A stretch of DNA of 41,027 nt from a virus. Its lineage: Duplodnaviria > Caudoviricetes. The DNA is taken from positions 1-41,027 of the IMG/VR virus record IMGVR_UViG_3300043414_000515, one strand, 5' to 3'. The position numbers and the translations under genes are program-made. How positions within the stretch are numbered: position 1 is the stretch's first letter; every line of letters starts with the position of its first letter. The notes under the pieces are model-generated. The model ran no database searches. It was not told the DNA's origin and saw nothing but the letters and a program-made list of their open reading frames with translations. Below are positions 1-41,027 of the stretch, piece after piece.

Positions 1-29
1 CAAATTCTTCGCGTGTCATAGTCTGCTAC

Positions 30-236
30 TTATGCTTTGCAACCCGAGCAGTCGCACGGGATTACATTTAATTTGATGTCTGCTTTTAATTCCCGCATGC
101 TGTCATATCCACGGACATGGGAGCGGTCATTGGGAGAGCTGCACTCATCGAATCTCCAGCCGTCTGGCAGATTGAGGATATAGACACCGGCTTCGTCATA
201 GTCAACGTCACGGGATGCATTAAGCTTGTACTTCAT
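30..236 (-). CDS. Small hypothetical early protein with C-terminal CxCxxC (allele A)
   Basis: 68 aa ORF with RBS AAAGGA; 65/68 identical to 40071..40277. Confidence 0.8.
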   Translation of the reverse strand: MKYKLNASRDVDYDEAGVYILNLPDGWRFDECSSPNDRSHVRGYDSMRELKADIKLNVIPCDCSGCKA

Positions 237-273
237 GTTGAATTCCTTTGAGTGTAGAAGTTAAGAGAGAGGC

Positions 274-337
274 AGAATCTGACCCTCTCACAGTACTAGC
301 ATAATAGAATCGTGCCAGCGTCTGTAAGTACTTGATT
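274..337 (-). promoter_or_regulatory. Putative early promoter (TGGCACG motif) with adjacent IHF consensus site
   Basis: Minus strand reads GCTGGCACGATTCTATTATGCTAGTACTGT; AATCAAGTACTTA at 325-337 matches WATCAANNNNTTR. Confidence 0.55.
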
Positions 338-360
338 TATAAGACTGCTCCAAAACCCTA

Positions 361-378
361 ATGGTTATCCATACAGTA
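361..378. promoter_or_regulatory. Degenerate LexA (SOS) box-like site
   Basis: ATGGTTATCCATACAGTA versus CTGT-N8-ACAG; retained in the second copy at 40638-40655. Confidence 0.35.
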
Positions 379-828
379 CATGCACTTGATATAAGTCAAT
401 CAAATGGATTTAAGGTGATGCACGGATATGGTGCAGTCAGGACATGTCTGCCAGTGCCTGAACGAAAAGAAAAACAAAGGAAACCTACAGCATGTGTGTG
501 CCCTTGCTGTAGGTGATCACATAGGGAAGACATAGGGAAATGCACGGGTTTCCAGCGTCTGACATGCGCCAGACATGCGCCAGCCAATCATTCTCAAACC
601 CCAAAAGATAGCGGGCCCCTCCCCTCTCCCTTTTCCCATCCCCCCATAGCCTAGCCAAAGAACCCCCCCACGCTAGGGAAGAGGAGGGGGATACCCCTGC
701 TAGAGGGAGTGAAGAGGGGGGCCCGATCACCCATCCCCAAAATTTCTACAGAACTTTTTCCCCAACAACTAGTGCTACATCCGTTTCTGGTATAAAATTT
801 TTCACATAGAACTTTTATAGGAATTGCT

Positions 829-1335
829 ATGAAGTGGACATTGGCTCATCCTCTGTCGGATGCTGAAGACATCGTCTGGATGGCAGACACCTTCTTTGGG
901 ACTGAGGCAGACGGGATTCTGACTAGAAGCAAGGATGTCTTTCGGAAAAACGTAACGATAGCTAGTACGGTTCAACTGTTTGACAAAGGGAAAGAGTTCT
1001 TAGCAGTGTGTCGAACGGACGATGAACGCCTGTTGGGGTTCTGTTGGTTTGACAGGGGTGGGTATACTACTTACTCAAGGGAAGAGATTTCCAATGCCAA
1101 GTTCCACCATGTTGACTTATCCTTACCAGCCAAGACCAGGGTACAACTTGTACACCAGATGATTGACCAGCATATACTGTGGGCTAATCTGTGGGGCATT
1201 CCTGTGGTTTGTTCGACTAGTATTCGGTCTGAGCATGATGGGTTTATGCGAATTCATCAAAAGCGTGGATTTAAGGTGAATGGTTCATATGCGTGGATTC
1301 GTACTGAAGAGGGTATGAAATGTTTGATGAAATAA
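829..1335 (+). CDS. GNAT-fold acetyltransferase-like protein
   Basis: 168 aa; ERLLGFCWF strand and C-terminal FMRIHQKRGF resemble GNAT motifs; TG-G-TATAAA at 788-796 and RBS AGGA upstream. Confidence 0.55.
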   Translation: MKWTLAHPLSDAEDIVWMADTFFGTEADGILTRSKDVFRKNVTIASTVQLFDKGKEFLAVCRTDDERLLGFCWFDRGGYTTYSREEISNAKFHHVDLSLPAKTRVQLVHQMIDQHILWANLWGIPVVCSTSIRSEHDGFMRIHQKRGFKVNGSYAWIRTEEGMKCLMK

Positions 1336-1772
1336 GACCTGAAGGTTCTTTGGTTTCTTCTGATGCTAAACGGGCAGATGCTCGGGCTAGATACGCCCAT
1401 AAGAAGGCCATGAAGATTGCTACTGGTGAAGTCATACCAGAAATCAAGGCAGCAACCCCTGGAGGTGGCAGACCTAAATCCATTGTTAACCGGGTTACTG
1501 AATACGGCGCTTTGTTCAACAAGTTGAATGAGGAAAGGCTTGCCAAGGGTCTGTCTCCATTGAAGACGGCTATGGAAGTCCTGATTGATGCTATGCAGTC
1601 CGATGAGATAGACATCAAGGACAAGGCTAGAATTGCTGATAAACTGGCCCCGTTTGAATCTAGCCGCGCTCCTATTATTTCGATTGAGCATGTGCAGAAC
1701 ATCAGCAAGGATGAGGAAGTATCTGCTGATGAGGCGTTGGATGACTTCCTGATGGCAATCCGTAAAGTATGA
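1320..1772 (+). CDS. terS: Terminase small subunit (putative)
   Basis: GGGRPKSIVNR motif, helical core, position upstream of terL. Confidence 0.6.
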   Translation: MFDEIRPEGSLVSSDAKRADARARYAHKKAMKIATGEVIPEIKAATPGGGRPKSIVNRVTEYGALFNKLNEERLAKGLSPLKTAMEVLIDAMQSDEIDIKDKARIADKLAPFESSRAPIISIEHVQNISKDEEVSADEALDDFLMAIRKV

Positions 1773-2032
1773 ACAAAGCTATACCCCGCAAGACTACCGG
1801 CAAAGGTAAGACGTACAACACCACCGAACAGGGTGCTGGTATGACTGCCAAGGGCCGTGCGGCGTACAATGCCAAGAATGGTAGTAACTTAAAGCCACCA
1901 GCCCCAAACCCTAAGAACAAAAAGGATGCAGGAAGAAAAGCTTCTTTTTGTGCGCGGATGTCAGGGGTTGTTAAAAACGCCAAAGGCCCAGCAGAACGGG
2001 CCAAAGCTTCATTAAAGAATTGGAACTGCTAA
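1769..2032 (+). CDS. Small basic phage protein (DUF6321-like)
   Basis: GMTAKGRAAYN...RKASFCARM...SLKNWNC; K/R-rich. Confidence 0.65.
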   Translation: MNKAIPRKTTGKGKTYNTTEQGAGMTAKGRAAYNAKNGSNLKPPAPNPKNKKDAGRKASFCARMSGVVKNAKGPAERAKASLKNWNC

Positions 2033-2190
2033 TGAAACCCGGACTTTATGCCAATATTCACGCGAAGAAGGAACGGATCAAAGACCAGAAAGCTGCTGGC
2101 AAGCCCGTAGAGAAAATGCGAAAGCCTGGGTCTAAAGGCGCTCCTACTGCCAAAGCATTTAAAGAGTCTGCTAAGACAGCCAAAAAGTGA
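2032..2190 (+). CDS. Small basic protein, 52 aa (not in ORF track)
   Basis: MKPGLYANIHAKKERIK...GAPTAKAFKESAKTAKK; TAATG coupling to the upstream gene. Confidence 0.75.
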   Translation: MKPGLYANIHAKKERIKDQKAAGKPVEKMRKPGSKGAPTAKAFKESAKTAKK

Positions 2191-2213
2191 TTAGAATTAA
2201 ATAAGGAATCTAT

Positions 2214-2366
2214 ATGCCATTGAAAAAAGGTACTTCCCCAAAAACGGTGTCCAAAAACATCAAGACTGAAATGAAGGCTGGCAAGCCACAGGATCAAGCT
2301 GTAGCTATTGCCTATTCCATGAAACGTGAATCTGAAGAGAAACGCAACCCGAAAGGCAAGAAATGA
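2214..2366 (+). CDS. Small basic protein, 50 aa (not in ORF track)
   Basis: MPLKKGTSPKTVSKNIKTEMKAGKPQDQAVAIAYS; RBS TAAGGA. Confidence 0.75.
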   Translation: MPLKKGTSPKTVSKNIKTEMKAGKPQDQAVAIAYSMKRESEEKRNPKGKK

Positions 2367-2647
2367 ACTTCCAATCTGTACAAGCTCCGAACCGTACCGG
2401 CAATATAGCCAAGCACACTGCCAGCCATGTAGGCGGCGTTACCCGTGTAACCGGCCCTAAGCACGGTATGGCTACCCCTAAAGGTAACCAAGGCGCTCCC
2501 GCTTGCTCCACCCCTGCAAACAATAAGAATGCTGGCGTGACTGCTGGTCGTAAGCAAAAGGTTATGGTCAGCACCCACGCTGACTACTGTGGAACCATCA
2601 AGAACGATGGCTACATGGATAAGTCTGTTAAAAACTACTTGGGGTAA
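2363..2647 (+). CDS. Small basic hypothetical protein
   Basis: 94 aa, ATGA overlap. Confidence 0.65.
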   Translation: MNFQSVQAPNRTGNIAKHTASHVGGVTRVTGPKHGMATPKGNQGAPACSTPANNKNAGVTAGRKQKVMVSTHADYCGTIKNDGYMDKSVKNYLG

Positions 2648-2650
2648 TCT

Positions 2651-2884
2651 ATGTCTGGATACGGAACTATCATCTCTGGCGGTGCGCGTATGACCAAAGG
2701 TCTTACCAAAGGCATTAATGAAAAACTTGAAGAGTATGCTGAAAGCCATAAAATGTCGGCTATGTTGGCTGACTCTGTGCGCAAAGCATTTAACCAAAAC
2801 CCATTGTCTGACCAGCATTTGAATGACATCAATGTGAAGGCAGCTAAGAAGTTCACCACCCCGAAACTACCCGCAAAAATTTGA
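2651..2884 (+). CDS. Small basic hypothetical protein
   Basis: 77 aa, in operon. Confidence 0.65.
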   Translation: MSGYGTIISGGARMTKGLTKGINEKLEEYAESHKMSAMLADSVRKAFNQNPLSDQHLNDINVKAAKKFTTPKLPAKI

Positions 2885-2894
2885 AAGGTATAGC

Positions 2895-3128
2895 ATGGAA
2901 ATGCATGAATTGTCCTTTGGACAAAAAGCAGTTGGATTGCAATTTAACCCGAGTTCAAACCATGAGGTTGATAAATGTAAGCGTGAATTCGCCGATGTTA
3001 TTGACCGCATGAATTATTTGAGACAGAACACTGATAGCACGGAAGTGAAGCGCATGGCATCTATTGCCATTACCGAAGCACAAACTGCACAGATGTGGGC
3101 CGTTAAAGCAATTACTTGGAAGGATTAA
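2895..3128 (+). CDS. Acb2/Tad1-like helical-hairpin protein (candidate immune-signal sponge)
   Basis: FNPS...RMASIAITEAQTAQMWAVKAITW resembles the C-terminal helix of Acb2/Tad1 family proteins. Confidence 0.6.
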   Translation: MEMHELSFGQKAVGLQFNPSSNHEVDKCKREFADVIDRMNYLRQNTDSTEVKRMASIAITEAQTAQMWAVKAITWKD

Positions 3129-3130
3129 GC

Positions 3131-3772
3131 ATGGCAACGTATGACATTGAGGCACTGAAAGCAGACCTGCCTACTGCAAAAGAACTGGCGCAATTTGTTT
3201 ACGACAAAACTCAAATTTCGCTAGACTTTATTGGTAAACCAAAAGAAGACCAATACCAAGTAGCAAAGAATGCCTTGGAAGGGAAGAAGATTCCGTCTGA
3301 TTACATGACGGAACTAAACCCCTACTTGGACAAAAAGGAACTGATACCTGAAGATGCAATTAAGCAGATGCCTCCACGGTCTGCTGACTTGCCACCTGAA
3401 GACGCACGGGTTCACTTCTTTGGTGCTACTAATATGCCTCACCCGACAGATCCTCAGTCTGATCGGAAAGTGCAAATCAACTTCCGCAAGTATGAAAATG
3501 GCGCCATCACTTATCAGATTACAGGCCCATTGGAAAAGACTGCGATTGGTGAGCGCATCAACAAGTTTGGTCAAAAGCAACCAGAGAAATATAGCTGGCT
3601 TGATCCTCGTACCCCTGAAATTATGATGCGCCGCGCTGATGGCACATACACCGAAAAAGGGCGAGGTTTGTATGCGTATTGCATTGGTGAAAAAGGCGGT
3701 GGAATCTGGCCTTTGATTGACCGCGATCTAACAAACTTTGCCCAGAAAAACGTCACTGACCCTTGGGCATGA
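3131..3772 (+). CDS. Hypothetical protein
   Basis: Long ORF; likely start MATYDIE with RBS AAGGA. Confidence 0.75.
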   Translation: MATYDIEALKADLPTAKELAQFVYDKTQISLDFIGKPKEDQYQVAKNALEGKKIPSDYMTELNPYLDKKELIPEDAIKQMPPRSADLPPEDARVHFFGATNMPHPTDPQSDRKVQINFRKYENGAITYQITGPLEKTAIGERINKFGQKQPEKYSWLDPRTPEIMMRRADGTYTEKGRGLYAYCIGEKGGGIWPLIDRDLTNFAQKNVTDPWA

Positions 3773-3960
3773 TAGAAGAGCCCACAAATCTCTTTCGCCA
3801 AAAGCTACCGGCGCAAGCGGAGGTTTGTGCGCGTAAGGCTCTTGAGTGGCTTCAGAAAGACTTGCAGAATGAGCATAGTCTTAGCCCTCAAGATGTCTAC
3901 TATTTAGCGTCCGCTGCCGAAATACTCTTAGGCATCCGCGACACCTATGGCAAAAAGTGA
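3763..3960 (+). CDS. Hypothetical protein
   Basis: 65 aa, overlaps both neighbours (start may be 3769). Confidence 0.6.
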   Translation: MGMIEEPTNLFRQKLPAQAEVCARKALEWLQKDLQNEHSLSPQDVYYLASAAEILLGIRDTYGKK

Positions 3961-5539
3961 ATCCAGTGATTACATCCAGCCCATTTACAAGGATCGGGCG
4001 CTCAAACATTTAATTAAGCTGGCAGGAGGCAAGAGTGCTATCAAGCACTTGTCTTCTGAACATTTGAAAAAAATGCGGGTAGCACGGGATGTAGTAGCCA
4101 AGGACATGCAGTTCAATGCCTTGAAATGGTTCAGGCCATTCAAGTACCAGCAAACATTCTTTGAGACAGGCGCAACCCATTCCCGCCGGGGGATGATTGC
4201 AGCCAACCGTGCTGGTAAAACCATTGCGTCTACTTATGAGACTGCCTACCACCTGACCGGCAGGTATCCCAAGAACTGGAAAGGCATGAAGTGGGACAAA
4301 CCCATCATTGCAATGGCATCGGGTGAATCATGGGAGCAGGTATCCAAGACCCTGCAAAACAAGCTGCTTGGATGTGATGACATCAAGCAATCGTACAAAT
4401 TAGGAACTGGCGCTATTCCACGGGAATGTATTGATGAGAAGTCAATGCGTACCGATGGGGCCAATGTTTTGGCAATTGAAGTGTGGCATGAATCTGGTGG
4501 TAAATCAAAACTTTATTTCTCCAACTACACGCAACAAGTGCGTCACTTGCAAGGTTTTGAACTTGACTTGGTTGTCTTGGACGAACAGCCACCAGATGAA
4601 ACTTTCTCCGAGCTTGTTGTCCGTACAGCCGCTCGCAATGGACAAGTGTTGTGTTCATTTACACCCCTAAAAGGTATGTCGGGTCTGGTACGAAAGTTCT
4701 GGGACAAGATAGATGGGTACACCCATGTGCGTGTGACTTGGGATGACGTACCGTTTAAGAATGAATGGGATGAAGAGTTTTTTTCCCAAAAAGAACGGGA
4801 TCAGCTAAGCCGAGACTTTATGCCGTGGGAACGGGATTGCCGTATGAATGGCATTCCTTTGGTTGGCAAAGGCGTTGTATTTCCGATGCTGAACTGGCCC
4901 ACCTATAAGTCCACCGACATTGACCTGAAGAACGACCCAGCCCTAGAACGACTGATTTCTTTTGACTTGGGGATTAAGAATGACCCTACGGTAATTAGCT
5001 TCTTCTTTAGAAACCCAGTTGAGGAAGTTATTTATCTCAATCGGCAGATCAAAATTGCTAAGGGCGAAACTCCAGACGAATATGTCCATTTCCTGATGGA
5101 CAGGGAATCCAAAGGGGTTCCTATTGCATTGCCCCATGATGCCGCTCAAGCTGGGCGGTATACTTTGACCGAACAATCCGTCCGCGAGGTGTTTGAGGAC
5201 AGTTACGGGCTTAATTGCATTCCCGGTGCTATATTGAACCCTGTAAATGACCAAGGCAAGGTTACAAACCACAAGTCTTACGGAATCAATATAATGCGGA
5301 TGGGAATGGAGCGTGGGACGTTTATGATAAACGAATCATGCACCGAATTTTTGGATGAGGCACGGAACTATGCTATTGACGATGCTGGACGATTTTCTGA
5401 TCCTGATGATCACATTGACTCTGCGCGGATTGGCATTTTGGCGTTGATTCAAGGTCATGGTGAAACAATGGTAAGCCGAGCCAACACATTCCAATTCCGT
5501 AGACTTACAACGGTTGAAGGCAAGATTCAAAGGATCTAA
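3947..5539 (+). CDS. terL: Terminase large subunit (P22-like)
   Basis: Walker A AANRAGKT, Walker B VVLDEQ, FTPLKG, nuclease SFDLG...DDHIDSARI. Confidence 0.95.
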   Translation: MAKSESSDYIQPIYKDRALKHLIKLAGGKSAIKHLSSEHLKKMRVARDVVAKDMQFNALKWFRPFKYQQTFFETGATHSRRGMIAANRAGKTIASTYETAYHLTGRYPKNWKGMKWDKPIIAMASGESWEQVSKTLQNKLLGCDDIKQSYKLGTGAIPRECIDEKSMRTDGANVLAIEVWHESGGKSKLYFSNYTQQVRHLQGFELDLVVLDEQPPDETFSELVVRTAARNGQVLCSFTPLKGMSGLVRKFWDKIDGYTHVRVTWDDVPFKNEWDEEFFSQKERDQLSRDFMPWERDCRMNGIPLVGKGVVFPMLNWPTYKSTDIDLKNDPALERLISFDLGIKNDPTVISFFFRNPVEEVIYLNRQIKIAKGETPDEYVHFLMDRESKGVPIALPHDAAQAGRYTLTEQSVREVFEDSYGLNCIPGAILNPVNDQGKVTNHKSYGINIMRMGMERGTFMINESCTEFLDEARNYAIDDAGRFSDPDDHIDSARIGILALIQGHGETMVSRANTFQFRRLTTVEGKIQRI

Positions 5540-5540
5540 C

Positions 5541-7706
5541 ATGATCGATAAGCAAAACATAATCGTAGAGTACATTGAGGCTCCTTCTGGTAACAAGGGT
5601 ATTGTTTTTCAGGTAGCCCATGAAGCCTATCTAAAAATGGTTGATTACCTGCGATTGACTCAAGCCAAAAACACATTCAATCGTCTTTCTGACTACCACT
5701 ACCTAAATATTGCGGTTAGTAACTCCACTGAGCCAATCCGTGGTGTTGATTACATCCACCCTGTAGTAACTCCAGGAGTAGATTACGCAACGGCAATAAT
5801 CACTAAGTGCTTGATGCCAAACGGAAAAGTTAATTTTGAGTTTGAGCGATTCAGCGAAACGGACAACGAACAATCTGTCCAAGCTACTGAAATGGTCAAG
5901 TACATGATTAACAGTAAGAACGATTCTTACCAAATCATTCGGGATTGGGCACAGGATTCTTTGCTACATAAAAACGGTATTGTTATGGTATCGCCTGTGC
6001 GTGACCCCATTACCCAATACAAAGAAGTAGAAGGCACAAAAGATCAATTGCGTGTGTTTGAAACAATGGCGGCTGAAAAAGGTTTGACTGTCAAACGGCA
6101 AAACATGCGGAAGATTGACGTTGACCTTGCTGGTGCAGCCCAAGAAATGATGGCTGGCGACGAACAGGACTCTAGTTCACCGCAAGAGGAAATGAGTGCG
6201 GCACTTAACGCGAATACTATTTATCGCGCTAAATACAAGATGACGGGTTTTTCCACATCGATTCGTATCAAGCACGTTGCCCAGCATTACTTTGTCTGCA
6301 ACCCTACTATTCCGAATATTCAAGACCAAGACTTTTTGGGTTTTTATGACCCAATGACTATCCATGAGTGCAAAGCCCAATTTCCGTATGTAGACCTTGA
6401 AAAGCTTGCCACCCATGCTGCCTACGGCCCTGCTGGAGCCTACCAAGCTGGTGCATTGGAGAATGACCTAGCCCTACACGCCCGAGACTCCACCCCAGTG
6501 CCTGGACAAGGCGTAATTGCCTCCGCAGGTGCAGATCGGTATAGCCGAGTGATCATGCTGACTACCGCATGGCTCCGCAAAGATGTGGATGACGATGGGG
6601 AAGAAGAAATTGTAGAAATTTGCTTCTCAGGTTCGTATGTGCTGTATGTCAAGGAAGTAGATTTCATTCCTTTGGCTGCAATGTGCCCCAAGCCTATTAC
6701 GGGTAACTTCTTTGGATACTCCCTTGCGGAACGCTTGGTTCCAATGCAGGAATACGCAACGTCCATTGCCAGGGCTGAGATGGCGTTTGCCATGCAAGCG
6801 TCTACTCCCCGTATTGGTGTAAACCCAGAATTTATTGATGCAGAAGAAATCCAGCGTGGCGTGTCTGCCATGTTTATTTTGGATCGCAAGTTTGACGCTC
6901 AGAAACACGTTTTTGAGTTTGCGCCTATGCAGGGTAACCTTGCCTACGTCCAATCGTCTATGCAGCGATTTGAAGCCGACAAGATGGCAATGATTGGCAT
7001 GACCAGCCCAAGTGATGTGATGAATCCTGAAGTGATGAAGGATGGCAACAGCGGGTTTAAGTTGCAATTAGCTATGGGGCCAAACCAACTTATCCAGGAT
7101 GAGATGGTCAAAAACTGTGCAATTGGACTACGGGATGTTATTTACATTGTGTGGAAAACTTTGATTCAGTATGCGGACGATTACAACATCCAACAACTAG
7201 CCAATGTCTGCGCCAAGGGCAAACCATTCATGGACGCTATCTCCATGAACAACTATGAGTTCATTGACCGCAAGCTGATTAACATTGACTTGGCTTTGGG
7301 ATTTATGTCGGACGAAAACCGCTTGACCCGCCAGCAATTGATTGGACAAGCCCAGCAAGCCTTTGCTCAATCCATGATGCAGCTTGACCCAAGCGTACCT
7401 GAATTGTTTGCTAAAGTGCGTAGACCATATGAAGATACTTTGCGTGTACTAGGCGTAAAAGATGTGGATGCTTATCTGCCCACCTTGGAAGAAGCCGATA
7501 AGATATTCCAAGCTAAATCACAAATGCCTCCAAGTGCAGAGCAAGAAGAAATGACTTCTCGCACTAACTTGAATAAGGCGAAAACTGACGAAACAGTGGC
7601 AAACACTATGTTTACGCAGAAAAAAGCTGAAGACATTGATACTGATAACATGTTTGAAGCCTTGGCTGCAAAAAGAGGTAAACTTACATCAGTACAAATT
7701 GATTAA
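5541..7706 (+). CDS. Portal protein
   Basis: ~720 aa immediately after terL; DSLLHKNGIV and FFGYSLAERL portal-like motifs. Confidence 0.9.
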   Translation: MIDKQNIIVEYIEAPSGNKGIVFQVAHEAYLKMVDYLRLTQAKNTFNRLSDYHYLNIAVSNSTEPIRGVDYIHPVVTPGVDYATAIITKCLMPNGKVNFEFERFSETDNEQSVQATEMVKYMINSKNDSYQIIRDWAQDSLLHKNGIVMVSPVRDPITQYKEVEGTKDQLRVFETMAAEKGLTVKRQNMRKIDVDLAGAAQEMMAGDEQDSSSPQEEMSAALNANTIYRAKYKMTGFSTSIRIKHVAQHYFVCNPTIPNIQDQDFLGFYDPMTIHECKAQFPYVDLEKLATHAAYGPAGAYQAGALENDLALHARDSTPVPGQGVIASAGADRYSRVIMLTTAWLRKDVDDDGEEEIVEICFSGSYVLYVKEVDFIPLAAMCPKPITGNFFGYSLAERLVPMQEYATSIARAEMAFAMQASTPRIGVNPEFIDAEEIQRGVSAMFILDRKFDAQKHVFEFAPMQGNLAYVQSSMQRFEADKMAMIGMTSPSDVMNPEVMKDGNSGFKLQLAMGPNQLIQDEMVKNCAIGLRDVIYIVWKTLIQYADDYNIQQLANVCAKGKPFMDAISMNNYEFIDRKLINIDLALGFMSDENRLTRQQLIGQAQQAFAQSMMQLDPSVPELFAKVRRPYEDTLRVLGVKDVDAYLPTLEEADKIFQAKSQMPPSAEQEEMTSRTNLNKAKTDETVANTMFTQKKAEDIDTDNMFEALAAKRGKLTSVQID

Positions 7707-7714
7707 GGATTGCA

Positions 7715-8032
7715 ATGAAAAGCTTGGTATTGAATATTCGTGATTTTTTTAACCGTAGAACACGGGTTGAAGACAGTAAAAAGGAGGCAAATGTAAATCG
7801 GCGTACTCTAGTTATTGAAAATGGGGAATCAGCTTCCCGCCTCATGCGTAATGAGGACTTTGCACTGCTGTTTAACCTTTACAGGTTTTACTTACTGGAG
7901 CGGCTAGAAGATTGCCGTACTGATCCAGAGCGTATTGATAATGCACATGATGTTGCTGGAGTCCGAGATTTCATTGCCTTCATTGAGAAGACTGAGTATC
8001 TTGGGAAAGTGGCAATTAAAACTAACACTTAA
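7715..8032 (+). CDS. Small protein between portal and scaffold
   Basis: 105 aa; typical podovirus position. Confidence 0.7.
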   Translation: MKSLVLNIRDFFNRRTRVEDSKKEANVNRRTLVIENGESASRLMRNEDFALLFNLYRFYLLERLEDCRTDPERIDNAHDVAGVRDFIAFIEKTEYLGKVAIKTNT

Positions 8033-8049
8033 CCAAAAGAGAGTAAACT

Positions 8050-9162
8050 ATGTCAGACGTAATCACACCTGTGACCGCCCCTGAGCAAACTGGTAGCGCG
8101 AATCCCGCCGATGCTATCGCTGCAATGATTGCCGCTAACAAGCGTAACAGTCCGCAGCCTGATAACAGTTCGCCACCACCAGCGGGACAAGGAACGAAAG
8201 TTTCCCCCGAGGCGGCTCCTGATGAGGAAGCCGAACCTGAAGATAGTAATGCGAGTGGGTCAGATGCCGTAGATTCGGAAAGTGAAGCAGAGTCCTCCGA
8301 TGGAGTAAACGAAGCAGTCAATTTCCTTGAGTTTGCGAAAGAGAATCCGAATTTAATGTTGCGTATTCCCAATAAAGAAGCTGATGGCGGCTTTATTGAG
8401 TTAACAGCAGAGAAAGCGGCAGCTATTCTGGGCCAAGGCAGTGCTATCCATGAGAATGCTCGCAAGCTTAAAGCTGACCGAGCCGAGTTTGAAGAGTTTG
8501 AATCAAAACGTAAGAATGAAATTGATGGACTGCAAATAGGGCTAGAGTTAACCATCGTTCCTCAACTGCAAACAGCAGCAGATGAACTGGTAACCCTCCA
8601 GCAATATAACCAGCAATGGGAGCAAATCCATCAAGGGACGAACGATCCTGCCGAACGTAGTCGGGCTGAAGCTGCAATACGCCAGAACGCACAACTGATT
8701 CAGGAAAAGTCGGAATTCATTAAAACGAATCGGCCTAATGTTGAGCAGTTTTATAAGTACCGAACTGCCCGTGTCCAAGAAACCTTGGAGCAAGCACGGC
8801 AATCGTTTACTGATAAAGAGTTAAGCAATAAGGCGTTGTTTACTGAACTTAGAGATAAGATTGGTAAAGAATGGAAAGCGGCAAGTCAGTCGTTTGTCCC
8901 TGGTGTACCGAACATCGATTTGGTATCTAGTGATGAATACCTTTTGAGTTTATTGCGGGATGGTATGAAATTCCGCGAAGGCCCAAAAGTAAAGAACGCT
9001 GGTGGTTCATTGGCAGCAGCTAGTAGACCAGCAGCAAGGGCTAAAACCGCACCCGAGAATGAGATGGAAAAACTTCAAAGCAAGGCAAAGACAGGCGATA
9101 AGGGTGCGACTCGCGACCTTTTAGCAACCATGCTTGCCGCAAACAAACAGCGGCGGCGTTAA
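8050..9162 (+). CDS. Capsid scaffolding protein
   Basis: Acidic disordered N-terminus, coiled coil, basic C-terminal helix, directly before the capsid gene. Confidence 0.8.
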   Translation: MSDVITPVTAPEQTGSANPADAIAAMIAANKRNSPQPDNSSPPPAGQGTKVSPEAAPDEEAEPEDSNASGSDAVDSESEAESSDGVNEAVNFLEFAKENPNLMLRIPNKEADGGFIELTAEKAAAILGQGSAIHENARKLKADRAEFEEFESKRKNEIDGLQIGLELTIVPQLQTAADELVTLQQYNQQWEQIHQGTNDPAERSRAEAAIRQNAQLIQEKSEFIKTNRPNVEQFYKYRTARVQETLEQARQSFTDKELSNKALFTELRDKIGKEWKAASQSFVPGVPNIDLVSSDEYLLSLLRDGMKFREGPKVKNAGGSLAAASRPAARAKTAPENEMEKLQSKAKTGDKGATRDLLATMLAANKQRRR

Positions 9163-9175
9163 TCAGGAGTTTTAA

Positions 9176-10333
9176 ATGTCTACTATTACTAGTGCAAACC
9201 TCGGTAACGGCAACGGCTCGTATACCACCGACATCGTGGTCAAAGACCTCGATATGACTGTCTCTAATTATGTTAAAGACCGTACCCCTCTGTCCAACAT
9301 GGCAATGAGCAAGAAGCGCAAAGTCAACTCGACTCTGCACATCTGGCCCGTTGACTACTACCGTGTTCCCGCTTTGAATGCAAAGCTGGAAGGCGCTGCT
9401 GTAGCTGCATCTGATGCTGCCAACAACACCCGTGCTAACTGCGGCAACTACACCCAGATTTTCACTACCGTGATTGGTGCTACCGGCACTGCTCGCGCTG
9501 TGGAACAAGCTGGTGGTGACCCACAGGCATATCAGGAAGTCAAGCAATTGACCGAGATCATGTTTGACGTTGAGCTGCAATTGGTTCGTGCTGATGGTGC
9601 TTCTATCAAGTACAGCGGTCAAGCTGCAACTCAAGGCTCCAGCCCTAACAACGGTCGCCGTTTTGGTTCGCTGTATTCTTTTGCTGGCACTCGTTCGGGT
9701 AACGACACTGATGGCACTTCCGTGCTGAATATCGCTACTTCTGACGGCAATGATGTTACTTCCGCAACTAACACTAACCAACCGTTCAATGGCTTGCTGC
9801 CTAACGCTGGTCTGGGTTACTTCACTTTTGCAAGTGGCGTGACTCTTCAGCAATTTAGCCCGTTCTTGTACAAGCAATTGGTGACCACCGCCGAGCAGCG
9901 TTTCAATGCCAAGATTACCAACATGGTAGTCCCAACATCGATGCGTACTCACATCAGTGACATGATGCCAACCAGCCGTACTATCAACCGTTTTAACCCT
10001 GCTGACAAGGGCGACACGATTGGTACTTACGAAGGTGATTTCAACTACACCTACCAGATCGATGATTCTTGGGTAATGGATCAAACCGGAGCTGACAACA
10101 CCTCCGCGCTGTTCCTGAATCCTGATGTCATCCAATGGGGTTCCTTGCGTGAACTTGGCCCAAATAACGAAGTGTTCAGTTCTGCTGACGCATCGTTGGA
10201 TCAGTACATCATGGAAGGCACATTGATTGTGCGTAACCCTGCTGGTGTTGCTGTGCTTGCTGCAATTAGCCCAACTGGTGCTGCTGTCACGGCTCCCCGT
10301 GCCTCCACCCAGTGCCAACGCTACTTGACGTAA
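9176..10333 (+). CDS. Major capsid protein (SU10/DUF5309-like)
   Basis: HIWPVD, NAKLEG, NYTQIF, EGTLIVRNP motifs; strong RBS AGGAG; biased codons. Confidence 0.9.
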   Translation: MSTITSANLGNGNGSYTTDIVVKDLDMTVSNYVKDRTPLSNMAMSKKRKVNSTLHIWPVDYYRVPALNAKLEGAAVAASDAANNTRANCGNYTQIFTTVIGATGTARAVEQAGGDPQAYQEVKQLTEIMFDVELQLVRADGASIKYSGQAATQGSSPNNGRRFGSLYSFAGTRSGNDTDGTSVLNIATSDGNDVTSATNTNQPFNGLLPNAGLGYFTFASGVTLQQFSPFLYKQLVTTAEQRFNAKITNMVVPTSMRTHISDMMPTSRTINRFNPADKGDTIGTYEGDFNYTYQIDDSWVMDQTGADNTSALFLNPDVIQWGSLRELGPNNEVFSSADASLDQYIMEGTLIVRNPAGVAVLAAISPTGAAVTAPRASTQCQRYLT

Positions 10334-10337
10334 TCTC

Positions 10338-10361
10338 AGGGGGGCTAATAACCCCCCTTTT
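10338..10361 (+). terminator. Rho-independent terminator after the capsid gene
   Basis: AGGGGGG-CTAATAA-CCCCCCT followed by T run. Confidence 0.8.
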
Positions 10362-10384
10362 CTAATTTTTTAAAGGAAAAAATC

Positions 10385-11191
10385 ATGCCTACTATGTCTT
10401 GGAAACAATACAATTCTTCTTTCGTATCTGATGTCAACACTGGTGACATTACTGGCGTTCTTGGCACTCAAGGCCAAGTTCAATATTTCCCCCGCATTTT
10501 GAGCGAATCTGGTATTCCGGTTATGGTTGCTAACAGTGGCACTATTGCTACTAACGGCACTGTGACTTTGGGTACTGCTTTGCCCACAACCTATGCTGCT
10601 GCTTTCTGTTACTTTCCAGCTTCTGCTGTGTCAGGTGACTCAACTGGCGGTATCTACTATGTGGTGTTTTCTAGCACTACTGTTGGTGTGGTTTATGCTG
10701 GTAAATATGGTGTTGCTAACGGTGTCGGTGCTGTTGCATTTACCCCTGTAATTCCATCTGGAACTTTGGTGGCTGTTACGGGTTCAAATGCTTCTTACAC
10801 TGGTTCTACCACTGAAACTACGTTGATTAACGTAACGCTGCCTGCTGGTGACTTGGGTAACAATGGTCAAATTGTTGTTATTTCCAATTGGGCTACCAAC
10901 AACTCGGCTGGTGCTAAAACAGGTACTGTGTATCTTGGTGGAACTGCTGTTGGTACAGCATCTTCATACACCACATCTACTGGTGGTAGTTCTATGAACT
11001 CTATCCGTAATCGTGGCGTTTTGAATGTGCAGACTAGCCAATTGATTGGCGGCGCAGCCACTGGCGCTTCTGTTTACACTGCAATTGACACATCTATTGA
11101 CAAGGCAATCACCATCACTGGTGATTTGGCTACAGCAACGGATAATGTCATTCTTGAAGGCTTCACAATCACGTTGATGCCTAAAGACTAA
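10385..11191 (+). CDS. Virion structural protein (capsid decoration/fiber-like)
   Basis: T/G/S/A-rich beta-type 268 aa after the capsid gene. Confidence 0.55.
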   Translation: MPTMSWKQYNSSFVSDVNTGDITGVLGTQGQVQYFPRILSESGIPVMVANSGTIATNGTVTLGTALPTTYAAAFCYFPASAVSGDSTGGIYYVVFSSTTVGVVYAGKYGVANGVGAVAFTPVIPSGTLVAVTGSNASYTGSTTETTLINVTLPAGDLGNNGQIVVISNWATNNSAGAKTGTVYLGGTAVGTASSYTTSTGGSSMNSIRNRGVLNVQTSQLIGGAATGASVYTAIDTSIDKAITITGDLATATDNVILEGFTITLMPKD

Positions 11192-11249
11192 CTTATTGAC
11201 TAAGTTACTGAAAGGGCTTTGTAAAAGGCTCTTTTGGTAAGGAGTCCAT

Positions 11250-11759
11250 ATGGCATTAAATATTAATGATAATGATGATGTAAAAGTTAACGAGGAATAC
11301 TACACAAAGGGTATTCTTGAGGCTGGTATTGATGGCGTTTTTCGCCACAATGACAAGCTTTTTAATGAGGTCAAATCAGGTACTTGGTCGCAAACCTTTA
11401 AAACCCCCAACATTGATTACAAAGTTGGCGCTATCAATGGCAATCGCTATGTCCAGTACGATCAAAAAAATGTAGAAGCTGTGCGTGAGCGATGCAAAGA
11501 ATTGCGTGAGTTCTACAAGCAAAATGGGACAGATAACCCGTTTTTTGCTGGCACTGCTCACATGATGGAGTTGCCCAAATGCTTTGCCCATGAAATCAGT
11601 TCTAAGTGGTTTAACAACCGGCCTTGGGAATTGATAAAGCAAGACAAAAAAGACAAAATGCTCTTTTATGCTATTGTGAATCGGGACTACAGTGATTTCG
11701 TTTGCCACCCTAGCGGGAAAATACCTATCCCCTATAATCCTGCTATACCTACCAAATAA
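11250..11759 (+). CDS. Hypothetical protein
   Basis: 169 aa, RBS AAGGAG. Confidence 0.7.
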   Translation: MALNINDNDDVKVNEEYYTKGILEAGIDGVFRHNDKLFNEVKSGTWSQTFKTPNIDYKVGAINGNRYVQYDQKNVEAVRERCKELREFYKQNGTDNPFFAGTAHMMELPKCFAHEISSKWFNNRPWELIKQDKKDKMLFYAIVNRDYSDFVCHPSGKIPIPYNPAIPTK

Positions 11760-11768
11760 GGTTAACCA

Positions 11769-12758
11769 ATGTCTGCTCAATTTATCCAATCTGCTAATTC
11801 TTTAGTTAGTCGAATTGCACAATGGGTAGGCGCAATACCATCTGCCTTGAGCATTACGGTAACTAGCGTAGTTGGTAGCACTACAAAAGTTCTGACAACT
11901 TCTGCAAACCCAAGCAGCCTAATTCTTCCGGGTGACTTTATTGGTGTAAGCACAATGCTTCCATACACCGCCGTTCTTCAAGTAAGTAGCACTGAGATTA
12001 CTGTAAGTGATCCAGACGGCATATGGGCCAATCTAAGCCTGCCTGCAACCATTCTGAAGCTGCCTTCTCAGTCTTCAATGGAAATTATGACCAGCATTCA
12101 GTTGGCAGAAATGCGAATGCGTGTGATTGAACTTCCAGCGTTGCGTAGTGATCCTTATGATCCTACCCACCCTAGCATTTTGACCACTGATTCACAAGGC
12201 ATGGCAGAAATCCCTATTGATATGAATTGGCCTATTTTGTTTTTTCAAGATACGCAACCACAAAATCAACCCCCGAATGCTACCAATGTAGGGCCTTGGA
12301 TTATTTATGACCGTGTTGGTGATCGTGAAATTATTCGCCGCAGAATGATTGATCAGCTTTACATTCGGCCTTTTGGCGTTCCAAGGGTTATTCGTGCTTC
12401 TTTTTCGGAAGTTGGTGGACGCTATGTATTTACACCAAATCCAGGCACAAACGTAACTATTAAAGCCTATTACCAACGCGCATTTCCATTCTTGTTTGGC
12501 GTTACAGGAGAAGCATTGACTCCAATTGTTCAAACCAATCAAGTTCTTGCTTCATTTCCTGAAGGTTATCTATACGCTACGCTATCTGCGTACTATGACA
12601 AAAACAAAAACATAAGCGAATCCCAAAAATGGGATGCTCGTTTTGAGTCTTCATATGGTTTAATTCAAGACCAAAACTTTAAAGACAAATGGCGTGGTGG
12701 TGATAGGCATTTAACATCTGAATTCCAGCCGCGCTCTTACAGATATTCTTTTAAGTAG
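11769..12758 (+). CDS. Head-tail adaptor protein (putative)
   Basis: IQLAEMRM...FTPNP...YYQ...NQVLASFPEGYLYATL pattern of podovirus adaptors. Confidence 0.65.
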   Translation: MSAQFIQSANSLVSRIAQWVGAIPSALSITVTSVVGSTTKVLTTSANPSSLILPGDFIGVSTMLPYTAVLQVSSTEITVSDPDGIWANLSLPATILKLPSQSSMEIMTSIQLAEMRMRVIELPALRSDPYDPTHPSILTTDSQGMAEIPIDMNWPILFFQDTQPQNQPPNATNVGPWIIYDRVGDREIIRRRMIDQLYIRPFGVPRVIRASFSEVGGRYVFTPNPGTNVTIKAYYQRAFPFLFGVTGEALTPIVQTNQVLASFPEGYLYATLSAYYDKNKNISESQKWDARFESSYGLIQDQNFKDKWRGGDRHLTSEFQPRSYRYSFK

Positions 12759-12766
12759 GAACAACT

Positions 12767-14743
12767 ATGACATTCGGCACACTTTACGGTAATGTTTCAG
12801 AATCTAATGGTTTGTATGGGATTGGTCAGTTAATTCCTGGCAGCACTTACTTTGAATGGTTTATTTTTAAGGAATCAGTTGGTCAGCCTGCAACCCCAAC
12901 TGGAGGTTCTTGGAATTTTGACACAAACATTGGAGTTCCTCCTACTGGATGGTCTAGCACATCTCCAAATATTCCTGTAAACCCTGTTTGGTTTTGCATA
13001 GCTTTTGTTGATTCTCGCAATCCTACTGTTATTGTTTGGTCAACACCATCCAAAATTACAGCAGGATCGGCTGCTGCTGCCGTAGACATTTCTTTTGCAC
13101 CAACTGGAACACTTACTTCCACCAATGTGCAATCTGCCATTGCAGAAGTTTTAACAGACTATGCCCTTCAAACAGGTGCAGCCTCTATTGGGTTTACTCC
13201 TGTAGGAGCGTTAACTTCTACCAATGTACAAGCTGCTGTTGCAGAAGTTGTTACTGACTTAGCTTTGTCTAGCGGTTCTTCTACTGTTGGCTTTTTGCCA
13301 GCAGGTACAGGAGCCGTAGCCACCACAGTACAGACTAAGCTGCGTGAGAGCGTAAGCGTCAAAGACTTTGGCGCTACAGGCAATGGGTCAACTGACGATA
13401 CCGCAGCTATTCAATTAGCAATAACGTATATTTATTCTTTTGCTACGTCTAGTGGATCTGGAAGACCTCCTGCTTTGTATTTTCCCAAAGGAACTTATTT
13501 GATGAGTTCTACCATCACAATGGGAAATATTAATTATGGATGGACTATTTCTCCATATTTTTTCGGTGATGGTACTGGCACTATTATCAAAGTTTCCGCA
13601 ACAAACGTAAACCCATTTTATTGGCGTGGGCCAGTTCTTGGGCAACCTGGCGCAGGAAACCAATGCCCAGGGCCAACTATTGAAAACATGACTTTTGTTG
13701 GGCCAGGGTCTGGGAGTGCAACTTCGTCCAGCATTGCTTTGAACTTTAATACAGTCCAAGGAACTACGTTAATTAACACTAGTTGCTCTGGTTGGTACGT
13801 TGGTGAAAACTATGTAGACCATGATGTTATCACTAGGATAAATGCAAGTTGCGACTACAACATTATTGGCATTAACAGTAGTTCCTTAAACAATCTGATT
13901 CGTTTAGATCGAATGCAAAACAACGGGGGGACAATTACCCACAATACCACTTATGGTATTTTTTACATGGGTGGGCAAACACCTAGTTTCAACGATGTGT
14001 TTTTTAACTCCAATGGAACCAGTTTGCTTTTGTCTAGACAACTAGCATCTGAAAATGTTTACCCTACCGCTGGGCCTGTAATCCAAGGATGTTATTTTGA
14101 AGCCGATACAAGCTACACCATGCAATTTGGTGGCGGGGCTGGCATTGTGCGGGATATGTGTATTCTTGGTGGAGCAGTTGCAGGAAACACAGCCGTACCT
14201 TTAATTAGGGTTTTAAATTACGCAGATACTACTGGTCGAGGTTTCATCAACATGAACCTTAACAACAGTGGTGCTGGCGGCATTATTGACCAATCATCTT
14301 CTGCTGGAAAAATTGCCTATCAAACTTTGGACAATGTAGCAATTGGAAGTGTAACTCCAAGCACTGGTGTGTTTACAACAGTCAGAAGTGGAACTTTTAT
14401 TAAAAGTGCTGGAATTGGTGCTAGTGTTGATTTGTTGAGCATTGGGACATTTTCTTCCGTTGCTTCTATGAGCATGACAATTATTGCAACTTCTTCAGGC
14501 GTAGCCACTGCCCGTTTATACCAAATAATTCTTATGGGTGGCGGTACTGTAACGGGTTCAGATGTTAGTTTTATCACTGAAGTTTATAGTGGTGGAGGCA
14601 GTGCATTTTCGTTAGTTGAAACTCTTAATTCTCCAGTAGCAGGAACAAACAAACTTAGCATTAGCAATACAAGCGGTGTTGCTACGACTTACCGAGTAAC
14701 CTACACAGTAGAAGATTTAACTGGAACCCTTACGTTACTTTAA
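12767..14743 (+). CDS. Tailspike with pectate-lyase-like beta-helix
   Basis: QTKLRESVSVKDFGATGNGSTDDTAAIQ...LYFPKGTY; two TSTNVQxAxAEV repeats. Confidence 0.8.
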   Translation: MTFGTLYGNVSESNGLYGIGQLIPGSTYFEWFIFKESVGQPATPTGGSWNFDTNIGVPPTGWSSTSPNIPVNPVWFCIAFVDSRNPTVIVWSTPSKITAGSAAAAVDISFAPTGTLTSTNVQSAIAEVLTDYALQTGAASIGFTPVGALTSTNVQAAVAEVVTDLALSSGSSTVGFLPAGTGAVATTVQTKLRESVSVKDFGATGNGSTDDTAAIQLAITYIYSFATSSGSGRPPALYFPKGTYLMSSTITMGNINYGWTISPYFFGDGTGTIIKVSATNVNPFYWRGPVLGQPGAGNQCPGPTIENMTFVGPGSGSATSSSIALNFNTVQGTTLINTSCSGWYVGENYVDHDVITRINASCDYNIIGINSSSLNNLIRLDRMQNNGGTITHNTTYGIFYMGGQTPSFNDVFFNSNGTSLLLSRQLASENVYPTAGPVIQGCYFEADTSYTMQFGGGAGIVRDMCILGGAVAGNTAVPLIRVLNYADTTGRGFINMNLNNSGAGGIIDQSSSAGKIAYQTLDNVAIGSVTPSTGVFTTVRSGTFIKSAGIGASVDLLSIGTFSSVASMSMTIIATSSGVATARLYQIILMGGGTVTGSDVSFITEVYSGGGSAFSLVETLNSPVAGTNKLSISNTSGVATTYRVTYTVEDLTGTLTLL

Positions 14744-14771
14744 GGATTAAATCACAAGAGTTTTGCAAATT

Positions 14772-16400
14772 ATGTCTGAATACACCCGACTTCGCACTCC
14801 ATTTGTAAACATGTCGTTTACTCCTGATGTGCCTAGCAATGCGCTAGGTGCAAATGAGTACAACAACGGGTTGAATGTTGAAGCAGATGTTCGTGGCATC
14901 AAGAAGATTGGTGGAGAACAAGCCATTCTGTCTACCATCCCCTACTTTCCTGTATTCATGGAAGGTGGGTTTCGCTCAGGCAGCCAGTTTGGTTACATAG
15001 TAGCTACCCGTGATGCATCTAATCTTGGACGGTGGTACTTGGTAACAGACACTACCATCACCAACATCACCCCTGGCTTTTCTGCTAACCCTAATGTAAC
15101 GCTTACTGGGTACACAGACGATATAAACATCACTACTTCATGGGTAGGTGAAGTGTTTTTTATCAATGATGGTATTAGTGCGCCAATGTACTTTTTGCCG
15201 TCTAGAACAGAAATCAATCGTTACGACACTGCTCCTGACAATTACGTCTGGAACTACGATGTAGGAGTCTCTGCTACCACAGCAGGGTTCATGCGTAACT
15301 TCTGTTCTCCCAATGTCGGAAACATTCTGATTGCTGGCAACATCAATAAAACGGTTGGTGCTACTACAACCAACTATCCAACCACCATTCGCTGGTCACA
15401 AGCATTTGCCGTTACGGGTGTGCCGTCTACTTGGATGCCTACCCTGTCCAACGTAGCCAATGAACAAGAAGTGCCTGTTCGTGGTCAATTGATTGATGGG
15501 TTTTTTCTTGGTGGTAACTTCTACATCTGTTCCTATTGGGATACGGTAGTTGTTTCACCCATTGCTTACCAATCCACCACAACGCCTATTTTTGGCATTC
15601 GATTGTTCAATCAAGGCCGTGGACTACTGAACAACAACTGCTGGACTAACACCGACACCAATGTGTATGGTGTTGACAGCAGGGATATTTGGATATTTGA
15701 CGGCAATGCGTTTTCTCCTCTTGGCAATCAACGGGTGCGTGATTATTTCTTTCGCAATTTAAGCCCAACGTATTCCCAGCGTATTTTTATGGTTAACAAT
15801 ACGCAAAAAAACCAAATTGAATTGTACTACCCTGACCTAACCAGTACCGGCTGGTGCAACAAGATGCTGTCATATCGCTATGACCTTCAGATATGGAATG
15901 CTCCTAAAGACATTCAGAACGCCTGTATGGGAACTGAAGGGCCAGTGTTTACCAACTCAGCATTCAAGTACGCTTCACGCTGCGTAACCTATGCTCCTGC
16001 TGGCGCTCAGAATGCTCAATTGATCCAGACCAACATTGGTAACTCGTTTATCAACAATACAACAATTCCTTGTTTGTTTGAACGTACCAACATGACCCTG
16101 TACGACGATAAAGGACAACCCACTCCTTATTCATCCAAGGTATACGTTCACAGGGCATTGCCTGAAGTCTCAGGAACAGGAACCTTGAACATCACTCTTG
16201 GTGGTGCTAATTCCACTGCCCAGACTCCTACCTATGGTCAAACAGGCATTGTTAGCATCGTCACTGATAACCCCTGGGTGACTACCCAACAAAACTCAGT
16301 TCGTACAGTGTCTGTCAAAATTGAATCTAATGATGCTACTGATGCTTGGAACACAACGGCAATGAACTTCCAAGCAACCGTAGTCCAGGATGCTTTCTAA
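14772..16400 (+). CDS. Tail nozzle / DNA stabilization protein
   Basis: ~540 aa beta-rich; TIRWSQ; GIWIFDG-like and YRYDLQIW motifs; position. Confidence 0.65.
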   Translation: MSEYTRLRTPFVNMSFTPDVPSNALGANEYNNGLNVEADVRGIKKIGGEQAILSTIPYFPVFMEGGFRSGSQFGYIVATRDASNLGRWYLVTDTTITNITPGFSANPNVTLTGYTDDINITTSWVGEVFFINDGISAPMYFLPSRTEINRYDTAPDNYVWNYDVGVSATTAGFMRNFCSPNVGNILIAGNINKTVGATTTNYPTTIRWSQAFAVTGVPSTWMPTLSNVANEQEVPVRGQLIDGFFLGGNFYICSYWDTVVVSPIAYQSTTTPIFGIRLFNQGRGLLNNNCWTNTDTNVYGVDSRDIWIFDGNAFSPLGNQRVRDYFFRNLSPTYSQRIFMVNNTQKNQIELYYPDLTSTGWCNKMLSYRYDLQIWNAPKDIQNACMGTEGPVFTNSAFKYASRCVTYAPAGAQNAQLIQTNIGNSFINNTTIPCLFERTNMTLYDDKGQPTPYSSKVYVHRALPEVSGTGTLNITLGGANSTAQTPTYGQTGIVSIVTDNPWVTTQQNSVRTVSVKIESNDATDAWNTTAMNFQATVVQDAF

Positions 16401-17473
16401 TGCCTTTTTCAATTAGTAATAAAGCAAGCCCATCTGAAATTTCAGACGCTGTAAATTACCTATTGTCGAATTTTGCTCAAGTACAAGCAGTCAATCCTAA
16501 TAGCGGTCAAATCACTACTGCATCTTATGGGGTAGTAGGGTATCTTTACAAATACCTCAATGTCAAATATGCCGATAGTTTTGATGGTTCAGCCAACTTC
16601 AGCAACTCTCCTACCAACCGGTTGTACTATGGTCTGAGAAACAACGACTCAAGCGTTGAATCCACTCTTTACAGTGACTATGTTTGGACTCCAGTAACTG
16701 GTGGCTTTGGTACTACTAAGTTCTTTTTTTACGCAACTAGCGGTGGACGGCAAATACAAATTGCTGTTGCCACAACTGCACCTGCAAGTGGTTGGGCGGT
16801 TGATACTGGAGCCATAATTGATTTAGACATTGTTACTTTTGTCATGGCAAGTGTCACGTCATTCAGTGCTGGCACTACAGGATTAACTCCTAATACACCC
16901 ACCCAAGGTGCTGTAGTACTTGCTGGAACATTAGAAGCTGCCAATGGCGGTACTGGGTTGTCCACCATTCCTACCAATGGCAAGTTGCTGATTGGCAATG
17001 GCACAGGATATACTCTTAATACGTTGACAAATAGCAATGGCATCACAGTCACCAACTCAGCGGGAAACATTACTGTCGCCAATTCGGGTGTGCTGTCTTT
17101 TTCTGGCGGCACTACCGGCCTTACGCCATCAACATCCACCACAGGCGCTGTAACGATTGCAGGCACTTTGGCTATTGCCAATGGTGGAACAAACGGTTCT
17201 GCTGCACCTACATCTGGTGCAATTGCATATGGAACAGGTTTAGGTTATGCTTTTACGACTGTAGGAACATCTGGTCAATACTTACAATCTAACGGTTCAA
17301 GCACACCTACATGGGCCACCATATCCCCTACAGCGGCATCAAATTTTTTTGATTTTGCAAATTTTGATAATACTTTTACAGATCAATCAACCTATCTTTT
17401 GTACCTACAAACTGTAGACATGGGAAGTTTTGCAGTACCAGCAGCGTTTAATATTGAAGCTGGAACATTTTAA
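16400..17473 (+). CDS. Tail fiber-like protein
   Basis: VKYADS module, ANGGT repeats, duplicated SFSxGTTGLTP; TAATG coupling. Confidence 0.65.
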   Translation: MPFSISNKASPSEISDAVNYLLSNFAQVQAVNPNSGQITTASYGVVGYLYKYLNVKYADSFDGSANFSNSPTNRLYYGLRNNDSSVESTLYSDYVWTPVTGGFGTTKFFFYATSGGRQIQIAVATTAPASGWAVDTGAIIDLDIVTFVMASVTSFSAGTTGLTPNTPTQGAVVLAGTLEAANGGTGLSTIPTNGKLLIGNGTGYTLNTLTNSNGITVTNSAGNITVANSGVLSFSGGTTGLTPSTSTTGAVTIAGTLAIANGGTNGSAAPTSGAIAYGTGLGYAFTTVGTSGQYLQSNGSSTPTWATISPTAASNFFDFANFDNTFTDQSTYLLYLQTVDMGSFAVPAAFNIEAGTF

Positions 17474-17485
17474 TAAAGGTTTGTA

Positions 17486-19336
17486 ATGACATTACAAGTA
17501 CGCCGAGGATTAAGCGCAGATAGAACCACCGTTACTCCGTTGAGTGGTGAGTTTCTATATACGACTGATACAAAACTTGTCTACATCGGAGACGGCACTA
17601 CAGCGGGGGGTAATTCTGTTGGTGGTGGAGGTGGCGGTTCTGGAACGGTCACTTCTGTTTCTGTGGTGTCTGCCAATGGTTTTGCTGGCACGGTTGCTAC
17701 ATCAACCACAACCCCAGCCATCACTGTCAGCACTAGCATTACGGGCGTTTTGAAAGGCAATGGAACGGCAATTTCTGCTGCTACTGCTGGTACAGATTAC
17801 CAAGCACCAATTACGCTGACAACTACAGGTACATCTGGCGCATCTACTTTTGTAGGCAATACGCTAAATATTCCGCAATATTCTGGTGGCGGGGGCAGTG
17901 GGACGGTTACTTCTGTCGCTGCAACTGTACCTAGCTTTTTGTCAGTAGCTGGCAGTCCTATTACCACTTCAGGCACATTGGCAATTAGCTACTCAGGCAC
18001 TGCATTGCCGGTGGCTAATGGCGGTACTGGAGTTACAGCGTCTTCTGGTGCAAATAGCGTTGTTTTGCGTGATGCAAACCAAAACATTGCAGCTAATTCT
18101 TTTAACGATTCTTATTCAAATATTGCGGCTTCTGGAACGGGAATTACATTAACGGTTTCATCGGCTCGAAGATACACAATTACGGGTTCTGGAGGACAGG
18201 TTTTTACCTTACCTGATGCAACCACATTAACAAACGGCTCAATTTTTGAATTTGACAATAACCAAAGTAGCGGTGCAATTACCGTAAACAACAATTCAAG
18301 TACATTGATTGTTTCAGTTCCAAGTGGCGCTATTGTTCGGATTGATTTGTTATCTAACGCAAGTGCTGCTGGTTCTTGGGATAAACATAGTCTAACCCCA
18401 TCAAACGTGTCTTGGTCTACCAATACGTTGGACTACCCCGGCTCCATTACTTCTGCTACATGGAATGGCGTGGCTGTTGCTATTAACCGTGGTGGTACGG
18501 GACAGACTACGCAAGCTGCGGCTATTACTGCATTGGCTGGCACACAAGCATCAGGGCAGTATTTACGTTCCGATGGAACCAATACTTTGCTGTCTGCTAT
18601 TCAAGCAGCCGATGTTCCTACGCTTAATCAGAACACCACAGGAACTGCTGCGAACGTAACAGGCACTGTTGCCATAGCTAATGGTGGTTCTGGACAAACC
18701 ACCGCACAACTTGCAATGAATGCATTTGCTGGTGCTGTTACTAGTGGATCGTATTTGCGTGGTAATGGTACAAACGTAGTCATGGCAACCATCCAAGCGG
18801 GTGATGTGCCAACTTTGAATCAGAACACTACCGGCAACGCAGCTACAGCCACATCAGCAACAACTGCTACCAATCTTGCTGGTGGCGTTAATTTACAAAT
18901 ACCATACAACACTGGTTCTGGAACAACTTCGTTTATTGCTGCTCCCATTGTTAGTAGCACATATCTGCAATACAACGGCACAGGATTTTCTTGGGCATCT
19001 GCTTCTGGATTAGGAACTGTTACTTCTGTGGCGGCATCTGTGCCATCATTTTTGTCAATTAGCGGTAGTCCAATTACCACTGCTGGCACTTTGGCAATCT
19101 CTTATTCTGGCACTGCTCTTCCTATTGCCAATGGCGGTACAGCGTTAACGACTACTCCAACCAATGGGCAATTGTTGATTGGAAATGGTACAAATTACAC
19201 CTTGTCTACTTTGACAGCAGGTTCAAACATTACCATTACAAATACAAGTGGCGCAATTACAATTGCATCAACTGGTGGCGGTAGCGGCATTACAACTGGT
19301 AAATCCATTGCAATGGCAATGATTTTTGGCTTTTAA
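17486..19336 (+). CDS. Tail fiber with Mtd-like N-terminal domain
   Basis: LQVRRG...GEFLYTTDTKLVYIGDGTTAGG; repeated GTVTSV/ANGGT/VPTLNQNTTG modules. Confidence 0.75.
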   Translation: MTLQVRRGLSADRTTVTPLSGEFLYTTDTKLVYIGDGTTAGGNSVGGGGGGSGTVTSVSVVSANGFAGTVATSTTTPAITVSTSITGVLKGNGTAISAATAGTDYQAPITLTTTGTSGASTFVGNTLNIPQYSGGGGSGTVTSVAATVPSFLSVAGSPITTSGTLAISYSGTALPVANGGTGVTASSGANSVVLRDANQNIAANSFNDSYSNIAASGTGITLTVSSARRYTITGSGGQVFTLPDATTLTNGSIFEFDNNQSSGAITVNNNSSTLIVSVPSGAIVRIDLLSNASAAGSWDKHSLTPSNVSWSTNTLDYPGSITSATWNGVAVAINRGGTGQTTQAAAITALAGTQASGQYLRSDGTNTLLSAIQAADVPTLNQNTTGTAANVTGTVAIANGGSGQTTAQLAMNAFAGAVTSGSYLRGNGTNVVMATIQAGDVPTLNQNTTGNAATATSATTATNLAGGVNLQIPYNTGSGTTSFIAAPIVSSTYLQYNGTGFSWASASGLGTVTSVAASVPSFLSISGSPITTAGTLAISYSGTALPIANGGTALTTTPTNGQLLIGNGTNYTLSTLTAGSNITITNTSGAITIASTGGGSGITTGKSIAMAMIFGF

Positions 19337-19345
19337 GGAAACAAC

Positions 19346-19717
19346 ATGGCAAATCCAAATATTGTTAACGTCACTTCTATTCTTGGAAGTACGTCTTATC
19401 TTGTCCCTACAACCACTTCAGCCACTACTTGGACTGCTTTGACACCAGCGGTTGGTACTGTCAATAAAATTAACAGTATGGTCGCTGCCAACGTGACGGG
19501 TACTGCTGCCGCTATTACTGTTTCTATTAACAGCGCAACGGGCGGCGGCGGTACAGCGTATCGTTTGACTTATCAAACTATTGTTCCGGCTAATGCATCT
19601 TTGTTGGTTATTGATAAAAGCACCATGATTTATGTTGGTGAAGCGCAATCCATTGTGGTGACATCAGGTACAACTAATTCAATCGAAATGGTTGCTTCGT
19701 TTGAAGCTATTACATAA
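19346..19717 (+). CDS. Small virion-associated protein
   Basis: MANPNIVNVTSI; beta-rich, follows the fiber gene. Confidence 0.65.
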   Translation: MANPNIVNVTSILGSTSYLVPTTTSATTWTALTPAVGTVNKINSMVAANVTGTAAAITVSINSATGGGGTAYRLTYQTIVPANASLLVIDKSTMIYVGEAQSIVVTSGTTNSIEMVASFEAIT

Positions 19718-20670
19718 TGAATACTTTCAAAGGTTCTATTCGGTCTGCTACGGCAGCCGCTAATAGTTCTGTTGCGGCATTGGGAAAATGGACGCTTACC
19801 GAACATATGCAAGGTCGGCAATCTGGTTTATGGCCTGGATATATCACGCCTACAGTAGATTATTTGGTTATTGCCGGCGGTGGTGGAGGAGGCGGTAAAA
19901 ATACTGGCGGCGGTGGTGGTGCTGGCGGTTTTAAAACTGCAACTAGTTACTCAATTGTTGGAAACACGGCCTACACCATTACCGTGGGTGCTGGCGGCTC
20001 TGGAGGCACAAGCCCCTCGCAATCACGTGGCGCAAATGGCGGCAATTCTGTTTTTGACACTATCACTTCTACTGGTGGCGGTGGTGGCGCACAAGGCGTT
20101 CCACCCAATGCTCCCAGCGCTTCATTGAATGGCTCTAGTGGCGGTTCAGGTGGTGGCGGTGGTGGAACTGACTCCGGTGGTGGTGGTACTGGAGGTGCTG
20201 GAACTTCTGGACAAGGATTTGCTGGCGGTAATGGTGCAAACGGCGCTAATGCTGGCGGCGGTGGTGGTTCTAGTGCTGTAGGCACTAATGCATCTAGTAC
20301 TGGAGGCGGCGGCGGCGCAGGAACTGCTTCATCTTATTCTGGCTCTTCAGTAACCTATGCTGGTGGCGGTGGAGGTGGCGCTAACTCTTCTGGAAATCAA
20401 GGATCAGGCGCTGCTGGTGGCGGTAATGGAGGATCAGGAAACCCAGCCTCTGCTGCAACTTCTGCCTCTGCCAATTCGGGATCAGGTGGCGGTGGTGCAG
20501 GTGGATTTGAAACTATTTTGTCTGGTGGCGCTGGAGGATCGGGAGTAGTAATTATTCGGTATTCTGATGCTTACTCTGCGGCAGCGTCAACCACAGGCTC
20601 TCCGACCATCACAACGTCAGGCGGATACAGAATTTACCAATTTACCGGCAACGGAACAATTACATTTTAA
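19717..20670 (+). CDS. Glycine-rich domain tail-associated protein
   Basis: VDYLVIAGGGGGG...GGSGVVIIRY...YRIYQFTGNGTITF. Confidence 0.75.
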   Translation: MNTFKGSIRSATAAANSSVAALGKWTLTEHMQGRQSGLWPGYITPTVDYLVIAGGGGGGGKNTGGGGGAGGFKTATSYSIVGNTAYTITVGAGGSGGTSPSQSRGANGGNSVFDTITSTGGGGGAQGVPPNAPSASLNGSSGGSGGGGGGTDSGGGGTGGAGTSGQGFAGGNGANGANAGGGGGSSAVGTNASSTGGGGGAGTASSYSGSSVTYAGGGGGGANSSGNQGSGAAGGGNGGSGNPASAATSASANSGSGGGGAGGFETILSGGAGGSGVVIIRYSDAYSAAASTTGSPTITTSGGYRIYQFTGNGTITF

Positions 20671-20672
20671 TC

Positions 20673-21035
20673 ATGGCACATTTTGCAAAACTTGATGAAA
20701 ACAATGTAGTTATTGAGGTGCATTGTGTCCATAACAACGAATTGCTAGTCAATGGCGTAGAGTCAGAAGCGCAAGGCGTTGCGTTTTTGGTGATGTGGAG
20801 TGGAGGCTATCCTTTTTGGAAGCAGACATCCTACAACGGCACAATTCGCAAAAACTACGCTGGCATCGGTTACACCTATGATTCGCAGCGTGATGCTTTT
20901 ATTGCTCCCAAGCCATACGCAAGCTGGACGTTAGATGAAAATAGTTGTGTATGGCAACCTTCAATACCAATGCCTACTGATAACAAAATTTACAGTTGGG
21001 ATGAATCTACCATGTCATGGATAGAATTAATTTAA
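20673..21035 (+). CDS. Conserved phage protein accompanying glycine-rich fibers
   Basis: MAHFAKLDENNVV...WKQTSYN...RKNYAGIGYTYD...DAFIAPKP. Confidence 0.7.
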   Translation: MAHFAKLDENNVVIEVHCVHNNELLVNGVESEAQGVAFLVMWSGGYPFWKQTSYNGTIRKNYAGIGYTYDSQRDAFIAPKPYASWTLDENSCVWQPSIPMPTDNKIYSWDESTMSWIELI

Positions 21036-21044
21036 AGGTTAATT

Positions 21045-21332
21045 ATGGGAAGTTTTTCTTCATCAATCAGTCAAGACCCAAGTATTCAAAATAGCGGCAA
21101 AATTGGCGGCAGTCCTAATTTGGATCAGGCTTTGAGTTCTATTATGAACCCACCTAAGCAAATGCCACAAGCTTATCAAGGCACTGTAGGGTTGCCAGAC
21201 GGCACAGGAGTTAATGGAGCCCTTACAATGTCAGCTACTTCTGGACAACCCCAAATGGGTCAACCAAATACTTTTTCAAACACACCTCCAGTACGCGATA
21301 ATACTGCCGGTGGTAAAGGCAAAGGAGCGTAA
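21045..21332 (+). CDS. Hypothetical low-complexity protein
   Basis: 95 aa, in operon. Confidence 0.6.
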   Translation: MGSFSSSISQDPSIQNSGKIGGSPNLDQALSSIMNPPKQMPQAYQGTVGLPDGTGVNGALTMSATSGQPQMGQPNTFSNTPPVRDNTAGGKGKGA

Positions 21333-21334
21333 TC

Positions 21335-22069
21335 ATGGGCATGAGTAGCGGAAAATCCTCAGGACAACAAAGCACAACGGTTCAATTGACTCCTGAACAA
21401 CAAGATACGCTTCGAATTCAAAATGAAGCGTTAAAAAACACGTTTCTTCCTGCTTACAAAAGTACAGTAACTGGCGCAAAAGACATATACAACCAAGTAG
21501 CACCTGCCGCTACTAGTGCAGCAGATTATGCTTCTAACGTAGCTGGAGCCGCTGGTGGCTTGCAAGGTATGTTAGGTACTGGAGCGTTAACATCAGGCGT
21601 TTCTGGTCTTCAATCTTTGTTTGATCCTAATTACGAAAAAAATCAAATCAATGCTGCACTGCAAGCTGGACGGGAAGATATTCGTGAACAAGTGGGATCA
21701 CAAAATGCCATGTTTGGTGGTGCAGGTGGTGCTGGTGGTGCAAGGGCTGCTTTGGCTCGTGAAAACTTAACCCAACTTGGTCAACAACGTCAAGCTACTG
21801 CTGCTGCTGAAGCGCAAGCTAAAGTACAAGCCAATAAAGCCGCTGCTGCCCAACAACTAGCTACCATTGGTGGTGCTGGTCTTGGTGCTGCTCAACAATC
21901 TGCTGCTGCTCGTATTGGTTACGCTGGAGTGCCACAAGACATTTACAACAAGTACGCATCGATTGTGTACGGTGTTCCTCAAGCATCTACTGTATCCAAT
22001 TTTGCTGGTACTCAAGGTCAAAATCAAACCGGAAGCAGCAAAAGTTCTGGCAGTTCTTTCAAATTTTAG
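21335..22069 (+). CDS. Internal virion / DNA ejection protein (putative)
   Basis: A/G/Q-rich helical; position. Confidence 0.55.
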   Translation: MGMSSGKSSGQQSTTVQLTPEQQDTLRIQNEALKNTFLPAYKSTVTGAKDIYNQVAPAATSAADYASNVAGAAGGLQGMLGTGALTSGVSGLQSLFDPNYEKNQINAALQAGREDIREQVGSQNAMFGGAGGAGGARAALARENLTQLGQQRQATAAAEAQAKVQANKAAAAQQLATIGGAGLGAAQQSAAARIGYAGVPQDIYNKYASIVYGVPQASTVSNFAGTQGQNQTGSSKSSGSSFKF

Positions 22070-22078
22070 AGGTGACCT

Positions 22079-22426
22079 ATGGCTACTAGTTCTTTTGGAG
22101 GTCTTGGTTTAGGCGAACTTGGCTCTGAAAAAAAATATTTTGCCAATCCTGAAAAAGCGCCTGGAATTTTGCAAGCTGCTGTTAATATTCCCAAAACATA
22201 TATAGCAAAAACATTAGCTGATCCTATAGTTTCTTGGTTTGAAAAAACCTTTGGTGATGCTCCAGAAGGTAGTGCGGTTCCTCCTTCTATGCAACCTGTA
22301 GGAGTAGACCCTCGCGTTAATCCTTATGTGCTTCAAAATCAATACAATATGTATAACAATCCTAATGCTGTGTTACCAGAAACTATTGATGACCCTGCTC
22401 ATACAAAAAGCAATCCCTGGATGTAA
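22079..22426 (+). CDS. Hypothetical protein (ejection module)
   Basis: 115 aa, RBS GAGG. Confidence 0.55.
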   Translation: MATSSFGGLGLGELGSEKKYFANPEKAPGILQAAVNIPKTYIAKTLADPIVSWFEKTFGDAPEGSAVPPSMQPVGVDPRVNPYVLQNQYNMYNNPNAVLPETIDDPAHTKSNPWM

Positions 22427-22438
22427 AAAGGAATTATT

Positions 22439-24451
22439 ATGGCTGAAGTAGCAGAAAAACCGCTTTTACAAAGAATACTGCAAAATTTTCAAGGTATTCC
22501 GTTAAATGAATCAACGCCTATAGCGGGTGCTGTTGCTCCTATTAGTCCACGGCAAGTGACACCAGCAGACATGGGTGCGGTAGAGTCACCTAAAATGCCT
22601 AGTGGTATTGATATCAATCAACCGGGTGCTGACGCAGTAGGCAAATTTTCATTAGCACAACGAACATCATTAAACCCTTTTCCTACTGAAAATTCATTAG
22701 GCAGATTGGCGGTTACAACCAAAGATGTTGGTGCATCGACTCTTGGACAATTTCAAGGTGCATATTTACCTGTCATCATTACTGAGGCAGAACGAAACGC
22801 TGCCGAATCTGCACATCAAGACAACAATTCAAAAGGATTTTTACAAATTGCTGCTAACACTAGCAATTCTGCTGTAGCAGATGCAGCTTTGCTTAGAGCA
22901 AAAAATCAACAAAAAGGTGAAGTTAAATACGCTGATACATTTGGAAAAGTAGATGCTAAAGGTGGAATACAGACTCAAGATGGTCGTATTGAATACGCTA
23001 AGTTATGGCAAAACCGTGATAACACGCCCGATTGGAGAAATGCTGCTATTCAATATGTAATGGGAAATGACAAAGCTGCTAAAAAATATTTAAGCGGTGG
23101 TGAAGTCAATGACAAAGTGCAAATTGATACCAGTACAGGTGATGCCATCAAGTATGGGGTTGATGAAAATGGTGATTACCATTGGGCTGTTAATTTAAAA
23201 ACTGGCAAACAACTGAGTCCTGAAGAATTTCAGCCAATAGTAGGACGCTTGGGTACGTTGGAACAAACATCCACTTATCTTGTTGACAAAGCCAATGCTC
23301 AAGATTGGGCCAAACAATTTAATGCTGATTATGCAGATGCCAAACAAAAAGGCGTAGCAGCTTCTGGTCTGCAAACAATGTATGAAATGCAGGATAACAA
23401 CATTACTGGATTGAAAGACATTAGTCCAGCTTTGGCTTCTGAAATTTTGCGTTATTCTGGTACAAGCATTGGACAATCTCTTTCTCAATCTAGATCTGCT
23501 GAAGCTTTTACTCAAAAGGCACAAGCAGCAGGATTAAAAGAAGGTCAACAAGTTTCTGCTGAATTGGCTGCTGGATTTGAAGCTGCTTTTCCTAAAATTG
23601 CTGGAGCTACATTTAATGGTAAAGGTCAATTTACCGCAACAGATGGCAGCACTTTTAGTATTGATACCTTAAATCAAGGTAGAGCATCTGCTAATACAAC
23701 CGCAGAAACAGACAAGCGTTTGACTGCTAGTGCAGAAAGCATCATGCGAGATGAAAAAATTCAAGCATTGCTCAAGCAAGACCCTACTGGTGTATTGGCA
23801 AAACGCTTTACTGCTGCTTTGGATATGGCTAAATCAATTGCGTTACAGGAATCTAAAATTGGAAGCAATGCGTTTAATCTTCCTCCTATTGGATTTGGCG
23901 TAACAGATGAATATGCTCGTGGACGCATTCAAGCACAACAAGGAATTTTCAATCAGAAAGCCAATACTGCATATGCACAATATGTAGAAGACATGTCTAA
24001 AAAACTAGGATCAAAAAATCCTCCTAGACCAGGAGATTTGATGGCAGGCTTTACTGCCTCTCCTGAATACAAAACCTTGTTAACAGAATACAAAGATAAA
24101 GCTAACACTATTATTCAAGAACGTGGGCAATTTGCTCCTTTACCAGCAGCAGACACTTTACTCAATGCTAATCCAAACATGGCAACGCCTGTTCCTAAAG
24201 CATCTTTGGCTACAGAATTAGGAAGTGGAGCAATTACAGAAGCCCCTGTTTTGCCAGGAAAAGCACCTAAAGGCGGTGCTGCTCCTCCTGCACCAGCACC
24301 TGCTGCAACACCTGCTCCTGTTCCAGCACCTACTCCAGCAACAGTATTAGCTGTTCCTAAAGCGGGGGATATAAAAGCGCACGAAGGTAAACGATACAAA
24401 TTTAAAGGTGGCGATCCCAACAACAAATCCAATTGGACGGAGGTAAAGTAA
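22439..24451 (+). CDS. Large internal virion / ejection protein (putative)
   Basis: 670 aa; Pro/Ala linker and C-terminal YKFKGGDPNNKSNW. Confidence 0.55.
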   Translation: MAEVAEKPLLQRILQNFQGIPLNESTPIAGAVAPISPRQVTPADMGAVESPKMPSGIDINQPGADAVGKFSLAQRTSLNPFPTENSLGRLAVTTKDVGASTLGQFQGAYLPVIITEAERNAAESAHQDNNSKGFLQIAANTSNSAVADAALLRAKNQQKGEVKYADTFGKVDAKGGIQTQDGRIEYAKLWQNRDNTPDWRNAAIQYVMGNDKAAKKYLSGGEVNDKVQIDTSTGDAIKYGVDENGDYHWAVNLKTGKQLSPEEFQPIVGRLGTLEQTSTYLVDKANAQDWAKQFNADYADAKQKGVAASGLQTMYEMQDNNITGLKDISPALASEILRYSGTSIGQSLSQSRSAEAFTQKAQAAGLKEGQQVSAELAAGFEAAFPKIAGATFNGKGQFTATDGSTFSIDTLNQGRASANTTAETDKRLTASAESIMRDEKIQALLKQDPTGVLAKRFTAALDMAKSIALQESKIGSNAFNLPPIGFGVTDEYARGRIQAQQGIFNQKANTAYAQYVEDMSKKLGSKNPPRPGDLMAGFTASPEYKTLLTEYKDKANTIIQERGQFAPLPAADTLLNANPNMATPVPKASLATELGSGAITEAPVLPGKAPKGGAAPPAPAPAATPAPVPAPTPATVLAVPKAGDIKAHEGKRYKFKGGDPNNKSNWTEVK

Positions 24452-24452
24452 C

Positions 24453-25892
24453 ATGGCTGCTCCTTGGGACGAAAAATACGAAAAAGCACCTGCTGCTCCC
24501 GCTAAATCTGCTCCTCCTCCAGAGGCGGCTCCTGCACCTGCTGTAGCGGCTCCTGCACCTGCTGTAGCGGCTTCTGCGCCTGTTGTTGCACCTACTCCTT
24601 CAACTCCAGCGGCTTTATGGGCAGCCCGTAAAAACGCAGGAAAAACGCCTGTTCAAGTTGTTAAAGAAAATATGGGTGAAGCGGGTAATGCTGTTGTTGA
24701 TGCTGGCAAAAATGCAACTCAAGAAGGTGAAGATTTTTTAACAAGGCATCCAGAGCTTTATCTTATTCCAGCAGCATATGCCGCTAATAAGGTCGCAGAA
24801 AAAACTGGTTTGTACGACACTCTTGCTAACAAGATTAAAGGCTCCAGCGGCCCTGTGCCTACTACTCCAGGTGAAGCATTGCCACTATCACCTGATCCGA
24901 ACAATGTTTGGGACATTCATAATGAACCAGCAATGTTTGCCAATGAACAAGCACCTGTTAACACCAAATTGCAAGAACTGCAAGCTAGAGCAGCAATGGA
25001 ATTGCCTAAACCAACTCCTAGTTCTACACCCAATTCCACTGCCACTCAAGCAGTTGCAGACACTGTATCCAATTTAATTGCCACAGAAGGTGCGCCTGTA
25101 ACTAATGCTGCTCCTGCTCCTGAAGGGATAAAAGCTGCTTGGGCGCCTCCTACAGCAGAAGTGATTAACAAGCCATCCATGTTGCCATCTGGCTCAACAT
25201 TAGCACCTATTTCTGCCCCGTCTACTGATATCTCTGCTGCTGCTGCAACGCCCAAAAGGCGTGGACCAGCACCGGCTGAACCTGTGGGCAACTATCCTAA
25301 AAAAACCACGTTTAAAACAGCAGCCGAAATTCCTGAAGGGTTTGTATTTAGGCCTGATGTTGGTAATTTGGATCGTTCCATGTACAACATTCTTGGACCA
25401 GAACATCGTCAACAAGCCAAAGAATTTTTAACTGGCGGTAAAATGTTTGGTCAATCGGCAGATGTAAATGCTGATGTTTCTAAATTGACCAATCAATACT
25501 TTCAGCGTTTGCAATCCGAAATACCTGAAACTATTTTGGGCCGTGATGCTCGCAAACTACAAAACGTGCCTTCAGACTTTGGTGTGTATGGCGGTAAAGG
25601 TGGGTTTGGCAAAGCGGCAAAAGTAGCTGGTGTAGCAGGAACTTTGTTTGCTGCTGCTGATCTTGCAAATGCTGCTCAAAAGCGTGATGTGGGTCAAGCT
25701 TTGGAAGTAGGTGCTGGTTTCTTACCGCCTTTCTTGCAAGCCTTAACTTACGCCAAAGGTGCTGGAGAAGGTGAGACAGCAGAACTGGATCGTCAACGTA
25801 GAATGCAAGCCTATGCTTTACAAGCTGGCAGAGGTGTTGCCCAAGGATATGATCCACGGCGACTTGTTGGTGTTGCTCCCCCTACGAGGTAA
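24453..25892 (+). CDS. Internal virion / ejection protein (putative)
   Basis: 479 aa Pro/Ala-rich; 21-nt tandem repeat at 24525-24566. Confidence 0.5.
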   Translation: MAAPWDEKYEKAPAAPAKSAPPPEAAPAPAVAAPAPAVAASAPVVAPTPSTPAALWAARKNAGKTPVQVVKENMGEAGNAVVDAGKNATQEGEDFLTRHPELYLIPAAYAANKVAEKTGLYDTLANKIKGSSGPVPTTPGEALPLSPDPNNVWDIHNEPAMFANEQAPVNTKLQELQARAAMELPKPTPSSTPNSTATQAVADTVSNLIATEGAPVTNAAPAPEGIKAAWAPPTAEVINKPSMLPSGSTLAPISAPSTDISAAAATPKRRGPAPAEPVGNYPKKTTFKTAAEIPEGFVFRPDVGNLDRSMYNILGPEHRQQAKEFLTGGKMFGQSADVNADVSKLTNQYFQRLQSEIPETILGRDARKLQNVPSDFGVYGGKGGFGKAAKVAGVAGTLFAAADLANAAQKRDVGQALEVGAGFLPPFLQALTYAKGAGEGETAELDRQRRMQAYALQAGRGVAQGYDPRRLVGVAPPTR

Positions 25893-25894
25893 TC

Positions 25895-26128
25895 ATGGAA
25901 TATCAAGCAATGTTTAACTTTGTCGGTGGCGTTCTTCTTGTCGCCATTGGCTGGTGGTGTAAAGAAATTTGGGATTCAGTCAAGACCCTGAAGGCAGACA
26001 TCAAAGCTATTGAGATAGACCTACCAAAGCATTACGTCAGCAAAGCGGACATTGAAAGCCGCTTAGACAAGATTGATGCCACCTTGGAGCGTTTATTTAA
26101 CCGGCTGGATGCGAAAGCTGACAAATGA
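25895..26128 (+). CDS. Membrane protein, holin/antiholin-like
   Basis: N-terminal TM helix plus coiled coil. Confidence 0.55.
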   Translation: MEYQAMFNFVGGVLLVAIGWWCKEIWDSVKTLKADIKAIEIDLPKHYVSKADIESRLDKIDATLERLFNRLDAKADK

Positions 26129-26129
26129 A

Positions 26130-26408
26130 ATGCGCTGGTTACTTCTTTTTGTGTGTGCCAGTTTGGTGTATGGCGCTACACAAAAGCGGGAATGTAGTGT
26201 CAGTGAGTTTGTAAACATTGCTTACTCCAACCATGACCCTAAAGAGCGCATGGACAGAATTTGGGGTTGGCTTGAAGAATCAGGGCCGGTATGTAGTAAA
26301 GAGCAGTTGGCCCTTATTTACGCCAACTTGGGTAACGTACTGGGTAACGCTGATAGCGTAAAGGTTCGCTCAAAAATTGAGCAGTTATATCAAAGGGCAT
26401 CAAAATGA
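26130..26408 (+). CDS. Secreted/periplasmic hypothetical protein
   Basis: Signal-like MRWLLLFVCASLVYGA; Cys pair in the mature part. Confidence 0.55.
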   Translation: MRWLLLFVCASLVYGATQKRECSVSEFVNIAYSNHDPKERMDRIWGWLEESGPVCSKEQLALIYANLGNVLGNADSVKVRSKIEQLYQRASK

Positions 26409-26632
26409 ATGAGTCTTGGTTAGCAAAAAACATTCAGCCGGTAACGGTAGTGTTCCTGCTATTTTCTTATTTCCTGTTTGCCATGCTCTCTGTTTTTGAG
26501 TTGGAGACACGGGGCGCTTATGTTGACCTGCTTGGGCAAGCCATGATTATTGTGATTACAGCCATCTTTGCCGGGAAGACCGCTGAAAAGATTGTTGACA
26601 TTCGTACAAAAGGAACCTCAAATGGCACTTGA
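26405..26632 (+). CDS. Two-TM membrane protein (holin-like)
   Basis: Two hydrophobic segments, basic C-terminus. Confidence 0.55.
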   Translation: MNESWLAKNIQPVTVVFLLFSYFLFAMLSVFELETRGAYVDLLGQAMIIVITAIFAGKTAEKIVDIRTKGTSNGT

Positions 26633-27029
26633 TCCTGTATCCGCGCTCTTAGAAATTGGTGGCAAGGTTATGGACAGGCTGTGGCCTGATCCCGTGCAAG
26701 CCGCTGCTGCCAAAATGGAACTGTTCAAACTGCAACAGTCTGGTGAACTATCCATTATTGCCGGACAGTTGGAAATTAATAAAGTTGAAGCTGCTAACCC
26801 CAGCATTTTTGTATCAGGCTGGCGACCAGCTATTGGCTGGGTATGCGGTTCTGGGTTTGCTGTTCAGTTTGTTATCGGGCCACTAGCTGAATGGGGTAGT
26901 GCGCTGTACGGAAATCCCGTCAAGTTCCCTAGTATGGACATGGGAACCATGATGCCGCTCATGCTTGGAATGCTTGGTTTGTCTGGTATGCGTACTGCTG
27001 AGAAAATCAACGGGGTGGCAGCAAAATGA
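26622..27029 (+). CDS. Holin (3TM, GTA-type)
   Basis: INKVEAANPSIFVSGWRPAIGWVC...LGMLGLSGMRTAEK. Confidence 0.8.
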   Translation: MALDPVSALLEIGGKVMDRLWPDPVQAAAAKMELFKLQQSGELSIIAGQLEINKVEAANPSIFVSGWRPAIGWVCGSGFAVQFVIGPLAEWGSALYGNPVKFPSMDMGTMMPLMLGMLGLSGMRTAEKINGVAAK

Positions 27030-27250
27030 ACCTTTTCGTTCCCATTCTGTACATCTGCCTGAACAGTCATTGTGAATTCTTGCAGCAGCTTGCTGTATAT
27101 CCCGATGAGGAAGAATGCAGACAGGTCGTGATGGTGAAAAAAGAATGGTACGAGAAAACCACTGCTGCCACAGTTGAAGTTACTTGCATTACTGTCCCGG
27201 CTAGGGTAATGGAAAATGATGTAAAGCCAAAACGCAAAGAAAAAGCATGA
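27026..27250 (+). CDS. Hypothetical Cys-containing small protein
   Basis: 74 aa; ICLNSHC...EEECR...VTC. Confidence 0.6.
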   Translation: MNLFVPILYICLNSHCEFLQQLAVYPDEEECRQVVMVKKEWYEKTTAATVEVTCITVPARVMENDVKPKRKEKA

Positions 27251-27663
27251 TTAATTCTCGCAGCCTTGATGATTTAGCACCCCCCGTTAAGCAACGCGCA
27301 CAAGCCTTTGTAGAGGCCGCCAAGGCAAAGGGCATAGACCTACTGGTTACCTCTACCTATCGGGATCATGAGAGCCAGAACGCGCTGTACGCTCAAGGCC
27401 GAACAACACCCGGCAACATAGTGACCCGAGCCAAAGCAGGGCAGTCATGGCACAACCACCGCTGCGCCTTAGATGTTGTTCCATTGGTCAACGGGAAGGC
27501 TGTGTGGGATGATCAAGCCGTATGGAAACAGATTGGTGAGATTGGCAAATCATGCGGCCTAGAATGGGCTGGTGATTGGAAGACATTTAAAGAATACCCG
27601 CACTTCCAATACACAGGCGGTTTAACAATGGCGCAACTTCAATCTGGCGCAGTGATTGCATGA
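27247..27663 (+). CDS. Endolysin, M15 family L-Ala-D-Glu peptidase
   Basis: STYR...QNALYAQGRT...SWHNHRCALD...WAGDW...EYPHFQ. Confidence 0.9.
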   Translation: MINSRSLDDLAPPVKQRAQAFVEAAKAKGIDLLVTSTYRDHESQNALYAQGRTTPGNIVTRAKAGQSWHNHRCALDVVPLVNGKAVWDDQAVWKQIGEIGKSCGLEWAGDWKTFKEYPHFQYTGGLTMAQLQSGAVIA

Positions 27664-27711
27664 TTTTGCAATAGACCTGTGCTAGATTCCGCGCAATTTT
27701 GCGGAGTCCTT

Positions 27712-28680
27712 ATGCAGCCTAAAGTTTCGCGTGAAGAATTTAAAGAGGCTTGGAGCCGTTATGGTTCTGTAGCCAAAGTTGCTCAATTTCTAAGAATGGA
27801 AGAACGTGCCGTCCACCGTAGACGGCGCAGAATTGAAGCAGATGAAAACCAGCCTCTTGTTGCTGTGCATCCAAACACAAATCTGTACTCATTGATTCAA
27901 CCAGCCAAAACATCAATCAATAAAATTGAACTTGGCATGCTTGACCAGACCGTAATTGTCTTTTCTGATGCTCATTTTTGGCCCAATGAATACACGACAG
28001 CATATCGTGGTCTTTTGTGGGCAATCAAAGAATTAAAGCCCCATGCCGTCATTGCTAATGGTGATTGTTTTGACGGGGCATCTATCAGCCGCCATGATCC
28101 TTTAGGTTGGACAAAGACACCTTCCGTGATAGAAGAATTAAAGGCGGTACAAACGCATCTTGGCGAGATTGAGGAAACAGCCAAAGCAGCACGGCACAAT
28201 TGCAAGCTGCTATATACATGGGGTAATCACGATACCCGCTTTGCCAACAAACTGGTTAGTCAGGCTCCCCAGTACAGGGAAGTGCAAGGGTTTAAATTAG
28301 AAGACCATCTACCAGCATGGGAATTTGCATGGTCTGTTTGGCCTACACCTAATTGCATTATCAAGCACCGTTATAAGTCTGGGGTTCATGCAACCCACAA
28401 CAATACCGTAGGGGCTGGAATTAATATTGTTACTGGTCACCTTCATTCGTTAAAGGTAACTCCATATGCAGATTACAACGGTAATCGTTATGGTGTAGAT
28501 ACTGGGACTTTGGCAGAACCTTATGGGCCACAGTTTGATTACGGAGAAGGAAACCCATTAAACCACAGGTCTGGGTTTGCCGTGTTGACATTCAAGGGTG
28601 GTAAGCTTTTGTGGCCTGAGTTAGTTCACAAATGGAGCGATACTCAGGTTGAGTTTCGAGGACAAGTTATCAACCTTTAG
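27712..28680 (+). CDS. Calcineurin-like metallophosphoesterase with N-terminal HTH-like segment
   Basis: SDAH, NGDCFD, GNHD and GHLH motifs. Confidence 0.85.
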   Translation: MQPKVSREEFKEAWSRYGSVAKVAQFLRMEERAVHRRRRRIEADENQPLVAVHPNTNLYSLIQPAKTSINKIELGMLDQTVIVFSDAHFWPNEYTTAYRGLLWAIKELKPHAVIANGDCFDGASISRHDPLGWTKTPSVIEELKAVQTHLGEIEETAKAARHNCKLLYTWGNHDTRFANKLVSQAPQYREVQGFKLEDHLPAWEFAWSVWPTPNCIIKHRYKSGVHATHNNTVGAGINIVTGHLHSLKVTPYADYNGNRYGVDTGTLAEPYGPQFDYGEGNPLNHRSGFAVLTFKGGKLLWPELVHKWSDTQVEFRGQVINL

Positions 28681-28689
28681 GAGTTTCTT

Positions 28690-28929
28690 ATGTTTAATTT
28701 TTTTGTGTATATTGGTGAAGTCGCAGAAGTAGAAAACGATGACTCGTTTTTCGAAAATTTCGAAGAAGGCGAAGAGTATGTCTACGACGAAGACTATGAG
28801 TGCTACTGCTGGTACGACGAAATGTACGATGCTTGGTACTGGTTGAACGAAGATACCGGCGAATGGCTCTTGGTCGAAGAAGACGACGAAGACGAAAAAA
28901 TCTGCTGGGAAGAAGACGAGGCTGCTTAA
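28690..28929 (+). CDS. Hyper-acidic aromatic-rich small protein
   Basis: 31 D/E, 1 K, 0 R in 79 aa; RBS AGGAG. Confidence 0.75.
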   Translation: MFNFFVYIGEVAEVENDDSFFENFEEGEEYVYDEDYECYCWYDEMYDAWYWLNEDTGEWLLVEEDDEDEKICWEEDEAA

Positions 28930-29126
28930 TCCGGGTAGATCATAGCCAATGCGTCTTGAACAGACGCTTGGATTTTGGACACGACTTGCTCAAAAGGTAA
29001 GTCGTGTTTTCTATGTTGGCGCAGTGTTTCGTTTATTTCATGAAGCGTCTGCCAAGCATACCCTGAGTGGATAGCTTTGATGGCCTCTTCTTCGTCATTG
29101 AATGTGGCGTTGATTTTCATATTCAT
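28926..29126 (-). CDS. Hypothetical protein
   Basis: 66 aa ORF. Confidence 0.65.
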   Translation of the reverse strand: MNMKINATFNDEEEAIKAIHSGYAWQTLHEINETLRQHRKHDLPFEQVVSKIQASVQDALAMIYPD

Positions 29127-29386
29127 TCCTTTTGTTTCCTTGGTTTAGGGCAATCTTCTGGGACTTTTACAATGCACCATATTGCTTCAGGTGGTTTCTG
29201 GTGTTTCCCAAACATCCACCGATCAATGTAGCAATCCACCATTTTTTTTAAAGTAGGACGGGCTACTCTTTCTGAGATGCCTGTTTTCCTACAAATAGCA
29301 CCGATAGACAGTCCTTCTGGGAATTGATGCAATAGTTCCCGAATGACAGGTGCTTTTGGTTGATAGCGTTTGTTTTCCACAATCAT
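29123..29386 (-). CDS. Winged-HTH-like DNA-binding protein
   Basis: GLSIGAICRKTGISERVAR...YIDRW...AIWC. Confidence 0.55.
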   Translation of the reverse strand: MIVENKRYQPKAPVIRELLHQFPEGLSIGAICRKTGISERVARPTLKKMVDCYIDRWMFGKHQKPPEAIWCIVKVPEDCPKPRKQKE

Positions 29387-29554
29387 TTATGTTTGCTCTT
29401 CTTTAACTTCCACTTCTTCAGTTGCGCCAATGTGGTAGACATTTCCTTCCTCATCTGTACATACACTGTACATGCCGTCGATGTGGTGAAACTTTAGTTC
29501 CAATCCATCTTTAAGTACGATTGTGCTATTTTTTGGTACGTTATATAGCTTCAC
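29387..29554 (-). CDS. Small protein, 55 aa, GTG start (not in ORF track)
   Basis: MKLYNVPKNS...FHHIDGMYSVCTDEEG; fills the gap with TAAATG coupling. Confidence 0.65.
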   Translation of the reverse strand: MKLYNVPKNSTIVLKDGLELKFHHIDGMYSVCTDEEGNVYHIGATEEVEVKEEQT

Positions 29555-29726
29555 TTTTGACCGCCATTTCGTTTAATACAATTTCTACTTCGGCCTGGGC
29601 TGCCATTCCATCCTCATACCCACGCGAATAAGAGTTTTGCTCCATTGCAATAAGTTGATTGATTAGGCGCTGCTGTATCTCGCAGATGCGCGTCAGGCTG
29701 TCCAATGCTAAATCACGTTTGCTCAT
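29541..29726 (-). CDS. Hypothetical protein
   Basis: 61 aa; YSRGYEDG motif. Confidence 0.6.
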   Translation of the reverse strand: MSKRDLALDSLTRICEIQQRLINQLIAMEQNSYSRGYEDGMAAQAEVEIVLNEMAVKSEAI

Positions 29727-30061
29727 GTGTTTAACTCCTTGATTTTTCTTTCAATTTTTTTGCATAACCACTCATCGTAGTCACCGTTGTATTGGCAAAT
29801 GCTGTCAATGGTTTCTCTTATGTCAGCATCTGATAACCAAATCCACAGGCGCTCCTGCACTGGCAGGGGTGGGGTGTACTCGCAAAGCTGAACAGCCCGA
29901 TAGGGTGCATGAAGCGGCCAGTCTTGCTCGGCTAACTTGGCGTTTTGCTTTGCATCATCTTCATCGGCGCACAATGTCGCCATGCCAGTAGTACCAATGC
30001 AATACCAGCGCGGCTCCTGCACTGGCAAGAGTGGCTGTGCTGCGCTTTTATCTGTTTCCAT
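29723..30061 (-). CDS. QEP-linker mosaic protein
   Basis: PVQEPRW and TPPLPVQERLW. Confidence 0.6.
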   Translation of the reverse strand: METDKSAAQPLLPVQEPRWYCIGTTGMATLCADEDDAKQNAKLAEQDWPLHAPYRAVQLCEYTPPLPVQERLWIWLSDADIRETIDSICQYNGDYDEWLCKKIERKIKELNT

Positions 30062-30667
30062 GCGGGTTCTCCAAATCGTTAAACCAGTCGCCCATCGTGT
30101 ATTCTTTTTTCTCCACCGGCTCCCGCACTGGCTTGTCCAGCAGCGTGTACCGGCTCATATGAACTTCCGCAACCCGCGCCACAGGCTCCTGCACTGGCTG
30201 TGCTGGCAGGGGTGGGGTGGTGTACAAGGCTTGCAAGTCATCCCACGCTTTTGTTTCGTAGTAAATACGCATCCCATTCTCATAACGGAACCACGCCACA
30301 GGCTCCTGCACTAGCTGTGCCAATGCTGCTTTGATGGCGGTGATGGCTTTGCTTTTCCTATCCCAAAACTCCATCGTGTCATTGTCAGTCTGTGATTCTT
30401 CCAACGCCTCAAGCGCCAGCTTCAATGCTTCACGTTCCATTGTTCTTCTCCTTCAGCAACTGCTCAACGGCGCGGGCAAATTCCATCCAGTCAAGCGATT
30501 CCTTGTACCAAAGGTCAGCCAGTTCATCATCCGTCAGCCCTACCCACGGGTGCTGTGGCGCGGGTGGTGCGTTGCAGATTTCGCATTGCTCCCCGCGCAA
30601 CCAACCATGATGACACCGCCAGTTATTTTTGCGCCATTCATCTTCGTTCCACGGCTCCTGCTTGTCC
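29851..30667. repeat. Dispersed GGCTCCTGCACTGGC-type repeats (6 copies) encoding PVQEP(VA)
   Basis: Copies at 29851, 30012, 30118, 30177-30203, 30294-30320 and a partial one at 30653. Confidence 0.85.
30048..30440 (-). CDS. QEP-linker mosaic protein
   Basis: MEREALKLALEALE...AITAIKAALAQ; VQEPVA twice plus PVREPV. Confidence 0.65.
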   Translation of the reverse strand: MEREALKLALEALEESQTDNDTMEFWDRKSKAITAIKAALAQLVQEPVAWFRYENGMRIYYETKAWDDLQALYTTPPLPAQPVQEPVARVAEVHMSRYTLLDKPVREPVEKKEYTMGDWFNDLENPHGNR

Positions 30668-30750
30668 GCAGCCATAGTCCTCTTAGCTGGAAACCCACCG
30701 CCCTGCCGCCGGGCAATGTCGTCGAACGCTTCGTCTTCTTCAGTCTTCAT
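30430..30750 (-). CDS. QEP-linker mosaic protein
   Basis: MKTEEDEAF...KQEPW...CHHG..CEIC...PWVGLTDDE...FARAVEQLLKEKN. Confidence 0.65.
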   Translation of the reverse strand: MKTEEDEAFDDIARRQGGGFPAKRTMAADKQEPWNEDEWRKNNWRCHHGWLRGEQCEICNAPPAPQHPWVGLTDDELADLWYKESLDWMEFARAVEQLLKEKNNGT

Positions 30751-30866
30751 ATCAAACTCCATATGGTTATGCCAATGCCACCTACTACGAACAACACAGT
30801 CAGTATGGTGACCGCAACAAAAACAAAACTGAAAATCATGTCCTCGGTTTCGTCTTCGTCTTTCAT
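30747..30866 (-). CDS. Small single-TM protein, 39 aa (not in ORF track)
   Basis: MKDEDETEDMIFSFVFVAVTILTVLFVVGGIG; ATGA overlaps at both ends. Confidence 0.55.
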   Translation of the reverse strand: MKDEDETEDMIFSFVFVAVTILTVLFVVGGIGITIWSLI

Positions 30867-31063
30867 TTTTTTGCCTCTTTTTCTTTTTTTCTTTTCAGAT
30901 AAAACTTACGGGCATATTCCCGTTGTTTTGCTTTACGCAATTCAATCAATGCCTTATCAGCCAAAGGTGATGGTGGTGCTGACAAATGGTTGATCCTGTC
31001 TGTTAGCCTGTACACCTGTTGTTCCAACAACGCGATACGAGAAAATACATTCCAATTACTCAT
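30863..31063 (-). CDS. Hypothetical basic protein
   Basis: RKAKQREYARKFYLKRKK. Confidence 0.6.
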   Translation of the reverse strand: MSNWNVFSRIALLEQQVYRLTDRINHLSAPPSPLADKALIELRKAKQREYARKFYLKRKKEKEAKK

Positions 31064-31254
31064 GCTTGCTCCTTTAGTTCATCCAATGTAATAGTCAATC
31101 GTTCGATTCGGTCAATGTTGTATTGCACTACGCTTCTTGCGTAGTCTTGTGCGCTCTCAGCTTCCAATTTAGACCGATGCGCTTCTACCAACTCTTTGAC
31201 CACCAATTCAATCAGGGTAGGCGTTTGTAGAAGTTTTTTGATTGTTGCAATCAT
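31060..31254 (-). CDS. Hypothetical coiled-coil protein
   Basis: Likely start MIATIKK. Confidence 0.6.
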   Translation of the reverse strand: MIATIKKLLQTPTLIELVVKELVEAHRSKLEAESAQDYARSVVQYNIDRIERLTITLDELKEQA

Positions 31255-31388
31255 TTGCACTCCTTCGTAAACGATGAAACCCATATGCCGCATTCAGGTT
31301 GATAGGTGGCATACCCTAATAAAAACCCTGCTGCAATGATGCTGGCACATAAGCCAACAAGTGCAAAAAAATCAAGAACCATTTTCAT
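31251..31388 (-). CDS. Small membrane protein, 45 aa (not in ORF track)
   Basis: MKMVLDFFALVGLCASIIAAGFLLGY. Confidence 0.5.
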   Translation of the reverse strand: MKMVLDFFALVGLCASIIAAGFLLGYATYQPECGIWVSSFTKECK

Positions 31389-31521
31389 TGTTATGCCTTT
31401 CAATAATATTTTCTAACTCTTTAATTCGTTCTTTTTGCAAAAGATAAACAGCCCACAAGTCTGCTGCAAATTTGGACAAGTTTTCTATTGACCATGTAGC
31501 AAAATCGTAGGCTGGCTTCAT
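31372..31521 (-). CDS. Small protein, 49 aa (not in ORF track)
   Basis: MKPAYDFATWSIENLSKFAAD; ATGA coupling. Confidence 0.55.
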   Translation of the reverse strand: MKPAYDFATWSIENLSKFAADLWAVYLLQKERIKELENIIERHNNENGS

Positions 31522-31823
31522 TCTTTGACAAACACGCCATTGGGCAACAAAGTCCCTTTGCGGTCTTTAATTTCTTGGTATGCAGCTTCCATGCATCCAA
31601 CTAAATTAATGTCCAGCAAAGCACAGTAAACAATCAAACACACCATCACATCACCTACACCATCAATAATGGCTGGACCATCTTGTTTGATAGTGGCATC
31701 TGCTAATTCACCCAACTCACTTACAGCTTTCAGTAACTGGGTCTGGGAATTGGAATTTGGAATAATCTGACGGGCTTCTGCCCATCTGATGATGTCCAGT
31801 TCCACAATTGCATAAGTTGACAT
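31518..31823 (-). CDS. MazG-like NTP pyrophosphohydrolase
   Basis: WAEARQI...QLLKAVSELGELA...DGVGDVMV...AYQEIKDRKG...GVFVKE. Confidence 0.85.
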   Translation of the reverse strand: MSTYAIVELDIIRWAEARQIIPNSNSQTQLLKAVSELGELADATIKQDGPAIIDGVGDVMVCLIVYCALLDINLVGCMEAAYQEIKDRKGTLLPNGVFVKE

Positions 31824-31846
31824 TTGTTCTCCAAAAAATTAAGGGA

Positions 31847-31912
31847 GGGGGTACTCGCTGCACTGGTTGATCTGTGCTAATAACGGCGCACTCCAGCATC
31901 CGCTTTCCCCCC
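31847..31912 (-). ncRNA. Structured intergenic RNA hairpin with GAA/AGUA bulged-G motif
   Basis: GGGGG-GAAAGCGGAUGCUGG...CCAGUGCAGCGAGUA-CCCCC. Confidence 0.55.
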
Positions 31913-31917
31913 AAAAA

Positions 31918-32166
31918 TCAAAAGAAATCGTCTAGATCGTCTACCTTGGTCTTGCGGGTAGGCTGGCTACTCTGCCTTACCTGCTCTTGCTTTGGACGCA
32001 CAGAGATGCTGTAGAAGGGCGTACCGGCCTTGCTGGTCTTCTTCCATGCACTGATCCAGTAGTCTTTCCCATCCACATTAAGGGAGCCGTTTAGGTCTGG
32101 GTGTTTTTCCTCTTCTTTTTTGTCATTTTTGAAGAGGTTGCCCCGGTTGGTGTTGTCGTATTCCAT
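31918..32166 (-). CDS. Single-stranded DNA-binding protein (DUF736-like)
   Basis: FKNDKK..HPDLNG..DGKDYWISAWKK; acidic-aromatic tail DDLDDFF. Confidence 0.75.
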   Translation of the reverse strand: MEYDNTNRGNLFKNDKKEEEKHPDLNGSLNVDGKDYWISAWKKTSKAGTPFYSISVRPKQEQVRQSSQPTRKTKVDDLDDFF

Positions 32167-32814
32167 TTAACTTCTTTCGATAGTAGGTTCAAGTTTTTCT
32201 TTGTACGCTTTTATTGCAGAGCGCACCTTAGTGTCTGGTTTCAGTATTGCCCATACTGCTAACCGAACTTCGTTGTCGGCAATGGATTCCCATTCCCCGT
32301 ACATTCCTGCTTCATCACCCTTAGCATGTAAATCCCGAATAGCATCGGCAATCTTGTCTTCTAAGGATGGTTCCGCTTTGGTGTCAGATTCAGGAAGGTC
32401 TTCACCGGCATAGATGTACAGACCCAACCCATGCAGACTAAGCGCCTTAGTCATGCACCGCATGATGGCTGTATTGACTGCAAATGCGTCACATTCCACC
32501 CGATACTCTTTGCCATACTTATTGACTGCGGTGTACCCAGCAAGGGGGATTGCTTTGTTGGACGAATCCATCACTGGCAACTGACACATCATGGGCTTGT
32601 TAAACATGGTCACAGTCACAAACACCATTGCTGTGCCGTTTATCTCCATGTAGCATTTGTCTCCATGTGCGCCAAACATTTCTATATGAAAAGTGGCTTG
32701 AGGATCTGCCTTGAGTGCTTCAGCCCATGCCCAGGCCCATGACAGGTAGGTCAACCCACCTTTCTTTTCGGTGTGTCCGTTGACATTGAGTTTTAGCAGC
32801 GTATTAACGTCCAT
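32167..32814 (-). CDS. Sak (Rad52-like, DUF1071) single-strand annealing protein
   Basis: EKKGGLTYLSWAWAW...LPVMD...NTAIMRCMTKALSLHGLGLYIYAGED. Confidence 0.9.
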   Translation of the reverse strand: MDVNTLLKLNVNGHTEKKGGLTYLSWAWAWAEALKADPQATFHIEMFGAHGDKCYMEINGTAMVFVTVTMFNKPMMCQLPVMDSSNKAIPLAGYTAVNKYGKEYRVECDAFAVNTAIMRCMTKALSLHGLGLYIYAGEDLPESDTKAEPSLEDKIADAIRDLHAKGDEAGMYGEWESIADNEVRLAVWAILKPDTKVRSAIKAYKEKLEPTIERS

Positions 32815-33022
32815 ACATTTTCTCCTGATGTTCTGATTGCCATTGAGCAAATTCAATTTCGCCTTCGATTACTTCTTTCTGATCCTGAATGTCTAGGTCT
32901 TGGAATGGCACAAAATGGTTTTCATGGCAGCACTGCCACTTGTTACCTTTTTGCTCCAAGCAATAGCAGCAGTAATCAATGTCGTGGAATTCTTCTTGAT
33001 ACTGTTCAAATAGTGATTTCAT
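32804..33022 (-). CDS. Small Cys-rich protein
   Basis: YCCYC...CCHENHF. Confidence 0.6.
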   Translation of the reverse strand: MKSLFEQYQEEFHDIDYCCYCLEQKGNKWQCCHENHFVPFQDLDIQDQKEVIEGEIEFAQWQSEHQEKMYGR

Positions 33023-33023
33023 T

Positions 33024-33215
33024 TCAATTCTCCATGCGATTGTTAATTTGCTCTTCAATAAATTGGATAGTGCTGGGAGGCAGGATGTCCCAAAACTCTA
33101 CGCCAGCGTGTTTGATGCTGACAATGGTGGCAAAGGTGTTGTCCTTGGAATCCATCCAATCAACATCACATTCCACTTCAAAGGTAGCGCCTTCGTATGT
33201 GTAGTCGGTAATCAC
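33024..33215 (-). CDS. Small acidic hypothetical protein
   Basis: 63 aa, GTG start. Confidence 0.6.
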   Translation of the reverse strand: MITDYTYEGATFEVECDVDWMDSKDNTFATIVSIKHAGVEFWDILPPSTIQFIEEQINNRMEN

Positions 33216-33388
33216 AGGATAACCTTCAACTCTTCTGTGGATTCTTGGTCGTCATTGTCGGCAAAGCACACAACAGTTACCTCTGTGCCATCTTTTATCG
33301 TGATGGTGAAAGTGCGGGCAGAGCACCTGCCGAGGTTGCGGATTTCTCCCAGTTCAATTTTTGTAACACGCATCAAAGTAAGTTCCAT
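33212..33388 (-). CDS. Small protein, 58 aa (not in ORF track)
   Basis: MELTLMRVTKIELGEIR; RBS AAAGGA. Confidence 0.65.
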   Translation of the reverse strand: MELTLMRVTKIELGEIRNLGRCSARTFTITIKDGTEVTVVCFADNDDQESTEELKVIL

Positions 33389-33509
33389 TTTGTGTCCTTT
33401 AAGGTTGCTGCTCGATTGCAGTGAGACGGATCGTAAACGAGTTCCACCAACTTTCTTCTAGGGGTTTTCACCTAGTGACTGCATATTTTTTTTGATGTAA
33501 GGTCTAAGG
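33389..33509. promoter_or_regulatory. Divergent promoter region with imperfect palindrome
   Basis: Strand switch; CTAGGGGTTTTCACCTAG at 33458-33475. Confidence 0.55.
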
Positions 33510-33698
33510 ATGAAACCTCAAAACATCGAAACAGAACTAGCCTACGAACTCCTTTGCTTGGCATCGGATCGTATCGAATCACACCTGGATTCAGAGGACT
33601 TGGAGCCAGCAATTGTGGCCTCTCTAGTCACTGCAATTGAGATAGCTACCGGGAGAAAGCTGAAGCCTATTTACGAACTTTTTAAGGAGAAAACATGA
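33510..33698 (+). CDS. Hypothetical protein
   Basis: 62 aa, first gene of the rightward operon. Confidence 0.6.
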   Translation: MKPQNIETELAYELLCLASDRIESHLDSEDLEPAIVASLVTAIEIATGRKLKPIYELFKEKT

Positions 33699-33865
33699 GA
33701 GTAAGACTACGATTTAACCCAAGGGAAATGTGGGTTGTGGAAAGCAAGCATTGGTATGAATTGAAATGGACTTTTCATGACATGTTTGGAGGCGACAACT
33801 CCTATACACGCGCCTATTTGTATGCAAGAACATTGAAACGTCCACACATTGAGGAGATAGCATGA
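33695..33865 (+). CDS. Small protein, 56 aa (not in ORF track)
   Basis: MRVRLRFNPREMWVVESKHWY; RBS AAGGAG. Confidence 0.65.
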   Translation: MRVRLRFNPREMWVVESKHWYELKWTFHDMFGGDNSYTRAYLYARTLKRPHIEEIA

Positions 33866-34137
33866 ACATCATTGAATTAGCAAAGCAAGCGGGGTTTGAG
33901 AGGTTGGGACATGATGATGACGATTGGGTTTGCTACCCAGAAGAAATTGAAGCCTTTGCCGAGTTGATAGCCGCACATGAGCGCGAAGCAATTACAGAGG
34001 AATATTGGAGCGCTATTTTTTCCGACTTAGAGCATGGCGTGAAGTGCTTGAACATACAAGCCGCTAAAGACTTTAACAAAACAATGCCAGAACTACGTAA
34101 GTTTGGCGCATGGCTTAACGAAAGAGGTGAAAAATGA
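33862..34137 (+). CDS. Hypothetical protein
   Basis: IIELAKQAGF...IEAFAELIAAHEREA. Confidence 0.7.
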   Translation: MNIIELAKQAGFERLGHDDDDWVCYPEEIEAFAELIAAHEREAITEEYWSAIFSDLEHGVKCLNIQAAKDFNKTMPELRKFGAWLNERGEK

Positions 34138-34313
34138 ACCGCTATGACATTGAACGCATTGCCTACCGCAGTGGCCTTCTTTCTTTAGATGACAGCCTGG
34201 CTCGCAGAACTGCTTTCTTGACCACTTTTGAGACTAATCTGAAACGGGAAATTGAAGACGAAAAGGACGATGAAATACGCCGCCAAGATCGTTTTGATAG
34301 CTGGGAAGATTGA
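34134..34313 (+). CDS. Small protein, 59 aa (not in ORF track)
   Basis: MNRYDIERIAYRSGLL; ATGA/TGATG coupling. Confidence 0.55.
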   Translation: MNRYDIERIAYRSGLLSLDDSLARRTAFLTTFETNLKREIEDEKDDEIRRQDRFDSWED

Positions 34314-34939
34314 TGCACTACTACCAGTTCAACATCGGTGACTACATGAGTCACACACGCAATTTGAGCCTGTTGGAAGACCTTGCCTATCGGCGTTTAT
34401 TGGATGAATACTACCTTCACGAACAGCCGTTGAACAGCGGTATAACGTCCGTTGCACGGCAGATAGGCATGCGTGAACATGAGGACATTGTTCAGTACAT
34501 TCTGGAGTCTTTTTTTATGCTGAAAGAAGATGGAAGTGGCTGGACAAATGCCCGTTGTGATCGTGAAATCGATCAATATAGAGCGCGTCTCTCCAATGCA
34601 AGCAAGGCGGGTAAGGCATCTGCTGAACGCCGGTCTAACGCCCGTTCAACACCCGTGCAACTAAACAAGAAACAAGAAACAAGAAATAACAATAGGGTCG
34701 AAGCACCTGACGGTGTGTCTCCAAAGGTGTGGGAGTCCTTTGTTAATGCAAGAAAAGCCAAGAAAGCACCCATCACTGAATTGGTCATTGCTGACATCAA
34801 GAAACAGGCAGCATTGGCTGGTTGGACGTTGGATGCCGCTTTGACCGAAACCGTTATCAGGGGCTGGAGAAGCTTTAAGGCCGAATGGGTGACCAAGGCT
34901 GCACCTGTGACCGGCAACAGACTGGCGGGTGCGATATGA
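34313..34939 (+). CDS. DUF1376 (YdaU-like) replication initiator
   Basis: MHYYQFNIGDY..HTRNLSLLEDLAYRRLLDEYY...RCDREI. Confidence 0.85.
   Translation: MHYYQFNIGDYMSHTRNLSLLEDLAYRRLLDEYYLHEQPLNSGITSVARQIGMREHEDIVQYILESFFMLKEDGSGWTNARCDREIDQYRARLSNASKAGKASAERRSNARSTPVQLNKKQETRNNNRVEAPDGVSPKVWESFVNARKAKKAPITELVIADIKKQAALAGWTLDAALTETVIRGWRSFKAEWVTKAAPVTGNRLAGAI
34626..34690. other. Putative replication origin (iterons plus A-rich repeats) inside the initiator gene
   Basis: AACGCCGGTCT/AACGCCCGTTC/AACACCCGTGC tandem, then AAACAAG x3. Confidence 0.55.
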
Positions 34940-35229
34940 AGGGCCATGATGGAATCATCAAGATGCGTATGCAAGGCTACAAGCCGTCTGCGATATGGCT
35001 CCTTGACTACCCCTGTTCAACAGCATGGGAAGAGTTCCAAGACGATCCTGTGGTCTGTGTCCACAATGACAACTTGAATACACTTGATTTAAGATACACT
35101 GTGGGCCTAGATGTCCACATCAGCAGCTACAGCGTGGATCGGGCCAAGACGCTCTTGGATTTATGCATAAAGCACTCAGCAAGCAAAGTAATTGCCTGTT
35201 GTGATAATTGGATTGACTGGCATGGCTGA
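34936..35229 (+). CDS. Hypothetical protein
   Basis: Likely start MKGHDGII; ATGA overlap. Confidence 0.6.
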   Translation: MKGHDGIIKMRMQGYKPSAIWLLDYPCSTAWEEFQDDPVVCVHNDNLNTLDLRYTVGLDVHISSYSVDRAKTLLDLCIKHSASKVIACCDNWIDWHG

Positions 35230-36202
35230 AATACTGAGCGACACGATTGACTTCCGACTGTACCTACGGGAGACAGATGCAAAGACTAAGGTCAAAAAGG
35301 CATCCGACTACGTTGGGGTGATCAAAAGCCGACTACGGGAAAAGGTCAAACAGCATGTGACCTACTTGCCGTGGACGAAGACCAACGAGAACTTTGAGTT
35401 TCGCAAGGGTGAAGTAACCCTGTGGTCAGGACAGAACGGTCATGGTAAGTCCTTGATGACCTCCCAGGTGGCGCTGAGCCTCATTGGGCAGGGCGAGAAG
35501 GTATGTGTAGCCTCTTTTGAGATGAAACCCGCCACAACCCTACAGCGTATGGCCCGTATGTGGATTGGTTGTAATCCGTTCTCGGTTGAGTTTCAGGGGA
35601 ATGACGGGATAGATGCCCTTGACAGCCTGTATGACCAGTTTGGGGAGTGGACGACCGGCAGCATGTGGCTGTATGACCAAATGGGAACTGCTGATGCCGC
35701 CACTGTGATTGGCATGGTGCGTTATTGCGCCAAGGAACTGGGTATAACTCATGTTTTTGTGGATAACTTGGCTAAGTGCGTTAAGGGCGAGGATGACTAT
35801 AACGGGCAGAAACAGTTCGTAGATGAGTTGACATCGGTGGCACGGGATTACGACATCCATATCCACCTTGTCCACCACCTAAAAAAGCCAGCTAATGAGA
35901 ATGCCGTCCCTGACAAACATGACAACAAGGGATCGGGAGCCATTACCGACTTAGTGGACAACGTGATGCTGGTCTGGCGCAACAAGGTCAAAGAGGATGC
36001 TATCAAGGAACAGGGCGAGTTTGCCAAGCAGAACGGTGATCCTGACCATTATCTGTTGTGCCGTAAGCAGCGGAATTACGAAGGATCGGGAGAGGGTGAA
36101 CCGACTGTCCGACTGTGGTTCCATCGTGATGCCCAGCAGTACGTTGCAGAGCCGCATGACCGGCCTTTGTTCTTTCCGAACTATCCGCATGTGGCATCGT
36201 GA
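35222..36202 (+). CDS. SF4 (DnaB/T7 gp4-like) replicative helicase without primase domain
   Basis: GQNGHGKS, SFEM, VFVDNL, HLVHH, KGSGAITDLVDN, KQR. Confidence 0.9.
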   Translation: MAEILSDTIDFRLYLRETDAKTKVKKASDYVGVIKSRLREKVKQHVTYLPWTKTNENFEFRKGEVTLWSGQNGHGKSLMTSQVALSLIGQGEKVCVASFEMKPATTLQRMARMWIGCNPFSVEFQGNDGIDALDSLYDQFGEWTTGSMWLYDQMGTADAATVIGMVRYCAKELGITHVFVDNLAKCVKGEDDYNGQKQFVDELTSVARDYDIHIHLVHHLKKPANENAVPDKHDNKGSGAITDLVDNVMLVWRNKVKEDAIKEQGEFAKQNGDPDHYLLCRKQRNYEGSGEGEPTVRLWFHRDAQQYVAEPHDRPLFFPNYPHVAS

Positions 36203-36381
36203 GTGACCGGGACTACCTGGAACTGGCTCGGGCCAGGGAAATCTGGGTAACATTTTGTTTGACAAAAGATAGAGAAAACATGATTAAGTTGGTCAATCGA
36301 TCTGTGGATCACTATGGCAGGGATGCGATACCCAGGATCAAGGCGTACCTACGACAATTCAAAGACGGGGAGATTGAATGA
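36199..36381 (+). CDS. Hypothetical protein
   Basis: 60 aa, coupled to neighbours. Confidence 0.6.
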   Translation: MSDRDYLELARAREIWVTFCLTKDRENMIKLVNRSVDHYGRDAIPRIKAYLRQFKDGEIE

Positions 36382-36809
36382 CATTTCAAATGAACTTTAC
36401 GGTAGAAGGAACGCCAGTAGGCAAGGGCCGTCCCAAGTTTGCGAGACGGGGTAACTTTGTATCTACTTACACCCCTACCAAGACCCGCAACTATGAAGAC
36501 ATCATCAAGGCTGCTGCTACTCAAGCGATGACCGAGCCGCCAATAACCGCTCCGCTTCGTGTGTTTGTTTACATTGACATGCCTGTGCCCGTGTCATATT
36601 CTAAAAAACGCAAGGAAGCTTGTTTAGCAGGAGCCGAACACCCTACCAAAAAACCTGACATCGACAATGTAGCCAAATGCTTTTTAGATGCTATGAACGG
36701 TATTGTGTATGTGGATGACAGCCAAGTTGTGTCGCTACACATTACCAAGGTATATGGCACAGTTGGCATGGTGGAAGTAGTAGTTAGAGAGGAATTGCAA
36801 TGGAGTTAG
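36378..36809 (+). CDS. rusA: Holliday junction resolvase RusA-like
   Basis: PVGKGRPKF...KKPDIDNVAK..LDAMNG..YVDDSQV. Confidence 0.9.
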   Translation: MTFQMNFTVEGTPVGKGRPKFARRGNFVSTYTPTKTRNYEDIIKAAATQAMTEPPITAPLRVFVYIDMPVPVSYSKKRKEACLAGAEHPTKKPDIDNVAKCFLDAMNGIVYVDDSQVVSLHITKVYGTVGMVEVVVREELQWS

Positions 36810-37069
36810 AAGACCCATTTGTATATACAAAGCCTGAGTGGTTGAAGGAACTCCAGCGGGAGAAACGCAGGGCAGCTAGGGCTAAGAGACTAAACCGTGT
36901 CATTGGTAAATGGGGCGGTAGTAGGAAGGGAGCAGGAAGAAAAAGAGAAAGACCCTATGACGCAATGGTCTACATAAACCACACCCGGATCCAGCTACAG
37001 ATCTTGATGGATATGGGCAATGGTGACTTGAGTGCTGGTGTACAGAAATTAATTGACGAAAACTTATAG
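36800..37069 (+). CDS. Small basic DNA-binding protein
   Basis: WGGSRKGAGRK motif. Confidence 0.55.
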   Translation: MELEDPFVYTKPEWLKELQREKRRAARAKRLNRVIGKWGGSRKGAGRKRERPYDAMVYINHTRIQLQILMDMGNGDLSAGVQKLIDENL

Positions 37070-37071
37070 GA

Positions 37072-37401
37072 ATGAATATGGAAATTGACCCAAACAAAGC
37101 CGTTGAATACCTGCGGGAAAACGCTCCAAAGTTTGCTGAAGCCAAGGCAACCAGGGTATTCATAGAGAACTATTTACGCTCTGTAAAGTCCAAACTCATG
37201 GGCAATGAAGAGGGTACGCTAGGGGCAAAAGAGGCTTATGCATATGCTCACGATGACTATGTTGACCAGCTAAAAGCCCTCAGAATTGCTACAGAAGAAG
37301 AAGAACGGCTCAAATTTATGATGTCTGCTGCCCAACTAAGGGTGGAAATCTGGAAGACCAACGAATACAGCAAACGCGCTGAACTTAGGAACCTCAGTTA
37401 A
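37072..37401 (+). CDS. Helical coiled-coil phage protein (possibly UvsY-like)
   Basis: KEAYAYAHDDY...EIWKT; weak resemblance only. Confidence 0.5.
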   Translation: MNMEIDPNKAVEYLRENAPKFAEAKATRVFIENYLRSVKSKLMGNEEGTLGAKEAYAYAHDDYVDQLKALRIATEEEERLKFMMSAAQLRVEIWKTNEYSKRAELRNLS

Positions 37402-37423
37402 AAAACTGTGATACAGTAACGCC

Positions 37424-37810
37424 GTTGTCGTGGAAGACAGCAGTTAAGCCGTTTATTGATGCAACTTGCCCAGAGGTAAGAACGCCAAAGGGTCTTCCAC
37501 CAGGTTGCATCACTAAGCGGCTTTTGCATTTCTACGGTGACCGTCAGGGCGCGTTAGCTGATGGTCTGCATGGACTGAACCCAAGAAACACCGTACACCG
37601 TTACACCCCGGATGTTGCGACTAGCGTTGGTTGACCGACTAGTAAAGGATTGAGTAACTCAGGTGGACAACTAGGCTCAGTCTCTAAGTGAATCAACCCG
37701 TCCAGCGCAGCTTGGATGTGTACATAAAATGGCATTTTTTAAGCATATTATTGGGACATGCATAGAATGTGTACATATTGGAGCAGGTAGATAAGCCCTC
37801 TTATCCACCC
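37424..37810 (+). ncRNA. Large multi-stem structured RNA/DNA element
   Basis: At least 7 helices, many with G-U pairs; extended -10 TGATACAGT at 37409-37417; loop-loop complementarity. Confidence 0.65.
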
Positions 37811-37821
37811 TAGGTAAACCT

Positions 37822-38190
37822 ATGACCATAATTTATAGAGACAAGCACCTGCTGAAACTGGCACAAGACCAGCTTTGTCTTTTGAAGGTCAAAAACTTTT
37901 GCCGGGGGGGGTCTTCTTCCACGGTAGCGTGTCATCACAATTCCGCTAGGTCTGGCAAGGGAATGGGCATCAAGGCCAGTGATGCCTACACCGTATGGGG
38001 GTGCTTCTCCTGCCACCAATGGCTGGATCAAGGATCGGCCTCCAAGGACGATAAGGAAGCAGCCTTCCAAGCAGCCCATTTGCTCCAGGTAGCAGAGTGG
38101 CATAAAATCGCCTCCAGTATCGCTGCCAGACCTTGGAAGGTGGAAGCAGCCCGAAACGTCCTCAATCACTTGGGAATCAATCATGGATAA
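37822..38190 (+). CDS. DUF1364/YbcO-like Zn-binding His-Me nuclease-like protein
   Basis: C..C...TVACHHN...GKGMGIKASD...GCFSCHQWLD. Confidence 0.75.
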   Translation: MTIIYRDKHLLKLAQDQLCLLKVKNFCRGGSSSTVACHHNSARSGKGMGIKASDAYTVWGCFSCHQWLDQGSASKDDKEAAFQAAHLLQVAEWHKIASSIAARPWKVEAARNVLNHLGINHG

Positions 38191-38542
38191 AGTAGCCGAT
38201 TTCATTCTGACCCTGCTGCACAGTGCAACCAATACCCATATCCTGCATTGGCAAGCCACCCGATACGGCGAGCATATAGCCCTGGGCGAGTTCTATTCCG
38301 GCCTTCCCGAACTAATAGACCAGTTGACCGAAGCCCTGATGGGACGCTATGAGATGCAGCCAACATTCCCGCTTTCATATCATGGACCCAACCCTGACAG
38401 CTTGCAGGAACTAGTTACGCTGAAACAGTACGTTGACCAGGAACGCCAGAACCTTCCGCAAGATAGCGAAATCCAAAACTTAGTCGATGAAATTGCAACC
38501 AGCATTGATTCCACGATATACAAGTTGAAATTCCTAAAATAG
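38183..38542 (+). CDS. Ferritin/Dps-like protein (DUF5856-like)
   Basis: HILHWQ...EHIALGEFY...IDQLTE...QNLVDEI...YKL. Confidence 0.75.
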   Translation: MDKVADFILTLLHSATNTHILHWQATRYGEHIALGEFYSGLPELIDQLTEALMGRYEMQPTFPLSYHGPNPDSLQELVTLKQYVDQERQNLPQDSEIQNLVDEIATSIDSTIYKLKFLK

Positions 38543-38611
38543 TCTGGCAAAAAGACACCGATTCCTGAAAACCTAAAAACAAGGTCTAAAACTTTTGAGG
38601 GGGGGGTCTCT

Positions 38612-38822
38612 TACATGTGTACACACATACACATACGCACACACACCCGCACCCGCATGCGTACACACGCACACACCTACGCGCACACCCACGCATACCC
38701 GTGCGCCTACGCATGCACCCACGCGCACCCACGCGCACACCTACGCGCACGCATGCGCTCACACACACACACACACGCTCACGCACCATGCACACGCACC
38801 ACACACACGCGCAATGCATGCG
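38612..38822. repeat. Alternating purine-pyrimidine (CA/CG-rich) low-complexity tract
   Basis: ACACACATACACATACGCACACACACCCGCAC..., preceded by G8 at 38599-38606. Confidence 0.9.
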
Positions 38823-39029
38823 AGACAAACCCACGCAGTCCCCGATAGCCCATAAAGACCCCTAGAACGGCCTGTAACGCTTTTTTTACCTGTAGTGCAT
38901 GGCAATGTAGCATCACACGCAGAAAACGGCTTAAAACGGCTCTAATCGCTCCGCACCATGCACAGACGTGCAGCCACCTACCCGGGCCGGGCATGCACAG
39001 ACGTGCCAGTGCCATATTGCACTGCACAA

Positions 39030-39057
39030 TAAACGACAAACCCCGGACAGGCCGGGG
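39030..39057 (-). terminator. Rho-independent terminator of the leftward early operon
   Basis: CCCCGG-CCTGT-CCGGGG-TTTGTCGTTT on the minus strand. Confidence 0.7.
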
Positions 39058-39079
39058 ATTATCTGGGAGCTTGAATAAA

Positions 39080-39730
39080 TTAATGCACGGACATGAGGCG
39101 AATAACTTTAGCCATTTTTCGCCCGTGTGCTGGATATGCAATAACTGGAATAGTTTTATCCCAGCATGCACGGCAGCCACTGCACTGCCCATTATTCGCA
39201 TATGCTTCGCATAATTTTGAATCGGCAGTTTTAGAATATGATTCTGCGTCTGGTCCTATAACTGAACCATGCAACCCGGGAATATAACTGCCGTCTACAC
39301 TATCGGCAGAGAACCGAACCATTACATTATCGAGCCGTTGCATTGATTCAAATACTGCACGAAATTTTGGGAATTTATGCATGCGTGTGGGGAACCAATG
39401 TTTGCACCACGGTGTCCGAATCATTACTTCGAGAATTTTCTCTGCCAATGCGACACTATAAGCATCTCCAGAATCAAACCATCTGAAGTATCTGTCCGAA
39501 TCCAATTCTGCGACCATATCGTCTGCCCACTCTAGGCGCTGCCAGTCCTCCCGATTGTGTAGGCGTGGTGCAATCACGTTAGGGTAATTGTAATTGCCTG
39601 TAGTGGCATAACATCCTCTGCATGCGTCAACCAGTATCCCCGGCTCTGCCCACGAACCCGGGCAGGTGTCGATAGCCTGTAGGCTCCATGAACGTGCATC
39701 AAGCTTGGAGGTGTTGCTAATTTTAACCAT
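39080..39730 (-). CDS. GP88-like Cys-rich (putative Fe-S) protein
   Basis: TSKL..SWSL..TCPGS...CRGCYA..GNY; FRWFDSGD; HWFPTR; CSGCRACWD. Confidence 0.75.
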   Translation of the reverse strand: MVKISNTSKLDARSWSLQAIDTCPGSWAEPGILVDACRGCYATTGNYNYPNVIAPRLHNREDWQRLEWADDMVAELDSDRYFRWFDSGDAYSVALAEKILEVMIRTPWCKHWFPTRMHKFPKFRAVFESMQRLDNVMVRFSADSVDGSYIPGLHGSVIGPDAESYSKTADSKLCEAYANNGQCSGCRACWDKTIPVIAYPAHGRKMAKVIRLMSVH

Positions 39731-39862
39731 GATTAAATCCTATTAAATTAAATTGAGACGGATAAACTATTAATTACGGGTTTATATATACCCAGTATAT
39801 GAGCGCACCGAACATAACGCAGACAATAATTAAACTCTTGATTATGTCAATAAAAATATGCT

Positions 39863-40060
39863 TCATGCTGCCACCTCACCGGCAGATAATGCATGATTAA
39901 TAGCATCAATTAATGCTAAAGCTTGATCACGATTTAATACTACGTTTATACGCATCTGGGGCCTCATAATAGATAATTCTATTCCACCATCATGCTCATT
40001 AGTAAATACTACGGATTTTCTATCGGTTTCGATTCGGGTTTGATAATCAATTGTTGACAT
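39863..40060 (-). CDS. Hypothetical early protein
   Basis: 65 aa, RBS AAGGA. Confidence 0.7.
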   Translation of the reverse strand: MSTIDYQTRIETDRKSVVFTNEHDGGIELSIMRPQMRINVVLNRDQALALIDAINHALSAGEVAA

Positions 40061-40070
40061 AATAATTCCT

Positions 40071-40277
40071 TTATTGTTTACAGCCCGAGCAGTCGCACGG
40101 GATTACATTTAATTTGATGTCTGCCTTTAATTCCCGCATGCTGTCATACCCACGGACATGGGAGCGGTCATTAGGTGAGCTGTGTTCGTCAAACCTCCAA
40201 CCATCTGGCAGGTTCAGTATATAAACCCCAGCTTCGTCATAATCAACGTCTCGGGCTGCGTTTAATTTATACTTCAT
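40071..40277 (-). CDS. Small hypothetical early protein (allele B of 30..236)
   Basis: Differences from allele A are mostly synonymous, supporting a real gene. Confidence 0.8.
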   Translation of the reverse strand: MKYKLNAARDVDYDEAGVYILNLPDGWRFDEHSSPNDRSHVRGYDSMRELKADIKLNVIPCDCSGCKQ

Positions 40278-40278
40278 C

Positions 40279-40500
40279 TTATTTCCCCAGTGCGTAGTTA
40301 CGCAGAGTTTTCAAATAGGATTTATATTCCTGTGCTTTTGCATTGTGATACCACGCACAGACTACAGTGCCAGAGGGTTTGACACCGAGGAATATCCCCT
40401 TAGTGTCTGGGCTGCCTGCGTATACCCATTGACCGGGCTGGATATGCTTATAGAGTCCGTGGGGGACTGCCCATATGTCAAATGCTGGTGCGTATTTCAT
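40279..40500 (-). CDS. Hypothetical early protein present only in copy B
   Basis: 73 aa, RBS AAAGGA. Confidence 0.75.
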   Translation of the reverse strand: MKYAPAFDIWAVPHGLYKHIQPGQWVYAGSPDTKGIFLGVKPSGTVVCAWYHNAKAQEYKSYLKTLRNYALGK

Positions 40501-40539
40501 TATTGAATTCCTTTAAATGGTGAAATGACAGGAGAGGCG

Positions 40540-40616
40540 AGAATCTGACCCTCTCACAGTACTAGCATAATAGAATCGTGCCAGCTTTTCAAATAGTCTT
40601 AAAAATCAAGCACTTG
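40540..40616 (-). promoter_or_regulatory. Copy B of the early promoter with an IHF consensus site in the opposite orientation
   Basis: 46-nt identical block; AATCAAGCACTTG at 40604-40616. Confidence 0.55.
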
Positions 40617-41027
40617 GCGCGTCTAAGGAAAACCCTAATGGTTGTCCATACAGTACTTGCATTTGATATAAGTCAATCAAATGGATTTAATGCTGCAGCC
40701 GATTAGAGCCGTTATTTCTGTGCGTGGTAGGGATGGTACGAAAAGAAAAACAAAGGCAACCCAGAGCCTGTGTGTGCTTCTACTGTAGGGGAATACAGAG
40801 GAGAGACAGACGGCTGCACTAGGGATTCCAGCGTCTGACTAGTGCGGGTTAACCCTACCCAAACCCAGAAAGAGAGCGGGCCCCTCTGCTCTCCCTTTTC
40901 CCATCCCCCCAGCACTAGCCCAAATACCCCCCCACGCTAGGGAAGAGGAGGGGGGTAGCCCTGCTAGAGGGAGTGAAGAGGGGGGCCCGATCACCCATCC
41001 CCAAAATTTCTACAGAACTTTTTCCCC

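What the first reader, a model, noticed from the sequence alone, without database searches (positions are those of the whole stretch)
37424..38190. Large (~390 nt) multi-domain non-coding RNA directly upstream of a His-Me nuclease-like gene
Seen: in a gene-dense genome a 420-nt gap is almost fully paired. After the 5' module come TACGGTG/CACCGTA (37533-39/37589-95) enclosing ACCGTCAG/CTGATGGT, and ACTAG/CTAGT (37620-24/37639-43). The loop of the latter, GCGTTGGTTGA, can pair with TCAACC and CCAGCGC (37693-37708) as a pseudoknot. Then follow GATTGAGT/GCTCAGTC, ATGTGTACATA/TGTGTACATAT (37716-26/37768-78) and GGTAGATAAG/CTTATCCACC (37786-37809), ending 12 nt before the nuclease-like ATG. Frequent G-U pairs favour a + strand RNA. 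I cannot assign it to a known family. Inference: the best candidate for an undescribed system here, such as a ribozyme or large ncRNA, a late-gene regulator, a replication primer RNA or an RNP partner of the downstream protein.
Basis: partly seen in the sequence, partly recalled or inferred. Interest (0 to 1): 0.8.

Follow-up and report, generated by a model that had tools for sequence, protein, structure and literature searches.

The report
Four-pseudoknot phage replication-origin RNA
This gene-free gap holds a conserved 285-base element of an uncatalogued phage family, predicted to fold as an RNA with four pseudoknots behind a small on/off leader; it is not tied to the neighbouring nuclease gene but accompanies phages whose replication-starter protein lacks its DNA-binding half, so it likely helps start phage DNA copying.

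Summary
The gap is real and holds two separable modules: a ~105-nt leader (37424-37532) whose loop and bulge covary and which ends in a terminator, and a ~285-nt core (37540-37824). The core has 134 distinct full-length phage homologues and no Rfam hit. Its 54-pair model with four pseudoknots is 94% paired, 34 pairs changing on both sides. The RNP-with-YbcO idea fails: close relatives lack the core, and downstream genes vary widely. The core, or one of two other large RNAs in the same slot, lies beside 71 of 80 loci of a C-terminal-only replication initiator but only 5 of 51 full-length initiator loci (loci are related). Best reading (0.52, inferred): a ColE1-like, transcription-driven origin RNA. 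It is optional in phages like this one, which keeps a full initiator and helicase. Rivals are a translational switch, an ssDNA origin, an antiterminator or a trans-acting RNA. No function or transcript is shown. The scan noted like elements on other DNA (unchecked AI notes e1-10460806, e1-10017722, e1-9799808).

The parts
37409..37417 (+). Probable extended -10 promoter (TG-n-TACAGT) driving the leader; inferred
   Evidence: Read from the sequence; homologues have canonical -35/-10 hexamers at the same place. The consensus scan did not report this site.
37424..37441 (+). Leader 5' hairpin; GTGGAAG (37430-36) is the variable 'address'
   Evidence: 6-bp stem; alignment A3
37446..37532 (+). Leader long hairpin with bulge CTTCCAC (37494-500) complementary to the address, ending in a T-run (terminator-like)
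   Evidence: Arms 87% complementary; terminator-like hit; exact 6-mer complement in 59 of 63 leaders with 19 different 6-mers, versus 11 of 3524 cross-comparisons
37540..37824 (+). Core structured element, family A
   Evidence: 134 distinct full-length homologues; covariation
37542..37591 (+). 5' domain: P1 (37542-44/37551-53), P2 (37563-66/37573-76), pseudoknot PK0 (GGG 37547-49/CCC 37580-82), A-rich linker; modular, found in front of other 3' bodies
   Evidence: 100% paired; PK0 swaps to GAG/CUC (L163, L364) and UGACU/AGUCA (L343, L360), seen by eye; 65 other distinct extensions or variants
37592..37643 (+). P3 (loop ACACCC) and P4; the P4 loop 37629-34 forms PK1 with 37693-98
   Evidence: PK1 100% paired, 6 of 6 pairs with two-sided changes; top mutual-information pair
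37647..37683 (+). P5 with a guide loop: GGTGG (37662-66) and CTAG (37671-74)
   Evidence: PK2 99% paired, G-C to A-U in 7 of 45 rows; PK3 93% paired, A-U to U-A in 11 rows
37699..37784 (+). P6 and the length-variable P7
37786..37813 (+). P8 hairpin, which overlaps and competes with PK2 (CCACC 37805-09), followed by the PK3 strand (37810-13)
   Evidence: A guide match in 133 and an overlapping local hairpin in 129 of 134 elements
37820..37824 (+). Conserved 3' CTATG, followed in most homologues by an A-rich stretch; here also the YbcO start codon
   Evidence: Start codon at this place in 127 of 134 elements, often opening only a 3-14 codon ORF; column frequencies
37822..38190 (+). YbcO (DUF1364) putative nuclease; a variable neighbour, not part of the element
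   Evidence: PF07102; linkage fails
34310..36202 (+). Context: full-length DUF1376 initiator and DnaB-like helicase of this phage
   Evidence: Pfam and PHROGs

Best explanation
The core is a conserved four-pseudoknot element, likely an RNA, that likely acts as a transcription-driven origin of phage DNA replication, in the manner of ColE1 RNA II. Shown: conserved fold, one copy per genome, a promoter-leader-terminator in front, and co-occurrence with initiators lacking the N-terminal half. Inferred steps: (1) the leader's address pairing sets read-through of the terminator; (2) the read-through transcript folds, and its guide loop captures CCACC-CTAG, either in the RNA or in the displaced non-template DNA strand, in competition with hairpin P8; (3) this would hold a persistent RNA-DNA hybrid near the 3' CTATG/A-rich end, giving a primer or an open strand; (4) a host helicase would be loaded there, aided by the C-terminal-only initiator where present. 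In this phage, which keeps a full initiator and helicase, the element would be a second, optional origin.
For: A 120-aa protein matching only residues ~170-257 of phage initiator profiles, and normally the C-terminal part of 220-340-aa proteins, has family A, B, C or the 5' domain within 2.5 kb in 71 of 80 loci; 5 of 51 full-length-initiator loci do, within up to 6 kb. No locus among the 80 has two families. Seven of the 9 negatives are one clade whose one whole genome examined carries family A elsewhere, right after a cro-like gene; the other two are cut by contig ends. All 7 whole genomes with this protein that I scanned carry exactly one element, two of them (G034, G035) picked by the YbcO search. 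Three complete YbcO relatives with full DUF1376 initiators have none (G030, G031, G033). Five such phages have no DnaB, and G001 showed no other replication gene among the 41 ORFs scanned. G018, G025 and G026 carry the core or its 5' domain and showed no initiator, helicase, primase or polymerase among the ORFs scanned. RNA rather than DNA: G-U 187 versus A-C 11 in helices, and C(UNCG)G loops in 15 cases; DNA folding z -0.16 versus RNA -2.26. Precedent: ColE1 needs no initiator protein (PMC5043065, passages).
Against: No experiment and no transcript. The counted loci are related phages, the best 80 of 254 hits, and the B and C profiles were built from those same loci, so the contrast is inflated and other RNA families near full initiators could be missed. 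The window, G017 and G021 carry both the element and a DUF1376 initiator. G006 and G012 place it among virion genes (gene labels recalled from sequence) and encode HTH_36 proteins that may be initiators. 36 of 59 family A loci with long flanks lack the short initiator within 1.5 kb. No skew switch marks the site. A start codon at a fixed place fits translation control equally well. No antisense RNA I equivalent was seen, and there is no sequence homology to RNA II.
Confidence: 0.52

Rival explanations
1. A large cis-acting translational switch: PK2/PK3 versus P8 closes or opens the ribosome site in front of the conserved start codon, timing expression of whatever gene follows.
For: Start codon at a fixed place in 127 of 134 elements, varying among ATG, GTG and TTG; both competing pairings are conserved; several gene families use that codon in frame.
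Against: Often only a 3-14 codon ORF or no gene follows; some members have no start codon there or no Shine-Dalgarno; downstream genes share no function; it does not explain the link to short initiators.
Confidence: 0.16
2. A trans-acting RNA, ribozyme or RNA assembly released from the read-through transcript, with a role unrelated to neighbours (host-factor decoy, processing, multimer).
For: Four pseudoknots, invariant unpaired bases, free placement and own promoter; present or absent among close relatives.
Against: No match to any known ribozyme or large RNA family; does not predict one-per-genome exchange with families B and C beside short initiators.
Confidence: 0.11
3. The same origin role, but the fold forms on displaced single-stranded DNA (a priming or primosome-loading signal) rather than on RNA.
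For: Covariation cannot tell RNA from ssDNA; Weinberg 2017 raises this for plasmid motifs (PMC5737381, passage); the family A profile hits ColE1 between rop and the mob genes, E 0.003.
Against: UNCG loops and many G-U pairs; no DNA folding signal; the ColE1 match is not kept in plasmid relatives; a promoter, leader and terminator sit in front.
Confidence: 0.09
4. A put-like nascent RNA that makes RNA polymerase resist downstream terminators.
For: Usually near the start of an operon after a cro-like gene, same strand as downstream genes; HK022 put is a precedent (PMC9378689, abstract start only).
Against: In this phage only two genes follow on that strand; in other phages a new promoter follows at once; it lies behind, not before, the first terminator.
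Confidence: 0.09
5. RNP partner or guide of the YbcO nuclease.
For: Adjacent here and in 6 of the 16 closest YbcO loci, with the start codon shared.
Against: Absent from 74 of 80 YbcO loci at that slot; the slot holds other inserts in relatives; most copies have other neighbours.
Confidence: 0.02

Closest known systems
ColE1 RNA II pre-primer (PMC5043065 and PMC4555960, passages read)
   Same: Proposed working principle: a structured transcript replaces an origin-binding initiator; control sits at the 5' end. Both end in CTATG plus an A-rich run (ColE1 1187-1197), a weak likeness.
   Different: About 285 nt, not ~550; no profile match to the RNA II region; four covarying pseudoknots; control by a terminator leader, not an antisense RNA I; in tailed phages, often with a short initiator protein.
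ARRPOF, GEBRO and PAGEV motifs (PMC5737381, passage read; supplement unreadable)
   Same: Structured motifs of 223-349 nt linked to replication regions; ARRPOF lies in a region that replicates without the rep gene.
   Different: No Rfam hit to these or any family; those are plasmid-associated; this family was found only in phage records.
P4 seqA/CI RNA, C4 and IsrK immunity leaders (PMC4825925 and PMC2864571, passages read)
   Same: The leader has short complementary sites and a terminator ahead of replication functions.
   Different: No Rfam C4 or isrK hit; the complement lies in the terminator hairpin itself; no downstream seqC-like site was seen by eye.
HK022 put RNA (PMC9378689, abstract start only)
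   Same: Cis-acting structured transcript early in a lambdoid operon.
   Different: Far larger, single copy, placed behind a terminator, varied locations.
Large ornate RNAs GOLLD, ROOL, OLE (search listing only)
   Same: Large, pseudoknot-rich RNA of unknown role; GOLLD and ROOL are phage-linked (recalled).
   Different: No Rfam hit; half the size or less; tied to replication modules.

Membership tests
Any Rfam 15 family | Match to a covariance model at its gathering score | tested here: not met
   0 hits in the window; 3 weak chance hits; none in 5, 8 and 20 related loci apart from one tRNA
ColE1-type RNA-primed origin | Sequence homology to RNA II | tested here: not met
   Profiles A, B and C give no hit in the RNA II region; the one hit lies at 1553-1530; no plasmid homologue of the core
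ColE1-type RNA-primed origin | Replicon lacks an origin-binding initiator | tested here: inconclusive
   True for many carriers, false for the window, G017 and G021
ColE1-type RNA-primed origin | Persistent R-loop, RNase H cleavage, Pol I extension | not testable with these tools
   Needs biochemistry
ColE1-type RNA-primed origin | Antisense RNA I from the opposite strand | tested here: inconclusive
   One weak - strand promoter-like site at 37775, within chance; the leader's T-run is on the + strand only
P4 CI / C4 immunity leader | Covarying complementary sites upstream of a termination point | tested here: met
   59 of 63 leaders, 19 variants, cross-control 11 of 3524; terminator-like hit
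P4 CI / C4 immunity leader | Rfam C4 or isrK model match | tested here: not met
P4 CI / C4 immunity leader | Processed small RNA acting in trans to give immunity | not testable with these tools
   Needs experiments
Nuclease RNP (HEARO/omega-RNA-like) | Constant linkage of RNA and nuclease gene | tested here: not met
   6 of 80 YbcO loci carry the core at the slot; varied neighbours
tRNA / tmRNA | ARAGORN or Rfam detection | tested here: not met
HK022 put antiterminator | Suppresses downstream termination in cis | not testable with these tools
   Needs read-through assays
Fremin 2023 viral candidate structured RNAs (PMC10690425) | Present among their alignments | tested here: inconclusive
   Six motifs not found in the readable tables; the alignment archives could not be read

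The most novel reading that the evidence does not exclude
Tailed phages have a modular superfamily of RNA origins (shared 5' domain, exchangeable bodies A, B, C) in which a guide loop clamps the non-template DNA strand while a CACCC repeat in loop 3 engages the template strand, opening the duplex without an origin-binding protein; the initiator is cut down to a helicase-recruiting domain or lost, and an immunity-type leader licenses firing.
Probability: 0.25. Interest if true: 0.93.

Novelty: new variant of a known kind. Interest (0 to 1): 0.78.

Why it matters
Many complete uncultured phage genomes show no recognisable initiator, helicase or polymerase. If this element is their origin, it explains how they replicate, extends RNA-primed initiation from ColE1-type plasmids to tailed phages, and offers small testable replicons. 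Even if the origin reading fails, it is a large four-pseudoknot RNA family with a conserved two-state 3' end and no catalogue entry, well suited to probing and cryo-EM.

Tried and rejected
Cellular genomes: the pattern scan of GTDB gave 120 loci (48 of 64 parts scanned), none a homologue by profile; the host stays unknown. Expression: no RNA holder was listed; one run guessed to be RNA gave a 365-nt contig over 37515-37806, which shows neither transcription nor ends. ColE1 18-nt match: five plasmid relatives change or lose the G-run, and CCCTGA has a local partner, so I do not count it as homology; its label as oriT flank or ssiB is partly recalled (PMC3167613, PMC9282650, PMC5935869 passages did not map it). 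Short initiator structure: confident model (pLDDT 91), no Foldseek match, best VIA match SPP1 G39P helicase loader at Z 5.1, rmsd 2.8, 62 aligned, too weak to use; no PDB sequence match. A covariance model could not be built, so searches used sequence profiles. Group I, group II, hairpin, pistol, T-box, TPP and tRNA likenesses were judged by eye from recalled motifs and dropped. DnaA-box-like 9-mers occur in only some members. Four of the first pattern hits (L116, L149, L153, L174) were chance and dropped; L162/L373 carry an internal deletion. Literature searches found no description. The Fisher test is not used, since loci are related.

Full report
Observation. The gap runs from the stop of a 109-aa ORF (37401) to the ATG of a YbcO gene (37822). 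The + strand folds at z -5.0 and the - strand at -1.35. Rfam gives nothing at gathering level in the window and three chance hits in the gap; ARAGORN finds nothing.

Homologues. Of 80 YbcO loci, 6 carry the element at this slot and one elsewhere. L004 and L005 (88% identical protein) have a 9-nt gap; L001, L008 and L015 have other inserts. A named spring phage, MW202484, has it beside other genes. An 18-base pattern gave 119 viral loci from 52 of 64 parts of the collection; four were chance. A second pattern gave 120 more, 46 of them the same subtype and 65 distinct others. In all I hold 134 distinct full-length family A elements. The GTDB pattern scan gave only chance hits, so the host is unknown.

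Two modules. The leader (37424-37532) is replaced by other leader types or missing in many homologues. Its 5' 6-mer has an exact complement near the end of the long hairpin's insert in 59 of 63 leaders, with 19 different 6-mers, against 11 of 3524 cross-pairs. A T-run lies within 45 nt upstream of 118 of 134 cores. This resembles P4 seqA/CI control of replication genes (PMC4825925, passages) but matches no Rfam model.

Core structure. Mutual information over 83 sequences ranks PK1 first. On a 45-sequence alignment (45 of those 83, picked for diversity) my 54-pair model is 94.1% paired, with 34 pairs changing on both sides; shuffles give 78.8% and slid partners 29-44%. The four pseudoknots are PK0 (37547-49/37580-82), PK1 (37629-34/37693-98), PK2 (37662-66/37805-09) and PK3 (37671-74/37810-13). 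PK0 is invariant in that alignment, partly because the search pattern fixed nearby bases; its support is the GAG/CUC and UGACU/AGUCA swaps in sister subfamilies, seen by eye. PK2 competes with hairpin P8, and both are possible in 128 of 134 elements, which suggests two states. G-U pairs outnumber A-C 187 to 11, and UNCG loops vary as UUCG, UGCG and UCCG in 15 cases, favouring a + strand RNA. Against over-reading: the core's nested folding energy is barely better than shuffles (mean z -0.6 over 14 members).

The 3' end. A start codon lies at a fixed place in 127 of 134 elements. It opens YbcO here, a short initiator or other genes elsewhere, and often only a 3-14 codon ORF. ColE1's origin also reads CTATG then an A-run. 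Either reading fits; I cannot separate them.

Genomic link. Neighbours vary widely, but 23 of 59 loci with at least 1 kb on both sides have a 120-aa protein within 1.5 kb, 17 downstream and 6 upstream. It matches only the C-terminal part of initiator profiles and is normally the end of 220-340-aa proteins. Among the best 80 of 254 loci of this protein, 35 carry family A, 26 a second large element (B) and 9 a third (C), never two; one more has a divergent 5' domain, giving 71 of 80, versus 5 of 51 loci of the window's own full-length initiator. Seven negatives are one clade whose one genome examined has family A elsewhere; two are cut short. Seven of 7 whole genomes with the short protein carry exactly one element; three complete relatives with full initiators carry none. 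G026 joins an A-type 5' domain to a C-type body, and G005 has a C-like 5' domain on an A body, so A and C are related modules. B and C have no Rfam hit; their folds were not tested for covariation. Limits: the loci are related, the B and C profiles come from the test set, and flanks differ.

Counter-evidence. The window, G017 and G021 have both a DUF1376 initiator and the element. G006 and G012 carry it among virion genes and have HTH_36 proteins. Only selected ORFs of G006, G012, G015, G018, G025 and G026 were scanned (78 in all). GC skew shows no switch here. An 18-nt match to ColE1 outside RNA II is not conserved in plasmid relatives and is not used.

Mechanism. I favour a transcription-driven origin working like ColE1 RNA II, which opens its origin by a persistent hybrid and needs no plasmid initiator (PMC5043065, passages). 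The fold, the leader and the genomic link are shown; read-through control, strand capture, hybrid formation, priming and helicase loading are inferred. It is not a member of the ColE1 family by sequence. ARRPOF is the nearest catalogued analogue (PMC5737381, passage).

Novelty. Searches found no description. The alignment archives of PMC10690425 and the supplement of PMC5737381 could not be read, so a prior listing as an unnamed candidate is not excluded. I wrote down the origin idea; the look-up then showed that other agents of this scan had reached like readings on other DNA. Those notes are unchecked and are not counted as support; they gave me two papers to read.

Verdict. Real conserved structured element: about 0.97. 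Acts as RNA: about 0.85. Origin role as RNA: 0.52, or about 0.6 with the ssDNA form. Interest 0.78.

Noticed in passing
L324-L341, L342, L349, L380, L387, L395 (just upstream of the match); G002, G035, G037: Family B: a second ~230-nt structured element in the same slot, ending in YCACC plus an A-run; no Rfam hit.
   Followed up: partly
L370, L371, L376, L396, L398, L401; G026 36324-36184: Family C: a third element with G-rich internal and 3' repeats, sharing the 5' domain layout with family A.
   Followed up: partly
L417, L421, L429, L431, L442, L443, L493, L523: The A-type 5' domain in front of several further, different 3' bodies; tandem 5' domains in L439 and L447.
   Followed up: partly
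L001:2820-3000: A different 180-nt structured insert in the YbcO slot that keeps the last bases of the family A 3' end; similar hairpins occur in G034 and G037.
   Followed up: no
window 38618-38830: CA-rich tandem repeat of 10-18 nt units in the gap after DUF5856.
   Followed up: no
window 37885-37910 and 38581-38606: A 26-nt direct repeat (88% identical) with a G-run, one copy inside the YbcO gene and one just before the CA repeats.
   Followed up: no
L085, L090, L091, L145, L150, L156 downstream of the core: A sigma-70-like promoter followed by another conserved hairpin element ahead of a probable capsid gene (gene label recalled).
   Followed up: no
L089 and L195 upstream of the core: A tRNA-like T-arm sequence not called by ARAGORN.
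   Followed up: partly
L162 and L373: Internal deletion joining the 5' domain directly to the 3' CACCC end; natural or assembly artefact unknown.
   Followed up: no
L553:3413-3742 (G015) and L562:7662-8018 (G026): Other short ORFs resembling stand-alone initiator C-terminal domains next to the element; no Pfam hit.
   Followed up: partly
L582-L584: In these relatives the element plus YbcO lies upstream of, and opposite to, the full initiator.
   Followed up: no
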